DNA of 64,000 nt, from NCBI GenBank assembly GCA_046292385.1, contig JBKBRF010000011.1:32001-96000 (forward strand), read 5' to 3'. Below are positions 1 through 64,000 of this stretch, piece by piece; within the stretch, counting starts at the first letter, position 1, and every line of letters begins with the position of its first letter. This DNA is from Armatimonadota bacterium (GTDB lineage: Bacteria > Armatimonadota > SYMT01). Below the pieces are notes generated by a model. That model was not told the DNA's origin and searched no databases. It was given only the letters and a program-made list of their open reading frames with translations. Position numbers and translations under genes: made by a program.

Positions 1-2
1 GG

Positions 3-671
3 GAGCTGCTGATCCAGGAAGAGGCCCGCAAGCTGATCGACCAGGACGCCGTGAAGCGAGAGGCAGTTCAGCGCGCGGAGCAGGACGGCATCATCTTCAT
101 TGACGAGATCGATAAGGTCGCGAGCCGGGGCGCCGGGCAGCAGGGTCCGGACGTCTCCCGGGGCGGCGTGCAGCGGGACATCCTGCCGATCATCGAAGGC
201 TCCACGGTGCAGACGAAGTACGGCCCGGTCCGTACCGACCACATCCTCTTCATCGCCGCCGGCGCCTTCCACGTGAGCAAGCCGAGCGACCTGATCCCGG
301 AGCTTCAGGGCCGCCTTCCGATCCGCGTGGAGCTGGACAACCTGACCGAGCAGGACTTCCGCCGCATCCTCTCCGAGCCGGAGAACGCCCTCACCAAGCA
401 GTACACCGCCCTGCTCGGAACGGAGGGTGTGAGCCTGGAGTTCACCGACGAGGGGATCTCGGAGCTCGCCCGCGTGGCGGCGGAGGTGAACCAGCGGACC
501 GAGAACATCGGCGCGCGCCGCCTCCACACCATCCTGGAGCGGCTGCTGGAAGACGTCTCCTTCGACGCCCCGGAAGAGGTGGCCGGCACCGTCACGATCG
601 ACGCCGCCTACGTCCGCCAGAAGCTGGACCAGATCGCTACGGACCAGGAGCTAGCCCGATACATCCTCTAG
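3..671 (+). CDS. hslU: ATP-dependent protease ATPase subunit HslU, 3' part (5'-truncated by window edge)
   Basis: [11 protein letters not shown]alker [43 protein letters not shown] and the C-terminal ..ARYIL are typical of HslU; frame is open from base 3. Confidence 0.97.
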
Positions 672-707
672 CTAGAAGAAAGACGAAAGAAGAGAGAAGA
701 GAGGGGC

Positions 708-1574
708 CTACTCCGGGGAGGCGGGTCGGGGTAGGGCGGTGGGGTCGGCGGTGGGCGGGGTGCCCGGGAGTGGGAGGGATTCGGCGCCGGGCGCCGTGGC
801 GGGAAGCGGCAGATCGGTGGTGCCGGCGATGCCGAGTGCCTGCTCTACCTGATCCAATGCTTTGCGGATGATGCGGCGCTCCGGCAGCCGCCATGCGGCG
901 CTCCGGCGGCGGAGCGCGGCCAGCGCGGGCTCCAGCGGCAGATCGGTCCGCGTGGCGGCGAGACGGCCCACCTCCCGCGCCGCCTCCAGCCGGACCTCCA
1001 ACTCCGGGTCGTGGATCGCCCGGCAGAGCGTGGGGAAGGCAGCGGGCGTCACGCGCCGGGCCAGCTCCAGCACCAGGTCGACCCGGAATGCTGCCGATCT
1101 CTCCGGGTTGAACGGGGAGTCTCGGAAGCGCGCGAAGAAGCCCTGGCGCGACACTGGACGCGGCTCCGCCGCCAGTCGCAGCTCCGCCTCCAGCGCATCG
1201 GCGAGCACCCCGGCCACCGCCTCCGTCCGGAGCTCCGCCAGCGCGGCCAGCGCGGCGCACCGCACCCGCATCTCCGGATCGGCCAGCGCCCGGCCCAGCA
1301 GCTCTACCGCGGCCACGCACCGCAAGAGGCCCAGGCTGCGGACCGCCTGTTCTCGCACCCGCGCATCGCGATCGGTCGTGGCCTTGCAGAGAGCCTCCAC
1401 CACGAAGGGAAACGGATAATGTGCGAGCCGGAGCGCGGCTTCTGCGCGATCCGCTGAGTGTACTCCCGCCAGCAGGCGCACCCACCGCCGGGCGATCAGC
1501 TCGTCCGCCGAGCGCTCGATCTGGCTGCCTTCCCGGCGGGCCTGAATGGAGAATCGTTTCCGGCGCTCGCTCAT
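708..1574 (-). CDS. HEAT-repeat protein with C-terminal LPxP repeats
   Basis: HEAT_2-like motifs (DRDARVREQAVRSLG, DPEMRVRCAALAALA, DPELEVRLEAAREVG); ATG at 1574 preceded by a GGGAGGGG RBS. Confidence 0.8.
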   Translation of the reverse strand: MSERRKRFSIQARREGSQIERSADELIARRWVRLLAGVHSADRAEAALRLAHYPFPFVVEALCKATTDRDARVREQAVRSLGLLRCVAAVELLGRALADPEMRVRCAALAALAELRTEAVAGVLADALEAELRLAAEPRPVSRQGFFARFRDSPFNPERSAAFRVDLVLELARRVTPAAFPTLCRAIHDPELEVRLEAAREVGRLAATRTDLPLEPALAALRRRSAAWRLPERRIIRKALDQVEQALGIAGTTDLPLPATAPGAESLPLPGTPPTADPTALPRPASPE

Positions 1575-1662
1575 CGCTCCCCTCCCGCGGCTCCTATTCT
1601 TACTCAAGAGGCCGGTCGTACCGGGACCAGCCGAGCATAAAGCGGCGGGGTCCCCGGCGCCA

Positions 1663-1850
1663 GGTTCGGATTCATCCTTCATCCCTCCGCTCTCATCGTT
1701 CGCAAGCGCGCCGGTTGCCCGGAGGTCGCCAGCGAGCAGGAGCAAGAGTCAGAGCAGGAGCTTCCGTACACGGAGGGTTCGGTCCTCTGCACTCCGTCCT
1801 CTGCACTCCGTCCTCAGAATGGCTCCTTCTCGTTCTCCTTCTCCTTCTCA
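1663..1850. repeat. Composite short-tandem-repeat element (TCATCCT-like units, CTCTGCACTCCGTC x2, purine/pyrimidine tracts)
   Basis: 1785-1815 is the exact reverse complement of 15815-15845; AGGTTCGGATTCATCC at 1662 recurs at 36166. Confidence 0.75.
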
Positions 1851-2626
1851 AGCTCGGAGTCCGGGTCGCGCCTCAGCATCGAAGGCATGGGCAGTCCTTC
1901 CGGGTCTGCCGAAGGCGGGTTTGCCGGGCGGGGCAGGGTTTCCTCGCCGGGCCCGGGAACGGCGGCGGGGATCGGGAGGTCCGTATAGAGCGCGCGCTCC
2001 ACGGCAGCCAGCGTCTCCTGAAACACGTGCTGGTCCTTTCCCCAGATCCGGGCGAGCATCCGCAGCGGCACCAGCGCCTCTTCCAGCTCCGGTCCGGGGC
2101 ACCGCTCCGCGAGGCGACTGAGTGCCTGCGCCGCCAGGACGCGATAGGAGAGGCCGACTACCGTGGTCCGGGCATCGAGCAGCGCGTCACAGAGCGCGGG
2201 GACGACGGTACGATCTCCGAATTGCGCCAGCGCTCCCAGCGCGGAGAGACTGATCGAAGGGTCGGGGTCGCGCACCAGCGCGCGGATGGTGGGCAGCGAC
2301 GCCGGGTTCTGCTTCGCGCTGAGGGCTCGAAGCGCGCGGAGACGGATCCGCTGCGGTCGCTCCGGCGAGACCGCCGCGCACAGCGCCTCCTGGGCCTCCG
2401 GGGTGTCGTACCACTCCAGGGTGGAGATCGCGGCGAGGCACTCGCCGACGTCTGACGACGCACGCAGCCGCTCCCCAACCTGCGCCGCCGCCGCCGCGGT
2501 CTGGCGCTGCCGCTCTTCCGAGAGCTCCGGCTCTAAGTCGGCCCAGAGCTTCGTCGGCTGCTCCCGCCCGGAGCGACAGGCCCGGAGCAGGCGCTGCCAG
2601 AGCCACGCCAGTGTCGGCGCCTGCAC
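1814..2626 (-). CDS. HEAT-repeat protein with C-terminal LPxP repeats (paralog of neighbour)
   Basis: IRLRALRALS, DPDPSISLSALGALAQFGD, RVLAAQALSRL; GTG start inferred just after the upstream stop (start uncertain). Confidence 0.75.
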   Translation of the reverse strand: MQAPTLAWLWQRLLRACRSGREQPTKLWADLEPELSEERQRQTAAAAAQVGERLRASSDVGECLAAISTLEWYDTPEAQEALCAAVSPERPQRIRLRALRALSAKQNPASLPTIRALVRDPDPSISLSALGALAQFGDRTVVPALCDALLDARTTVVGLSYRVLAAQALSRLAERCPGPELEEALVPLRMLARIWGKDQHVFQETLAAVERALYTDLPIPAAVPGPGEETLPRPANPPSADPEGLPMPSMLRRDPDSELEKEKENEKEPF

Positions 2627-2628
2627 CG

Positions 2629-3444
2629 CTACCGGCCGCTCCCGAGCCGGGCGACGATGATCCCGAGCGCTTCCTGCATCTGGATCGACTGCTCCTCCAG
2701 GTCCAGCAGCACGTAGCAGACCTGGCTCAACCCCAGGAAGAGGACCCACATCACGACGCCGGAGATCAGCGTGAAGAGGGCGCTGGTGTAGAAGAGCTTC
2801 GGGATGGCGCTGCGGAAGCCGCCGAACATCAGGTCGCTCATCGCTCGAGAGGGATCGGGACGGGAGATGCCAAGGTCGCCGAGCCCGCCGCCGGAGAGCC
2901 CGCCCTCCCCTTCCAGCCCCTCGGATCCGAGCACCCCGCCGAGGCCGCCGCCCGGAGTTCCGCCTGGCGTGGGGAAGCGGAGGGTCGACGACGAGGGCGC
3001 CTGCGCGGCGAAGCGGTCCGCGGCCATACCGGACATGAAGAGCATGAACGCGCCGATCACGGAGAGGATCAGCGTGACCCAGGCGGAGGAGACGCAGATG
3101 CCGGCCGTCAGCCGCAGGGCACTCCGCTTCCGGCGCGGCGGCGGCATGAACGGGACGGCCGGGACCGGTGCCGGGGCCGAGGCAGGTGCGGACGGCGGCG
3201 CTGCGCCCTGCGGCGGACGCCATTCCGGCTGCGGCGGCGGGCCGGGAACGCCCTGCTGCGGCGGCCGCTGCGTGACGGGCGGCACGGCCGGCGGTCCCGC
3301 GGGCCGCGGCGCCGCGCCGGGACGGGCGCCCGGTGGAGGCGGCGGACCGGGGCGGCCGGAGCTCCCGGCGGGCGGACCGGCGGGACGCGGCTGGGGGCCG
3401 GGGGCGCCGGGGCGGCCGGAGCCGGGCGGGGGCTGCTGCATCAC
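2629..3444 (-). CDS. Proline-rich N-terminus, two-TM membrane protein, unknown function
   Basis: ~100-aa Pro/Gly-rich N-terminus, two hydrophobic helices separated by a Gly-rich loop; GGAGG RBS upstream. Confidence 0.7.
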   Translation of the reverse strand: MMQQPPPGSGRPGAPGPQPRPAGPPAGSSGRPGPPPPPGARPGAAPRPAGPPAVPPVTQRPPQQGVPGPPPQPEWRPPQGAAPPSAPASAPAPVPAVPFMPPPRRKRSALRLTAGICVSSAWVTLILSVIGAFMLFMSGMAADRFAAQAPSSSTLRFPTPGGTPGGGLGGVLGSEGLEGEGGLSGGGLGDLGISRPDPSRAMSDLMFGGFRSAIPKLFYTSALFTLISGVVMWVLFLGLSQVCYVLLDLEEQSIQMQEALGIIVARLGSGR

Positions 3445-3652
3445 GTTACCTCGGAGGTGGGGAGTGGGTGCGCCGGCGGCGGGCTGGCCGGGCCGGTCGC
3501 TTCCTTATCTTCGATACTACCACGGTCCGCTTTGTTCCCCCTCTCGAACTGGAACCCGGCTCCGGCGCGAGGGAATGCGGGGCGCCACAGTGAAGCTAAG
3601 CGCCGTAGGCGCCGGCATTGGTGGTGGCGCCGCGATTCGGTGGAGATACCTC

Positions 3653-5014
3653 ATGAGCGATAAGTCCTCCCGCAGGGAGTTCCTGGACCGCACCGGCCGC
3701 ACGGTTTCCGCCGTGACCCTGGGCCTCGCGAGCAGCGACTTCCTCACCCAACGCGCCGCGTGGGCCGCACACACCCAGGCCGAAGTGAAGCCGAAGACCG
3801 CCGGACAGGCGCCGGTGATGGCGCTGATCGGCTGCGGCGGCATGGGCCGCGGCAACATGAACAACCTGATCGGCCACGGCATCCCGTTCGCCGCCGTCTG
3901 CGACGTGGACGAGAGCCACATGCGCGCCGCCGCCGACGAGGTAGAGAAGCGCCAGCGCAAGCGGCCGGAGATGATCAAGGACTTCCGCAAGGTGATCGAG
4001 CGGAAAGATATCGACGCCGTGGTGATCGCCACGCCGGACCACTGGCACGCCCTCCCCACCATCTACGCGGCGCAGGCGGGGAAGGACATGCACCTGGAGA
4101 AGCCGATCTGCCACAACATCACCGAAGGCCGGGTGATGGTCAACGCGGTGAAGCGGAACAAGAACGTGGTGCAGGTCGGCACCTGGCAGCGCAGCACGCC
4201 GGAGTTCGTCGACGCGATCGACTACATCCGCAAGGGCCGGCTCGGCAAGGTGACGGTGGTCCGCGCCTGGAAGACCGACGACTTCCGCATGGGCAAGAAT
4301 GCCACGAAGGAGCCGCCCAGGGAGCTCGACTACGACTTCTGGATCGGCCCGGCGGAGATGGTGCCGTACACCGGCAAGAACACCCACTTCGACTGGCGCT
4401 GGTACTGGAACTACGCCGCCGGCATGACCGGCGATTGGGGCGTCCACATGATGGACATCGGCCTGCTCGGCATGAGTCCCGGCACCGACCTGGTGATGCC
4501 GACCGAAGTCTCCGCCTACGGCGGCAAGCTGGCCTGGCCGGATGACGACCGCACCACGCCGGACACCCACGTGGCGATCATGCAGTTCCCGGGCTTCGTG
4601 TTCCATTGGGAGACGGGCCGCAAGCCGGTCGACGGCACCAACTCCGCCCACAACAACGCCACGCAGTTCGTGGCGGCGGACGGCAGCTCCCTCACCGTGT
4701 GGCGCGGCGGCTGGAGTGTGAAGGGCCCGGACGGCAAAGAGCGGGAGAAGACCACCGATCCCGCCTTCCGCGGCAAGTACGACCACATGCAGAACTTCCT
4801 GGACTGCATCGTCTCCCGCGAGCAGCCGCGCAGCCACCTGGAGTCGATGTACCAGACCACCACGGTCTGCCACCTGGCCAACGTCGCCTACCTCGCCGGA
4901 GAGCCGGTCCGGTGGAGCAAGGAGAAGAACGACATCGTCGGTAAGGCCGGTAAGGACACGCTGGCATACCAGCGCAAGTACCGCAAGCCGTGGTCGCTCC
5001 CGAAGATCGGGTAG
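3653..5014 (+). CDS. Gfo/Idh/MocA family oxidoreductase with Tat signal
   Basis: SRREFL twin-arginine motif, LIGCGGMG Rossmann motif, IATPDHWHA, EKP, DWGVHMMDI; GGAGA RBS before ATG 3653. Confidence 0.93.
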   Translation: MSDKSSRREFLDRTGRTVSAVTLGLASSDFLTQRAAWAAHTQAEVKPKTAGQAPVMALIGCGGMGRGNMNNLIGHGIPFAAVCDVDESHMRAAADEVEKRQRKRPEMIKDFRKVIERKDIDAVVIATPDHWHALPTIYAAQAGKDMHLEKPICHNITEGRVMVNAVKRNKNVVQVGTWQRSTPEFVDAIDYIRKGRLGKVTVVRAWKTDDFRMGKNATKEPPRELDYDFWIGPAEMVPYTGKNTHFDWRWYWNYAAGMTGDWGVHMMDIGLLGMSPGTDLVMPTEVSAYGGKLAWPDDDRTTPDTHVAIMQFPGFVFHWETGRKPVDGTNSAHNNATQFVAADGSSLTVWRGGWSVKGPDGKEREKTTDPAFRGKYDHMQNFLDCIVSREQPRSHLESMYQTTTVCHLANVAYLAGEPVRWSKEKNDIVGKAGKDTLAYQRKYRKPWSLPKIG

Positions 5015-5305
5015 GCTTCCGGGATTCCTGACACAGAGGGACACAGAAGAACCTACGGAGGGGACACAGAGGAACTCCCTCGCTCTAGGACCGGAGCCTC
5101 CATTTCCCAATCGCGGTCATCCTGACCGGCGGGAAGGATCTCGGCAGCCGCGCTGGGGCGGAGTACGCCGGCACGTCACGAGGACTAAGCCGGCGACTCC
5201 GCCCGCACGGTTCCCGCTCCCTTCGGCGGCACCGCACCCGCCGGCGTGGAACGGTTGCCGGAGCACGGCTTACCGCCGTGCTCCCGATCGTCTTCGAGGC
5301 TGAAC

Positions 5306-6961
5306 ATGAGACCACTCGCTCTCATTCTGCTGCTGGCCATCGGGTTTGCCGCGGGCACTTCAGCCAGTCGCGCGGCGGAGCCAGAAGCGGGGTTAGAAGG
5401 TGATTCACGGCTCCGGCGTCGGGTTTCATTGGAGGTCCGACACGCACCGGTAGACGAAGTCGTTCAGCAGGTCGCACAGCAGTCCGGAGTATCGCTGCAG
5501 GTCTCTGGAGATGCCGCCGACCTCCGGATTACCGGTCTGGTCTCGGAAGTGCCCCTGGGCGGATTCATGGCTCAGCTCGGCACGCTGCTGAATTTGACGT
5601 GGCGCCGCGCGGGGAATGTCGAGGCGGAGTACTCCTACACGCTGCTCGCTACCGACGCTGATCGCGCACGGCTTGCAGCGGAACAGCGCGCAAACTGGAT
5701 GCGACTGAAGCAAAGGATGCAGCGGCTCATTCGCGCTCTCGGCGGAGCCGGCGATCCGGTCGCAGAGCGGTTTGCAGCGCTGCCGGCCATCCGCGGGTCG
5801 GTGCAGATGCTTGCTGCGCTCCCGCCCACGTGGTTCGACGAGCTCCTGAAAGCGGGGAGGCTGCAGATACGCGCCGCGGATATGACCCCGGCGCAGCAGC
5901 AGGCCCTACGGACCTTGCAGGAGAGCCGTCGTAGCGCTCTTCTCTCTCTCCCGCCATCCGACGCGGAAATGCCGAATACCCCGGCGCACACGAACCCGGC
6001 TCCGCCGGCCCACGTGGGCGTGGAGTTGGAGATCGATCGTCGTTTTGGAGACGGCGACCGTGCCAGGGTTCTGCTGCGGGTGATCGATGCTTCCGGTCGG
6101 GGTGGAGGGGTCGGGCTGCAAGACGTGCCCAGGCCCATTCCGGACGCGCTCTCGGAGGCACGGCATTTTGGCTCTCGCCGAATCGCCCTACAACCGAGTC
6201 GCCCGCTGCAACTGCCCTCCGGCGCTGTGAGGTGGGAGGAGACCCTGCTCCTCTTCGCGCGCGAGAATAGGATCAACGTGCTATCCGATGCATTCGATCC
6301 CGACCATGCTCGTACGCCCAGTCCGTCACCCCCGCAGGCCGAGAGTGCGGATCCGCCGGATCGCAGATTGGATCAGCTCTGCTATCCCTACGATTACACC
6401 TGGAATGCGGCGGGCCCGCTCGTGCTCTTCCGTCAACGCGATTGGTATTTCGAGCGCGAGCGACAGATCCCGGAGCGCCTGGCGCGAGAATGGCGTAAGA
6501 GTGCGCGTCAGCGTGGCAGCTACTCACTCGACGAACTTGCGGGAATGGCAGAGCTTCCCGGTGCACAACGACTAAAGCTTCGGGCTTACGCAGGCACAGA
6601 AGCGGCGAGCACCGTGCTGCGCTTCCGGAATCTTCTCGTGCTCTGGGCACGGCTGAGTGCCGAGCAGAAGGCGATGGCCCAGTCAGCAGGGTTGCCGGTA
6701 GAGCGGGTCGGCATGGGGCTACACCCCCTTCTCCTCTCGCTGGCGCAGCGAGTGCGACCGGAATCGCGGGAATTCGCGCGTTCACTGAGCCGCATACGCG
6801 TCCAGGGGCGTGTTTCTCCCCCCACTACCTCGGTACTGTTCAGCTTCCGAGACGGAGTTACGAAACAAGTCGACCTCTCCCGAGGCGCCAATCCTGCGGA
6901 GGACCCGCTGGGGAGCGCAGGGACTGCCGTGGTAGCGCCCACCGGCCCGACTTTGCAGTGA
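5306..6961 (+). CDS. Secreted hypothetical protein with N-terminal secretin/STN-like domain
   Basis: Signal peptide MRPLALILLLAIGFAAG; RRVSLEVRHAPVDEVVQQVAQQSGVSLQV resembles STN/N0 domains; codon usage visibly more A/T-rich than neighbours. Confidence 0.6.
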   Translation: MRPLALILLLAIGFAAGTSASRAAEPEAGLEGDSRLRRRVSLEVRHAPVDEVVQQVAQQSGVSLQVSGDAADLRITGLVSEVPLGGFMAQLGTLLNLTWRRAGNVEAEYSYTLLATDADRARLAAEQRANWMRLKQRMQRLIRALGGAGDPVAERFAALPAIRGSVQMLAALPPTWFDELLKAGRLQIRAADMTPAQQQALRTLQESRRSALLSLPPSDAEMPNTPAHTNPAPPAHVGVELEIDRRFGDGDRARVLLRVIDASGRGGGVGLQDVPRPIPDALSEARHFGSRRIALQPSRPLQLPSGAVRWEETLLLFARENRINVLSDAFDPDHARTPSPSPPQAESADPPDRRLDQLCYPYDYTWNAAGPLVLFRQRDWYFERERQIPERLAREWRKSARQRGSYSLDELAGMAELPGAQRLKLRAYAGTEAASTVLRFRNLLVLWARLSAEQKAMAQSAGLPVERVGMGLHPLLLSLAQRVRPESREFARSLSRIRVQGRVSPPTTSVLFSFRDGVTKQVDLSRGANPAEDPLGSAGTAVVAPTGPTLQ

Positions 6962-7013
6962 GACCCAGCGGGAGCTGTGGAGCCCTGGGGAGCCCGGCGA
7001 GAGTAACGAGCCC

Positions 7014-8096
7014 CTACAGCCGCAGCTCCTGGTAGGGGTGCTCGCACGGCTGGAGGTCGGTGATCCACATCCGGCGCTCGCTCAGGTCCATCACCACGGA
7101 GGTGACGGTGAGCGACCGCTCCGCGGGGGCGAGCGTCGGATCGGGGTGCCGGCAGATCGCGTTGGGGTACTGGTCGTGGTCCCGCAGCGCCGCCTGGATC
7201 TTCTCCAGGGTGAGCGGCCTGGCGGCGCGGAGTAGCGCCCCCAGGCGGCAGTGACGCTTCTCGGAGAAGTGACGGCGCGGGTTGGGGGGCTGCTCCACCC
7301 CGGTCCGCTCCGGGTCGACGAAGTGGTTGGCGTGCACCAGCACTCCCTCTTCCGCCTCCAGGCGAGAGAGCCGCTCCGGAGCGGTCTCCAGGTCGAGAAT
7401 CCGGTCCGGGGCCTGGCCGAGCAGGAAGTTGGTGGAGCAGGAGCGGGCCGGCTCGGTCACCACCCGCACCGCATCGTCCAGGGCGCGCTTCCGCAAGATC
7501 TCGTAGCAGCGGACGTGGAACGGCTTGCGGAGCCGGGACCAGTCGTCTTCCGTGGAGAGGAGGCCGTTGATGCCGAGCCCCAGTCCCTCCGAGTTGAGCC
7601 CGATCTTGCCGCCGACGATACCCGCCTGGGTGAAGCTGAGGCTGCGCATGCCGTCGGGATCGGTGGAGTGGAGCACCGCCCCCTGCACGTCCGGGATCCA
7701 GTCCCAGTTTTGCCCCAGCCAGAGATGACCGTTCTCCGCGGCCTCCGGCGCGATGGCGAAGGCGGTGCAGCCGTCCCCTTCCTCCATCGCGTTGCGGGTC
7801 CAGCGGTCGTAGAGCAGCTCGTAGCGGACGTTGAGCGCGGTCACGAAGTCGGCGTCGAGACCGCTGCCCTCGATCACGCCGCGCAGTCCTTCGGCATAGT
7901 CCCCGTTGCTCTCCGCGATCACCCGGCGGTAAGCGCGCGCCCGCTCCCGCACCTCGTCCGGAGAGACGCCGACCTCCGACTGGAACCGGGCCAGGTAGAC
8001 TTCGATGTTGCGGGCGATCCGGTCCCGGAGCGCCTCCCCGTGCGCCAGGCCCTGCTGGTACGGCGACCCGGTAAGCTGGAGCACCGGTAGGCTCAT
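7014..8096 (-). CDS. C45 family peptidase / acyl-CoA:6-aminopenicillanic acid acyltransferase-like Ntn hydrolase
   Basis: DG|CT autocleavage site, GQNWDW, GLNSEGL, HANHF; ATG overlaps the upstream stop (ATGA). Confidence 0.88.
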   Translation of the reverse strand: MSLPVLQLTGSPYQQGLAHGEALRDRIARNIEVYLARFQSEVGVSPDEVRERARAYRRVIAESNGDYAEGLRGVIEGSGLDADFVTALNVRYELLYDRWTRNAMEEGDGCTAFAIAPEAAENGHLWLGQNWDWIPDVQGAVLHSTDPDGMRSLSFTQAGIVGGKIGLNSEGLGLGINGLLSTEDDWSRLRKPFHVRCYEILRKRALDDAVRVVTEPARSCSTNFLLGQAPDRILDLETAPERLSRLEAEEGVLVHANHFVDPERTGVEQPPNPRRHFSEKRHCRLGALLRAARPLTLEKIQAALRDHDQYPNAICRHPDPTLAPAERSLTVTSVVMDLSERRMWITDLQPCEHPYQELRL

Positions 8097-9061
8097 GCGT
8101 TCTCTTCTCCCTGCTCCGGCGGCTGCAGGTAGCGGGCGAACTGGATCCACGCCGGCTGCCGCTCAAACCCCAGCGCGATGTTGATGCCGAGCATCCCCTC
8201 GTTCCCCTGCTCGTTCCAGGTCTTCACCACGGGGCACCCGCACCTCTTAGCATAGTCGAGCGCGCGCAGCTTCATCGCCCGCGCGATGCCTTTCCGGCGG
8301 TATTCCCGCCGCACGCCGGTGAGGCCGGTGTAGAGATCCGCGTTCCCCTGGCTGCCCCAGAGCGCGGTCAGTCCCACGTACTCGTCGCCGTGTACCGCCA
8401 CGATGTAGGCGTCCGGCCGGAGCCCGGGATCACCGTGGAACCGCTTGCGCCACTGCTCGAACTCTGTCCTGGAGAGCGGCTGGGTGTGCGGCACGTCCTG
8501 CAGCAGGACCCAGTCGAGCTCGTAGAGCTTGCGCTCGTGGTCGGGGTCGTCCTGCAGCTCCCGCAGGCTGCGGATCTCGATCCCGTGGGCGCGGACCTGC
8601 GCCGCCGCCTCTTCGACGCCGCGCGACTCGTACCGGTCCATGAAGAGCCGGCTCTCCCATTCGCGCTGCTCTGCCACGAAGCCGCGGTCCTGGAGGAACC
8701 GGACCGTCCGGGAGTAGTCCTCGCGGGCATTGGCGAGCAGCACGATCGGGTTTCGCTCCGCGAGCGCTCCCACCACGTGATCGTAGAGCGCCCTGCCGAT
8801 GCCCTGGCCCTGGCGCTCCGGGAGCACGGAGATGTCGAGCACGAACTTCCGCGGGTGGTACATCCAGGCCCACTGGCCGTACTTCCCCGCGCCGATGAGG
8901 CGCCCGTCCTCCTCCCAGACCCAGCGCGCGGAGAGGCACTTGGGGTCCTGGCGCGCGTCGTGGAGCCGGATCTCGTCTCCGGTAGTGGGATAGTCCGGCA
9001 TCACGGCGCACGTCAGCGCCGCGAGGGCCTCGTAGTCTTCGGGCGTAAAGGCGCGGATCAC
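8093..9061 (-). CDS. Tandem GNAT N-acetyltransferase
   Basis: Two acetyl-CoA motifs (VLPERQGQGIG; TGVRREYRRKGIA) and N..GMLGIN..LGF. Confidence 0.88.
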   Translation of the reverse strand: MIRAFTPEDYEALAALTCAVMPDYPTTGDEIRLHDARQDPKCLSARWVWEEDGRLIGAGKYGQWAWMYHPRKFVLDISVLPERQGQGIGRALYDHVVGALAERNPIVLLANAREDYSRTVRFLQDRGFVAEQREWESRLFMDRYESRGVEEAAAQVRAHGIEIRSLRELQDDPDHERKLYELDWVLLQDVPHTQPLSRTEFEQWRKRFHGDPGLRPDAYIVAVHGDEYVGLTALWGSQGNADLYTGLTGVRREYRRKGIARAMKLRALDYAKRCGCPVVKTWNEQGNEGMLGINIALGFERQPAWIQFARYLQPPEQGEENA

Positions 9062-9128
9062 TGGAGCAGCCTCCCGCCCCAGTGTAGCCGCCCGCCGGCC
9101 ACAAAGCAAGGTGCCGTGCGCTTCCGTG

Positions 9129-10316
9129 CTACTCGAAGACCAGCGGGTTCGCCTCCTTCAGGTTGCCGACGCGGACGTGACCCTTTCCATCCAGAAGATC
9201 GAGGAGCGGGCCGCCGAGGATCTCCCCTCGCCAGCCCTCCAGCAGCGGTGGCTTCTCTTCCGTCAGGCCGAGGCGCCAGCGGACCAGCTCCTGCAGGTCC
9301 GAGGTGGTGGCGAGGAGCGCGGGGTCGACCTGGTGCTGCTGCGAGAGCGCGCCGGTGGCGACGGAGAGGAGCTGCTGGAGCACCTGCACCTGCGGGGGAT
9401 CGTCGCGCCGCAGCAGCTTGGGCAGCTCCTGATCCGGAAGCTTCAGCGCCGTCTGGACCGCGCCGACGATAGCGGAGCCGGCGGAACGAACCGCCCCTCG
9501 CTCCAGCCCGCGGAGCGCGAAGAGGTCCGCGGTGGTGGCCGGCTTCCGCTTCGCGATCTCTACCAGCATCTCGTCCTTGAGCACGCGCCGCGGCGGGAGG
9601 TCGCCCGCCCGCGCTTCCTGGTCCCGCCAGCGCCACAGCTCCCGCAGCACCGCCAGCTCCCGCGGGCGGAGGTTGCCGCCGCCGGAAACCTTCCACCAGC
9701 GTTCCTCCCGCTCCGCGGCGACGATCCGCTCTACCAGGTTCCGGCACTCATCCCGGATCCACTCCGTCCGGCCCAGCGCCTCCGCCCGCTTCAGCAGCTC
9801 GTTCCTCACGGCGAGAAGATAGCGGACGTCGTCCGCCGCGTACTCCATCTGCCGCTCGGTCAACGGGCGGCGGCGCCAGTCGGTAAACGACTCCCCACCC
9901 GCCACGCGCACGCCCAGCACCTGCCGCACCAAATTGGTGTGGCTCAGCGGATACCCGTACCCCACCAGCGCCGCGGCGGTCTGGGGATCGAAGAGCGGGT
10001 CCGGGACGCGGCCGGCGTAGCGGAGGCAGAACCGGAGCTCCTCGCGCGGCGCCAGGGCGATCACCTCGCGGCCCGGCTCCGTGAGCAGCTGCCAGAGTGC
10101 GGAGAGGTCGTTGACCGCGAGCGGGTCGACGATCCAGATTCCGTCTTCGGTCGCCACCTGCGCCAGGCAAAGAATCGGCTGGTAAGAGCCCTCGCCCACG
10201 AATTCCGTATCAACCGCCACCAGCTCCCGGCTTCGCACCGCCGAGAGCACCTCGTCCAACTGCCGCCCCGACTGGACGTACCGCACCTCACCCGCCGCTT
10301 CTCGCTCGCTGCCCAT
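9129..10316 (-). CDS. rnd: Ribonuclease D (3'-5' exonuclease + HRDC)
   Basis: VAVDTEF, FDPQTAA, TDWRRRPLT..YAADDV, HRDC (WRDQEAR..DLPPRRVLKDE), GWR near the C-terminus; start may be a few codons later. Confidence 0.92.
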   Translation of the reverse strand: MGSEREAAGEVRYVQSGRQLDEVLSAVRSRELVAVDTEFVGEGSYQPILCLAQVATEDGIWIVDPLAVNDLSALWQLLTEPGREVIALAPREELRFCLRYAGRVPDPLFDPQTAAALVGYGYPLSHTNLVRQVLGVRVAGGESFTDWRRRPLTERQMEYAADDVRYLLAVRNELLKRAEALGRTEWIRDECRNLVERIVAAEREERWWKVSGGGNLRPRELAVLRELWRWRDQEARAGDLPPRRVLKDEMLVEIAKRKPATTADLFALRGLERGAVRSAGSAIVGAVQTALKLPDQELPKLLRRDDPPQVQVLQQLLSVATGALSQQHQVDPALLATTSDLQELVRWRLGLTEEKPPLLEGWRGEILGGPLLDLLDGKGHVRVGNLKEANPLVFE

Positions 10317-10490
10317 ACTCGCTCCGCTCCCGCCTCAAGCCCCTCTAAACAGCAGTATTTACCCCAAACGCCATCGCGTACCCGCCGCATAGGTTGCACC
10401 CTTCCCCTTTCGCCTCCTTGCTCGACTCCCGCGCTCGCCCATCTCCAGGCCCCACGCACAGCTTCCCGGCAGGGGCCCCCAAGCCCCGCG

Positions 10491-10499
10491 TGATACAAT
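10491..10499 (+). promoter_or_regulatory. Extended -10 (TGnTACAAT), probable leaderless promoter
   Basis: TGATACAAT 7 nt upstream of ATG 10507, with no convincing SD. Confidence 0.5.
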
Positions 10500-10506
10500 G
10501 CCGGGG

Positions 10507-11142
10507 ATGAAGATCGAGCGCTGGACCGGACCGCCCGTCGAGACGCACACCTACCTCGTTGCCAATTCGGCGTCCGGGGAAGCGTGGGCCGTCGACGCGC
10601 CGCTGCAGACCGCCGGTGCGCTTCTGGAGCACGTGCGGGCGCAGGGCCTCCGGCTCACCCGGCTGATCCTCACGCACGGCCACTTCGACCACATCCTCGA
10701 CGTAGAGCAGTACACGCAGGCCGGAGTGCCGGTCGCCATCTGCCCCCTCGAAAAACCGCTGCTGGAGGCGCCGCAGACCTCGCTGTTCGGCCTGCCGTAC
10801 CCGATGCCGCAGGTGCGGATCGACGAGGAGCTGGGCGAGGGGATGGTGCTCCGGCTCGGCGCGGACGAGTGGCAGGTCTGGCACGTGCCCGGTCACTCTC
10901 CCGGACACGTCATCCTTTACAGCCCCGCGCAGGCGACGATCCTGGGCGGCGACCTACTGTTTCAGAACGGCTACGGGCGCGTCGACCTCCCGGGGTCCGA
11001 CCCGCGCCAGATGGCGGCGAGCCTGCGCCGCCTGCTCGACCTTCCCAAAGATACTCGCGTCTTGCCCGGTCACGGTCCGGAGACCACGCTCCGGCAGGAG
11101 CGCCCGTGGCTGAAAGACCTGACCGCAGGAACACTCCCGTGA
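10507..11142 (+). CDS. MBL-fold metallo-hydrolase (glyoxalase II/YcbL-like)
   Basis: THGHFDH, PGHSPG, GGDLLF, PGHG motifs. Confidence 0.92.
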   Translation: MKIERWTGPPVETHTYLVANSASGEAWAVDAPLQTAGALLEHVRAQGLRLTRLILTHGHFDHILDVEQYTQAGVPVAICPLEKPLLEAPQTSLFGLPYPMPQVRIDEELGEGMVLRLGADEWQVWHVPGHSPGHVILYSPAQATILGGDLLFQNGYGRVDLPGSDPRQMAASLRRLLDLPKDTRVLPGHGPETTLRQERPWLKDLTAGTLP

Positions 11143-11966
11143 AGATCACTCTCGGACACAGTCCCGATTCGGACGACGCGTTCATGTTCTACGGCCTCGC
11201 CCGCCACCTGGTGGACGAGGAAGGCTACGAGTTCGAGCACATCCTGCGGGACATCGAGACGCTGAACCGCTGGTCGCTCGAGGGTCGCCTCCACTGCACC
11301 GCCGTCTCCGTGCACGGCTACGCCTACGTGGCGGACCACTACGCGGTCATGACCCACGGCGCGAGCATGGGAGACGGCTACGGGCCGATGATCGTCGCCC
11401 GCGAGGAGCTCTCCCGCAGCGCGCTGAAGGAGCTGAAGATCGCGGTCCCCGGCACGCTCACCAGCGCGTTCCTGGCGCTGCGCCTCTGGCTGGGCGAGTT
11501 CGACTACGAGGTGGTGCCGTTCGACCGGATTATGGAAGCGGTCCACGCCGGCGACTTCGCCGCGGGCCTGCTGATCCACGAAGGGCAGCTCACCCACGGA
11601 GAGTTGGGGCTGCGGACCCTGGTCGACCTGGGGCGCTGGTGGAAGGACGACACCGGCCTGCCGCTGCCGCTGGGGGTCAACGTGATCCGCAGGGACCTTG
11701 GCCCGGAGCGGATGAAGCAGATCTCCCGCATCCTGCGCCGCAGCATCGCCTACGGCCTGGAGCACCGCCAGGCAGGGATCGACCACGCGCAGCAGTACGC
11801 CCGCGGCATGGAGCGCTCCGTTACCGACACGTTCGTCGGGATGTACGTCAACGACTGGACGCTCGACATGGGCGAAGCGGGCCAGGAGAGCATCCGTCTC
11901 TTCCTGAAGCGCGGCTACGAGCACGGCATCATCAGCGTGGAGCCGAAGATCGAGTTCGTCGATTAG
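11139..11966 (+). CDS. mqnD: MqnD-like 1,4-dihydroxy-6-naphthoate synthase (MqnA/MqnD family, futalosine pathway)
   Basis: ITLGHSPDSDDAFMFY, GYGPMIV, GLLIHEGQLT, LPLPLG, MYVNDWT; GTG overlaps the upstream TGA. Confidence 0.8.
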   Translation: MKITLGHSPDSDDAFMFYGLARHLVDEEGYEFEHILRDIETLNRWSLEGRLHCTAVSVHGYAYVADHYAVMTHGASMGDGYGPMIVAREELSRSALKELKIAVPGTLTSAFLALRLWLGEFDYEVVPFDRIMEAVHAGDFAAGLLIHEGQLTHGELGLRTLVDLGRWWKDDTGLPLPLGVNVIRRDLGPERMKQISRILRRSIAYGLEHRQAGIDHAQQYARGMERSVTDTFVGMYVNDWTLDMGEAGQESIRLFLKRGYEHGIISVEPKIEFVD

Positions 11967-12053
11967 GGTTGCAGGTTTGCAAGTTCCAGGTTAGCAAGTT
12001 CCGAACCCCCTCCCTCGGTCAGCTAACCTGGAGCTTGCCACTTGATAACCTGC
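11967..12053. repeat. CAGGTT/CAAGTT 7-8-mer inverted array (family B)
   Basis: GGTTGCAGGTTTGCAAGTTCCAGGTTAGCAAGTT ... AACCTGGAGCTTG..AACCTG between convergent genes. Confidence 0.75.
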
Positions 12054-12056
12054 CGA

Positions 12057-12521
12057 CTACCGCCGCGGGCGTGCCGTCCTGGCGACCGTCTTCCACGTGA
12101 TCGGCAGCGCACTCTTCTTTACCGCGACGTAGTGGTACGGATAAGTCAGGATCTGTGCCGCGATCGCGCCGGGCGGCGGGGTGGTCTCGACCACCGTCAC
12201 TACCAGCTTCCCCTTCTCCTCGCGGGCGCCGGTGATCTCGATCGTATAGCCGGCGGTGTTCTTCTGTCCGGCGAACGCGGCGAGGACCATCTCGCGGGAG
12301 AAGTCGACGGCCGGCGGGGCGGGCGGCGGCTCCGTGTTCGGACCGCGCCGGAACTGCCGGTTCCAGAGCTTCACGTACTGCTCGCGGGTGGCGGCGCTCT
12401 CCCGCAAGGGCTTCTCCACCGCCGACTGGCTCCCGCGGCGCAGCGTCCGCACCCCGGACGTCTCCGCCGCCAGCGCGCCCGCCGCCAGGCAGAGCCCCAA
12501 CCCGATTGCTGCCGCCCGCAT
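12057..12521 (-). CDS. Secreted PrcB C-terminal-domain (protease complex subunit-like) protein
   Basis: Signal peptide; PAVDFSREMVLAAFAGQKNTAGYTIEI..AAQILTYPYHYVAV matches the PrcB_C pattern. Confidence 0.8.
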   Translation of the reverse strand: MRAAAIGLGLCLAAGALAAETSGVRTLRRGSQSAVEKPLRESAATREQYVKLWNRQFRRGPNTEPPPAPPAVDFSREMVLAAFAGQKNTAGYTIEITGAREEKGKLVVTVVETTPPPGAIAAQILTYPYHYVAVKKSALPITWKTVARTARPRR

Positions 12522-12665
12522 CCTCGTCCCTCCCCGGGGTCGCTCCCCATCGGGAGTCTACCCGGTCGCCGCCCGTCCGCCGACGAAGGTGCGGCGGGTG
12601 GGTACGATGGAACGGCGGAAAAAGAGTGGGCTCGAAACGCAGGGTCTGGCAAGGATGGTGCGACG

Positions 12666-13805
12666 GTGAAGATTGCGATGTGGACGAGCAGCGAGGAGCG
12701 GTGCGGCATCGCCTCCTACACCGCCTGCCTGGCCGGCGAGCTGCGGCAGCTGGGGGTGGAGGTGGAGCTCGTCCCGGTGCCGTACACCGACCGTGACCCG
12801 GGGCGCATGGAGGAGCGGCTCGCCCGCCTGAACGCCGCGGACCTGGTCCACCTGCAGCACGAGTACACCTTCTTCGGCGGGATCGCGCCGCGGGTCTCCT
12901 CCCTCCCCAACTATCTCGCCCGTCTGCGACGCCCGCACGTGGTGACCGCGCACACCGTCTTCACCGCCGCGGAGCTGCTGCGGGTGGAGACGGAGCACCG
13001 GCCCCGCCAGCGGATCGCGAAGCGGATTCTCTCCGCCCTACCGCCGTATCGCGCCAGCGTGGAGCGCGACCCGTTCGCCCGCGCCGATGCGGTGATCGTC
13101 CACACCGCGGCCGCGCGCGAGCGGATGCTTCAGCGGGGAATTCCGGCCGACCGCGTCCACGTGCTGCCGGCCGGCGTCCCCCACCCCGACGAAGCGGCGA
13201 TGGAGCCGGAGCGGGTCTCCGCTTTCCGGCAGCGGCTGGGCCTGAACGGCGCGCGAGTCGCGACAATCTTCGGCTTCGTCCACCAGGACAAGGGCTACGA
13301 GATCGCGCTCGCGGCGCTGAAGGGACTTCCGGCCGGGGTCAAGCTGGTCATCGCGGGCGGCACGCGGGTGGAGCACGAGCGCGGCTACATGGAGCAGCTT
13401 CAGCAGCGGATCCGGGACGAGGGGCTGGCGGAGAGAGTCGTCATCACCGGCTACCTCTCCGAGCCGGAGGTCTCCACCGTGATGGCGCTCACCGACGTCG
13501 TCCTCGTCCCCCACACCGCCGCCAACGGCAGCTACTCCGTCATGATCGGCCTGAGCCACGGCAAGCCGGTCCTCGCCTCCGACCTCCCCTGTTTCCGGGA
13601 GATCCACGAGCGAGGCGGCGGCGCGGAGCTATTCGACCCCGGCGACGAGCGCGCCCTCGCCGAGCGCCTCGGCTACCTGCTCGCCTCCCACTCCGCCCGC
13701 ACCCAGCTAGGGAAAAAAGCCGCCGCCTTCGCCCAGGAGCAAAGCTGGTCCGCCGTAGCCGAGCGCACGCGGCAGATCTACGAGCAGGTGCTGCGGGGAA
13801 CCTGA
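12666..13805 (+). CDS. Glycosyltransferase family 4 (GT-B)
   Basis: RCGIASYT, HLQHEY, FGFVHQDKG, GKPVLASDLP; GTG start at 12666. Confidence 0.9.
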   Translation: MKIAMWTSSEERCGIASYTACLAGELRQLGVEVELVPVPYTDRDPGRMEERLARLNAADLVHLQHEYTFFGGIAPRVSSLPNYLARLRRPHVVTAHTVFTAAELLRVETEHRPRQRIAKRILSALPPYRASVERDPFARADAVIVHTAAARERMLQRGIPADRVHVLPAGVPHPDEAAMEPERVSAFRQRLGLNGARVATIFGFVHQDKGYEIALAALKGLPAGVKLVIAGGTRVEHERGYMEQLQQRIRDEGLAERVVITGYLSEPEVSTVMALTDVVLVPHTAANGSYSVMIGLSHGKPVLASDLPCFREIHERGGGAELFDPGDERALAERLGYLLASHSARTQLGKKAAAFAQEQSWSAVAERTRQIYEQVLRGT

Positions 13806-13990
13806 TTCACCGCAGAGACGCGGAGAGCGCGGAGAAAACCGGAACCGGAGGAATGGGCCGGGGCCGCTGAACAAATTCGGTACAGCGGCCCCGGGGTTTG
13901 TCCCTTTCGGTTCCTCTTTGCGTTCTTGGCGTCTTGGCGGTGAATCAGGTTCGGGTTCTCTCCGCGCCCTCTGCGTCTCTGCGGTGAATC
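13804..13990. mobile_element. MITE/REPIN-like element with TIRs GATTCACCGCAGAGACGC (family A, copy 1)
   Basis: Terminal inverted repeats, internal hairpin CCGGGGCCGCTG..CAGCGGCCCCGG; homologous, inverted copy at 46164-46385. Confidence 0.7.
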
Positions 13991-14036
13991 AGGTTCGAAA
14001 TCTCTGTGTGCTCTGTGGTGAAATCAGGTCCGGACT

Positions 14037-15668
14037 TCACCTCAGCCGGATGCGCCGCTTCACCGCTTCCGGGGCGTCAATCTCGGTCTTGATCGTGTTG
14101 CTGGAGCGCTCGTGGCGGACCTTGAGGAGGCCGTGCGGCGTGGGGAGGCTCCCCTCCGCGAAGGCGAGGTCGCCGAGGGTCGGCTCCACGCGGATCGATT
14201 CGTAGCCGGGTGAGGCGGGGCCGAGGCCGAGGACGTGCTCCGTCAGCCACGCCGTGGGACCCGCCGCCCAGCCGTGGCAGAGGCTGTGGCGCAGGCCGAC
14301 ATAGCAGTAGTCGCCGTAGTCGGCGTGGAGGTCCTTCTTGCCGGGCGGGGTGATCTCGTCGATGCGGCCCGCGCCTTCCAGCCACTCCAGCTCGAAGCCT
14401 TCCCAGAAGCTCGTGGCGCCCGCGTCGAGCATGCCGCCCCAGTAGTTGCGGATCAGGTCGAGCGCGCCCTGGTGGTCGCCCGCGCGGGCCCGCGCTTCCA
14501 GGATGTAGTAGCCGTAGAAGGTGGAGAGCGCGGAGTTGGGGTTGACGGAGAGGATGGTCCGGTTGACCTCCCCCGCGTCCGCCATCCCGGCCAGGACCAG
14601 CAGCGCGTTCGCCTGCTTGCTGGGAGACGGCGGCCGCAGGTGCCCGGCGGCGCGGGCGGCGACGGTGCGGGACTGCGCCGCCGCGTCCTTCTCCTCCAGC
14701 ACGTCGCACAGCTCCGCGCCGGCCCGCAGCGCCATCACGGTGAGCGCCTGGAGGCCGGCGTCGATCGCCGTCGGGTCGCGGCTGGTGGGCCACTCCAGGA
14801 AGCGGTGGCCGCTCAGGTTCTCCTTGCCCTTATCGTCCACACTGTTCCGCACCTGCTCCAGCAGGCCGAGGAGGTAGGCCCGCTGCGCGCGGAGGTACGG
14901 CACGTCGCCCCAGTAGCGGTACCAGTCCCGGTGGCAGAGGATCCACCAGAGCGAGTAGGAGCCGATGCCGTTCATCCAGCCGGGGAGCGGGGTGCGGTCG
15001 CGGACGTAGTCGAGGCTCTCGGGGACGATCGAGTGCCCGCCGAAGACGGTGCTGATCACCATCTGCTCGGGGTGGAGGTCGCCGATCCAGACGAGGCGGT
15101 CGCGCTTGATGCCGTCCCAGACGTGGTCCTGCATGCAGAGGTGGACGGTGTACGCGCCGGTGTCCCAGATCCGGTTCAGCCGCGGATCGCTGCAGCGGAA
15201 GCTACCCTGGTACTCCAGCGGCCGGTAGAGGAAGACCGCCAGCGCCTTCTCCAGGGTGACGGTGGTGTCCGGCTCCAGCAGATCGATCCGCGCGAAGCGG
15301 AAGCCGGTGTTGCCGACCTCCGTGTGCCCCATCCAGGGAACGAGCACCTCGTGATCGTGGATCGTGTGGTCCTGGTTCGGCGTGCCCATCGCCTCCGCGA
15401 CCGACTCCCCGAAGCGGATCCGGAAGCGCGCCGGCTTACCGGAGCTGTTGGTCGGCACCTCCAGGCGCAGCCCGCCGTGCAGCTCCCGGCCGAAGTCGAG
15501 CAGGATGCTGGAGGTCTGCCCGTCTTTCGCCGGCTGCAGCACGCAGGTGTGCCGGTCGTCCGTGAGCAGGTGCTCCGGCGTCCGCGCGCCGGGGGTGGAC
15601 CAGACGATCCGCGTGGGCAGCACGAAGCGCCGCTCGCGAGGGTCTAACTTGCCGGGAGGAAATGCCAT
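14037..15668 (-). CDS. Alpha-L-rhamnosidase (GH78)
   Basis: LLDFGRELHGG, WDGIKRDRLVWIGD, GATSFWE, SLCHGWAAGP. Confidence 0.88.
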   Translation of the reverse strand: MAFPPGKLDPRERRFVLPTRIVWSTPGARTPEHLLTDDRHTCVLQPAKDGQTSSILLDFGRELHGGLRLEVPTNSSGKPARFRIRFGESVAEAMGTPNQDHTIHDHEVLVPWMGHTEVGNTGFRFARIDLLEPDTTVTLEKALAVFLYRPLEYQGSFRCSDPRLNRIWDTGAYTVHLCMQDHVWDGIKRDRLVWIGDLHPEQMVISTVFGGHSIVPESLDYVRDRTPLPGWMNGIGSYSLWWILCHRDWYRYWGDVPYLRAQRAYLLGLLEQVRNSVDDKGKENLSGHRFLEWPTSRDPTAIDAGLQALTVMALRAGAELCDVLEEKDAAAQSRTVAARAAGHLRPPSPSKQANALLVLAGMADAGEVNRTILSVNPNSALSTFYGYYILEARARAGDHQGALDLIRNYWGGMLDAGATSFWEGFELEWLEGAGRIDEITPPGKKDLHADYGDYCYVGLRHSLCHGWAAGPTAWLTEHVLGLGPASPGYESIRVEPTLGDLAFAEGSLPTPHGLLKVRHERSSNTIKTEIDAPEAVKRRIRLR

Positions 15669-15814
15669 GGGTCGTGTCCGTCGTGGCGGGAGAAGAACTC
15701 GCCGCCCTCACATTCGCGCTCGGGAGGTGAACCTCCTGTGTAGGCTGAGGAAGGGGAACCCGGACCTTAAAGGGGATATGGGGATGTGAACTGGGGATGG
15801 GGGGATGGGCGCCC

Positions 15815-15925
15815 GAGGACGGAGTGCAGAGGACGGAGTGCAGAGTCCGAACGTTTCGGCTCCGCAGCCTGCCGACCGTCCACGGCTCCTACTCATTCTC
15901 ATTCTCTTTCTCCTTCTCTTTCTCG
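15815..15925. repeat. Composite tandem repeat (GAGGACGGAGTGCA x2 plus CT tract)
   Basis: 31/31 reverse complement of 1785-1815, followed by CCGAAC and a CT-rich tract as in the 1663-1850 element. Confidence 0.75.
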
Positions 15926-15970
15926 TAGTCGTTCCGGCGCCAGCCTCACTCCGGCGCCCCCACCCTAACC

Positions 15971-18856
15971 ATGCGTCATCTCACCCTGATTTCCGCCCTG
16001 CTGCTCGGCGCCGTGGGCACCGCGGCCCTGGCGGCGCAGCCCGCCCGCTCTGCTCGGAAGGGAGCTGCCTCGATGGTTCCGGTCCACCTGCGCTGCGAGT
16101 ACCTGGTCGATCCGACGGCGGTGGAGGCGCGCGCGCCCCGGCTGAGCTGGCGCTTCGACTCGCCGGAGCGGGGTCAGCGCCAGACCGCGATGCGGGTGCT
16201 GGTGGCGAGCAGCCGCGAGAGGCTGGACCGCGACCAGGGCGACCTGTGGGACAGCGGCAAGGTGGCGAGCGACGTCTCCACGGGGGTGGCGTACGGCGGC
16301 CGCCCGCTTTCGTCACGGCAGCAGGCGTTCTGGAAGGTGCGCGCGTGGGACGCCGCCGGGAAGGCGACCCCCTGGAGCGAGACGGCGGAGTGGACCGCGG
16401 GGCTGCTGAAGAAGGGCGACTGGACGGCCGACTGGATCAGCTTTCGGGACACCAGCCCGGTCCACCAGAGTCGGGAGAAGCTGCACCTGCCGCCGGCCCG
16501 GTACTACCGGAAGGAGTTCCAGGCGCCGCGCGCGGTGAAGCGGGCGGTCCTCTACGCCTCGGCCCTCGGCCTGGTGGAGCTGCGCCTCAACGGGAAGCCG
16601 GTGAGTGACGAGGCGTTCGCGCCGGGGTGGTCGGACTATAAGCGGCGCGCCTACTACCGCGCCTACGACGTGACGAAGCAGCTCGGCCGCGGCGCGAACG
16701 CCCTGGGGGCGGTGCTGGCGGACGGCTGGTACAGCGGCTACCTGGGGTACGGGCTGCTGGTCGGCTACGGCCCCTATCGCACCGGGCGCAGCTTCTACGG
16801 CAAGACCCCGGCGCTCCTGGCGCAGCTCGAGATCGAGTACACCGACGGCTCCCGGCAGACCGTGGGCACGAGCCCTGAGTGGAAGACGACCGACCGCACC
16901 CCCGTCCGCGAGGCCGACATGCTGATGGGCGAAAGCTACGACGCCCGGATGGAGCTGCCCGGCTGGGACCGCGCCGGCTTCGACGCGTCCGGTTGGGAGC
17001 CGGCGGTCCGCGCGGAGGAGAACGGCAGCGTGAAGGCGCCCTACGCCGACTCGGCCGGTCAGCGGGAGATCGAGCTCGGCTTCGTGGAGCCGCCGGTGCT
17101 GCAGGCCTACTCCGGCGTGCCGGTGCGCGTGACGCAGACCCTCAAGCCGGTGCGCAAGACGCAGCCGGCACCGGGGACCTACATCTTCGACATGGGCCAG
17201 AACTTCTCCGGCGTGGTCCGCCTGCGGGTGAAGGGCCCGGCCGGCACCTCTGTCCGCCTGCGGTTCGGCGAGATGCTCCACCCGGACGGCCGCCTGATGA
17301 CGGAGAACCTGCGCCGCGCCCGCGCGACCGACACCTACGTGCTGCGCGGCGACCCGAACGGCGAGGAGTGGGAGCCGCGCTTCACCTACCACGGCTTCCA
17401 GTTCGTGGAGGTGACCGGCTACCCGGGCGAGCCGGGGATGGATGCGGTGACTGGCCTGGTGCTCCACTCCGATACGCCGCTCACCAGCTCATTCGAGTGC
17501 TCCGACCCGATGCTGAACCGCTTCTTCCAGAACGTGGTGTGGACGCAGCGCGCCAACTTCTTCGAGGTGCCGACCGACTGCCCGCAGCGGGACGAGCGCC
17601 TCGGCTGGATGGGCGACGCGCAGGTCTACGCCCGGGCCGCCACCTACCACGCCGACGTCGCCTCCTTCTTCACCAAGTGGATGGATGACGTGGAGGAGTC
17701 GCAGCTTCCGAACGGCGCCTACCCGGACTACGCGCCCTATCCGATGTTCCACGGCGGCCCGGAAGGCTACGGCACCGCCTGGACCGACGCGGGCGTGATC
17801 TGCACCTACACGATCCACCAGGTCTATGGGGATCACGAGATCGTCCGCCGCCACTGGGACTCGATGAAGAAGTTCCTGGAGTTCCGCGCCCGGCGCAGCC
17901 CGGACCGGCGCGGCGTCTCCAAGGGGAACACCTGGGGCGACTGGCTCTCCCTGGGCGAGACGACGCCGATCGAGCTGGTCGACGCCGCCTACTTCGCCTA
18001 CAGCGCCCAGCTGATGGCGCGGATGGCGCCGCACGCGAACGGGGGTAAAGACCTGCAGCGCTGCCGCGACCTGGCCGAAGAGGTGACGGAGCGATTCCAG
18101 GAAGACTACGTCCGCGCGGACGGCACGCTGAAAGTCGACACCCAGACCGCCTACGTGCTGGCGCTCGCCTTCGACCTGATCCCGGCGCACCTCCGCGCCC
18201 GCAGCGCCGCCCGGCTGGCGCAGAAGATCGAGGAGAACGGCTTCCGGATGGCGACCGGCTTCCTGGGGACGCGGTCGCTGCTGCCGGTCCTCACCGCCAC
18301 CGGCCACCACGACCTGGCCGTGCGCCTGATGCAGAGCCGCCAGTTCCCCTCCTGGGGCTACGAGGTGGAGAACGGCGCCACCAGCGTGTGGGAGCGGTGG
18401 AACAGCTACACCAAGGAGAAGGGCTTCGGCGACGCCGGGATGAACTCGTTCAGCCACTACGCCTTCGGCGCGGTGAGCGAGTGGATGTTCCAATCGCTCG
18501 CCGGGATCGACACCTCCGGTCTCGGCTACAAGCAGCTCCTCCTCCGTCCCGGCCCGCCCGCGCCGGGCAGCAATCCGGACCACGAGCCGGTGAGCTGGGT
18601 AAAGGCGGAGTACGACTCGCTCCACGGCAAGATCCGGAGCCACTGGCGCCGCACCCCGGACGCCTTCGAGCTGGAGGTCACCGTCCCCGCCAACACCACC
18701 GCCGTGCTGCACCTCCCCGCCGTCGGCGCCGCTACCGTCACGGAAGGCGGCAAGCCGCTGCACCAGGTGAAGGAGATCCGGGTGGGCCGGGAGCTCAGCG
18801 ACCGGATCGAGCTGCGGCTCGGGTCCGGGACCTACCGGTTCCGGTCCCGGCTGTAG
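15971..18856 (+). CDS. Secreted alpha-L-rhamnosidase (GH78)
   Basis: Signal peptide; WDSGKV, DMGQNF, FTYHGFQF, PTDCPQRDERLGWMGD, GATSVWERW, MNSFSHYAFG. Confidence 0.95.
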   Translation: MRHLTLISALLLGAVGTAALAAQPARSARKGAASMVPVHLRCEYLVDPTAVEARAPRLSWRFDSPERGQRQTAMRVLVASSRERLDRDQGDLWDSGKVASDVSTGVAYGGRPLSSRQQAFWKVRAWDAAGKATPWSETAEWTAGLLKKGDWTADWISFRDTSPVHQSREKLHLPPARYYRKEFQAPRAVKRAVLYASALGLVELRLNGKPVSDEAFAPGWSDYKRRAYYRAYDVTKQLGRGANALGAVLADGWYSGYLGYGLLVGYGPYRTGRSFYGKTPALLAQLEIEYTDGSRQTVGTSPEWKTTDRTPVREADMLMGESYDARMELPGWDRAGFDASGWEPAVRAEENGSVKAPYADSAGQREIELGFVEPPVLQAYSGVPVRVTQTLKPVRKTQPAPGTYIFDMGQNFSGVVRLRVKGPAGTSVRLRFGEMLHPDGRLMTENLRRARATDTYVLRGDPNGEEWEPRFTYHGFQFVEVTGYPGEPGMDAVTGLVLHSDTPLTSSFECSDPMLNRFFQNVVWTQRANFFEVPTDCPQRDERLGWMGDAQVYARAATYHADVASFFTKWMDDVEESQLPNGAYPDYAPYPMFHGGPEGYGTAWTDAGVICTYTIHQVYGDHEIVRRHWDSMKKFLEFRARRSPDRRGVSKGNTWGDWLSLGETTPIELVDAAYFAYSAQLMARMAPHANGGKDLQRCRDLAEEVTERFQEDYVRADGTLKVDTQTAYVLALAFDLIPAHLRARSAARLAQKIEENGFRMATGFLGTRSLLPVLTATGHHDLAVRLMQSRQFPSWGYEVENGATSVWERWNSYTKEKGFGDAGMNSFSHYAFGAVSEWMFQSLAGIDTSGLGYKQLLLRPGPPAPGSNPDHEPVSWVKAEYDSLHGKIRSHWRRTPDAFELEVTVPANTTAVLHLPAVGAATVTEGGKPLHQVKEIRVGRELSDRIELRLGSGTYRFRSRL

Positions 18857-18946
18857 CGGGGCGATTGCCCGGGAGTCATTCCGTGGTTGTGAGGCGGTCG
18901 TGGGTGCGTGGTTCAAGCGAGCGGCCTGCCGCGTCCGCGCGGGCCG

Positions 18947-19078
18947 CGAGGGAATGAATTTCCTCGCTCTTAGGCCTGCGGCCACGCGTCCTCCGGACGC
19001 CCGATGAGCGGTCGCTGCTGCCGCTCGTCCGGAGGACGATTAGCCGAAGGCTGCCCAGCGAGGGAATTCATTCCCTCG
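18947..19078. repeat. REP-like nested palindrome element (family D)
   Basis: Outer IR CGAGGGAATGAATT(T/C)CCTCGCT (21/22); inner IR CGTCCTCCGGACG; 32-nt exact match to 53134-53165. Confidence 0.75.
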
Positions 19079-19195
19079 TGCCGTCGGGCGCCGCGGATTG
19101 CCGGACAACGCAAGCGAGGCCGCCGGAGATCTGCTCTCCGCCGGCTCCGCTTGTCTCACCCAGCGCCCGCGCCTACCGGCGTGTGGGCGTGAGCG

Positions 19196-19798
19196 CTAAG
19201 AGCTGATCAGGCAGTCTTCCAAGGAGTAGGCCGTCACCACCGGACCCGGGCCTTCACCGGCCACTCCGCGGCTGTTGTTGGAGAGCTGGACGCACGCGCT
19301 GGGGCCGACTCGCCGTGCCGCCTCTCGCGCGGCCTGAACCGCGGGCAGCAGCAGGGCCACCAGCACGAAGCAGATCTCCGCCGGGCCGTCCCCGGTCAGG
19401 TCCCCGACCGCTACGTGGAGCTCCTGATCCTCGCGGATCAGCCAGAGCGAGCCGTCCACAAGCCGGCGGAACGTGATCTTCACGCCCTCACCGGGGCCGA
19501 GCGTGTCCTCAAACGTGGCGAGCAGATGACGGGGGAGTAGCCTGCCCTGGAACACGTAGGTCCCGCGCGACCTGTTCCGCGCCAGCGAGCCCGGTCCGCC
19601 CGCCGACTCTTCCGGTACAGGGTTGAAGTAGCTGAAGGTGAGCGACTGGCCCGGCATGATGATGCACGGACCGCACGCGCCCAGGTACTGCGGGCGCTTC
19701 ACCGCCGCCGCGGCCGGGTCACCGGCTGCCGCCACCACCGCCGCGCCCGCCAGTACCGCCGGCAGCACCGCGCGCCGGGAAATCGAATCGTCTGCCAT
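19196..19798 (-). CDS. Hypothetical exported protein (Tat-like) with FG-GAP-, DUF1559/prepilin- and Hcp-like motifs
   Basis: SRRAVL leader plus hydrophobic stretch; GAGGAGGG RBS; motifs VAVGDLTGDG, LVALLLPAVQAAREAARR, YSLEDCLISS. Confidence 0.65.
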   Translation of the reverse strand: MADDSISRRAVLPAVLAGAAVVAAAGDPAAAAVKRPQYLGACGPCIIMPGQSLTFSYFNPVPEESAGGPGSLARNRSRGTYVFQGRLLPRHLLATFEDTLGPGEGVKITFRRLVDGSLWLIREDQELHVAVGDLTGDGPAEICFVLVALLLPAVQAAREAARRVGPSACVQLSNNSRGVAGEGPGPVVTAYSLEDCLISS

Positions 19799-20012
19799 CG
19801 AACGAGCCCTCCTCAATCCGCCGCTCCCGGGACGGGAGCCGGCGCCGACTGAACGGGAGGCGGACCCGAGTGCGCGCGGTGACTTGCCTCACGGCGCACT
19901 TTCGGCCTAAATCGCCCGACGTTCTCTTGCATCATGCCGCGTGCAGTGCTTGCTGTCTAGCCCTTCAACCAAAGAAACACTTCGGCACCCTCGAGACGAG
20001 CAGAAATGATTC

Positions 20013-20045
20013 GGGGCCGCCGGAGATCTTCTCTCCGGCGGCCCC
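20013..20045 (-). terminator. 14-bp hairpin, likely terminator after the sugar dehydrogenase gene
   Basis: GGGGCCGCCGGAGA-5nt-TCTCCGGCGGCCCC, 25 nt past the stop codon; U-tract weak. Confidence 0.5.
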
Positions 20046-20070
20046 TTCCTAACCGAAACGGGCGCGGTTG

Positions 20071-21405
20071 CTAGCGCCGGGTGTGCGTGACGCGCCAGAC
20101 CACGTTGCCGCCGTCGTCCGTGACGAAGAGGCTGCCGCTGCGGCCCGTGGTGACGCCGACCGGCCGGCCCCACACGTCCCCCTCCGGCGTGACGAAGCCG
20201 GTCATGAAGTCCTCGTAGACGCCGCTCGCCTTGCCGTTCTCCACCGGCACGCGGATCACTTTGTACCCGGTGCGGCGGGCGCGGTTCCAGGAGCCGTGCA
20301 GCGCGGCGAAGGCGTGGTTGCGGTACTCCCGCGGGAATTGATCGCCGGTGTAGAAGGCCATGTCGAGCGAGGCGGAGTGGCTCTGGAGCAGCACGTCCGG
20401 CACGATCACTTTGTCCTTCAGCTCCGGCCGCTTGCCCGGGTGGCGCGGGTCCTGATTGGGGCCGATGTAGTACCACGGCCAGCCGTAGAAGCCGCCGTCG
20501 CGCACGCGCGTGATGTAGTCCGGCACCAGGTGGTCGCCCAGCTCGTCGCGCTCGTTGACGGAGGTCCAGATGTCGCCGGTGGTCGGGTGGATCGCCAGGC
20601 CGACCGGGTTCCGGATGCCGGAGGCGTAGAGGCGGTAGCCGGTGCCGTCCGGGTTGTACTCCAGGATCGAGGCGCGCCGGTCCTCGCGGGCATCGTCGCT
20701 CACGTTGGAGAGGGAGCCGACCGAGACGTAGAGCTTCTTGCCGTCTTTGGAGAAGGCGAGGTCGCGCGTCCAATGCCCGCCGCCCCGCAGCCGCCCGTGG
20801 CCCGGGATGTCCGGCACCACCATCTCCGCCGCGCCGCGCGCCTGGGTGTCGCCGTTCCGGTAGGGGATGCGGACCACCGAGTCGGTGTTGCCCACGTAGA
20901 GCCACTCCGGGTTCCGGCTCGTCGGGTAGAAGGCGATCCCGAACGGCAGCGTCAGGCCGGTAGCGAAGACCTGGTTCAGCTCCGGCTTGCCGTCGTTATC
21001 GGCATCGCGCAGGATCCGGAGCCGGCCGGGACGGCTCTCCGCGACGAATAGGTCGCCGTTCGGCGCGGTGACGATGACCCGGGGGTTGTCTAGACCGGAC
21101 GCGAACAGCTCCGCCTGGAAGCCCTCCGGAACCTTCGGCAGGGCGCCTTCGGGGCGCCGCACCATCCGCGGGCCGTTATCGACAGAGGGGGTGTCGTACG
21201 GCTTGGGAAGGTCGGCGAGAGTGAGCTTGCGGCGCACGCCGGGCGCGTCGGTGGTCCAGTCGCCCAGCGCCGCCTCGCCGGTCAGCACCGGACGCTCGCG
21301 GCTGCCCTGCGCCACGCCGGGCTGGGTGAAGAGGGCGCACGCTCCCGCGGCGGCGGCCAGGGGGATGAGAAAAGCTGCCTGTTTCAGACGGCTAGCACGA
21401 TTCAT
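20071..21405 (-). CDS. PQQ-dependent sugar / L-sorbosone dehydrogenase family protein
   Basis: Signal peptide; GLDNPR, GIRNPVGL, NERDELGDHLVPDY, FYGWP, HGSWNR, GRPVGV; AGGAGG RBS. Confidence 0.92.
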   Translation of the reverse strand: MNRASRLKQAAFLIPLAAAAGACALFTQPGVAQGSRERPVLTGEAALGDWTTDAPGVRRKLTLADLPKPYDTPSVDNGPRMVRRPEGALPKVPEGFQAELFASGLDNPRVIVTAPNGDLFVAESRPGRLRILRDADNDGKPELNQVFATGLTLPFGIAFYPTSRNPEWLYVGNTDSVVRIPYRNGDTQARGAAEMVVPDIPGHGRLRGGGHWTRDLAFSKDGKKLYVSVGSLSNVSDDAREDRRASILEYNPDGTGYRLYASGIRNPVGLAIHPTTGDIWTSVNERDELGDHLVPDYITRVRDGGFYGWPWYYIGPNQDPRHPGKRPELKDKVIVPDVLLQSHSASLDMAFYTGDQFPREYRNHAFAALHGSWNRARRTGYKVIRVPVENGKASGVYEDFMTGFVTPEGDVWGRPVGVTTGRSGSLFVTDDGGNVVWRVTHTRR

Positions 21406-21441
21406 ACGAGTGAATGCCTCCTGCACCAACTTATCCGAGAT

Positions 21442-21900
21442 GGGGGCGGGAGTCGACCTTAGTCGGGCCCGCGGATTGCTCGGGTTCTTGTCGACCGGCT
21501 GGGTCGATCCCGGCGCTACGACCCCGTGCCCTTGTGCCGGGAGGCAGCCCTCCCGCGACGGGGGCCCTCCGCCGGCCCTTTCACACTCCGCTTCGCTCCG
21601 CTAGCGGGCCGCTCCGGGAGTGCGCGCCGATTCGCTCTTCCCGCGCCACCGTGCCCTACCGTATCTAAAGCGCGGTTCACGGGCTGCCTCCCGGCCCTTC
21701 GAGCAAACTCCCCTGGGCCCAGGGGAGTTCACAAGTGGCGCCCTGCGGGCGCCTCGGTTTCTGGCTTCTACCGAGTCGGCGTGTCCTCTCACTCGACGCT
21801 GGCGCCATGGGCGGGAGCGCATCCGCGGAGCGAGCGTCTGCCTTCGGATCGGCGGCGAGGAGTCCGCCGGCGTAGAGCCGAACAGCACTCGGTCCCCGTC
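21442..21900 (-). ncRNA. Candidate large structured non-coding RNA (family unassigned)
   Basis: No credible ORF; nested long-range helices incl. a perfect 15-bp pair 21536-21550/21681-21695, many hairpins, purine-rich loops on the minus strand. Strand and ends inferred. Confidence 0.55.
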
Positions 21901-21979
21901 GGCAGGGCTGCGAGCGAACGAGAGGGTCGCGCGCCCTCCTCTTTCATCTCCCCTCTCCCCTCTTCTAATCTTGGACGGT

Positions 21980-23020
21980 ATGGAGCTACTGAAGGAGCTG
22001 TGTGAGGCGGCCGGTATCCCCGGCCGGGAAGAGCGCCTGCGTGCCATCGTGCGGCGGGAGCTGGAGCCGCTGGTGGACGAGCTCCGGGTCGACGCACTCG
22101 GCAACCTGATCGCGGTGCGGCGAGGAAGCAGCGGAAAGAAGCTGGCGATCGCGGCGCACATGGACGAGATCGGGTTCCTGGTCACCTACATCGAGGAAGA
22201 GAGCGGCTTCCTGCGGCTAAATCCGGTGGGCGGGCACGACCCCCGCAACATGGTGGCGCAGCGGGTGAAGGTGGTCGGAAAGCAGGATCTCCCCGGCGTC
22301 CTCTACCCCGGCCAGAAGCCGCCGCACCTGCTGGACGGCGAGGACAAGAACAAGACCGCGAAGGTCTCGGAGTTCTTCGTCGATCTCGGCCTGCCGGTGA
22401 AAGAGGTGCGGGAGCTGGTGCCGATCGGCTCCATGGTGGTGATCGACCGCCCCTTTGCGGAGATCGGCCACTGCGTGAGCTGCAAGGCGATGGACAACCG
22501 CGTCTCGGTCTTCGTGATGATCGAGGCGCTCCGAAAGGCGAAGCGCTCCGGGTTCGAGGTCTACGCGCTGGCGACGGTGCAGGAGGAGGTCGGCCTGCGG
22601 GGCGTCCTCACCGCCACCTACGCGGTCGAGCCGGACGTGGCGCTGGCACTCGACATCACCATCGCGGCGGATATCCCCGGGGTGCCGGAGCACGAGCGCG
22701 TGACCTGTGTCGGTAACGGCACCGCGATCAAGATCATGGACTCCGCCAGCATCTCCAACGCGAGGATGGTGGAAGTACTGCGCGAACTGGCGCTGCGGCG
22801 CGAGATCCCGCACCAGATGGAGATCCTGCCCCGGGGCGGCACCGACGCCGGCGGCATGCAGCGCGTCCGAGCGGGAGCGCCCGCCTGCACCGTCTCGATC
22901 CCCGCCCGCTACGTCCACACCTCGATCGAGCTCTGCGCGAAGCGCGACATCGAGGCGACGATCGATCTGGTCGCCGCTTTCATCGAAGAGGGACACGGGC
23001 ACGACTACCTTCCCCGGTGA
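21980..23020 (+). CDS. M42 family metallo-aminopeptidase
   Basis: AAHMDEIG, KAMDNR, VQEEVGLRG, GGTDAG, RYVHT; ATG 21980. Confidence 0.93.
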   Translation: MELLKELCEAAGIPGREERLRAIVRRELEPLVDELRVDALGNLIAVRRGSSGKKLAIAAHMDEIGFLVTYIEEESGFLRLNPVGGHDPRNMVAQRVKVVGKQDLPGVLYPGQKPPHLLDGEDKNKTAKVSEFFVDLGLPVKEVRELVPIGSMVVIDRPFAEIGHCVSCKAMDNRVSVFVMIEALRKAKRSGFEVYALATVQEEVGLRGVLTATYAVEPDVALALDITIAADIPGVPEHERVTCVGNGTAIKIMDSASISNARMVEVLRELALRREIPHQMEILPRGGTDAGGMQRVRAGAPACTVSIPARYVHTSIELCAKRDIEATIDLVAAFIEEGHGHDYLPR

Positions 23021-23062
23021 GTGGGGCTGTCTCCGTTAAGCTGGGCGCGTTCTCGGGGCGGA

Positions 23063-23214
23063 CGTATTCCGTATCGCGTATTCCGTAGCGGCGTGCCTGC
23101 TCGTGAATCCGGCCACGTCGTGCCGGGCGGCATGCTCTCCTGGCACTCCGCCCGGCAGGATGCCCCGCAAAGCGGTACCGGCACGCCGCTACGGAATACG
23201 CAATACGAGATACG
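23063..23214. repeat. Inverted repeat with CGTATTC-type heptamers
   Basis: Perfect 22-bp IR 23076-23097/23180-23201, inner IR TGCCGGGCGG/CCGCCCGGCA. Confidence 0.7.
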
Positions 23215-23259
23215 CCACAGGCACACCAACTCTCCGTAGTCAGGCAAAGCGTTGCAACT

Positions 23260-24417
23260 ATGAAAATCACCAACGTAAACACCCACGTCGTCGGCAATCC
23301 GTGGAAGAACTGGGTCTTCGTGACGGTGGAGACCGACGAGGGGATCACCGGGGTCGGCGAGGGGACGGTCAACTGCTTCGGCAGGACCACCGAGCAGGCG
23401 ATCCTGGAGCTCTCCCACCACGTCATCGGCATGGACCCGTTCCAGACCGAGATGGTCCACCAGAAGCTGGTGCGGGACGTCTACTCCGAAGGCGGGCAGG
23501 TCCACCGCAGCGCGGCGTGCGCGCTGGAGGTCGCCTGCTGGGACATCATCGGCAAGGCGCTGAACCAGCCGATCTACAACCTCCTGGGCGGTCGCTGCCA
23601 TCAGAAGGTTCGAGCCTACGCCAACGGCTGGTATCGGGGCGAGCGGACGCCGGAGATGTTCTACGAGCAGGCGAAGGCGGTGGCGGAGGCCGGCTACACG
23701 GCGCTGAAGTTCGACCCGTTCGGCGCGGAGTGGCGGATCATGGACCGCTACGAGGAAGACCTCTCGCTCGACATCATCGTTGCCGTCCGGGACGCAGTGG
23801 GGCCGAAGGTCGATATCTTCGTCGAAGGGCACAACCGCTTCAGCCCCGCCATCGCGCTGAAGTTCGCCGAGCGGATGGCGCCGTACCAGCCCTCCTGGTT
23901 CGAGGAGCCGGTGGCGCACCAGCACATCGGCGCGCTGGTGGAGGTGGCCCGCAACAGCCCGGTGCCGGTGGCGACCGGCGAGAGCCTCACCAGCACTCAC
24001 CAGTTCGCGGAGCTGCTCAGCTACAACGCGGTCAGCATCCTGCAGCCGGAGATCCACCACCTCGGCGGACTGCTGCCGGCGAAGAAGGTGTGCGGGATGG
24101 TCGACGCCTTCTACGGGGTCGTGGCGCCGCACAACGCGCAGGGACCCGTCTCCACGGCGATGTGCCTGCAGCTCGCCGCCTGCACGCCCAACTTCTACGT
24201 GCAGGAGATCTTCGACGAGTACAACGTGGCCTGGGAGCAGGACCTGGTCGACTTCCCCTGCCACGTCAAGGACGGCTGGATCGAGATCCCGGAGCGGCCC
24301 GGCCTCGGCGTGGAGCTGAACCTGGACGAGTGCGCGAAGCACCCGTACGAGCGTGCCTACTTCCTGCCGCTCTTCAAGCCCGGCTGGGAGAAGCGCGAGG
24401 GAACCGTCGAGCCGTAG
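23260..24417 (+). CDS. Mandelate racemase/muconate lactonizing enzyme family dehydratase (galactonate dehydratase-like)
   Basis: WDIIGKA, YANGW, KFDPFG, WFEEP, ATGE, APHN, PGLGVE. Confidence 0.9.
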   Translation: MKITNVNTHVVGNPWKNWVFVTVETDEGITGVGEGTVNCFGRTTEQAILELSHHVIGMDPFQTEMVHQKLVRDVYSEGGQVHRSAACALEVACWDIIGKALNQPIYNLLGGRCHQKVRAYANGWYRGERTPEMFYEQAKAVAEAGYTALKFDPFGAEWRIMDRYEEDLSLDIIVAVRDAVGPKVDIFVEGHNRFSPAIALKFAERMAPYQPSWFEEPVAHQHIGALVEVARNSPVPVATGESLTSTHQFAELLSYNAVSILQPEIHHLGGLLPAKKVCGMVDAFYGVVAPHNAQGPVSTAMCLQLAACTPNFYVQEIFDEYNVAWEQDLVDFPCHVKDGWIEIPERPGLGVELNLDECAKHPYERAYFLPLFKPGWEKREGTVEP

Positions 24418-24469
24418 ACCCCGCTCAGGGGTAGGCAGGAAGTAGCGCCGGCTTTTCGACCGGCAGGTC

Positions 24470-24523
24470 TGAGCCCGCGCAGGCGGGCTTCGCCCTCTGT
24501 AGCCTCGACTTCAGTCGCAGGCG
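24470..24523. repeat. REP-like palindrome
   Basis: GAGCCCGCGCAGGCGGGCTT hairpin followed by GTAGCCTCGACTTCAGTCG, between convergent genes. Confidence 0.5.
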
Positions 24524-24552
24524 GGAACCCGGCAGAACTTCTTACCCACCCG

Positions 24553-25668
24553 TTAGGGAAGCCGCCGGACGGCGACCAGCGTGATGTCGTCCGGCGGCTC
24601 CGGGGCCAGCTCCAGCAGCCCGGCCGCCACCTGCTCCACGAGCTGCTGCGGCGGGAGCTGCCGGTGACGCAGGAGACGCTCGGCGAGGCCCGCCTCCTCC
24701 AGGCGGCCTCCGCCGGGCAGCGGGACGTCGGTCGCGCCGTCCGTGTAGCCGAGCAGGAGGTCGCCGGTCTCCAACGTGACACACACCTCTTCGGCGTCCA
24801 GCTCCGGGATCACCCCCAGCGGCATCGCGGTCGGCATGAGCTGCTCGTGCGTGCCGTCTGCCCGGAGCAGGAGCTGGGGATCGTGGCCCGCGCTGGCATA
24901 CCGGAGCTCGCCGGTGGCGCAGTGGAGCAGCCCGTAGAAGACGGTCACGAACAGCTCATCGGGGAAGCGCTCCACCAGCCGGGCGTTGACCTCCGCCAGG
25001 GCGCGGGCCGGGCTTTCGGTGCGCGACGGCGCATGATCCAGCAGGCCGATCAGCACGGCGCCCGCGAGGGCCGCGGGCGGGCCCTTGCCGGAGACGTCGG
25101 CGATGATGATCACCAGGTGCCCGTTCTCGGGAGAGAGCTGCGCGGCGTCCCCGCCGACGATGCGGGCCGGCTTGAGGTAGAGGCCCAGCTCCAGGCCTGG
25201 CACCGGCGGCGGCGGCGACATCAGCAGGTCCTGGAGCTTCCGGGTGTCGTTCAGGTCGTTCTCCAGGCGGCGGTTCACCGCCTCGAGCTCCTCCTTCTGC
25301 TCCAGCACCAACTGCTGCCGGCGGGCCACCGAGGCGCTCCCGTAGGCCACGGCCAGGAATACGACCGTGCTCAGTAGCTCGTTCGCCAGCAGGATCTCCG
25401 GCGAGACCGTAAGGGCGGCCTCCGTGCGCTGAATCCACTCGGTGGTCGCGTTGAGCAGGGTGGCGAGGATCGTCACGGCTAGCGCGCCGCGAAGGCCGGC
25501 GAGAAAGCCCGCGCGGGCGATCGGAAAGATGTAGAACGCGGACGCCACGACCCAAACGCCGCTCCCGTAGTCGACCAGCGCCGCCGCCGCGAGCGGAATC
25601 AACACACTGGCCCACTGACGAACTGCCGAGAACGGCGGTGACGGCGTGCGAGGGGAGGCGGAGTTCAT
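24553..25668 (-). CDS. Membrane-anchored PP2C/SpoIIE (RsbU-like) phosphatase
   Basis: N-terminal TM helices, coiled coil, VGGD, ADVSGKG, SAGH, YTDG, DDIT. Confidence 0.9.
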   Translation of the reverse strand: MNSASPRTPSPPFSAVRQWASVLIPLAAAALVDYGSGVWVVASAFYIFPIARAGFLAGLRGALAVTILATLLNATTEWIQRTEAALTVSPEILLANELLSTVVFLAVAYGSASVARRQQLVLEQKEELEAVNRRLENDLNDTRKLQDLLMSPPPPVPGLELGLYLKPARIVGGDAAQLSPENGHLVIIIADVSGKGPPAALAGAVLIGLLDHAPSRTESPARALAEVNARLVERFPDELFVTVFYGLLHCATGELRYASAGHDPQLLLRADGTHEQLMPTAMPLGVIPELDAEEVCVTLETGDLLLGYTDGATDVPLPGGGRLEEAGLAERLLRHRQLPPQQLVEQVAAGLLELAPEPPDDITLVAVRRLP

Positions 25669-25985
25669 CAGAGCGACAGTTGGTGCGCCCGCGGCGCAGG
25701 CGCTCTGCGCTGAGTTTACCGTGCGATCGCAGTTGGACCGCCAGCCTTACACCGCGATCCCGCCGCCGACCGCCCTGGAGATCGGATTGCGCGCAGAACG
25801 CGCTTTCCGGACGAGGATCGCCGGAAGCGCAGAGCCAAACTGAAGATCGCAAGTGTGTGCCGGAGGATGTCGCGCCGAAGGTTCACCTCTCGGCGCTTCT
25901 CAACTCCGCCGGTCCGCACGAGGTGAAGCGGCGGCTGGAGGTCTCGTTCCAATGCAAAGGATGATCCGCACCATGCGTCAGGAAG

Positions 25986-26846
25986 ATGAGGAGTAACCGC
26001 GTGGAGAAGCGTCCGTTCGGGCCCACGGGCCGCATCGTCCCGGCGATTGGGCAGGGCACCTGGTTTCTGGACCAGGCCGACCGGCGCACCGCCGTCGCGG
26101 CGCTACGGCGCGGCCTGGAGCTCGGCATGACCCACCTGGACACGGCAGAGATGTACGGGGACGGAGCCGCGGAAGAGGTGGTCGGCGAGGCGATTGCCGG
26201 GCGGCGGGAAGAGGTCTTCCTTGTTTCCAAGGTCCTGCCGCACAACGCCTCGCGCGCCGGCACGATCGAGGCGTGCGAGCGCTCGCTCGCGGCGCTCCGG
26301 ACCGACTACCTCGACTGCTACCTGCTGCACTGGCCCGGTCCGTACCCGCTGGAGGAAACGTTCGCCGCCTTCCGGGAGCTGCAGCGCGCGGGGAAGATCC
26401 GCTCCTGGGGCGTGAGCAACTTCCACGTGCCGGACCTGGATGCCGCGCTGGAGGCGGCCGGACCGGAGGAGATCGCCTGCAACCAGGTGCTCTATCACCT
26501 CGAGTCGCGGGGGATCGAGCACGAGGTGATCCCCTGGTGCGAGGAGCGCGGGATCGCGGTGGTGGCATACAGCCCCTTCGCACACGGCCAGTTCCCGGCC
26601 CTGGACACCGCCGGGGGGCGGGTGCTCCGGGAGATCGCTCTCGCGCGCGGTGCCACTCCGAGGCAGGTAGCCCTCGCCTTCCTCACGCGCCGGGCCGGCC
26701 TCTTCGCCATCCCCAAGGCCGCCGATCCGGAGCACGCGGCGGAGAATGCCGGGGCCGGGGAGCTCCGCTTGAACGAGGCGGAGATCGCCCGGATCGAAGC
26801 GGCGTTTCCCCGTGGGCCGCGCCCGCGCACCCTTCCGATGCTGTAG
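25986..26846 (+). CDS. Aldo/keto reductase
   Basis: IGQGTW, LDTAEMYG, SKV, YLLHWP, GVSNF, NQVLY, AYSP, IPKA. Confidence 0.95.
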   Translation: MRSNRVEKRPFGPTGRIVPAIGQGTWFLDQADRRTAVAALRRGLELGMTHLDTAEMYGDGAAEEVVGEAIAGRREEVFLVSKVLPHNASRAGTIEACERSLAALRTDYLDCYLLHWPGPYPLEETFAAFRELQRAGKIRSWGVSNFHVPDLDAALEAAGPEEIACNQVLYHLESRGIEHEVIPWCEERGIAVVAYSPFAHGQFPALDTAGGRVLREIALARGATPRQVALAFLTRRAGLFAIPKAADPEHAAENAGAGELRLNEAEIARIEAAFPRGPRPRTLPML

Positions 26847-26929
26847 GCCCGCCTATCCCGGCCGTCAGCGCCCGGCCGACCGGGGAGCGAAAGTCGATAT
26901 CGGCGCCGTGAAGCGGGGTATCAAGAGGT

Positions 26930-27772
26930 ATGCCCCCCATTCAGATCCTGTTCGGCACCGACGGCTCGGCTGCTGCGGCGGCCGGCATCGACCTCCTCCG
27001 CAGATTGCCGCTGCCGGAGGGCTCCGCGATCCACGTCGTCTCGGCAGTCGACGCCCAGCCGACCACCACGGAGACCGGAAGCTGGTCCCGGTTGGCGGCG
27101 CTGACCGAGCGAGCCCGCGAAGAGGCGGCGGGCTTCGCGAGGGAGGCGGGAGAGCAGTTGGTTCGCCCGGGCGTGAGGGTCACTACCGAGGTGCGCTCCG
27201 GGAAACCGGCCGACGAAGTCTGCCGCGCCGCGGCCGACGCCGGCGCAGACCTGATTGTGATCGGCCCGACGGGCCGTGCCGGCCTGGAGTCGATCATCCT
27301 CGGCAGCGTCGCCGACTCCATCGTCAAGCGGGCGCAGGCCTCGGTGCTGGTGGCCCGCCCGGTGCGCCACGAGCTCCGGCGCGTGATCGTGGCGACGGAC
27401 GGTTCCGCCAACGCCGAGCGCGCCGTCCGCAAGGTGGGACGCCTGCCGCTCCCCGCGGAGAGCTGCGTCGTGCTTACGCACGTGCTGGAGACGCAGCGGA
27501 TCATGACGCACGAGGAGCTGCAGGCTGTCGAGCCGGCCCGGTCGATCCTCGACACGGCGCGCGCCTCGATCGCCGAGTCCGGCCACTCCGTGGAGACCCA
27601 GGTCCGCTCCGGCGATCCGCGAGAAGAGCTGCTCGACCAGGCGCGGGAGATCGGCGCGGACCTGATCGTCTGCGGCGCGCGAGGGGCCTCTCTGATCGAG
27701 GGGCTTCTCTGGGGCAGCGTCGCGGATCGCCTGGTGAAGCACGCGCCCTGCTCCGTCCTGGTGGTGAAGTAG
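26930..27772 (+). CDS. Universal stress protein (two Usp domains)
   Basis: Two TDGS ... ADLIV.G..G ... LGSVAD ... SVLV units. Confidence 0.92.
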   Translation: MPPIQILFGTDGSAAAAAGIDLLRRLPLPEGSAIHVVSAVDAQPTTTETGSWSRLAALTERAREEAAGFAREAGEQLVRPGVRVTTEVRSGKPADEVCRAAADAGADLIVIGPTGRAGLESIILGSVADSIVKRAQASVLVARPVRHELRRVIVATDGSANAERAVRKVGRLPLPAESCVVLTHVLETQRIMTHEELQAVEPARSILDTARASIAESGHSVETQVRSGDPREELLDQAREIGADLIVCGARGASLIEGLLWGSVADRLVKHAPCSVLVVK

Positions 27773-27800
27773 CCGATCTTCCCGGAGGCTACCGATCACC

Positions 27801-30110
27801 ATGCGAGCGGATCCGCCGAGCCGAGCCGGTACGTCGTCCGGCGGCGTGTCGCCGCGCTCCGGGCTGAGCCGCACCGGAGCGTTGGCCGGGCTCCTGATCG
27901 GCGCGTCGCTGGCGGCGTTCGGCGCCCTGCTCAGCCAGGCGCCGCGCGTGGCGGCCGGAGAGGTGCTGATCGCGCGCGCTGGCTGGGTGCGGGAGCTGGG
28001 GCTCTCCCTCTCCTTCCGTCTCGACGGGCTGTCGCTCCTGTTCGGGCTGCTGGTGACCGGGATCGGAGCGCTGATCTTCCTTTACGCGGACGGCTACTTT
28101 CGCACCGATCCGCGCCGGAGCCGCATGCTGGGCCTGCTCGGCCTCTTCGCGGCTTCGATGCTCGGGCTGGTGCTTGCCGAGAACCTCCTCTGCCTCTTCG
28201 TGTTCTGGGAGCTCACCAGCATCAGCTCGTACTTCCTGATCGGGTTCGATCACCGGAAAGAGGAGGCCCGCGGGGCCGCGCTCCAGGCGCTGCTGCTGAC
28301 TGCCGGGGGCGGCCTGGCGCTGCTCGCAGGGCTGGTGGTGCTCGGCGGCGCGGCCGGCACCTTCGAAATGACGGAGCTGCTTCAGCGCGGGGACCAGGTG
28401 CTGCAGCATCCGCACAACCTGGCGGCACTGCTCCTGGTCGCCGCCGGCGCGCTCACCAAGTCCGCCCAGTTCCCGTTCCACTTCTGGCTGCCAGCCGCGA
28501 TGGCAGCACCCACCCCCGCCAGCGCCTATCTCCACTCCGCCACGATGGTGAAGGCGGGGGTCTACCTGCTGGCGCGCCTTCATCCGGTGCTCAGTGGGAC
28601 GCCCGCCTGGGAAGCGCTGCTGGTCGGCGCCGGCGCGGCTACGATGTTGACCGGCGCCGTCCTCGGCTTCACGCAGAGCGACCTGAAGCGGATCCTCGCC
28701 TACTCCACCATCAGCGCTCTCGGGATGCTCGTTTTCCTGCTCGGCATCGGCAGCCCGGTCGCCGTGCAGGCGGCGATGGTGCTCACGCTGGCCCACGCGC
28801 TCTACAAGGCCGCGCTCTTCATGGTCGCGGGAGCGATCGAGCACGGCACCGGCACGCGGGATGCCGACCGGCTCGGCGGCCTTCGCCGCGCGATGCCGTA
28901 CACCGCAGCGGCGGGCGTAATGGCGGCAGTGGGGCTCGCGTCACTCGGTCCCGCGCTCAGCTTCATCGGCAAGGAGCTGCTGCTGGAGGCGGTACTGGAA
29001 GAAGAGGCCCTGCGGAACCTCTGGGTGGTGCTCGTCACGGTTGTCAGCGGACTGCTCGCCGCCGTCGCGGCGGTAGTGGGGCTGAAGCCGTTCTTCGGGG
29101 CGCCGCGTGAAGCGCTGCGGGATGCCCACGAAGTGCCGGCGGCGCTCTGGCTTGGGCCGATGGCGCTCGCCCTGCTGAGCCTGCTCATCGGGCTCCGGCC
29201 CGGCGCGGCCGCGTCCTATCTGATCGGCCCGGCGGCCGGCGCCGTGCTCGGCCGGGGCGTACCGGTCCAGCTCGCCCTGTGGCACGGCGTGAACCTGCCG
29301 CTCGTCTTGAGCGCCGCCTCGCTCCTGTTGGGCGCGGCGCTCTACTGGCGCCGGGAGTGGCTGCGAGAAAGGTTGGGCGACCCCTCCCGGCGCCGCTGGA
29401 GTCCGGCCCGCCTCTACGAGCGAGCCTGGGCGGGCGTGCTGCGCTTCGCGACGTTCCAGACCCAGGTGCTCCAGACCGGCTACCTGCGAGTCTACGTGAT
29501 GGTGACGGTGGTGTGCGGGCTACTCCTGATCGGCGGTCCGATCGTACTGCTCGGCTTCCCTCCGGCGGGGCGGGTAAGCTGGACCGATCCCCGCGCCCAG
29601 GAAGTGATCCTGGCACTGGTGATGCTGATCGCCGCCGGCGCCACGGCGATTCTCCGCTCCCGGCTGGGGGCGGTCGTCTCGCTGGGGGTGGTCGGCTACG
29701 CGCTGGCGGTGCTCTTCGTGCTCTTCGGCGCGCCCGATCTGGCGATGGCCCAGTTCCTGGTGGAGACGCTCACCGTGGTGCTCTTCGTGCTCGTCTTCCA
29801 TCACCTGCCGCCGATCCTCCCGAAATCGCCCGCGGGAGCTCGGGTGCGGGACGCGATGATCGCGCTTGGAGCGGGGCTGGTGATGGCGACGCTGGTGATC
29901 GCCGCGCTGCTGCAGCCGGTCCCCCACGGACCCGCGCAGTTCTACGTGGCCCAGAGCGTGCCGGCGGCGCACGGCCGGAACATCGTGAACGTGATCCTGG
30001 TCGACTTCCGCGCGCTCGACACGCTCGGTGAGATCACCGTGCTGGCCGTCGCCGGCCTCGGTGTCTACGCGCTCCTGAAGCTGAACCCGGTCCGGAGGTC
30101 CCGCCGATGA
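27801..30110 (+). CDS. mrpA: Na+/H+ antiporter subunit A
   Basis: [61 protein letters not shown]. Confidence 0.95.
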
Positions 30111-30580
30111 GCTCGCTCGTCCTGCGCACGGCGGCCCGCGGGCTGCTGCCGCTGCTCGTGCTCTTCTCGGTCTTCCTGCTGATCCGGGGCCACCATGCTC
30201 CGGGCGGCGGCTTCTCCGGCGGGCTGGTCGCGGCCGGCGCTCTCACGCTCTACAGCTTCGCCTTCGACTCCCGCTCCGTGCTCATCGCCATCCGGGTGCA
30301 TCCGCTCCTGATCGCCGGGGCGGGGCTCACCCTGGCTGGCGCGAGCGGCGCCCTCGGGGCCGTTTTGGGAAGGCCCTACCTCACTGCCGTCTGGGGCTAC
30401 CTGCCGCTGCCGGGCGGCGCCGTGGAGCTGGGCACGCCCCTGGTCTTCGACGCGGGGGTTTACCTGGCGGTCATCGGGGCGACTCTCACCATGCTTCTGG
30501 CGCTCCACCAGGAGCAGACCCGGAACGAAGGTCCGCGCTACACGCGCCGGGGAGCGGCGCGCCGTCGAGCAGGAGAATAG
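30107..30580 (+). CDS. mrpB: Na+/H+ antiporter subunit B
   Basis: [25 protein letters not shown] overlap. Confidence 0.93.
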
Positions 30581-30586
30581 CGGGCG

Positions 30587-30934
30587 ATGGAGATCGTACT
30601 GGCAGTGGTGGTCGGCGGGCTCTACGCGGCCGCGACGTACCTGATCCTGCGCCGCCACATCGTCAAGCTGATCCTGGGCCTGGCGATGCTGGCGCACGCG
30701 GCCAACCTGCTGATCTTCACCGCCGGCGGTCTGCGGCGTGCGCGGCCGCCGCTCGTGCCGGAGGGTGCTCTCGCCCCCACCGGTCCGGTGGCCGATCCGA
30801 TCCCCCAGGCGCTGATCCTCACCGCCATCGTGATCGGCTTCGCGATCCTCGCGTTCGCGCTCGCCTTGAGCTTCCGGGCTTACCAGGCGGCGGGCACCGA
30901 CGACCTCGACGCGATGCGGGTGACGGAGAAATGA
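30587..30934 (+). CDS. mrpC: Na+/H+ antiporter subunit C
   Basis: [23 protein letters not shown]. Confidence 0.95.
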
Positions 30935-32427
30935 AGTCGCTGCTCATCCTGCCGCTGGCGATCCCCTTCGCCGGCACCGCCCTGAGCCTGCTGGCCTGGC
31001 ACCAGCCGCGCCTGCAGCGGCGCCTGGCCCTGGCCGGCACGCTGCTCCTCCTCGCTAGCGCCTGCGCGCTGCTGGCGGCGGTGCGCGCGGGTGGGATCCT
31101 GGTGCTCCAGATCGGCGACTGGCCCGCGCCGCACGGGATCACCCTGGTGGCCGACCTCTTCAGCGCGATCATGGTGCTGATGGCGGCGGTCGTGGGGCTC
31201 AGCGTCACGGTCTACTCCGTGCCCTCCATCGGCCGGCGGCGCGAGGCGTTCGGCTATTACGCGCTCCTGCAGGTGCTGCTGCTCGGCGTCTGCGGAGCGT
31301 TCCTGGCGGGCGACCTCTTCAACCTCTACGTCTGGTTCGAGGTGATGCTGATCGCCTCGTTCGTCCTGATCTCGCTCGGCGGTGAGCGAAACCAGATCGA
31401 AGGAGCGCTGAAGTACCTCACGCTGAACCTGCTCTCCTCGGCCTTCTTCCTTTCGGCGGTCGGCATTCTCTACGGGGCCACCGGCACGCTGAACCTGGCC
31501 GACCTGGCACAGAAGCTGAACGCGGGAGTGAGCCCGGGTCTCCGGGCCACCCTGGCAATGCTCTTCCTGGTCGCCTTCGGCATCAAGGCCGCGGCGTTCC
31601 CGTTCTTCTTCTGGCTGCCCGCCTCGTACCACACGCCGCCGGTGGCGGTGACGGTGCTCTTCTCGGGCCTCCTCACCAAGGTGGGCGTCTACTCGATCTT
31701 CCGGATCTTCACGCTCGTGTTCGTGAACGAAGGGGACTACCTGCGGATCCTGCTCCTGGTGATGGCCGGGCTGACGATGGTGACCGGAGTTTTGGGGGCA
31801 GTGGCGCAGTACGAGTTCCGCCGCCTGCTCGCGTTCCACATCGTGAGCCAGATCGGCTACATGCTGATGGCCGTCGGGCTTTTCAGCCCGCTCGCGCTGG
31901 GCGGCGGCGTCTACTTTATCGTGCACGTCATCCTGGCCAAGTCGGCGCTCTTCTTCGTCAGCGGCGTGAGCTATCACGTGCGCGGCACCTCCGACCTGAA
32001 GAAGCTGGGCGGCCTCTACACCAGCCATCCGGCGCTCAGTCTCGCGTTCCTGCTGCCGGCCTTCTCCCTGGCCGGCGTCCCCCCGCTCTCCGGTTTCTTC
32101 GGCAAGCTCACCCTGATCCGGGCGGCGCTGGAGCTGGGCCAGGGATGGATCGTCGCGGTCGCGCTCGGCGTGAGCATCCTCACCTTCTACTCCATGCTGA
32201 AGATCTGGAACGAGGCGTTCCTGAAGCCGGACCCGCATCCGGATTCACCCGCCGTCGGTCGCAACCGGACGCCGGCGCTGCTGTTCGGCCCCACGGCGGC
32301 CCTGGTCCTCGGCTCGCTGGCGCTCGGTCTCTCGGCCCCGCCGGCGGTGACCCTCGCGCTGGAGGCGGGGGCGCAGCTCCGGCAGCCGCAGACCTACGTG
32401 CGCGCGGTGTTAGGGAGAGAGCGCTGA
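30931..32427 (+). CDS. mrpD: Na+/H+ antiporter subunit D
   Basis: [36 protein letters not shown]. Confidence 0.95.
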
Positions 32428-32894
32428 TGTTCGCCTGGAATCTACTGCTCGCCATCGCCTGGGTGGTCCTGCTCGGCGAAGCGACCCTCCGTTCCTTCGC
32501 CAGCGGCTTCATCCTCGGGTACCTGCTGCTGTGGCTCCTGCCGCACGCCCGCGGCGGATCAGCCTACTTCCGGCGGGTAATCACGTTCATTCGCTTTGCC
32601 GGGTTCTACGTCTGGAAGCTGGTGCTGGCGAACCTGCGGGTAGCCTACGACGTGATTACCCCCCACTACTTCATGCGGCCGGGAATCGTGGCGATCCCGC
32701 TCTCCGCCTCCACCGACCTGGAGATCACGGTGCTGGCGGCCGTGATCGGGCTCACCCCGGGCACGGTAGCGCTCGACGTTTCCCGGGACCGGCGGATTCT
32801 CTACCTGCACGCGATGTATATCGACGACCCGGACGAGCTGCGCCGGGAGGTGAAGCACGATTACGAGCGCCGCGTTATGGAGCTGCTCCGATGA
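32427..32894 (+). CDS. mrpE: Na+/H+ antiporter subunit E
   Basis: ANLRVA, PGIVAIPL, LTPGT, LYLH; ATG overlaps the mrpD TGA. Confidence 0.92.
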   Translation: MFAWNLLLAIAWVVLLGEATLRSFASGFILGYLLLWLLPHARGGSAYFRRVITFIRFAGFYVWKLVLANLRVAYDVITPHYFMRPGIVAIPLSASTDLEITVLAAVIGLTPGTVALDVSRDRRILYLHAMYIDDPDELRREVKHDYERRVMELLR

Positions 32895-33175
32895 TCCCGA
32901 TCGAGACTCTCGTACCGAAGACCGCCGAGATCGTGCTGCTGGTGCTGGCGGTGGCCATCGCCCTGACCTTCTTCCGCCTGCTGCGCGGTCCCACCCTGGC
33001 CGACCGGGTGGTGGCGCTGGAGCTGCTGACCGCCATCGCGGTGGCGATCATCGCCGTCTACTCGATGGAGTACCGGCAGCCGCTGCTGCTCGACGTGGCG
33101 ATCGTGCTCGCGCTCATCTCGTTCCTGGGGACCGTCGGCTTCTCCCACTACCTGGTAAGGGTGCAGCGGCGATGA
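32891..33175 (+). CDS. mrpF: Na+/H+ antiporter subunit F
   Basis: RLLRGPTLADRVVALE, LALISFLGTV; ATGA overlap. Confidence 0.92.
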   Translation: MIPIETLVPKTAEIVLLVLAVAIALTFFRLLRGPTLADRVVALELLTAIAVAIIAVYSMEYRQPLLLDVAIVLALISFLGTVGFSHYLVRVQRR

Positions 33176-33555
33176 AGGAGTGGATCTGCAGCGCGCTCAT
33201 GATCTCCGGCGCCACCTTCATGCTGCTGGCCGCCGTGGGACTGGTGCGTCTACCGGACGTGCTCACCCGCATGCACGCCTCGACCAAGGCGTCCGCCCTG
33301 GGGGCCGGGTGTCCCCTGCTCGCGATGGCGATCTACTTCGACAACCTGGAGATCTCCGCGCGCTGCTTCGCCACCATCCTCTTCTACTGCATCACGGCGC
33401 CGGTGGCGGCGCACGCCATCGCCCGCGCGGCCATCATCAGCGGCACGGAGCTGTGGGAGGGAACGGTGATGAACGAGCTGGAGGGCGTTTACGACCTCTC
33501 CACCGGGGAGGATGCCTCTCCGGCGGCGCCGCAGCCGGCGATCGGCGCGGAGTAG
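33172..33555 (+). CDS. mrpG: Na+/H+ antiporter subunit G
   Basis: GLVRLPDVLTRMHASTK, TAPVAAHAIARAA. Confidence 0.93.
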   Translation: MKEWICSALMISGATFMLLAAVGLVRLPDVLTRMHASTKASALGAGCPLLAMAIYFDNLEISARCFATILFYCITAPVAAHAIARAAIISGTELWEGTVMNELEGVYDLSTGEDASPAAPQPAIGAE

Positions 33556-33681
33556 CCGTTCTCTCCCGGTGACCGGGATCCGCGCGGCCTCTACCACCGG
33601 TCCTACACGCGCCCCGGCGGATACCATGGGAGAGTCGCCGGCGACGCCGCCGGCCCCGACCTCGTCCCCAGGAACCGTCGT

Positions 33682-34425
33682 GTGAGCGCTCCCGAGATCC
33701 CGTCGATCGACCTGCTCGGCCTGAAGATCAGTCGTGTCAACCGCGCGGAGGCCCGCGAGGCGCTGCTCCGCTTCATCCAGAGCGGCGAGCCGCACCTGGT
33801 GGTGACGGCGGACGCCTCCATGCACGTCATCGCCTCCGGCGACCGCGAGCTCCTCCAGCTCGTGAACGAGGCCGACCTGGTGACGCCGGACAGCACGGGA
33901 GTGCTCTGGGCGGCGCGGAAGCTGGGAACGCCGCTGGAGGAGCGGGTCTCCGGGGTGGAGCTCGCGGAGATGCTCTGCGCCGAGAGTGCGCAGCGGGGCT
34001 TCAGCCTCTACTTCTTCGGTGCCGCGCCCGGCGTGGCGGAAGACGCCGCGGAGGTGATGCGCCGCCGCTACCCCGGCTGCCGGATCGTCGGCACCGCCCA
34101 CGGCTTCCTCAGCTCCCCGGAAGAGCAGCGCGCGCTGTTGGATGACATCCGCGAGAAGCGGCCGGCGGTGCTGCTGGTCGCCATGGGCATTCCGCGCCAG
34201 GAGAAATGGATCCGCCAACACATGGACGAGCTGCGGGTGCCCGTGAACATGGGCGTGGGTGGAACGTTCGACGTCTTCAGCGGCCGAGTCGACCGCGCGC
34301 CGCTCTGGATGCAGCGCAACGGGCTGGAGTGGCTCTACCGGCTGCTCCGCAACCCCAGCAAGTACTCCAAGGTCGCCACCCTCCCGGTCTTCATGCTCCG
34401 CGTCCTCCGCCGCCAGCGGCTCTGA
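33682..34425 (+). CDS. WecB/TagA/CpsF family glycosyltransferase
   Basis: ERVSGVEL, VAMGIPRQEKW, GVGGTFD, RAPLWMQRNGLEWLYR. Confidence 0.93.
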   Translation: MSAPEIPSIDLLGLKISRVNRAEAREALLRFIQSGEPHLVVTADASMHVIASGDRELLQLVNEADLVTPDSTGVLWAARKLGTPLEERVSGVELAEMLCAESAQRGFSLYFFGAAPGVAEDAAEVMRRRYPGCRIVGTAHGFLSSPEEQRALLDDIREKRPAVLLVAMGIPRQEKWIRQHMDELRVPVNMGVGGTFDVFSGRVDRAPLWMQRNGLEWLYRLLRNPSKYSKVATLPVFMLRVLRRQRL

Positions 34426-34432
34426 CCCTGGC

Positions 34433-34849
34433 TCACGCGGCACGGCGGCCTGACGAGCCTTCGGCGCGGTGTTGTCCTCCGCCCGCTTCGCTCGCTTCCT
34501 GTCGCTCGTCCTGCATCTCCCTCCGCAGGAAGAAGTTGAGTCCCGTCCGGATCACCGCGATGGCGCCGAGCTTGCCGATGTCGTCCCAGGTAGGAGCGAG
34601 AGCGGTGCGAATGATGTCCGCCGCCAGCAGGAACTCCAGCGCCATCGCCAGCCACCGGGCCAGGTGGAGGCGCACGTCGACCCACGGATGCTCGTCATCA
34701 CCGCGGGTGAGCGCCGACCGTCCGATCGACCAGACCGCCTGACCCACGGCGAAGGTAATCAACACCACCGCGACCGCTTCCGCGATCAGGCCCACGTAGC
34801 TGACCACCCAGGCGAGAACCCCTTCCCCCCAGAGCTCCTTCTCTCTCAT
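34433..34849 (-). CDS. DUF1622 domain membrane protein
   Basis: LARWLAMALEFLLAADIIRT..PTWDDIGKLGAIAVIRTGLNFFL; GGAGG RBS. Confidence 0.88.
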   Translation of the reverse strand: MREKELWGEGVLAWVVSYVGLIAEAVAVVLITFAVGQAVWSIGRSALTRGDDEHPWVDVRLHLARWLAMALEFLLAADIIRTALAPTWDDIGKLGAIAVIRTGLNFFLRREMQDERQEASEAGGGQHRAEGSSGRRAA

Positions 34850-34982
34850 CTCCACCTCCCCTCTGGTAGTCGCGACTTCTCCCCCATCCCAAACGCGCGA
34901 GGTGTCCGGACCGGCGGTGTGGAACGGCCAGGGGGCCGCGCACGTAGCAACCAGTGCGTCACCGCCATTCGAAAGGACCGAC

Positions 34983-35975
34983 ATGCCCTTCCGTGCTCGA
35001 ATCGCCGTCTGGATGCTTGCCCTCGCCACCTGGCCAGTGAATGGTGCTCTCGCCGATACCACCGGCGAGCAGCTCGCCGCGCCGCCGGCGGCACAGGCAC
35101 AGCCGGAGACCGAAAGCGTTCTCTTCCCCGAGACGGGGGTGCGCCTGGAGCGGCCGGAGGGCTTCGAGAAGGCGAAGCAGTGGAGCGGCTTCGGCCAGCC
35201 GGCCACCCGCAGCGCGGTGATGATCACCCGGATCCCCGGCCCGTTTGCGGAGGTGACCGCCGGCTTCACGGCGGAGCGGCTGGCGCAGCAGGGGATCCGC
35301 CTCGCCAGCAAGGCGGAGCGGAAGGTCGGCGACCTGCCCGGAGTGCTGCTGGAGCTCAGCCAGCGGGCGGGGGGCGAGGAGTTTTCGCGGTGGGTGCTGA
35401 TGTTCGGGGACGAGCAGAAGACGCTGATCGTGAGCGCGTCGTTCCCGGTAGCCCAGGCGGAAAAGCTCTCCGCGCCGCTGAAGGCGTCGGTGCTCAGCGC
35501 CAAGCTGGAGGGCGAGCCGACTGCCGACGGCGCGGCGTTTACGCTCTCGCCCGCTCCCGGGCTCAAGCCGGTGCCGGGCCTCGGCACCACGCTCCTCTTC
35601 AACCGCACCGGAACCCTGCAGGCCGCGGCACCGACCGATCCGCTCTTCGTGGCGGCAGAGTCGCTCGGCAAAGTGAGCATCGACGACCGCCGCGCCTATG
35701 CGGTCGCCCGGCTGGAACAGACGGCGCAAACCGATAAGCTCAAGATCCGGTCGACGAAGCCGATCCAGATCGAGGGGATGGACGGCTTCGAATCGGTAGC
35801 CGAGGCGAAGGACCCGAAGTCCGGAGCGTCAGTCTTCCTCTACCAGGTGATGCTCTTCCGCGACGGCGGTTACCTGCTGATGCAGGGGATCGCCGGCACG
35901 AAGCATCGCAAGGAGCTGCTGCCGCAGTTCCAGGAAATGGCGCGCAGCCTGAAGCTCAAGCCCGAGCCCCGGTAG
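34983..35975 (+). CDS. Secreted hypothetical protein
   Basis: Signal peptide, AAAGGA RBS, host-like codon usage; no family recognised. Confidence 0.7.
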   Translation: MPFRARIAVWMLALATWPVNGALADTTGEQLAAPPAAQAQPETESVLFPETGVRLERPEGFEKAKQWSGFGQPATRSAVMITRIPGPFAEVTAGFTAERLAQQGIRLASKAERKVGDLPGVLLELSQRAGGEEFSRWVLMFGDEQKTLIVSASFPVAQAEKLSAPLKASVLSAKLEGEPTADGAAFTLSPAPGLKPVPGLGTTLLFNRTGTLQAAAPTDPLFVAAESLGKVSIDDRRAYAVARLEQTAQTDKLKIRSTKPIQIEGMDGFESVAEAKDPKSGASVFLYQVMLFRDGGYLLMQGIAGTKHRKELLPQFQEMARSLKLKPEPR

Positions 35976-36119
35976 CCGACTCCCGGTGTCTCCCCCCACC
36001 CGGCCCCCCGGGACCCTCCGTCAGACGGGGATTGATAAGCGGATCTGGGGAGAGTGGGAGAAAGCGCCTACCCGAGCGTTGCTCTTTTGGCCGAAGCAGC
36101 GGCGGCCCGCCGAGCTTTC

Positions 36120-36205
36120 GAGAAAGAGAAGGAGAACGAGAAGGAGTAGGAGGGCCCGTCCCGGGAGGTTCGGATTCATCCCTCATCCCTCATCGTTCAT
36201 CCTTC
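36120..36205. repeat. Purine tract plus TCATCCC/T heptamer array
   Basis: GAGAAGGAGAACGAGAAGGAG, then AGGTTCGGATTCATCCCTCATCCCTCATCGTTCATCCTT, similar to 1662-1700. Confidence 0.65.
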
Positions 36206-36223
36206 TGCCTCCCCCACTCCCAA

Positions 36224-37516
36224 TTACGCCGCGACCTCCACGGGCCGGCGACCGACCAACAGGTAGGCGTCCATCTCGCCGCGGCCCTTGATCTGCAGTC
36301 CGGGACGATGCTCGAACTGATAGCGCTCGCCCAGGCGGCGGCGAGTCTCCGCGGAGACCTGGATGCCGCCGGTGACGCCGTGCGTCTCCATCCGGCTCGC
36401 CATGTTCACCGTATCGCCCCAGAGATCGTAGATGAACTTCTTCCGGCCGATCACCCCCGCCACCACCGGACCGGAGTTGAGACCGATGCGGATGCTGAGC
36501 GGCACTCCCTTCTCCGCGGAGACCCGCTCCACCGCGGCGAGCATGTCGAGCGCCATCTCCGCCGCCGCTTCCGCGTGGTTGGGCTGCGGCTGGGGCAGGC
36601 CCGCGACCGCCATGTAGGCGTCGCCGATCGTCTTGATCTTCTCCATGCCGTGCTGCTCCGCCAGCTCGTCGAATTCGGAGAAGATCCGGTTGAGGAGGTC
36701 GACCACTTCGACCGGACCTCGCCTCGCCGCCAGGTGAGAGAAGTCGACCAGGTCCGCGAACAGCACCGTCACCTCCGCATACTGCTCCGCGATCGTGCCG
36801 GGCGTGGTCTTGAGCCGCGCCGCGATGTCGCGGGGGAGGATGTTCAACAGCAGCTCTTCCGCCTTCTCCCGCTCCTGTTCCAGCAGTCTCCGCAGCAGGA
36901 AGTCCCGGCGGGCGCTCCGCTCCTGGAAGATCCCCGCTACGACGCCGAAAAGCAGCGCGACGAGCAGCGCGGGGTAGTACTGGTCGACGTCGGTGAACGG
37001 GAACGGGTTGGCGTCGTGCAGCGCGGCCTGCACCAGGTAAAGCCCGGTGACGCTGACGGTGACGCCGGTGGCCCAGATCACCCGCAGCCGCGAGAGCGCC
37101 GCGATGCCGAGGACGAGGTGGAACATCGCGAGAGCCGCGGTGGCCACGGGAATCGCGCGCATGTTCAGGACGTAGAGAACCCCGAAGCTCAGGCAGAGCC
37201 CCGCCATCAGGGGCTGCATCCGCCGCCGGTAGATCGGCAGGAAGGTGGCGCCGAGGCCCAGGAGCAGGACCGGCACCATCCCGCCGAACCGGAAGAAGAG
37301 GTCGCTCTGATTCCCCGCGAGGGCCGGGGGAATCCCCATCAGCGACACCACCAGCGCGCTCACGCAGAGCGCGAACCGCACGTATCCCAGGGAATCGGCG
37401 GCGTACTGGCGGTCGAACTCCACCTCCAGCTCCCGGGGAAAGCGGAGCTGCCGGAGCTGATGTCCCTGCTCGGGATCGAGCGCGGCCTCTCCAGGTAGGA
37501 GCTCGGGAGACCTCAT
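36224..37516 (-). CDS. Membrane-bound class III adenylate/guanylate cyclase
   Basis: Several TM helices; LLLNILP, VLFADLVDF, EKIKTIGDAYM, YDLWGDTVNMASRME, IKGRG. Confidence 0.95.
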   Translation of the reverse strand: MRSPELLPGEAALDPEQGHQLRQLRFPRELEVEFDRQYAADSLGYVRFALCVSALVVSLMGIPPALAGNQSDLFFRFGGMVPVLLLGLGATFLPIYRRRMQPLMAGLCLSFGVLYVLNMRAIPVATAALAMFHLVLGIAALSRLRVIWATGVTVSVTGLYLVQAALHDANPFPFTDVDQYYPALLVALLFGVVAGIFQERSARRDFLLRRLLEQEREKAEELLLNILPRDIAARLKTTPGTIAEQYAEVTVLFADLVDFSHLAARRGPVEVVDLLNRIFSEFDELAEQHGMEKIKTIGDAYMAVAGLPQPQPNHAEAAAEMALDMLAAVERVSAEKGVPLSIRIGLNSGPVVAGVIGRKKFIYDLWGDTVNMASRMETHGVTGGIQVSAETRRRLGERYQFEHRPGLQIKGRGEMDAYLLVGRRPVEVAA

Positions 37517-37588
37517 CGGAGTGTACTGGGGCTGGCGAAGGTGCGGCGCCGAAGCCGTGCATCCGGAGGACAGTTCGCCGGGACCAGA

Positions 37589-37622
37589 CAGAACGCCCTC
37601 CGCCGGAGCGGAGGGCGTTCTG
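37589..37622 (-). terminator. 15-bp hairpin after secG
   Basis: CAGAACGCCCTCCGC-4nt-GCGGAGGGCGTTCTG, 22 nt past the secG stop. Confidence 0.6.
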
Positions 37623-37644
37623 AAATCAGCGGAGCCAGGTCACG

Positions 37645-37893
37645 TTAGACCCAGTGGAACTTCATCGCCAGGATGTAGAGGATGGCGCTCAGGACCATGA
37701 AGGCCACCGCGACGTACTTGGTGTAGGTCTGGAGCTGCTCGTCCATGCCGGCCCGGCCGCGGCTGGGGCTGCTGGAGCTGCCGCCGACCACCCCGAGACC
37801 TTCCGCGCGGGAGGTCTGGCTCACCACCAGTATGATCAGCAGCACGCTCACCGCGAAGTGGGCGAGATACATGATGATCTTGAGCACGTCCAT
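37645..37893 (-). CDS. secG: Preprotein translocase subunit SecG
   Basis: 82 aa, two TM helices, LVVSQ..RAEGLG..GG linker, LQTYTKY. Confidence 0.88.
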   Translation of the reverse strand: MDVLKIIMYLAHFAVSVLLIILVVSQTSRAEGLGVVGGSSSSPSRGRAGMDEQLQTYTKYVAVAFMVLSAILYILAMKFHWV

Positions 37894-37952
37894 GGCGGGG
37901 AAGGTCCTTTCCGGGTCCGCCCGGCTCTCTACGCCGGTCCAAAGCCCGCGCG

Positions 37953-37981
37953 AGTCTAGCAGAGCGGACAGGGCGTGTCAA
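37953..37981 (-). promoter_or_regulatory. Sigma70-type promoter of secG
   Basis: TTGACA-17nt-TAGACT with extended TG. Confidence 0.7.
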
Positions 37982-38085
37982 TCGGCTTAGCGGGAATTCG
38001 GGCGGGCAGGAGCGGCTGCTGACGCCGACCCGGTCGACAGCTTGCTGTAGCCCGGGAGCATCCTCCGGCAGCGGCCGGCTCCCCA

Positions 38086-38113
38086 AAGCGGCAGCAAGCT
38101 GCCGCACTCCACA
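38086..38113 (-). repeat. REP-like palindrome TGTGGAGTGCGGCAGCTTGCTGCCGCTT (family E)
   Basis: Related copy at 40255-40282 with compensatory stem changes. Confidence 0.7.
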
Positions 38114-38295
38114 GGCCAGCCCGCGTGCCGGTCCCGCTGCACCAGGCGCTCTACGGAGTAGGATGTGGAGTACGGACCCGCCCACGCGAAACGGCCTCCG
38201 ATAGAATCGTCGTAACCGTAACCGGAGGCGCTCCCGTGCGTCCTTCCTGTTGAGTCTCCGTCTTCGCGGAGCTCCGCGTCTGGCCTCGGAAGCGC

Positions 38296-40152
38296 ATGCA
38301 TCTCATCTCGCCCTGGTCGCTGCTCTGGCTCCTGCTGCTGGTGCCGGTCATCGTCTTCTTCTACCTGCTCAAGCTGAAGCGGAAGGAGATGGTGATCAGC
38401 TCCGTGCTGCTCTGGGACCACCTGGTGAAGGACGTCCAGGCCAACGCGCCGTTCCAGAAGTTGAAGAAGAACCTGCTGCTGCTCCTCCAGCTCCTGATCG
38501 CCCTCTTCTGCATCGCCGCGCTGGCGCGCCCCGCCTACGTGGCGCAGTCGCTGAGCGGCAGCAACGTGGTGGTGATCCTGGACGGCTCCGCGAGCATGCA
38601 GAGCCGGGATGCGGACGGCGGCACCCGCTTCGACGCCGCGCGCCGCCAGGCGCAGCGGATGGTGGCCGACATGAAGGGCGGCGACCGGATGATGGTGCTG
38701 CTCGCCGGCGCGCGCACGCACCGCCTGACCAGCCTCACCAGCGACCAGAACGAGCTGCGCGCCGCCCTCGACGGCGCCAAGCCGTTCGATACGACCACCA
38801 ACCTGCGCGACGCGATGCTGCTCGCCGTCTCCGTGGCGGGCCAGTACCAGGGGAGCCGGGTCTTCATCCTCTCCGACGGCGCCTTCCCGGAGCTGGAATC
38901 GCTCGACGACCGCGGCGCCGACCTGCAGTTCGTCCGCTTCGGCTCCCGCACCGAGAACGTCGGCCTGGTGGCGATGGACGTGCGGCGCTCGTTCAAGGAC
39001 GACGGCCGCTACCAGATGTACCTGGCGGTGCGGAACTACAGTCCCGAGCCGAAGACGACGAACCTCGAGTTCTACCGGAACGACGCGCTGATCGACGTCC
39101 GGCCGCTGGAGCTGCCGGCGGCCGATCCGGAGACCGGCTTCAGCGAGCGCGCCGAGCTGTTCGAGGACCTGCAGGAAACGACCGGCATCCTGCACGCGCG
39201 GCTCGACATCAAAGACGACCTGCCGGTCGACAACGAGGCGTACACGCAGCTCTCCGCCCGGCGCGAGATCAACGTCCTCCTCGTGACGGACGGCAACCTC
39301 TACCTGGAGCGGGCGCTGAACGTCGATCCGAACGTCAAGGTCTCCCGGGTGGCGCCCTCCGGCTACACGGGACAGTCTGGATTCGACGTCGTGGTCTTCG
39401 AGAACGCCGGCCCGAAGGAAGTCGGTCCCGGCGCCCACCTCTACATCAACTGCGGCGGTCCCACCGTTCCGGTAGAGATCAAGGGCAAGGTGAAGGACGC
39501 CTCCGTGCTCACCTGGGACCGCGTTCACCCGGTGATGCGCTACGTGAAGCTGAACCAGCTCAACATGCCGGAAGCGCTGGCGGTGGAGAAGAAGCCGTGG
39601 GGCGTGGTGCTGGCGGAGCACGAGTCCGGCCCGGCGGTCGCAATCGGCGAGACTCGCGGCCAGAAGTCCGCGTTCGTGGGCTTCCCGCTGCTGCAGACCG
39701 ACTTCCCGCTCCGCGTGGCGTTCCCGATCTTCTTCAACAACCTGGTCCAGTGGCTCGCCACCCAGCCCGGCCGCACCGAGGGCATGCAGCTCCGCGCGGG
39801 AGACACCGCCCCGGTCGAAGTGCCGGAGAACGTGGCGGAGGTGACCGTCCGGGATCCCGACGGGAACGCCACCCGCGTCAAGACCGACGGCCGCCTCGCC
39901 TACGTCTCCGCCACCGAGCGCAGCGGGATCTACACGGTGGAAGCTCCCAATTTCAAGCGGGAGTTCGCCGTGAACCTCCTGAGCCGCGACGAATCCGAGA
40001 CGAAGCCGCGCGACCAGATCCGCTTCGGCCGCCGCCCCGTCCTCGCGGGCACCGGCCGCGTCAGCACCAACCGCGAGGTCTGGCGCTGGCTGCTCCTCGC
40101 CGCCCTGGTCATCCTCGCCGCGGAGTGGTGGGTCTTCCACAAGCGGATATAG
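38296..40152 (+). CDS. BatA N-terminal + von Willebrand factor A domain membrane protein
   Basis: LLLVPVIVFFYLLK..LLW..LLLLQLL..LARP (BatA), DGSASM MIDAS, LSDG, C-terminal TM ending AEWW. Confidence 0.88.
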   Translation: MHLISPWSLLWLLLLVPVIVFFYLLKLKRKEMVISSVLLWDHLVKDVQANAPFQKLKKNLLLLLQLLIALFCIAALARPAYVAQSLSGSNVVVILDGSASMQSRDADGGTRFDAARRQAQRMVADMKGGDRMMVLLAGARTHRLTSLTSDQNELRAALDGAKPFDTTTNLRDAMLLAVSVAGQYQGSRVFILSDGAFPELESLDDRGADLQFVRFGSRTENVGLVAMDVRRSFKDDGRYQMYLAVRNYSPEPKTTNLEFYRNDALIDVRPLELPAADPETGFSERAELFEDLQETTGILHARLDIKDDLPVDNEAYTQLSARREINVLLVTDGNLYLERALNVDPNVKVSRVAPSGYTGQSGFDVVVFENAGPKEVGPGAHLYINCGGPTVPVEIKGKVKDASVLTWDRVHPVMRYVKLNQLNMPEALAVEKKPWGVVLAEHESGPAVAIGETRGQKSAFVGFPLLQTDFPLRVAFPIFFNNLVQWLATQPGRTEGMQLRAGDTAPVEVPENVAEVTVRDPDGNATRVKTDGRLAYVSATERSGIYTVEAPNFKREFAVNLLSRDESETKPRDQIRFGRRPVLAGTGRVSTNREVWRWLLLAALVILAAEWWVFHKRI

Positions 40153-40254
40153 TTTTGGAGAGCACCGCTCACCGAATCTTCCGGCTGCTCCGGTGGCCCC
40201 GCTGGCGCGAGAGGAATTCCCTCTCGCCAAAAGGGAGGCTGCCTCGGTGAAGTC

Positions 40255-40282
40255 TGTGGAGTGCGGTGGCTTGCCACCGCTT
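40255..40282 (+). repeat. REP-like palindrome TGTGGAGTGCGGTGGCTTGCCACCGCTT (family E)
   Basis: Matches the 38086-38113 copy, with covarying stem. Confidence 0.7.
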
Positions 40283-40474
40283 CCCCGCCAGGGGAATGGC
40301 GCCGAAGGGCTCGGCAGCCGGTGAGCCACCTGCTCCGCTGATTTCGCTAAGAGAATCTAGCGAGGGATGGCCGCTCCGCCCGGTCAGGGCGCGGGGCGGG
40401 ACCCCGTGGCGATGCCGTCCACGAACGAGAGTCAAAACGCCCGGTCCACCGGGAAATCCTACGGAGTAAATCTT

Positions 40475-42100
40475 TTGGCACGGGTTCAGCGCGCGCTGAT
40501 TAGCGTTTCAGACAAGACCGGCGTGGTAGAGCTCGCCCGCGGGCTGCAGGAGCTGGGCGTGGAGATCCTCTCCACCGGCGGGACCGCCGCCAGCCTGCGC
40601 GAGGCGGGGGTGAACGTGACCTCCGTGGAGCAGGTCACCGGCTTTCCCGAGATGATGGAAGGTCGCGTGAAAACGCTCCACCCCGCGGTGCACGGCGGGA
40701 TCCTGGCCGACCGCGCTAAGCCGGACCACATGGAGCAGCTCGCGGGCCAGGGCTTCCGGCCGATCGACCTGGTGGCGGTGAACCTCTACCCCTTCGCGCA
40801 GACCGTCGCCCGTCCCGGCTGCAGCCTGGAGGACGCGATCGAGAATATCGACATCGGCGGCCCGTCGATGATCCGCTCCGCCGCCAAGAACCACGCCGCG
40901 GTCACCGTCATCACCTCCCCAGCGGCGTACGGCGAGGTGCTGGAGGAGCTGCGGCAGAACCGCGGGGAGACGTCGCTCGCGACGCGCCGGCGGCTGGCGC
41001 AGCAGGCGTTCGCGCACACCGCGGAGTACGACCGCGCGATCGCGGCCTACCTGGCGGGCCAGCTCGAGGCGGGAGATACGCAGGAGACGCGCCTTCCGGA
41101 GCGGCTCGACCTCCAGTTCCGCAAGGCCTACGACCTGCGCTACGGTGAGAACCCGCACCAGAAGGCGGCGTTCTACCTCGATCCGAAGCCGGGCGAGCCG
41201 AGCGTCGCCACCGCCCGGCAGCTCCACGGCAAGGAGCTCTCTTTCACCAATATCCTCGACCTGAACGCGGCGCTGGAGCTGGTGAAGGAGTTCGACCGGC
41301 CCGCCTGCTCCATCATCAAGCACACCAACCCGTGCGGGTGTGCCGTGGCCGATTCGCTGGTCGAAGCCTACCGCCTGGCCCGCGAAGGGGAGCTGCCGCC
41401 GCTCAACTCGCGCTTTGGCGGCATCATCGCCTGCAACCGGCCGATCGACCTGGAGACGGCCGAGGAGATCATCGCGCCCGGCAGCTACTACGAGTGCATC
41501 ATCGCGCCCGGATTCGCGCCGGAGGTGCTGGAGTTGTTCCGCGGCCGCAAGAGTTGGGGCGAGCGGGTGCGGCTGATGGAGATCGACCCGCTGCCGCCGT
41601 TCGCGCAGCTCCGCGCTGAGGCGAGAGGACTCGACGCGCTCGACCTCAAGCGCGTGGTCGGCGGCCTCCTGGCGCAGGAGCGCGACCTCCGCGATCCGCA
41701 GGTGGGAGAAGACGGTGATCTCCAGGTGGCCACCGACCGTGCCCCCACAGAGCAGGAGCTGGCCGACATGCTCTTCGCCTGGAAAGTGGTGCGGCACGTG
41801 AAATCGAACGCCGTGGTCCTGGCGAAGAACGGACAGCTGATCGGTGTGGGCGCCGGGCAGACCAACCGCGTCCAATCCGCCGAGCTGGCGGTGAAGATGG
41901 CCGGACCGCGGGCGGAAGGCTCCGTCTGCGCCAGCGACGCCTACTTCCCGTTCCCGGACGGCCCGGAAGCGCTGGCGAAGGAGGGCGTGAAGGCGATCAT
42001 CCAGCCGGGCGGCTCGGTGAAGGACCAGGATACGGTCTTCGTTTGCAACCAGCACGGCGTGGCGATGGTCTTCACCGGCGCGCGCCACTTCCGGCATTGA
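40475..42100 (+). CDS. purH: Bifunctional AICAR transformylase/IMP cyclohydrolase
   Basis: RALISVSDK, STGGT, GRVKTLHP, IDIGGPSM, LRYGENPHQ, KHTNPCG, IIQPGGS, RHFRH; TTG start with GGAG RBS. Confidence 0.97.
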   Translation: MARVQRALISVSDKTGVVELARGLQELGVEILSTGGTAASLREAGVNVTSVEQVTGFPEMMEGRVKTLHPAVHGGILADRAKPDHMEQLAGQGFRPIDLVAVNLYPFAQTVARPGCSLEDAIENIDIGGPSMIRSAAKNHAAVTVITSPAAYGEVLEELRQNRGETSLATRRRLAQQAFAHTAEYDRAIAAYLAGQLEAGDTQETRLPERLDLQFRKAYDLRYGENPHQKAAFYLDPKPGEPSVATARQLHGKELSFTNILDLNAALELVKEFDRPACSIIKHTNPCGCAVADSLVEAYRLAREGELPPLNSRFGGIIACNRPIDLETAEEIIAPGSYYECIIAPGFAPEVLELFRGRKSWGERVRLMEIDPLPPFAQLRAEARGLDALDLKRVVGGLLAQERDLRDPQVGEDGDLQVATDRAPTEQELADMLFAWKVVRHVKSNAVVLAKNGQLIGVGAGQTNRVQSAELAVKMAGPRAEGSVCASDAYFPFPDGPEALAKEGVKAIIQPGGSVKDQDTVFVCNQHGVAMVFTGARHFRH

Positions 42101-42133
42101 TCGGCTCCGGACGCCAAGAGAGTTCACAGGAGG

Positions 42134-42664
42134 ATGAGTGAGATGAGCAGGCAGTCCCCCACCCCAGGCGCGTTGAGCCGGCGAGGCGTTTCGCTCCTCG
42201 CGGTCTCGGCGTGCGCGGCACTCCTGCTCCTCGCCGGCTGCGACTCGGCACGACGGTCCTCGGACGTGGGCGTCTCGCCGGCCCCGGCCACACAGGCCCC
42301 GGTGGAGGAGCCGCCGATTACCGACTTCGCGCAGCTCCCGACGGACGACGGCGCCAACTTCGTCGTGAAGGCGGAGCCCCGCTCCAAGGCGGTGCTGGAG
42401 CACTACGACCGGGAGTTCAAGGCGAAGGGGTGGCGGCGCCTGAACACCGCCCGCAGCACCGGACAGCTCTGGGAGTGGCAGCCCCTGCCGCCGGGCCTGG
42501 GTCTGGATTACTCGGAAGATCTGGAAGGCGCCTGGGTCAACCCGAAGACCGGAGAGACCGCAGTGCTGGGTCTGAACCAGCCGGCCAAGAGGAAAGGCGT
42601 GCAAGAGGGCACCCTCGACATCTACCCGAAGGGCGAAAACCCCTGGGCGGACGTCGAAGAGTGA
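42134..42664 (+). CDS. Lipoprotein, unknown function
   Basis: SRRG..hydrophobic..LAGC lipobox; AGGAGG RBS. Confidence 0.7.
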   Translation: MSEMSRQSPTPGALSRRGVSLLAVSACAALLLLAGCDSARRSSDVGVSPAPATQAPVEEPPITDFAQLPTDDGANFVVKAEPRSKAVLEHYDREFKAKGWRRLNTARSTGQLWEWQPLPPGLGLDYSEDLEGAWVNPKTGETAVLGLNQPAKRKGVQEGTLDIYPKGENPWADVEE

Positions 42665-44805
42665 CGGCACGCCGCCGCTCGCCCGGCCCGGCCTGGGGCG
42701 CGCTGGTGTTGCTGACGGCCGCGGCGATCGCCTCGGCGGATGGGCTGATGGTGCCGATGGCGAGCGCTTCCACCCCGCTCTCCGTGCGCCCGCGAGCGGC
42801 GGCGGTTCCGGCGGCGTTCTCCGCGAAGGAGCGACCGCTCCTGCTGATCCCGCAGCCGAAGCAGGTCCGGCTCGCTGAGGGGCACCGTGCGGAGAAGCTC
42901 ACCGTCCGGGACGGGATCGAGTGCTCCGTCACGCTCCCCCAGGGGGAGGACCACCTGCCGGCGGCACTGCGAGAGGTGCTCTCCTCCGCCGGTATCACGC
43001 CGCGCACGGTCCGCCGTTACTTCCACGCGGCACCCTGGGCGGAGGTCCGGCTCGGCTCCACCGCGCGCGCCCGCACCGCCCCGGCGGAAGACGCCGAATG
43101 GGCGCGCAACCCCGAGGGCTATTCCCTGAAGATCGGCGCCGACGGGGTCACCCTCACCGGCAGCACGGCACGGGGGGCGTTCTACGGACTCCAGACGCTT
43201 CGACAACTCCTGCGTCCGGGTGCGGACGGGGCGGAGTGCCCCACCGGCGAGATCCTGGACTGGCCCACTATGCCGTCCCGCGGCGCGCACTGGTTCCCCA
43301 GCGCCTCCGGGGTGCCGTTCCATCGCAAGCTGATCGAGCGGGTGATGTCGCGCTACAAGCTGAACGCGGCGGTCATCCAGTGCGAGGCGGCGAGATGGGA
43401 GAGCCATCCGGAGATCGCCGCTCCCAACTCGATCTCCCGCGCCGATCTCCAGGGGCTCGTCGACCTCTGCCGGTCGCGCTACCTAGACCCGATCCCGCTC
43501 ATCAACGCGCCCGGCCACGCCCAATGGATGTTCCGGAACGACCGGAACCTGGAGCTGGCCGAGGATCCGCAGACCCCGTACGCCTACTGCGTGAACCACC
43601 CGGAGGGCCGCAAGTTCATCCGGGAGATCCTCACCGAGGCGGTGGAGGTCTTCCGCCCGTCCTGGTTCCACCTGGGGCACGATGAGGTGACCCTCCGCGG
43701 CCGCTTCCCGAACCCGGAATGTCCCCGCTGCGCCGGCAGGGACGTGACCGACCTGGTGTTAGGGCACGCGCGCGGCATGCGCGACTGGCTGGCGGAGCGG
43801 AAGGTCCGGATGATGATCTGGGGCGACATGCTCCTGGCGCCGTCCGAGTCGCCGGATGCCCACGCCCCCAGCGAGACGGCGGCCCGCGCCCGCCGGCAGG
43901 GGCTGCCGGACGACCTCCGCGTGGCGGACTGGCACTACGAAACACGAGACCGATATCCCAGTCTCGACCTGCTGCGCCAGGGCGGCCGGGAGGTGATCGC
44001 CTGTACCTGGCACGATCCCCAGAACGTCTTCACCTTCGCGCGGGCCGCGCGGCAGGCGGGCGCGGCGGGTCTGCTGCAGACCACCTGGGCCGGCTATTTC
44101 CCGGATGAGAAGGTGCTGGAGACGGAGAGCCGGCAGTTCGCCGCCTTTATCCTGGCGGCGGAGTACGCGTGGTCCGGCCGCTCGGAGCCCCCTGCCGAGC
44201 TGCCGTACCGGCATGGGACGGAGCTCGCCCGCGCCTATACCGAAGACGGGCCGCCGCTGGACCGGGCTGGCACGCTCCTCGATCTCAGCCGCGCCGCCCG
44301 GGTTACCCGCGCCGCCTGGGAGAAGCTCGGTCCGGCGTTCGACCTCCGGAGCCTGCCGGCCGGCAAGCGCCGCGCGGCGGACGTGCTCTTCCAGGTGCCG
44401 GAGAAGCTTCTCGTGCTTGGCGGCCCGGCCTCGGTCGCCGGCGCCTCTCCGGGCGTCACGCTGGAGCTGAGTCGCAAGGCGGGGGAAGTGGCGCTGCTCA
44501 ACGCGGCGGTCCGCAGCGTGCCCCCCGGCACAGTAGCGGCAAAGGTGACCGTCGAGTACGCCGACGGCGCCGCGGAGACCGTGGAGCTCGCGACCGGACG
44601 GAGCACCGCCGCCTGGAGCGACGAGACCGCCCTCTTCCGCGCCCCCATCGGCTGGCAAGCCCGCGCCGCCTCCGGCGAAAGGGGCGCGCTGCGCGTGACC
44701 CGCTGGTCCAATCCCCATCCGGAGCGCCAGATCGCGCGCCTCCGCTTCCAACCGGTCCACCCGGAAGCCGGCCTGATCCTCGCCGGGGTCACACTGCTCG
44801 ACTGA
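42661..44805 (+). CDS. Glycoside hydrolase family 20-like protein
   Basis: LIPQPKQ, EGYSLKI, GAFYGLQTLRQL, DWP..RG, PGHA, FHLGHDEV, IWGDM; GTG overlaps the upstream TGA. Confidence 0.85.
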   Translation: MTARRRSPGPAWGALVLLTAAAIASADGLMVPMASASTPLSVRPRAAAVPAAFSAKERPLLLIPQPKQVRLAEGHRAEKLTVRDGIECSVTLPQGEDHLPAALREVLSSAGITPRTVRRYFHAAPWAEVRLGSTARARTAPAEDAEWARNPEGYSLKIGADGVTLTGSTARGAFYGLQTLRQLLRPGADGAECPTGEILDWPTMPSRGAHWFPSASGVPFHRKLIERVMSRYKLNAAVIQCEAARWESHPEIAAPNSISRADLQGLVDLCRSRYLDPIPLINAPGHAQWMFRNDRNLELAEDPQTPYAYCVNHPEGRKFIREILTEAVEVFRPSWFHLGHDEVTLRGRFPNPECPRCAGRDVTDLVLGHARGMRDWLAERKVRMMIWGDMLLAPSESPDAHAPSETAARARRQGLPDDLRVADWHYETRDRYPSLDLLRQGGREVIACTWHDPQNVFTFARAARQAGAAGLLQTTWAGYFPDEKVLETESRQFAAFILAAEYAWSGRSEPPAELPYRHGTELARAYTEDGPPLDRAGTLLDLSRAARVTRAAWEKLGPAFDLRSLPAGKRRAADVLFQVPEKLLVLGGPASVAGASPGVTLELSRKAGEVALLNAAVRSVPPGTVAAKVTVEYADGAAETVELATGRSTAAWSDETALFRAPIGWQARAASGERGALRVTRWSNPHPERQIARLRFQPVHPEAGLILAGVTLLD

Positions 44806-44867
44806 GCGTCGGGAACGGATCAGAGGAGTGATAGAGATCGGCTTCAGCCAGTTCCGTGCTCGAGGCG

Positions 44868-45485
44868 CTACCGATAGGCCGTAAACACCGGCGACGGGCC
44901 CTCCGCCGTCTGTCCGGAGCGCCGCCTCACTTCCACGTAGTAGTCGTAGCAGCCGGGGCAGACCAGCATGTGCCACATCAGGCTGCGCTCCTTCCGGCGG
45001 TCCAGGCCGGTGCCGACCATTCGCGGCACCAGGTCGTGCACCTGCTGCTCGTCCATCGGCTCGATGTCCGGCGCGTCGGCGGGGATCTTGACCCGCCGCA
45101 CCACCACCTCCGGCGCCGGGCGGTGCCAGACGTTCACGGAGGCGAGCGCCAGCAGGCAGACTCCCGCCAGCGCGAAGGCGGCGCCGCTCGCCCAGCGCGG
45201 CGCCCGCCACGGGCGCCGGGAGGGTGCCGGGGGGCGTGCCGCGCCTCCGGTCTCCAGCGCCTGGAGGACCCGCCGGCGCACCGCTGCGCGGCACGGGTCT
45301 TCCGCCGTGGTCTGCGCGGGGGGCAGCGCGTCCTGCACCTGCGCCGCCATGTCGAGCATCTCCACCAGTTCCCGCAGCTCGTCCCGGGAGAGGCGCGGCG
45401 GCGGCCCGTCCGGGTGGCACTCTCGGATCTGCTCCACGTATCGCCAGACCAGCTCGGCGGCGATTTGTTCTCGGTTCGTTGCCAT
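44868..45485 (-). CDS. Putative anti-sigma factor, single TM, C-terminal zf-HC2-like domain
   Basis: 9 nt downstream of an ECF sigma gene; TM helix followed by ..WHMLVCPGC. Confidence 0.7.
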   Translation of the reverse strand: MATNREQIAAELVWRYVEQIRECHPDGPPPRLSRDELRELVEMLDMAAQVQDALPPAQTTAEDPCRAAVRRRVLQALETGGAARPPAPSRRPWRAPRWASGAAFALAGVCLLALASVNVWHRPAPEVVVRRVKIPADAPDIEPMDEQQVHDLVPRMVGTGLDRRKERSLMWHMLVCPGCYDYYVEVRRRSGQTAEGPSPVFTAYR

Positions 45486-45494
45486 CGTTCGGTC

Positions 45495-46097
45495 CTACGA
45501 CTTGGTTCGTTCCGGACGGGACTGCTCTTTCAGCACCAGCTCGCGGAGCCGCTTCATCGCCTTGTAGAGGTGCGTCGTCACGGAGGTGATCGACGGCTTG
45601 CCCATGATCTCCTGGATCTCCCGGCAGCTCAGCTCGCGGTCGTAACTCAGCGTGATGATCTGGCGGTCGGACGGGCTCAGCCGCTCCATCGCCTCCCGGA
45701 TGCGCGCCAGCTCCGCTTGCCACAGCACCAGGTCTTCCGGCGCGATCGCCTGGGGATCGGCCTCCGGGCGCACTTCCTCCAGCACCAGCGGCTCCGGCGT
45801 CCGGCCGCGCTGGCGAAGGCGGTCGGTCACCAGGTTGCGCGCCACGGCGTAGAGGTAGGAGAGGTAGCTGGCGCCGCGGTCCGGATCGTACGACTGGATC
45901 CGGGCGAAGGCGCGCGCGAAGGCGTCCGCCAGGAGGTCCTCCACCTCACCGTCCGGCAGCCCGGAATGGCGGATGAAGCGCTCCAGTCGGGTGTAGTGGC
46001 GCTCGAAGATCACGCTGAAGAGCTTCGCCTCGCCGCGCTGTACCCGGCGGACGATCTCTTCATCCGAGGCGGAAGACCACCTCGTCTCCTCTCTCAT
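45495..46097 (-). CDS. ECF RNA polymerase sigma factor (sigma-24 family)
   Basis: SDEEIV, EDLLADAF, YLYAVARNLVTDRLR, LSPSDRQII..LSCREIQEIMG region 4. Confidence 0.92.
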   Translation of the reverse strand: MREETRWSSASDEEIVRRVQRGEAKLFSVIFERHYTRLERFIRHSGLPDGEVEDLLADAFARAFARIQSYDPDRGASYLSYLYAVARNLVTDRLRQRGRTPEPLVLEEVRPEADPQAIAPEDLVLWQAELARIREAMERLSPSDRQIITLSYDRELSCREIQEIMGKPSITSVTTHLYKAMKRLRELVLKEQSRPERTKS

Positions 46098-46163
46098 GCG
46101 CAGCCCTCGCTTCCGGCTCCTGAGTCGCTACATCCTACGAGCGCGCGGGCCGCGGTGTCACTG

Positions 46164-46385
46164 TTCCGAACCTTGATTCACCGCAGAGACGCAGAGGACG
46201 CGGAGAGAACCCGAACCAGATTCCGATCCGGACTTGTCGCTAAGAACGCAAAGAGGGGAACCAGAAGGACACATTCCGGGGCCGCTGTACCCGACTCGAC
46301 AGGCGAGTCAGGCCCCACTCTGGTTCGCTCCCCCAGGCTCCCCATCTGCGCTCTCTGCGTCTCTGCGGTGAATGATGGTTCGGAA
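46164..46385. mobile_element. MITE/REPIN-like element (family A, copy 2)
   Basis: TTCCGAACC..ATTCACCGCAGAGACGCAGAG / CTCTGCGTCTCTGCGGTGAAT..GGTTCGGAA; interior homologous to the reverse complement of 13804-13990. Confidence 0.7.
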
Positions 46386-46390
46386 ATGCG

Positions 46391-47911
46391 TCAGCTATCG
46401 AGGTAGACGGCTCGCAGGACTTCTTCCAGGGTGGTGACGCCGGAGAGGACCTTGCGGAGGGCGTCGTCGCGGAGGGCGACCATGCCGGTCTGAATAGCCG
46501 CCTTCCGGATCTCGGCGGCGCTGCGGCGCTCCTGGATGGCGGTGCGGATCTGCTCGTTCATCACCAGCAGCTCGTAGACCCCCAGCCGGCCGCGGTAGCC
46601 GGTGTGACGGCACTCCCGGCAGCCGGCGCCGCGGTAGATCACCGCGTGCGGATCGGTGATGTTGAGCCGCTTCCGGAGGGCATCCGGGATCGGCTCCGGC
46701 GCGCGGCAGTTGGAGCAGATGCGGCGGACCAGCCGCTGCGCCATCACGCCCACGACCGCGGAGCTGAAGAGGAACGGCTCCAGGCCCATGTCGGTCGCGC
46801 GGGTGGCGGCGCTGGCGCTGTCGTTGCAGTGCAGGGTGCTGAAGACGAAGTGCCCCGTCAGCGCGGCCTGCACCGCCATGCCGAGCGTCTCCATGTCCCG
46901 GATTTCCCCGACCATCACCACGTCCGGGTCCTGGCGCAGCGTGTGGCGCAGCGCGGTGGCGAAGGTGAGGCCGATCTTCGGGTGGACCTGGATCTGCGTG
47001 ACGCGCGGCAGCTCGTATTCCACCGGATCCTCGATCGTCATCACGTTGCGCCCGGTGGTATCCATGGCGCGGAGCGCGGTGTAGAGCGAGGTCGTCTTTC
47101 CGGAGCCGGTCGGTCCGGTCACCAGGAGCATCCCGTACGGCTTGGCGATCACTTGCTCGAAGAGGCGGCGCTCCCGCTCCAGCATCCCCAGCTCTTCCAG
47201 GGAGAGGGTGGTCGAGTCTTTGGGGAGCATGCGGAGCACCGCCTTTTCCCCGAACTGCGTCGGCATGGTGGAGACGCGGACGTCCCACCGCATCCCGACC
47301 AGCTTGATCGCAAAGCGGCCGTCGAGCGGCAGCCGGTGCTCCGCGATGTCGATGTTCGCCAGGATCTTGATGCGGGAGAGTAGCGGGATGTGCTCGTCCG
47401 GGCTCATCTCGCGGTAGTCGAAGAGCACTCCGTCCACGCGGAAGCGGACGACGCACCGCGTCTCGTACGGCTCGAAGTGAACGTCGCTCGCCCGCTGCTG
47501 GATCGCGTCGGTCAGGATCTTCTCCAGCAGCAGGACCGTCGGCGCGTCGGCGGAGGGCTTGCTCGATCCGAGCACCACGGTGTTGCCGCGGGCGGTGCTG
47601 CTGCTCCCCAGCGCCGCGTCTTCCCCGTCGCCGAGATCGGCGTAGACCCGCGCGATGATGGCGCGCAGGTCCGCGGGCGAGGTGGGTACCGGGCGCACCC
47701 GCTTGCGACTCAGGCGCTGGATCTCGTCGATCGCAACCACGTCGCCCGTGTCGAGCATCGCCACGGTGAGCACGTCGCCCTCGATCTCTACCGGGACCGC
47801 CTGCAGCGCCTCGGCGGCCTGCCGCGGGATGGCGGCGGCGAGGGCGGGGTCCAGCTTCACACTCCCCGCGGTGATCGGCGCGGTCTCGGACGGACGGGTC
47901 GGGACGCTCAT
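46391..47911 (-). CDS. GspE/PilB family secretion/pilus assembly ATPase
   Basis: RASDVHFEP, GPTGSGKTT, TIEDPVE, LRQDPDVVMVGEIRD, tetracysteine CSNC..CREC, GYRGR. Confidence 0.93.
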   Translation of the reverse strand: MSVPTRPSETAPITAGSVKLDPALAAAIPRQAAEALQAVPVEIEGDVLTVAMLDTGDVVAIDEIQRLSRKRVRPVPTSPADLRAIIARVYADLGDGEDAALGSSSTARGNTVVLGSSKPSADAPTVLLLEKILTDAIQQRASDVHFEPYETRCVVRFRVDGVLFDYREMSPDEHIPLLSRIKILANIDIAEHRLPLDGRFAIKLVGMRWDVRVSTMPTQFGEKAVLRMLPKDSTTLSLEELGMLERERRLFEQVIAKPYGMLLVTGPTGSGKTTSLYTALRAMDTTGRNVMTIEDPVEYELPRVTQIQVHPKIGLTFATALRHTLRQDPDVVMVGEIRDMETLGMAVQAALTGHFVFSTLHCNDSASAATRATDMGLEPFLFSSAVVGVMAQRLVRRICSNCRAPEPIPDALRKRLNITDPHAVIYRGAGCRECRHTGYRGRLGVYELLVMNEQIRTAIQERRSAAEIRKAAIQTGMVALRDDALRKVLSGVTTLEEVLRAVYLDS

Positions 47912-48119
47912 ACTTACCTCCACGGATCCGGCCGCGCGGCCGGGTCATACTGCCCTTAGTTCTCCTTCAGACGAAGGAGCCCCTCCTCACGCGCGGCTCC
48001 GCGGAGGCTTCCTGCGCCGGGGCGGCGAACCGTAACCCATCCGAAAGCGATATCCCCGTATCGGACCCGGGCTCCTCCCCGTTTGGTAACGCGGAGGGCG
48101 CTCCAGCGGCGCTGCGTGC

Positions 48120-48830
48120 ATGTCTTTCGAACAGCTCTTCGCGTGGTGGAACGCGGTCTACAGTGTCCCGCTCATCGTCGTCCTCACCGTGGCGACGGTG
48201 ACGGCGCTGGTGAGTCTCATCGGCGGCGGCTTTGGGGACGCGACCGACGCGGTGGATGCCGACGCCGACGCGGACCTCGACGTCGACGCGGACCTGGATG
48301 CCGACGCGGGGCTCGACGCGCACGGGGATCACGGGCACGGCCATCCCCATACCTCTGACGCTGGTCTACTGCTGCCGGTTCTGGCGGCGATCGGCGTGGG
48401 CCGCGCGCCGCTGATGTTGGTGCTGCAGGTCTTCTGCCTTCTGTGGGGACTGGTAGGGCTTACCCTGCACAGCGCCGCGCCGCAGGCGGGAGCGGGCGCG
48501 CTGCTCTGGTCGCTGCCGATCAGCCTGGTCGCGGCGGCGGTCGGGACCCGGCTTTTCTCGGGGCTGGTCGCCCGCGTGATGCCGCAGTCGGAGAGCTCGG
48601 TCGTGAAGCGCGACCAGCTCGTGGGCCGGATCGGCAAGGTGGTCTACCCGGTGTCGCTGGAAGAGGGCACGATTAACGTCCGCGACGCGCACGGCACGCT
48701 GCACCGGGTGCGGGCCCGGACCCAGCAGGGACGGCTCGACAGCGGCGAGGAGGTGATTATCCTCGGCTTCGATCCGCAGCGCAACCTGTACGAAGTGGAC
48801 GACTCCCGCGAGTTCATCCACCGAGACTGA
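48120..48830 (+). CDS. YqiJ/NfeD-like membrane protein (DUF1449-type)
   Basis: TM, Asp/His-rich loop (DADADADLDVDAD..HGDHGHGH), GRAPLM, C-terminal OB-like domain; upstream of a flotillin gene. Confidence 0.8.
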   Translation: MSFEQLFAWWNAVYSVPLIVVLTVATVTALVSLIGGGFGDATDAVDADADADLDVDADLDADAGLDAHGDHGHGHPHTSDAGLLLPVLAAIGVGRAPLMLVLQVFCLLWGLVGLTLHSAAPQAGAGALLWSLPISLVAAAVGTRLFSGLVARVMPQSESSVVKRDQLVGRIGKVVYPVSLEEGTINVRDAHGTLHRVRARTQQGRLDSGEEVIILGFDPQRNLYEVDDSREFIHRD

Positions 48831-48976
48831 TTCGGTCCGGACCGTATCGTCCGGGCCGGCTCAACGTTCAATAACCGGCACTCGACGAGCAATGCGCGAA
48901 AGGCTACGCGTGAGAGCGGACCGCCCCGGCGGCGGTCTTCACCCGTCGAGGAGAGCCTGGAGGGAGGGTTTCTAGA

Positions 48977-50815
48977 ATGGTAGCCGGACTCTTACTGATC
49001 CTGATCGGGACAATCACCATCATCGTGGGCGCTACCCTTCCCACGCTGGTGCCGGGCACGCCCCTGATGAACGGCATCGCCGTCAGCGTTATCGGCCTGG
49101 TGCTCTTCCTTCTCGGTCTCGGCCTCACCTGGCTCAAGCTCTACCGGAAGACCTCCGCGAACCAGGCGCTGGTGCGGACCGGCCGCGGGAAGGCGCACGT
49201 GGTGATCGACGGCGGCATCGCCGTGATCCCAGTGGTCCACGAAGTGGTGCCGGTCTCGCTGGAGACGATGAAGCTGGAGGTCGAGCGGATGGGCCAGGAC
49301 GCGCTCATCACGCAGGACAACCTCCGCGTCGACGTGAAGGCGGAGTTCTACATCCGCGTCAATCCGAGCGAAGAGGACATCCTCCAGGCGGCGCGCTCGC
49401 TCGGCACGAAGTCGATCGACGCCCGCGCGGTCGGCGGCCTCGTCTTCGAGAAGCTGGTCTCGGCGCTCCGCTCGGTGGCGGCGCAGAAAGACCTCGCCAA
49501 CATTCACAGCGACCGGAAGACGTTCGCCAGCGCGGTGCAGGAGCTGGTGGCGGAAGAGCTGCAGCAGAACGGTCTGCTGCTGGAGACGGTCACGATCTCC
49601 CGCCTCGACCAGACCGATCCGCACGGGCTCTCCGATGAGAACATCTTCGACGCCCAGGGCAAAAAGAAGATCACGGAGATCACCGCGGCGGCCCGCGTGG
49701 AGCGGAACCGGCTGGAAAAGATCGCCGAGCAGTCGATCACCGAGCAGAACGTGCGCACCACGGAGCAGGTGCTCGGTCTGGAGCGGCAGCGGGCGGAGGC
49801 GCAGGCGACCCAGGAGCGCGACGTCGCGAACATCCACGCCGAGCGCGCCCGGGAGAAGCAGGCGTTCTCCGTGGAGCAGGAGCGGGCCGTCCGCGAAGCG
49901 GAGATCGCCCGCGACCTCGCCATCGAGACCGCGAACATCGAGCGGGACCGCACCCTGATCCGGCGCCAGCAGGAGCGGGAGCAGACCGACATCGAGCGCA
50001 TCAAGGCGGTCGAGCTGGCGGAGCGCCAGAAGCAGATCGCGATCGCCGAGCAGGAAGCGCTCCGCGCGCAGGCGGAGAAGAGCGCGCTCGAGGCGAGCGC
50101 CGAGCGGGAGCGGGCGAGCCAGGACGTCGTCACCGTCCAGGCGACGGCCCAGGCCGAGCGCGAGGCGCAGACCAAGCTGATCGCCGCCAAGCAGGTGATC
50201 GAGCAGGACAAGATCAAGCGCCAGACCGACGCCGAGGTGGCGGCCTTTGCGGAGATCCGCAAGGCGGAAGCCGCGATGAAGGCGGCGGAGCTGGAAGCGC
50301 AGGCGAAGCTCCGGCTGGCCCAGGCGGAGGCCCAGGCGAAAGAGCTGATCGCCCAGGGCGACCGGGCACAGCGGATGGTGGAGGTCGACGTCGAGCGTGA
50401 GCGGGTCAACGTAGAGAAGGCGCGGGTCGACGTGGAGCGGCAGGCGCTGGAGAACCGCCAGACCTTCGAGCGGGCGGCCCTCGACTTCGAGACGAACAAG
50501 CTGCGCATCGAGGCGGAGAAGCAGGTCCAGATGGCGCTGGCCCAGGCGCTGGGACAGTTCATGTCGAAGGGCAACTTCAACGTCTACGGCGACCCGACCA
50601 CGATGTCGCAGATGTTCAACCAGTACGCGCAGGGGATGGGCTTCAGCCACAAGGTCGACGGCCTGCTGAAGAACCTGCCCGGGCCGGTAACGGATATGCT
50701 CCAGGGCATGGGTCCGCAGGCCGCGCAGGCGCTGGAGGAGTTCATGCGAGGCCGCGACGGCAACGGCAAGCTCAAGCCGGCCGATACCCCCGCTGCAGAG
50801 GCGGAGACCGCGTGA
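48977..50815 (+). CDS. Flotillin/SPFH (YqiK-like) protein
   Basis: ALVRTG, ALITQD..RVDV.AEFYIRV, NGLLLETVTISRLDQT, FDAQG, long AE-rich coiled coil. Confidence 0.92.
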   Translation: MVAGLLLILIGTITIIVGATLPTLVPGTPLMNGIAVSVIGLVLFLLGLGLTWLKLYRKTSANQALVRTGRGKAHVVIDGGIAVIPVVHEVVPVSLETMKLEVERMGQDALITQDNLRVDVKAEFYIRVNPSEEDILQAARSLGTKSIDARAVGGLVFEKLVSALRSVAAQKDLANIHSDRKTFASAVQELVAEELQQNGLLLETVTISRLDQTDPHGLSDENIFDAQGKKKITEITAAARVERNRLEKIAEQSITEQNVRTTEQVLGLERQRAEAQATQERDVANIHAERAREKQAFSVEQERAVREAEIARDLAIETANIERDRTLIRRQQEREQTDIERIKAVELAERQKQIAIAEQEALRAQAEKSALEASAERERASQDVVTVQATAQAEREAQTKLIAAKQVIEQDKIKRQTDAEVAAFAEIRKAEAAMKAAELEAQAKLRLAQAEAQAKELIAQGDRAQRMVEVDVERERVNVEKARVDVERQALENRQTFERAALDFETNKLRIEAEKQVQMALAQALGQFMSKGNFNVYGDPTTMSQMFNQYAQGMGFSHKVDGLLKNLPGPVTDMLQGMGPQAAQALEEFMRGRDGNGKLKPADTPAAEAETA

Positions 50816-50819
50816 CCTC

Positions 50820-50904
50820 CCGTTAGCAGGTTGCAGGTTGGCAAGTTTCAGGTTAGCCCGCCGTGAACGGGGTTCGGAACCTGGAACTTGCAACCTGCTA
50901 ACGG
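50820..50904. repeat. CAGGTT 7-8-mer inverted array (family B)
   Basis: Perfect 16-bp IR 50820-50835/50889-50904. Confidence 0.8.
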
Positions 50905-50940
50905 CCCTCCAACAGTGACAGCAACCGCCGGGGAAAAGCC

Positions 50941-51438
50941 ATGGTCGACGCGGAAAAACAGGAGCTTCAGATCGGCGCAATGCCGTTCACCGAGGAGGCG
51001 GACGCGGCGCTCCAGGCGATGCAGGCGTGGAAGAACCGGCTGCTCGACTTCGCAGTCGACAACCCGACCGAAGCGCTGCTGGCGGTGCTGACCGGCGGGG
51101 CGATGGTTTTCTACCTGGCGGAGCGGGGCGCGAACGAGCGGGTGCAGTCGTACGCGGACGCGCTCCACTACATCGCCACCTGCTTCTCCGTCGGCTACGC
51201 CAACCTCTTCCCGCAAACGACCATCGGGAAGGTGGTCGCCGCCACCGTCATGTCGATCGGTCCCTCCCTCGCGTCCTGGCAGCTCGAAGGGCGGCTCGTC
51301 CGCCGCGCCGCCGACGCAGCGGATGCCGCCTCGCCCCCGGTGCGCCCCGACTTCGCCCCGGTGGTCGACAAGCTGGACGCGATCCTGCAGGAGCTGCAGG
51401 CCCAGAACCGCACCGCACCGGAAGCCCCCGCGAAGTAA
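50941..51438 (+). CDS. Two-TM ion channel family protein (K+ channel-like pore, variant filter)
   Basis: TM-AERGAN..SYADALHYIATCFSVGYANLFPQT.IGK-TM. Confidence 0.75.
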   Translation: MVDAEKQELQIGAMPFTEEADAALQAMQAWKNRLLDFAVDNPTEALLAVLTGGAMVFYLAERGANERVQSYADALHYIATCFSVGYANLFPQTTIGKVVAATVMSIGPSLASWQLEGRLVRRAADAADAASPPVRPDFAPVVDKLDAILQELQAQNRTAPEAPAK

Positions 51439-51519
51439 GGCGGGGGCCTCCCGGGGAGGAACTTGCCCCGTCCGTCCCACAAGTCTGCTCTGCAGCGAGG
51501 GAGCGAGACGGGACACGGC

Positions 51520-53043
51520 ATGGGATTTCAGATCGGGGTGGGGCTGGTCATTATCGCGGCGGCGGTCTTCGCCGTGCTGCGGCGGGTCGACGTGCGGCTC
51601 GCGCTGCTCCTCGCCGCGCTGGCCCTGGGCACCCTGGCGGGCGATCCCGCCGCCATCGTCCAGAAGTTCTTCGCCACCTTCACCTCGCCGGACTACGTGA
51701 TCCCGCTCGGCTGCGCGATGGGGTTCGCCTACGTGCTCCGGCACACGGAGTGCGATCAGCACCTGGTGCACCTGCTCACCGATCCACTCCGAAAGGCCCG
51801 GATCTTTCTGATCCCCGGGGCGGTGCTCGTCGGATTCATCGTCAACATCCCGATCATCAGCCAGACCAGCTCCGCCGTTGCCATCGGCTCGGTGCTGATC
51901 CCGCTGCTGCTGGCGGCCAAGGTCTCCCGCGTCACGGCCGGCGCGGCGCTGCTGCTCGGCGTCTCCATCGGCGGCGAGCTCTTCAACCAGGGCGCACCGG
52001 AATACCGCAGCGTCATTGCCGGCACGGCGGCGGTGGGGCTCCCCCGCCCCACGGAGGCTGCGCTCATCCAGCAGATGCTCCCGCTCAACCTGCTCAACCT
52101 GGCGGTGGCCACCTCCGTCTTCTGGTTCCTGAGCCTGCGGGCGGAGAAGAAGCACGCGGCGGAGCGGGAGTTCGCCGAGAGGCGGGAAGAGGCCGATCCC
52201 GCGCGGGCGCTCTTCAAGGTGAGCCTGTTCAAGGCCGCGGTCCCGCTGATCCCGCTGGCGCTCCTCTTCATCCTCGGCGAGCCGCTGCGACTGCTGTCGA
52301 TCCCCCACGAGTGGCTCGTAGGCAGTAAGGAGGCGCCGGCCCTGCTCCAGAAGGCGGCCGACTTCCTGGAGCAGCCGTCCGCCCGCGGTGCGATCGGGGC
52401 GGCGTTCAGCGCGCGGCTCATCGGGGCCGCCATGCTGATCGGCGCGATCGTCGCGGCGCTCACCGATTTCAAGAAGGCGGGCGGCGTGGCGGGCGCCTTC
52501 TTCGAGGGTGCCGGCTACGCGCTCGCCCACGTTGTCTCGATCATCGTCGCCGCCGCCTGCTTCGGGGAAGGGGTCCGCCTGATCGGACTGGACAAGCCGA
52601 TCGGTCACCTGATCGACTACGTTCCCGGCCTCCTGCAGCCGGCGGCCGGCTTCCTCACCCTCGCCTTCGGTGCGGTCTCCGGCTCCGGCATCGCCGCCAC
52701 GCAGAGCCTCTTCGGGTTCTTCGCCGCGCCCGCCCTGCAGGTCGGCGTCGCCCCGGAGCACGTCGGCGCCATCGTCTCGATCGGCGCTGCGGCGGGGCGG
52801 ACCATGTCCCCGGTCGCGGCGGTCACGCTGATGTCCGCCTCTCTCACGGAGACCGACCCGCTCGAGCTGGTGAAGCGCGTAGCGCCGCCGCTGCTGATCG
52901 GGGTCACCACCGTGGTGATCGCCGGGATGCTGATGGTGGCGTTCGGCCACCGCCGCCTGCCGGACAACGTGCCGACGGATCCGCCCGTAAAGGTGGGGCG
53001 GGTGGTGAATGACGGCGCGAGGACGGCCCCTTTGAGTCCGTGA
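51520..53043 (+). CDS. DcuC-like C4-dicarboxylate transporter (IT superfamily)
   Basis: Multiple TMs; MGFAYVL..T.CD.HLV, SIGGELFN, GSGIA, GRTMSPVAAV. Confidence 0.75.
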   Translation: MGFQIGVGLVIIAAAVFAVLRRVDVRLALLLAALALGTLAGDPAAIVQKFFATFTSPDYVIPLGCAMGFAYVLRHTECDQHLVHLLTDPLRKARIFLIPGAVLVGFIVNIPIISQTSSAVAIGSVLIPLLLAAKVSRVTAGAALLLGVSIGGELFNQGAPEYRSVIAGTAAVGLPRPTEAALIQQMLPLNLLNLAVATSVFWFLSLRAEKKHAAEREFAERREEADPARALFKVSLFKAAVPLIPLALLFILGEPLRLLSIPHEWLVGSKEAPALLQKAADFLEQPSARGAIGAAFSARLIGAAMLIGAIVAALTDFKKAGGVAGAFFEGAGYALAHVVSIIVAAACFGEGVRLIGLDKPIGHLIDYVPGLLQPAAGFLTLAFGAVSGSGIAATQSLFGFFAAPALQVGVAPEHVGAIVSIGAAAGRTMSPVAAVTLMSASLTETDPLELVKRVAPPLLIGVTTVVIAGMLMVAFGHRRLPDNVPTDPPVKVGRVVNDGARTAPLSP

Positions 53044-53046
53044 GAC

Positions 53047-53195
53047 TGCCGGGCGGTTGAAACCGCAGCAACCACGGCACGAAGTTTTATCCCCCGAACG
53101 GGGGACCGCCTCCGCGGACTAAGAAGGCCCGGTTCGGGCGTCCGGAGGACGCGTGGCCGCAGGCCGTCCAGCGAGGTATTTCAATGCCTCGCGGC
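53047..53195. repeat. REP-like element (family D)
   Basis: 53134-53165 is the exact reverse complement of 18973-19004, followed by the palindrome GCGAGGTATTTCAATGCCTCGC. Confidence 0.7.
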
Positions 53196-53288
53196 TCCGC
53201 GGGCGACGCGCCGCAGCCCCCGATCGATGGCTTCCCGCCACGAGGGCTCGCTTCGAACCGCACAGCCGCGCCACGCAAGCCCAAATCA

Positions 53289-53328
53289 ACCAGCCGGGCC
53301 GAGGAGTCTCCTCCCCGGCCCGGCTGGT
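53289..53328. terminator. Hairpin between convergent transporter and pilT genes
   Basis: ACCAGCCGGGCCGAGGAG / CTCCCCGGCCCGGCTGGT. Confidence 0.55.
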
Positions 53329-53350
53329 GCTCTCCGAAGCTTGCCGCGAC

Positions 53351-54418
53351 CTACGTAGGCCGGCGCATCATCTGGCGCAGCTCGGTGGAGTTGCCGGCGT
53401 AGACCAGCGCGTCTTCCTCGCTGATGAGCCCGGCGCGCCAGTAGCGCAGCAGGCACTGGTTCATCGTCTGCATGCCCCAGTACTCGCCGTCGCGGATGTG
53501 CTCGTAGATCATCCCGAAGCGGCCTTCTTCCACCAGCTTCGCGACGGTGGGGGTGTTGATCATCACTTCCACGCCCGGCACGCGGCCGGAGCCGTCGCCG
53601 CGCGGGACCAGCTTCTGGGAGACGACGCCCCGCAGCGAGTTGGACATACGCATACAGATCTGCGCCTTCTCGTGCGGCGGGAACATGTTGATGATGCGGT
53701 CCATCGTCTCGTAGGCGCTCGGGGTGTGCACCGTGGAGAAGACGAGGTGGCCGGTCTCCGCCGCCTGGAGGCAGATGGAGAAGGTCTCCACGTCGCGCAT
53801 TTCACCGATGAGGATCACGTCCGGAGCCTGGCGGAGCACGTACTTCATGCCGGCCTGGAAGCTCTCGGTGTCGATGTTCACCTCGCGCTGGTTGACGATC
53901 CCCATCTTGTCCTGGTGGACGAACTCGATCGGGTCCTCGATGGTGACGATGTTCTTCGGCTGGTTCTCGTTGATCTGGTTCAGCATCGCCGCCAGGGTGG
54001 TCGACTTGCCGGAGCCGGTCGGCCCGGTCACCAGCACCAGCCCCTGCTTCTGCTTGGGGAGCTCCTTCAGCACCGGCGGCACACCCAGCTCGTCCAGGTG
54101 CGGCATGGTGAGCGGGATGAGCCGGAGACACATCCCCACGGAGCCCTTCTGCTGGTAGACGTTGCAGCGGAAGCGGGAGAACGGGCGGCTAAAGCCGAGG
54201 TCCATCTCGCGGCGCTGCTCGTACCGCTGGATCTGCTGCGGCGTCATCAGCCCGTAGGCAAGCTGGCGGATGTCGTCGCCGCTCTGCACGGGATAATCGG
54301 AGCGGGTGATCTTGCCGTGGAGGCGGTAGATCGGGGGAGCGTTCTCTTTGAAGAAGACGTCCGAGGCCCGGAGCTCGTGGGCCTTAAGAAGCACATCGTC
54401 CAGACTAATTGAAGGCAT
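53351..54418 (-). CDS. pilT: Type IV pilus retraction ATPase (PilT/PilU family)
   Basis: RFRCNVYQQKG, GPTGSGKSTTLAAM, TIEDPIEF, NQREV, LRQAPDVILIGEMRD, AAETGHLVFSTVHT, GMQTM. Confidence 0.85.
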   Translation of the reverse strand: MPSISLDDVLLKAHELRASDVFFKENAPPIYRLHGKITRSDYPVQSGDDIRQLAYGLMTPQQIQRYEQRREMDLGFSRPFSRFRCNVYQQKGSVGMCLRLIPLTMPHLDELGVPPVLKELPKQKQGLVLVTGPTGSGKSTTLAAMLNQINENQPKNIVTIEDPIEFVHQDKMGIVNQREVNIDTESFQAGMKYVLRQAPDVILIGEMRDVETFSICLQAAETGHLVFSTVHTPSAYETMDRIINMFPPHEKAQICMRMSNSLRGVVSQKLVPRGDGSGRVPGVEVMINTPTVAKLVEEGRFGMIYEHIRDGEYWGMQTMNQCLLRYWRAGLISEEDALVYAGNSTELRQMMRRPT

Positions 54419-55198
54419 TTACCGCGGTTCCTCCCCAGACGACTTCCGGCGCTGGGCCAGCAGCACGCTAACGATCAAGACTACACTGACGCCCACGACA
54501 AGCAGGATAGCGACCACGGCGGCGATCAGTCGCCAGCTCGGGCCGGATTGGCTCTGGGAAACACTGGGCACGCTGTCGGGAACGCCGCGGCTCTGATCAA
54601 TCCAGACCTCGAAGGAAACGGAGTTGTTCCCTACCCGCTGCGAACGCACCTGGAGCGGCGGCTCGGAGAAGCTCGGCGGCGGCTGCTGCATGGGGAAGCT
54701 CCCCATGAACATGAACGTCGCGCTGAAGTGACCGTACCGCCGGTAGGTTTGGATCAGGGGGTCGAGGTTGATGGCGCCCGACTGCCAGTTTGCCAGTCCG
54801 GTCATATTCGCCGAGCCGGTGGCAATCACCTCGTTCCGGCCCGGCAGCTTCTCCCGCTCCACCCGCACCTCCGCTGCCTGGGTGCCGAGGGCGGCGGCAA
54901 GCTGTTGCAGGTCCTGCCGGATCTGCGGGTCCTTGATCGACTCCGGGTACGCCACGGCGACCGAGTCCGGACCGCCGGGAATGGAGAAGACGACGACGGA
55001 GATCTCGAACGCGTTGGGATTGACCCGTGTCTCCGCGGCGGGGGCGGGAGCGTTGGCGCCCGGCTGCTGGGCGGACGCGGCGAGTGGGAGTGCCGCCAGG
55101 CCAACCGCGCAGAGGGGAAGAAGCCAGGAGCGGACCCTTCGGGCCCGGCTGGCTCCCCGGGAGTGAGACCGCGCTCCAGGCCAGAAGGAGAGGGGCAT
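54419..55198 (-). CDS. Exported protein with C-terminal TM anchor, unknown function
   Basis: Signal-like N-terminus, C-terminal TM plus RRK; its stop abuts the pilT ATG (TAAATG). Confidence 0.65.
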   Translation of the reverse strand: MPLSFWPGARSHSRGASRARRVRSWLLPLCAVGLAALPLAASAQQPGANAPAPAAETRVNPNAFEISVVVFSIPGGPDSVAVAYPESIKDPQIRQDLQQLAAALGTQAAEVRVEREKLPGRNEVIATGSANMTGLANWQSGAINLDPLIQTYRRYGHFSATFMFMGSFPMQQPPPSFSEPPLQVRSQRVGNNSVSFEVWIDQSRGVPDSVPSVSQSQSGPSWRLIAAVVAILLVVGVSVVLIVSVLLAQRRKSSGEEPR

Positions 55199-55290
55199 AG
55201 AAAAACCCAGTCACCGGCCGTTTCAGAAGAGGAGCCGATGCCTGCTGGCACAGGCTCCACGAACACACAGCCGGCCCTGGGTGATGGAAG

Positions 55291-55363
55291 TGGAGCAGAG
55301 GGGACTCGAACCCCTGACCCTCACGCTGCCAGCGTGATGCTCTCCCAGCTGAGCTACTGCCCC
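55291..55363 (-). tRNA. tRNA-Ala(GGC), CCA not encoded
   Basis: GGGGCAG acceptor with G3:U70, TAGCTCAGCTGGGAGAGC D-arm, TCACG-CTGGCAG-CGTGA anticodon arm, GGTTCGAGTCC T-arm. Confidence 0.97.
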
Positions 55364-55382
55364 GGAACCGAACAACGCGGCG

Positions 55383-55411
55383 ATTATAGCAGCGGCCGGT
55401 TGCCGCGTCAA
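55383..55411 (-). promoter_or_regulatory. Near-consensus sigma70 promoter of tRNA-Ala
   Basis: TTGACG-17nt-TATAAT with extended TG. Confidence 0.8.
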
Positions 55412-55433
55412 GACGCCGATCTAGCCTGGAAAA

Positions 55434-55532
55434 TGGCGGGGATGTGTGGGAATCGAACCCACCCAAGACAGGATCAACTGCCTCGAACAAGGTTTTGAAG
55501 ACCCGCCGAGCCACCAGGCCCGATCCACCCCC
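55434..55532 (-). tRNA. selC: tRNA-Sec(UCA)
   Basis: 8-nt acceptor strands, 6-bp D stem, CTTCAAA anticodon loop, long variable arm, GTGGG-TTCGATT-CCCAC, terminal GCCA; next to selD and selA. Confidence 0.93.
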
Positions 55533-55585
55533 TCGTTCCGCGCGGCGCGGCAGCGAGCTGCCGTCCCGCACGGCATATCTTACCA

Positions 55586-56620
55586 CTACGCGACGCGAAT
55601 GGTTCCCGGCTCGCCGGAAATGACGCGTCCGATCACCGCGCGCACTGCCGCGCCTTCCGCCTCCAGCGCCTGGAGCAGCGCTTCGGTCCGCTCGGCCGGG
55701 CACGCGATGAGCAGGCCGCCGGAGGTCTGCGGATCGAAGCAGGTCACGCGGACCGCCTCCGGCACCGATTCCTCGAAGCCGACGCGCTCTCCCAGGAAGG
55801 CGGCGTTGGCGCGGCCGCCGCCGGTGTTCACCCCCGCCCCCGCGTGCTCCAGGGCACCCGGGAAGAACGGGATCTGCCCCGAGGAGAGCTCCGCGGCGAC
55901 CCCGCTCTGGTCCACCATCTCGAACAGGTGCCCCAGCAGGGAGAAGCCGGTGACGTCGGTGCAGGCGTGCACCCCCACCGCCGCCATCGCCCGCGCCGCG
56001 CCGGCGTTCAGCGTCTTCATCGACTGCGTGACGACCGCGGTCTGCTCCTCGGTCGCCAGCCCCCGCTTGAGCGCCGTGGTGACGATGCCGGTGCCGACCG
56101 CCTTGGTCAGCACCAGGTCGTCCCCCACGCGGGCGCCCTTGGTGGCGGTTACCTGCGACGGGTGGACGATTCCGGTGACGCTGAGTCCGAACTTGATCAC
56201 CTCGTCGTTGACGGTGTGTCCGCCCAGCAGCAGCGCGCCGCTCTCCGCCACCTTGTCCGCCCCACCCCGCAGGATCTCCACCAGGACTTCCTTCGGGTAC
56301 CCCTCCATCGGGAAGCAGACGATGTTCATCGCCGTGAGCGGGATGCCGCCCATCGCGTAGACGTCCGAGAGCGAGTTCGCGGCGGCGATCTGGCCGTAGT
56401 CGTACGGGTCGTCGACGATCGGCGTGAAGAAGTCGAGCGTCTGGATCAGCGCCCGATCGGCGTCGATCTGGTACACGCCGGCGTCGTCGGGCGTCTCCAG
56501 CCCGACCAGCACCTTCTCGCTCACCTGTTTCGGCAGTTGGCGCAGCACCTGCGCCAGGTCCTCAGCGGACGCTTTGGACGCTCACCCGCCGCACTTGACG
56601 GTATCGGTCAAACGGATCAT
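55586..56620 (-). CDS. selD: Selenide, water dikinase; selenoprotein (UGA codon 13 = Sec)
   Basis: MIRLTDTVKCGG(TGA)ASK continues in frame into DDAGVY, TLDFFTPIVDDPY, DVTGFSLLGH, DPQTSGGLL. Confidence 0.95.
56541..56567 (-). promoter_or_regulatory. Putative bacterial SECIS hairpin
   Basis: CGC..AG.ACCTG-GCG-CAGGT.CT.GCG with a G-starting apical loop ~27 nt 3' of the UGA at 56582-56584. Confidence 0.6.
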
Positions 56621-56639
56621 CGGTACCCCTCAACGTTCT

Positions 56640-56753
56640 GTTGCAGGTTTCCAGGTTGCAAGTTCCAGGGTTCGAACCCCGCCGACCGGAAGCAGACCGA
56701 TAGCTCGTCGGGCTGCACTAACTTGCAAACCTGCAACCTGCTAACCTGCTAAC
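56640..56753. repeat. CAGGTT 7-8-mer inverted array (family B)
   Basis: TTGCAGGTTTCCAGGTTGCAAGTTCCAGG ... AACTTGCAAACCTGCAACCTGCTAACCTGCTAAC between selA and selD. Confidence 0.8.
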
Positions 56754-58149
56754 CCGCGCGCAGCGCGCTCGCTACGGCGGCGGCCAGCTCGTCTAGCTCC
56801 TCGTCCCGGATGGTGCGCGGGTCGAGCACCAGGCGGTCGCGCTGCACGCGGGCCCAGACGCTCGGCTCTCCCACCCGCAGGCGGCGCGACAGCTCTCCGG
56901 CGCTCACGCTCTCGGAGAAGAGGCAGACCAGCGTGGTCGGCAGCTCCTCGCCGGGTAGCGCGCCCCCGCCGACCTGCGAGATGCCCGGCTCCAGCGAAAT
57001 CACCGCCTCGACTCCTCCCAGCAGGCTCGCCAGCCGCTCCGCCCGCGCCCGCAGCGCCTCCGCGGAGAGGGAGAGCGCCGCCAGCGTCGGGATCTCCCGC
57101 ATCGCCTTCGCCTCGTCGCGGTAGAGACGGAGCGTCGCCTCGATGCCGGCGAGCGTCATCTTATCCAGCCGGACCGCGCGCATCAACGGGTGCCGCTTCA
57201 CCTGCGAGACCAGCTCCCGCTGCCCGATGATCAGGCCCGCCTGGGGTCCGCCCAGCAGCTTGTCGCCGCTGAAGGTGATCAGGTCCGCGCCGGCCCGCAC
57301 GCTCTCCTGGACGGTCGGCTCCGCCACCAGGCCGTACCGCGTTAGATCGACCAGGGCGCCGCTGCCGAGGTCGTCCATCACCGGCACGCCGTGCCGCCGG
57401 CCCACCTCGACCAGCTCGGCGAGCGACGGCTCCTCGGTGAAGCCGACGATGCGGAAGTTGCTCGGGTGGACCCGCAGGATTAGCGCGGTCTCCGGCGTGA
57501 TCGCCGCCTCGTAGTCGCGCGCCCGCACCTTGTTCGTGGTGCCGACCTCCACCAGCTTCGCGCCGCCGGAGCGGATCACGTCCGGAATCCGGAACGAGCC
57601 GCCGATCTCCACGAGCTGCCCGCGGGAGATGATCACCTCCCGCCCCTGGGCGAGCGCGGCGATGGAGAGGAAGACGGCGGCGGCGTTGTTGTTCACCGCC
57701 GCGGCGTCCTCCGCGCCGGTCAGCTCCCGCAGCAGCGGCGCAATGTGGGAGAGCCGGCTGCCGCGCTCCCCGCTCTCCGGGTCGACCTCCAGGAGCGAGT
57801 GGGACCGCGCCGCCTCGAAGGAGGCCTGGGCCGCGGCCTCGGAAAGCGCCGCGCGCCCGAGACCGGTGTGCAGCACCACTCCCGTCGCGTTGATCGCGCG
57901 GCGCAGCGACCTTCGCGCCCGCCCTTCCACGGCCGCCGCGATCTCGCGCTTTAGAGCCGGGAGGAGGTCGCCGTTGCTCGGGGCGCTCCCCGCCAGGGCG
58001 CGAGCGCGGAGGCTGTCGGTCGCGGAGCGGATCGCCTCCACCACCGGCGCGCGGCCGTGCCGCTCGATCAGCGACTCGATCTCCGGCTCCTGGAGCAGGC
58101 GATCGACCTTCGGGATGCGGCGCACCAGGCTCTGCGGGGATTCGCTCAC
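56749..58149 (-). CDS. selA: L-seryl-tRNA(Sec) selenium transferase
   Basis: INATGVVLHTGLGRA, VNNNAAA, SRGQLVEIGGSFRIPD, EVGTTN, HPSNF, FSGDKLLGGPQAG; GTG start inferred. Confidence 0.96.
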   Translation of the reverse strand: MSESPQSLVRRIPKVDRLLQEPEIESLIERHGRAPVVEAIRSATDSLRARALAGSAPSNGDLLPALKREIAAAVEGRARRSLRRAINATGVVLHTGLGRAALSEAAAQASFEAARSHSLLEVDPESGERGSRLSHIAPLLRELTGAEDAAAVNNNAAAVFLSIAALAQGREVIISRGQLVEIGGSFRIPDVIRSGGAKLVEVGTTNKVRARDYEAAITPETALILRVHPSNFRIVGFTEEPSLAELVEVGRRHGVPVMDDLGSGALVDLTRYGLVAEPTVQESVRAGADLITFSGDKLLGGPQAGLIIGQRELVSQVKRHPLMRAVRLDKMTLAGIEATLRLYRDEAKAMREIPTLAALSLSAEALRARAERLASLLGGVEAVISLEPGISQVGGGALPGEELPTTLVCLFSESVSAGELSRRLRVGEPSVWARVQRDRLVLDPRTIRDEELDELAAAVASALRAG

Positions 58150-58280
58150 GGGGGGAAGACTCCTGGCCCATCTTAGCAACGCGCGTGCGGGATTAGCAAC
58201 GACTTCCCGGGGCGGACAACCAACCGGGGGGTCGAGGCGTCCAACTTGCAGCTTTGCAACTTTCGACGGAGACAACACTG

Positions 58281-60728
58281 ATGATACGAGCTGGACTCCG
58301 CCCCCTCACCCTCTGCGCTCTCGGTTTGTTCGCCTGCGGGCTCGCGGCGGCGCCGCTGGGCGCGCAGGAGGGCGGCCCCGCCGCCCCCGCGCAGCCGCTC
58401 CCGCTGAAGGACGTGGTGCTCTTCAGCAGCGGCGTCGGCTACTTCCAGCGGCGCGGCACCGTCCGCGGCACCACCTCGCTCAAGCTCTCGTTCCGGGCGG
58501 GGCAGGTGAACGACATCCTCAAGAGCCTGGTCTTGATCGATCCGCAGGGGCAGGTCCGCCCCGTCACCTACACGACTCAGGACGCGCACCTCCTCCGCCC
58601 CGGGGTCCGCGCCCTCGCCACCGGCAGCAGCGTCTCGCTCGGCGCCCTCCTGCGGCAGTTCCAGGGCGCCCGCCTGCGCGTCTACCTCGCCAAGGAGCAG
58701 GTGGAGGGCCGGTTGGTCAGCGTCAGCTCGAAGGAGGTGCCGCTTCCACAGGGGACCCGAGTGGTGGAGCAGGAGGTGCTCAACGTGCTGACGGCGACCG
58801 GCCTGCGGGCGATCCCGCTGGAGGCGGTGCAGCAGGTGCAGCTTCTGGACGAGCGGCTCGACCGGGAGCTGCGAGACAGCCTGGCGCTGCTGGCGACCGG
58901 CCTCTCCGACGAGCAGCGGGAGGTGGAGCTGCGCTTCACCGGTGACGCGGCGCGGGAGGTGCGGGCCGGCTACCTGCAGGAGACGCCGGTCTGGAAGACG
59001 AGCTACCGCCTGGTGCTGGACGACAAGCCGGCCGCTGCGGCTGCGGGGCAGCCGGTAAACCCCGCCGGGGGCTCTTACCTGCAAGGCTGGGCGATCGTGG
59101 AGAACACGACGGAGGAGGACTGGAAAGACGTGCGGCTCTCGCTCGTCTCCGGCCGCCCGATCAGCTTCATCCAGGACCTCTACCAGCCGCTCTACGTCCC
59201 CCGCCCCGTCGTGCAGCCGCAGGTGCTCGGCTCTCCCCGTCCCCAGCTCTACGGCGAGGCGGTGGAGCCAGGAGAGTTGCTTCCGGATGGAGTACGTGCA
59301 ATCCTCGATGTCCCAACCGACAACTCTCTCCTCTTACGGGGTCCGATGTTCGGCGGCCTCGGGGGCTTCGGAGGCGGAGTTTACCCGGGCGGCGGGGGCT
59401 CGCGGACAGGCCTGGAGGAGCTGATTGAGGTACGTTTCACGAACACGCCCCTTCACAGTGCGATTCGCCAGCTCTTTCAGGGCTCCGGTCTGGAATACAG
59501 TATCGGAGCCGACGTCCCGAACGTCGCAATCAATCTACAGCTCGCCCGAGTGCCCCGCCGGAACGCGCTGCGCGCGGTGCTGCGGCAGGGTGCCATCGCG
59601 GCGCCGGGGTTGACCTACTCCGCCGAGAACGGCGTCTACCAGGTCAAGGTCCGGCCTCCCAGCGCCGTGCAAGCAGAGCCGACGATCGACGAGCTCCTGG
59701 AGCGGCGGGAGGAGATCGGCGTCTCGGCGCAGGCGCTCGCCGGCGTGGCGTCGCAGGCGCTCGGCGCGGAGCGCGGGGAGCTGTTCGAGTACGCCATCCG
59801 GCAGCCGGTCACCCTCCCCCGCGGCAAGGCGGCGATGGTGCCGATCGTCGGCGCCGCGGTGGCCGGGGAGCGGCTCTCGATCTTCGATCCGGCGGCCGAC
59901 CGCACCCACGCCCTCCGCGGGGTCCGGCTGAAGAACACGACCGCGGCGCACCTGGCGGGCGGGCCGATCACCGTCTTCGACGGCGGCACCTACGCGGGCG
60001 ACGCGCAGGTGGGGCACCTCGGCCCCGGTGAAGAGCGACTGCTGGCGTAAGCCGTCGACCTCGACCTGGTTCCGGAGGTGGAGGGTCCGGAGCCGAAAGC
60101 CGAAACGACCGCCCTCGTGATCCGGAGCGGCGTGCTCCAGATCACGCGCAAGCAGCACCACCAGCGGACTTACCGCTTCCGGAACAAGAGCGCGGCCCGG
60201 AAGACGGTGCTGGTGCAGCAGCCGAAGGAGCCCGGCTTCGAGCTGGCGCAGCCGATGAGCGCCGCGGAGACCACCCCGGATTCCTACCGCTTCCGGATCA
60301 CGATCCCGCCCGGCAAGACAGAATCGCTGGTGGTCACGACCGAGCACCCGCTGACGGAGACGGTCGCTATCATCGAAGCGAACGTCGACCTGCTGATCAC
60401 CCACGCCCGCAGCGCCCAGGCGAGCGCGGAAGTCAGGCGGGCCCTGGAGCAGATCGTGGAGCGGCGGCGGGCGTTCCAGGCTCTGCAGGAGCGCCGCAGC
60501 GCCGTCGAAGGGGAGCTCCGCGCGATCGACACGGAGCAGGCGCGAATCCGGCAGAACATGGCGCAGCTCGACCGCAACAGCGAGCTCTACCAGCAGTACG
60601 TCCGCAAGCTGACCGAACAGGAGGCGCAGATCGAGCAGCTCCGGGCGGAGCAGCGCCGCCTCCGCGACGAGGAAGCCGCCGCCGCGCAGGAGCTGCGACG
60701 CTTCCTCGACAACCTCTCCGTATCTTGA
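58281..60728 (+). pseudogene. DUF4139-domain secreted protein interrupted by an in-frame TAA (60048-60050)
   Basis: LFSSGVGYFQR, NDILKSL, PVWKTSYRL, QGWAIVENTT.EDW, GRPISF..DLY.PLY, GPITVF; the frame continues ..LLA*AVDLDL.. to a coiled-coil C-terminus. Confidence 0.75.
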
Positions 60729-60731
60729 TCG

Positions 60732-60766
60732 AGGTTACAGGTTGGCAGGCTGCAGGTTTGCAGGCT
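60732..60766. repeat. CAGG(T/C)T 7-8-mer array (family B, half copy)
   Basis: AGGTTACAGGTTGGCAGGCTGCAGGTTTGCAGGCT. Confidence 0.6.
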
Positions 60767-60806
60767 CACCCGGGCCTGTGAGCCTGCTCCTGTTCGGGGA
60801 GGGAGC

Positions 60807-62918
60807 ATGGACCGGCGCGAGGACGCGACCCCCTATCGGACCGGAGCGCACGAGCAGGTCGTGCGCCGCCTCCACTCCCGCGCGGAGGGGCTCCCCTCCG
60901 GTCCCGTGCAGGCGGTCGCCGCCTCGCGGGACGGGTCGGTCTTCGCGGTCGCGGACGGGCGCCTGGCGCGGCTGGGACGGGAGCCCGGGAGCCGCTGGGT
61001 CACGGCGAGCGAGCCGGCGGCGCCGACCGCTCTCGCCGCGCCGCGGTCCGGCCCGGAGCTGCTGGCCGGCTGCTCGGACGGGCTCTGGGAATACACCCGC
61101 GGCGCGTGGCGGCCGGTCCGCGGCGGCCCGCTGGGAGTGGTGGCGTTCTCCGAGGCGGCGGACGGCACCCTCTACGCCCTCACCGCCCACGAGTTGTGGA
61201 TGCTCGACGGACCGTGGCGCCGGATTGCCGCCCTTCCCGAGGGGGCCGGGACCGCGCAGCGGCTGGCCGCGGCGTCGGAGGGCGGCCCCCTCGTGCTCGC
61301 CGCCGCCGGTCTCTACCGCCTGGTGGACGGCCGCTTCCGCCCGGTGCGGCCGCGGGCCGGCGGCGCCGAATCGATCCGGCACCTGGCCGCGCTCGGCGCC
61401 GGGACCCTGCTCCTCGCCACGAATGACGGGCTCCGGCTCGTCTCCCGCGGCGAGGACTGGCTGCCGCTGCGCGGTGCCGACGGGCTGCCGCTCCTCGACC
61501 TGACCCACGTTACCACCGCTCCGGACGGCACGGTCTGGCTCGGCTCGCCGCAGGGGGTGGTCCGATGGCGCGGCGGCGAGTGGCGCCTGTTCGCCGGACC
61601 GCGCTGGCTGCCGGACGACCGGGTCACGTGCCTGGCGACCGGCCCGGACGGCTCCGCGTGGGTCGGCACGGAGAAGGGCCTCTCGCGCCTGGAGCCGCGG
61701 CGGCTTACGCTGGAGGAGAAGTCGGAGCTCTACCAGCGGGACCTGGAGCGCCGCGACCGCCGCTTCGGCTACGTCACCGTCATCCAGCTCCGCCAGCCCG
61801 GGGTGCTGGAAGGCGGCCTGCAGGAGATCAGCGACAACGACGGCCTCTGGACGGCGATGTACGTCGGTTCCCAGTGCTTCCGGTACGCCGCGACCAAGTC
61901 TGCCGCCGCGAAGGCGCAGGCGTGGCGCTCCATGCAGGCGATCCTGCGGCTGGAGAGCATCACCGGGCACCCCGGCTTCCCCGCCCGGGCGATCAGCAAG
62001 ATCGGGGAGCCGAACCACGAGAACCGCTCCCGCGGGGAGTGGCATCCCTCCCCCGTGGAGCCGGGCTGGATGTGGAAGGGCGACACCTCCTCCGACGAGA
62101 TCGACGGCCACTTCTTCGCCTTCTACGTCTTCCACGAGCTTGCCGCGGACGCGGAGCAGAAGCGCCGAGTGCGGGAGACCTGCCGCCGCGTCACCGATCA
62201 CCTGCTGGATCACGGCTACTATCTGGTCGACCTGGACGGCAAGCACACGCGCTGGGGGGTCTGGGCGCCGGAGCAGCTCAACGACAACCCGGAGTGGGAG
62301 GCGGAGCGGGGCCTCAACTCGCTGGAGATGCTCTCCTACCTGAAGGTGGCGCATCACCTCGTCGGCGACCCGCGCTACGCGGAGGCGTACCGGTCGCTGA
62401 TCCGGGACCACGGCTACGCCCTGAACATGGTCAACACCAAAGTGGTTCCGCCCGGTGAGGTGAACCATTCCGATGACGAGCTGGCGTTCCTCTCCTACTA
62501 TCCGCTGCTGCAGCTCGAGACCGACCCGGCGCTCCGCGCGCTCTACGTGGCGAGCCTGCGCCGGAGCTGGGAATACGAGCGCGTGGAGGCATCCCCGCTC
62601 TGGAGCTTCATCTACGGCGCCTGCACCGGGGAGCCGTGCGACGTGGAGGCCAGCGTCCAGGCGCTCCAGGAGATCCCGCTCGACCTGGTGAAGTGGCCCA
62701 CGCGCAACTCCCATCGGGCGGATCTTCACTACGACCCGGTGCCGGACCGCTTCGGTAAGCGACAGCTCCTGCGCCCGCTGCCGTGGACGGAGCGCCCGCT
62801 CCACAAGTGGAACGGCAACCCGTTCGTGGTCGACGGCGGCGACGGAGGAGAAGAGGAGGACCAGACGATGTGGCTGCTCCCCTACTGGCTCGGCCGCTAC
62901 CACCGGCTCATCAGCTAA
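60807..62918 (+). CDS. Beta-propeller (two-component-regulator-type repeats) fused to a helical putative hydrolase domain
   Basis: PDGTVWLGS, LPDDRVTCLA, PDGSAWVGTEKGL repeats; C-terminal SDNDGLWT, WKGDTSSDEIDGH, NHSDDELAF. Confidence 0.7.
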   Translation: MDRREDATPYRTGAHEQVVRRLHSRAEGLPSGPVQAVAASRDGSVFAVADGRLARLGREPGSRWVTASEPAAPTALAAPRSGPELLAGCSDGLWEYTRGAWRPVRGGPLGVVAFSEAADGTLYALTAHELWMLDGPWRRIAALPEGAGTAQRLAAASEGGPLVLAAAGLYRLVDGRFRPVRPRAGGAESIRHLAALGAGTLLLATNDGLRLVSRGEDWLPLRGADGLPLLDLTHVTTAPDGTVWLGSPQGVVRWRGGEWRLFAGPRWLPDDRVTCLATGPDGSAWVGTEKGLSRLEPRRLTLEEKSELYQRDLERRDRRFGYVTVIQLRQPGVLEGGLQEISDNDGLWTAMYVGSQCFRYAATKSAAAKAQAWRSMQAILRLESITGHPGFPARAISKIGEPNHENRSRGEWHPSPVEPGWMWKGDTSSDEIDGHFFAFYVFHELAADAEQKRRVRETCRRVTDHLLDHGYYLVDLDGKHTRWGVWAPEQLNDNPEWEAERGLNSLEMLSYLKVAHHLVGDPRYAEAYRSLIRDHGYALNMVNTKVVPPGEVNHSDDELAFLSYYPLLQLETDPALRALYVASLRRSWEYERVEASPLWSFIYGACTGEPCDVEASVQALQEIPLDLVKWPTRNSHRADLHYDPVPDRFGKRQLLRPLPWTERPLHKWNGNPFVVDGGDGGEEEDQTMWLLPYWLGRYHRLIS

Positions 62919-62932
62919 CGCAGAGCGCCCCC

Positions 62933-64000
62933 GTGACCTTCCCTCCCGCCCGATCGACTGCGTTAAGCCGCCGGCGCCTCCTGGGGGCGCTGGGCGCGGG
63001 CTCCCTCGCGCCGGCGCTCTCCGGGTGCCGGGAGCGGACGGAGAGCGGCATCACCCTGCGCATGGTCTCCACCAACCACGGGGAGCGGATGCGGGAGCCG
63101 TTCGCCGCGGCGCTGCGGGAGTTCGAGCGGGAGCATCCCGGCGTCCGGGTGCGTGAGACGACGATGGACGACGACGTCTACCAGAAGATGGGGCTCGTCA
63201 ACCTCTTCGTCGGCGGCGACCCCCCGGATCTCTTCTTCCAGTGGGGCGGGGAGCTGGTCCGCAAGTACGCCGACGCCGGCCACGCGCTCGACCTGACGCC
63301 GTTCCTGCCGCCGGAGGAGCGGGAGCGCTTCCTGCCCTCCTGCTGGGCCTCGTGCCGGGCGAGCGGCGGCTACTATCTCTGGCCGACCAGCGCCTCCGTC
63401 ACCACCGTCCTCTGGTACCGCCGCAGCCTCTTCGAGCGCGCGGTGCAGCCGCCCACCACCTGGGAGGAGCTCATCGCTGTCTGCGAGTCGTTTCGGCAGA
63501 GCGGCACGATCCCGATCGCGGTCGGTAACAAGGAACTCTGGTCGGGCGGCAACTTCGCCGCCTGGATCGCGGCGCAGCGGCTGGGGGCGGAGCGCTACCG
63601 GCAGGTGCTGGGGCTGGCGCCGGGGACGCGGCTGGACGACCCGGAGCTGGTCGACGCGTTCCGGCTCCTCTCCGACCTGCAGGCGCGCGGCTTCTTCAAC
63701 CGAGGCGTGGCCGGGGTGAGCACCGACGAGGCGCGGTCGCTCCTGGCGCAGGGCCGCGCGGCGATGCACCCGATCGGCGACTGGCTGGTGAGCGAGGTGG
63801 AGCCGGAGGAGGCGGAAGACCTCGACGCGATACTCCTGCCGCCGCTCCCCAACCAGAGCGGCGAGACCGGGACCCTGCTGGCGCTGGCGACCGGCTACAT
63901 GGTCGCGCGCCGGAGCCGCCACCCGGAGCTGGCCGTCGCCCTGCTGCGCCACCTGACGCGGACCGAAGTGCAGCGCGGCTGGACGGAGCACGGCCACGTG
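62933..64000 (+). CDS. ABC transporter sugar-binding lipoprotein (3'-truncated by window edge)
   Basis: SRRRLL..LSGC Tat-lipoprotein leader, FEREHPGVRV, GDPPDLFFQWGG, PTTWEEL, GRAAM; absent from the ORF track because there is no stop in the window. Confidence 0.85.
   Translation, partial: MTFPPARSTALSRRRLLGALGAGSLAPALSGCRERTESGITLRMVSTNHGERMREPFAAALREFEREHPGVRVRETTMDDDVYQKMGLVNLFVGGDPPDLFFQWGGELVRKYADAGHALDLTPFLPPEERERFLPSCWASCRASGGYYLWPTSASVTTVLWYRRSLFERAVQPPTTWEELIAVCESFRQSGTIPIAVGNKELWSGGNFAAWIAAQRLGAERYRQVLGLAPGTRLDDPELVDAFRLLSDLQARGFFNRGVAGVSTDEARSLLAQGRAAMHPIGDWLVSEVEPEEAEDLDAILLPPLPNQSGETGTLLALATGYMVARRSRHPELAVALLRHLTRTEVQRGWTEHGHV

Follow-up and report, generated by a model that had tools for sequence, protein, structure and literature searches.

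An apparently undescribed structured repeat in intergenic DNA of an Armatimonadota bacterium and two related genera

The gap between two divergent genes of an Armatimonadota bacterium holds a single member of an intergenic repeat family with many copies; the conserved unit spans about 290 nt (21485-21775, minus strand). All coordinates refer to the window, the whole 64,000-nt stretch of DNA that was analysed. The fold of the repeat is kept by compensatory change in more than 100 copies from three genera, and the family is an unusual, apparently undescribed kind of structured repeat. We give a probability of roughly 55% to the reading that it is a lineage-restricted, non-autonomous structured mobile repeat, composed of interspersed non-coding modules of ~230-290 nt, and that the copy in the window has long sat as a passenger between the divergent dehydrogenase and peptidase genes.

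Extent of the element and its setting

The preliminary description of this locus had placed an ornate structured RNA of about 460 nt (21442-21900) in the gap between divergent sugar dehydrogenase and M42 peptidase genes. Domain matches and coordinates bear out the gap: a glucose/sorbosone dehydrogenase (GSDH) family gene lies on one side (20071-21405, minus strand; PF07995, 1.8e-20) and an M42 glutamyl aminopeptidase gene on the other (21980-23020, plus strand, divergent from the dehydrogenase gene; PF05343, 2.7e-86). The dehydrogenase gene, which starts with an ATG at 21405-21403 and has GGAGG just before it, is downstream of the folded strand and runs in the same direction. A scan of 21300-22100 gave no promoter-like and two terminator-like sites, both outside the element, and is uninformative at such high GC.

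When the window copy was compared with 57 aligned copies, similarity set in at about 21497-21519 and was lost at about 21750-21766, and the coverage profile rose at 21510-21530 and fell at 21740-21760. A weakly conserved 5' AGAAAC motif and a 3' CAAGAA tail stretch the module to about 21485-21775. These similarity limits, the coverage profile and the fold together define a solo copy of the type-A module (see below). Its core was matched over the full length of our covariance model R1 (21508-21737, minus strand; 217.9 bits, E = 4e-51, model positions 1-229 of 229), and it is the only full copy of the family within the window. The minus-strand flanks, at 21776-21900 on one side and at 21442-21484, between the element and the region of the dehydrogenase start codon, on the other, each have a coverage of 1 in the genome and lie outside the family.

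Comparison with shuffled sequences, one of the checks proposed for the 460-nt RNA, favoured the inner element and not its 5' flank. On the minus strand, 21485-21775 alone folded with z = -3.48 (0 of 200 shuffles as good), whereas 21776-21910 showed no excess folding (z = +0.65; 142 of 200 shuffles as good). The z of -2.93 obtained for the entire 21442-21900 stretch on the minus strand reflects the signal of the repeat inside it. The two outermost helices of the preliminary description can be drawn in the minimum-energy structure of that stretch, but they were built on sequence that occurs once in the genome, beyond the limits of similarity among the 57 aligned copies. The region had also been thought to share no motif with the REP/MITE families of the window, and scattered copies had been named as evidence against a distinct RNA; in one sense the first statement is wrong, since the core belongs to a repeat family of its own that numbers 144 covariance-model matches in this genome and 16 and 8 in two related genera. 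With its signal drawn from the inner repeat, its flanks single-copy and its core present 144 times, a single ~460-nt ornate non-coding RNA or leader peculiar to 21442-21900 is extremely improbable. What stands of the original proposal is a strand-specific, multi-helix, RNA-like fold; the discrete, locus-specific gene or leader does not, the unit being ~290 nt. In annotation, the "ornate RNA" at this position should be labelled as a member of a repeat family rather than as a locus-specific gene.

A search of the whole window against Rfam 15 at the gathering threshold gave no match at 21350-22050. At E<=10 the same region gave three chance-level matches (12.6-18.5 bits), and at E<=5 no family recurred among 20 copies. 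A full-text literature search, judged from its listings, returned no description of such a repeat family; the matched passage of one preprint (10.64898/2026.10.21.760802) has no bearing on it. A group II intron, including an ORF-less one, was rejected, there being no Rfam intron match at the locus or among the 20 copies and no reverse transcriptase (PF00078) match in this genome.

Conserved fold and folded strand

From 5' to 3', the module consists of a variable-length hairpin, a CACUUGUGA linker, hairpin H1 and then a multibranch domain that helices H2 and H3 close and whose junction letters are near-invariant. We modelled eight helices per ~230-290-nt unit, with 46 pairs in each A or B arm. 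Several stems of the preliminary description turned out to be helices of the family, all on the minus strand. Its 24-nt palindrome is H1 (21706-21729), in which nine pairs, six of them changed on both sides, were paired in 97.8% of cells across 50 copies. Its perfect 15-bp helix is H3 (21681-21695 with 21536-21550), which closes the multibranch domain; 94.9% of cells were paired, and 12 of the 15 pairs had changed on both sides, in mixes of CG, GC, UA and AU. The GGCCC..GUGAAA..GGGCC stem corresponds to H7 (21606-21612 with 21571-21578, in the region 21571-21612), where six of seven pairs showed two-sided changes. All three helices covary strongly. H7 encloses a GCUAGC..GUGAAA junction, whose letters are near-invariant across three genera, together with the variable-length hairpin H8 (21585-21601). 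The five pairs of H2 (21701-21705 with 21527-21531) were paired in 100% of cells; at the outer pair, 31 copies have CG, 9 have AU and 9 have UA, and one position is U.G in 49 of 50. H4 (21678-21680 with 21643-21645) is invariant and hence gives no covariation evidence either way, and between its arms the sequence of a hypervariable hairpin region (21646-21677) varies freely among copies.

The ends of the module are less uniform. The GGCGCCC/GGGCGCC hairpin noticed earlier (P0, 21737-21753) is the short form of the variable-length 5' hairpin kept by the family; in the alignments, other copies have a longer insert and GGA/GGA internal loops with the same closing pairs. A CUCGGU..ACCGAG hairpin holding a GCCAGAAACC motif (21753-21774) belongs to one subfamily only and is shared with just a few copies, e.g., L016, L047, L020 and L027. 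At the other end, a small UCGAC/GUCGA hairpin followed by CAAGAA can be read from the sequence (21491-21508), and most copies have a short hairpin and an A-rich tail there. The proposed GCCACUUGUG/CACAAGGGC helix fared worse: it shows no covariation (83.0% paired versus 83.0% in shuffles, 306 of 500 as high), and it competes with H2, which does covary.

Taken over 50 copies, 97.2% of pair cells were paired, versus 81.4% in shuffles (0 of 500 as high), and two-sided changes were found in 27 of the 46 pairs. Copies from the two other genera were paired in 89.9% of cells, versus 75.0% in shuffles. The fold thus passed the covariation test both within the genome and across genera. An unsupervised mutual-information scan recovered the same helices; it yielded no extra tertiary pairs, only the modelled helices and indel noise. 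Differences between nearest-neighbour copies comprised 217 pair-keeping double changes, 113 single changes that left the pair intact and 161 single pair-breaking changes.

The folded strand could be read from the mismatches that the pairs tolerate. In 123 copies, 417 cells are G.U and 43 are A.C; therefore, the strand that folds is the minus strand of the window, as had been proposed from this single copy. In the same 123 copies, 97.0% of cells were paired on that strand, as against 90.4% on the opposite one.

Copies, doublets and possible partner enzymes

The genome (7.04 Mb) contains 144 covariance-model matches, alongside 145 nhmmer hits, 62 BLAST matches and 123 BLAST HSPs. The 16 matches of one related genus are those of genome G005, and no covariance-model match was found in genomes G001 and G002. 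The copies span three genera of one family. A loose DNA pattern scan returned 4 viral and at least 97 genome loci; none of the 84 that were retrieved matched R1, and these loci were dismissed as chance matches in GC-rich DNA. A stricter pattern returned no viral contig and one metagenome contig, which was confirmed at 139.9 bits. The copies are old: they are 15-30% diverged, with a median nearest-neighbour distance of 14.7% and a minimum of 2.2%.

Copies are mostly intergenic, only 7 of 135 falling inside ORFs (by crude ORF calls), and the genes that adjoin them are unrelated. When 325 neighbouring ORFs were clustered in a search for an adjacent transposase, the only recurrent families were the large paralogous GFO/IDH/MocA, DUF1501 and PSD1/PSCyt2 families. 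The gene on the 3' side of A solos runs in the same direction in 19 cases and is convergent in 21; with downstream genes unrelated as well, we rejected a riboswitch or gene-specific leader. B solos are sense to, and after, a gene end in 24 of 32 cases, and a hand count in two relatives placed 12 of 16 gene-facing copies upstream of a gene in the same direction. One prophage holds eight copies, all antisense to phage genes, and four lie inside the type I-E CRISPR-Cas locus of a relative. The folded strand of solos is the locally C-rich strand in 35 of 47 cases (30-kb windows, |skew| > 0.01), a bias that takes in the eight non-independent prophage copies and is gone at 100-kb windows.

Modules are of two types, A and B, which form 26 head-to-head doublets with their 5' ends facing the spacer. 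Of 27 close pairs, 26 join an A to a B module; their gaps measure 59-109 bp, and one pair overlaps. The spacer is GC-rich and has no -10-like box, and within a doublet the folded strand of A is opposite to that of B. Distances among A modules track those among their B partners (Mantel r = 0.60; 0 of 2000 permutations as high), and the doublets are copied as units. A further subfamily has sharp, asymmetric ends, LE and RE, with about 21 LE and 26 RE matches, all of them next to A or B modules or at the end of a contig. In 16 of 20 copies YCTGT forms the left flank; the right end is GCGCTGTG, and hairpins can be read in both LE and RE. The two ends are unrelated to each other, the ends of solos share at most five bases, and no terminal inverted repeat was found; both junctions of the subfamily carry a constant CTGT, and no variable direct repeats were seen. 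Deletion derivatives of the forms LE-A-RE and LE-B-RE occur, as do mosaics in which units are combined with other motifs, such as the LE and RE extensions and CCCTCTGT tracts close by. Neither LE nor RE is present on the window copy.

No transposase gene was found to adjoin any copy, an absence that is unproven in an assembly fragmented at another repeat. (Contig ends stop in another repeat in 80 of 182 cases; five relatives were searched for this palindromic repeat, X, and gave no match.) Of five Y1 (HUH) transposase matches in the genome, two of them strong, none comes closer than 5 kb to a module; repeats of other kinds, present in 16-50 copies, occupy their flanks, and Y1 genes are also present in family members that lack the element. 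Two intact Y1 transposases are encoded at C51:25920-26261 and C22:55627-55965. Two IS110-family recombinase genes (on C91 and C6) are encoded in this genome (G000), neither adjoining a module; C91 shares no sequence with repeat X, and G005 has no IS110 gene despite its 16 copies. A DDE_3 search gave no link to the copies. TnpB (PF07282) had no match in G000, and PF01385 none in G000, G005 or G006; a search for RRXRR (PF14239) was also blank, but so was its control, which makes it uninformative. Variable loops matched their own flanks over a mean of 6.5-7.0 nt and the flanks of other copies over 6.6-7.2 nt, and region 21646-21677 of the window copy showed no excess match to its own flanks.

Mobile repeat or functional RNA

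Several known systems share features with the family. In REP/REPIN systems, palindromic arms of ~25 nt pair with each other, and the gene for RAYT, a Y1 HUH transposase, is flanked by its repeats. As in those systems, the repeat described here is interspersed between genes, both singly and in inverted doublets of fixed spacing, and it is the doublet that is copied; compensatory changes keep a single-strand structure, the population is old and diverged, and Y1 genes are present in the genome. Unlike REPINs, however, the arms are 230-290 nt long, each with a multi-helix junction fold of its own, and are of two diverged paralogous types, and no Y1 gene is flanked by modules. Non-autonomous elements derived from IS200/IS605 (PATEs) have asymmetric ends, subterminal hairpins and a fixed short 5' sequence. 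The LE/RE subfamily has such ends and hairpins, no terminal inverted repeat, the constant YCTGT 5' of its left end and a similar sequence at the right end, and its fold is strand-specific; but PATE-like ends are confined to this one subfamily, no related autonomous IS was found, A and B fold on opposite strands, and solos are biased to the C-rich strand. MITEs such as Correia and ERIC are short, non-coding, multi-copy, intergenic repeats with near-identical copies, and can likewise be drawn as structures. In contrast to them, the present family combines a covarying multibranch fold with copies 15-30% diverged, and we found neither terminal inverted repeats, variable target-site duplications nor an autonomous IS with the same ends.

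Our preferred reading, that of a non-autonomous mobile repeat, draws on the high copy number, the intergenic scatter in mixed orientation beside unrelated genes and the unevenness between genera (144 versus 16, 8 and 0). Doublet co-propagation, sharp LE/RE ends and deletion derivatives point the same way, as do the kept fold, the strand asymmetry, the C-rich-strand bias of solos, the Y1 genes of the genome and the copies in a prophage (8) and a CRISPR-Cas locus (4). From these features we infer mobility, a single-strand mechanism and an enzyme that would act on it. The folded single strand, whether ssDNA or transcript, would be what a trans-acting enzyme recognises, and only lineages that keep the fold would propagate. 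The window copy would then be a passenger upstream of the dehydrogenase gene and, if co-transcribed with it, would contribute to the 5' leader of that gene; effects on adjacent genes are likewise conjectural. Against mobility stand the lack of transposases beside copies, the Y1 genes of family members without the element, the failure to find terminal inverted repeats or variable target duplications, the window copy's lack of LE/RE termini and the age of the copies. No empty site was found either: both junctions of the window copy are spanned by short contigs assembled from soil runs and no joint skips it, an absence that carries no weight.

The same fold could instead be that of a functional structured RNA family, spread by duplication with mobility incidental and each copy selected at its own locus, a reading we hold possible but clearly less probable. 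Candidate roles are those of a generic module in leaders or 3'-UTRs, an element for processing or stability, an RNA sponge for a protein, or a ribozyme. Strong covariation within and between genera, near-invariant unpaired junction motifs and a single folded strand all suit it, and the differences between nearest neighbours, mostly compensated despite a median divergence of 14.7%, also fit selection on each copy in place, i.e., a host function. The 12 of 16 upstream, same-direction copies in the relatives hint at a leader role, the B solos are sense after gene ends in 24 of 32 cases, and the head-to-head doublet would yield one sense module per transcript from either direction. But similarity stops at the module, the unit has no conserved promoter or terminator and the spacer no -10-like box, no downstream gene family recurs, A solos show no orientation preference (19 versus 21), and all eight prophage copies are antisense. 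Selection by the host might also act at the level of DNA or mRNA ends. BIMEs of enterobacteria are mosaics of units in alternating orientation, with linker motifs, between genes, and a host-kept repeat of this BIME/REP type, in which A and B units alternate, would serve, for example, in nucleoid-protein binding, supercoiling or mRNA 3'-end protection. The intergenic placement, the fixed relative orientation and spacing of A and B, the mosaics with LE and RE extensions and CCCTCTGT tracts, and the age and divergence of the family agree with this. We nevertheless consider it unlikely: the unit, about six times as large as that of REP, folds into a multi-helix junction rather than a simple palindrome, no binding protein is known, and the G.U excess (417 versus 43 A.C) indicates one folded strand and not duplex DNA.

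HEARO and omega-RNAs and the IS110 bridge RNA are structured RNAs carried by transposons and, like the present family, are large, ornate and multi-copy, with a structure kept by covariation. A reading of the copies as orphaned or non-autonomous guide RNAs of this kind (an omega-RNA of TnpB/IscB, HEARO-like, or an IS110 bridge RNA) draws on the multi-copy, structured, RNA-like element with its asymmetric ends and on the two IS110-family genes in the genome. That identity is very unlikely, as neither a partner nuclease or recombinase nor an Rfam match was found: PF07282 is absent from G000 and PF01385 from G000, G005 and G006, the blank RRXRR search is uninformative, the IS110 genes are not beside copies and G005 carries 16 copies with no IS110, and variable loops show no preference for their own flanks over those of other copies.

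A bolder proposal, possible but clearly less probable than the preferred reading, is that the A and B modules form a new class of large functional RNA on a mobile element, or a domesticated RNA module that works independently of direction, since head-to-head copies give one sense copy from either side. The near-invariant junction letters and the compensated changes between nearest neighbours agree with a precise three-dimensional RNA fold. The RNA could act as a ribozyme, or as the RNA partner of an unrecognised enzyme that drives its own spread; HEARO reportedly proved to be a large functional RNA borne on a mobile element.

In bacteria, dispersed repeats tend to be simple palindromes or decaying relics of transposons. 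A fold that is kept, as here, means that something reads it, be it an enzyme of transposition, a protein that binds RNA or the chemistry of the RNA itself. A single genome supplies 123 full-length, diverged copies, an exceptionally powerful basis for solving the structure by comparison, and the family is a place to seek a new structure-dependent mobility mechanism or a new functional RNA class.

A repeated module between the dehydrogenase and peptidase genes

The genes for a glucose/sorbosone-dehydrogenase-family protein (20071-21405, minus strand; PF07995, 1.8e-20) and an M42 aminopeptidase (21980-23020, plus strand; PF05343, 2.7e-86) are separated by a gap of 575 bp. Rfam 15 has no match in this gap at the gathering level, and a search of 21350-22050 at E<=10 returned three hits only, at 12.6-18.5 bits, which is chance level. 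Across 21430-21910, minus-strand folding is more stable than in shuffled controls (z = -2.93, equalled by none of 100 shuffles); the signal on the plus strand is less clear (z = -1.74). Elsewhere in the window, a tRNA-Sec (66.6 bits) and an adjoining tRNA occur on the minus strand at 55438-55532 and 55291-55363. A single marginal Rfam match to CRISPR-DR28 (24471-24494, minus strand; 35.6 bits, with the cut-off at 35) is probably spurious, because no repeat array surrounds it within 23900-26500.

When 21430-21980 was compared by BLAST with the organism's own assembly (G000; 7.04 Mb, 91 contigs, of which the window is C11:32001-96000), all 62 matches were confined to the inner part. With a word size of 9, 123 HSPs were obtained, including the self-match, and coverage was 1 up to ca. 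21480, 38-121 between 21510 and 21740, and 1-3 past 21770. When 57 strong copies were aligned with MAFFT, similarity ran from ca. 21497-21519 to ca. 21750-21766. An nhmmer profile matched the genome 145 times, with 135 matches near full length, and a covariance model built on the core (229 positions) gave 144 matches, scoring the window copy, the only full copy in the 64-kb window, at 217.9 bits. Since only the core is repeated, the region at 21442-21900 consists of a family member of ca. 290 nt (21485-21775, minus strand) with unique flanks. Thus, what the preliminary description took for a single 460-nt RNA specific to this locus is instead one member of a 144-copy family. Folding energies were also determined for the parts: the element alone gives z = -3.48 (0 of 200 shuffles as good), and the 5' flank alone, at 21776-21910, is no more stable than its shuffles (z = +0.65; 142 of 200 as good). 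The window element is a genuine, apparently undescribed structured element.

Fold and folded strand of the module

The modules fall into two types of common architecture and ca. 70% identity, A (71 copies, including that in the window) and B (64 copies). For 40 type-A copies, RNAalifold predicted 48 pairs, 22 of which have compensatory changes. An alignment of 50 copies of both types yielded a consensus of 46 pairs, in which 97.2% of cells are paired, versus 81.4% after column shuffling (none of 500 shuffles equalled the 97.2%). Both partners vary in 27 of the pairs. Shuffling lowered the covariation score from 0.416 to 0.131, and controls with slid partners were merely 35.6-48.5% paired. Most of the covariation support comes from three minus-strand helices, H1 (21706-21729), H3 (21681-21695 with 21536-21550), and H7 (21606-21612 with 21571-21578); H2 (21701-21705 with 21527-21531, likewise minus strand) contributes one strongly covarying pair. 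The predicted helices H4-H6 are almost invariant among copies, so covariation is uninformative for them. An unsupervised mutual-information scan of 123 copies ranked the same modelled helices at the top. Of the helices in the preliminary description, the inner ones are real, as the covariation of H1, H3, and H7 attests, and the outer ones are unsupported. The proposed pairing of GCCACUUGUG with CACAAGGGC, which competes with H2, shows no covariation: 83.0% of its cells are paired, the same as after shuffling (83.0%), and 306 of 500 shuffles reached this value. The module's 5' hairpin occurs in two lengths, a short one, found in the window copy, and a long one containing GGA/GGA internal loops.

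Of 5628 pair cells, 97.0% hold standard pairs when read on the window minus strand, versus 90.4% on the opposite strand, and there are 417 G.U cells against 43 A.C cells; two U.G pairs are near-invariant (49 of 50 and 50 of 50 copies). The excess of pairing and of G.U over A.C therefore establishes the minus strand as the folded strand, as had been proposed.

Doublets, genomic context, and range

Of 27 close-lying pairs of copies, 26 join one A and one B module. The folded-strand 5' ends in these doublets always face each other, across spacers of 59-109 bp, with one pair overlapping; the remaining 81 copies are solos, to which the window copy belongs. Among 25 doublets, distances between A modules track those between their B partners (Mantel r = 0.60, a value reached in none of 2000 permutations), and therefore doublets were copied as units. 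One subfamily carries extra conserved, sharply stopping ends, a left end of ca. 105 nt beside A (LE) and a right end of ca. 85 nt beside B (RE), which are unrelated to each other and each contain a subterminal hairpin. The left flank of this subfamily reads YCTGT in 16 of 20 cases, the right end is GCGCTGTG, and the forms LE-A-spacer-B-RE, LE-A-RE, and LE-B-RE all occur; neither end is present in the window copy. Tracts of CCCTCTGT-like heptamers flank several of these composites on one or both sides (e.g., C8:52756-52835 and C8:56489-56520).

Placement is intergenic, with 7 of 135 copies inside crude, GC3-based ORF calls. By these rough calls, A solos are oriented nearly at random (the gene on the 3' side runs in the same direction in 19 and is convergent in 21), and B solos more often have the end of a sense-direction gene upstream (24 of 32). 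The recurrent neighbors are only large paralogous families of the genome, namely GFO/IDH/MocA (9), DUF1501 (7), and PSD1/PSCyt2 (5). Outside the window, a prophage at C40:13600-40100 with terminase, portal, capsid, and head/tail completion genes harbors eight modules between its genes, each in the antisense direction relative to them. The folded strand of the 81 solos is on the locally C-rich strand in ca. 65-75% of cases with windows of 10-50 kb (for 30 kb and |skew| > 0.01, 35 of 47; p = 0.001, the eight prophage copies being non-independent); this bias fades at 100 kb. Of G000 genes, 58% are on the G-rich strand.

Among 151 sampled genomes of the phylum, matches were found only in G000 and in two genomes from other genera of its family; the 144 genomes outside the family gave no match under Infernal's stricter filters. 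Direct searches found 16 copies in G005, which also has head-to-head pairs, and 8 in G006, where they form tandem runs, and none in G001 or G002. A strict pattern retrieved one metagenome contig with a copy (139.9 bits) and had no match among IMG/VR contigs. Across genera, in an alignment fitted to the model and including two junk rows, the fold is 89.9% paired versus 75.0% in shuffles, with both-side changes in 25 of 46 pairs. Junction motifs such as GCUAGC..GUGAAAGG..GGAGGGC..CGCGGGAGGG are near-invariant. The genes neighboring the relatives' copies are mutually unrelated. A type I-E CRISPR-Cas locus of G005 (C3:824001-842000) has two modules between cas6e and cas1 and two more in a 5.4-kb ORF-free stretch past cas2.

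A second repeat, X, occupies 80 of the 182 contig ends of G000, always pointing outward. Many X copies are 97-98% identical, so the element that breaks the assembly is young and high-copy; it is probably palindromic. In its inner part, X resembles the A and B modules through a hairpin like H1 and a CAAGTG motif. Older internal copies form inverted pairs of ca. 480 nt (C56:17760-18360 and C6:187280-187880), and the window contains an older, partial copy at ca. 40270-40358 (C11:72270-72358), where R1, the covariance model of the module family, has a weak 19-bit match (40275-40410). X was not found in five relatives. The small IS110-recombinase contig C91 (1413 nt) starts with a GTCATCCTGAACGC motif that is also the central inverted repeat of X, which suggests that the IS110 element sits within the X palindrome.

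Proposed mobility and selection

Candidate partner enzymes were sought by profile. For TnpB, PF07282 had no match in G000 and PF01385 none in G000, G005, or G006; G000 also lacks matches to reverse transcriptase (PF00078) and DDE_3, and the RRXRR search was blank, as was its control. IS110 genes are present in G000, none adjoining a copy, and were not found in G005. Five Y1 (HUH) transposase matches, two of them strong, occur in G000, none near a module, and Y1 genes are also found in relatives without the element. The Y1 genes are flanked by other short repeats of 16-50 copies, distinct from the A/B family (C22:56027-56500, C83:9401-10300, and C5:163628), an arrangement like that of RAYT with REP. 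The variable loops of the modules matched their own flanks no more than those of other copies, and thus carry no guide-like signal. In four soil metagenome runs, short contigs accumulate on 21492-21743, the pattern that a repeat should give, with loose ends from 21519; the two junctions of the window copy are each spanned by individual contigs (21377-21527 and 21695-21967), and no joint skipping the element was found among them.

Elements of the IS200/IS605/REPIN kind move as single strands by "peel and paste." The modules resemble them in their doublet form and one-strand fold tolerating G.T/G.U pairs, and the LE/RE subfamily does so in its asymmetric ends, fixed YCTGT flank, and lack of inverted terminal repeats. 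The closest known kinds are REPIN/REP doublets and IS200/IS605-type non-autonomous elements, from which the modules differ in unit size, in the complex covarying fold of each arm, and in having no linked transposase. We favor a similar single-strand mechanism, by which the modules would be peeled out and pasted in.

Across 123 copies, the distance to the nearest neighbor is 14.7% at the median and at least 2.2%. Stem differences scored over 102 nearest-neighbor pairs comprise 217 double changes that preserve pairing, 113 single changes after which the bases can still pair, and 161 single changes that disrupt the pair in one of the two copies; unpaired cells make up only 3.0% of the total. Were each copy a functional RNA maintained at its own locus, these figures would be accounted for as well. 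The stem data do not separate this explanation from that of a mobile element. We therefore still grant it some probability, as an unlikely alternative, and a little less to the boldest reading, in which the modules are a new class of large functional RNA carried by a mobile element. As a mobile element, the module family would consist of lineages kept under selection for the fold until their last copying event, which fits the stem changes.
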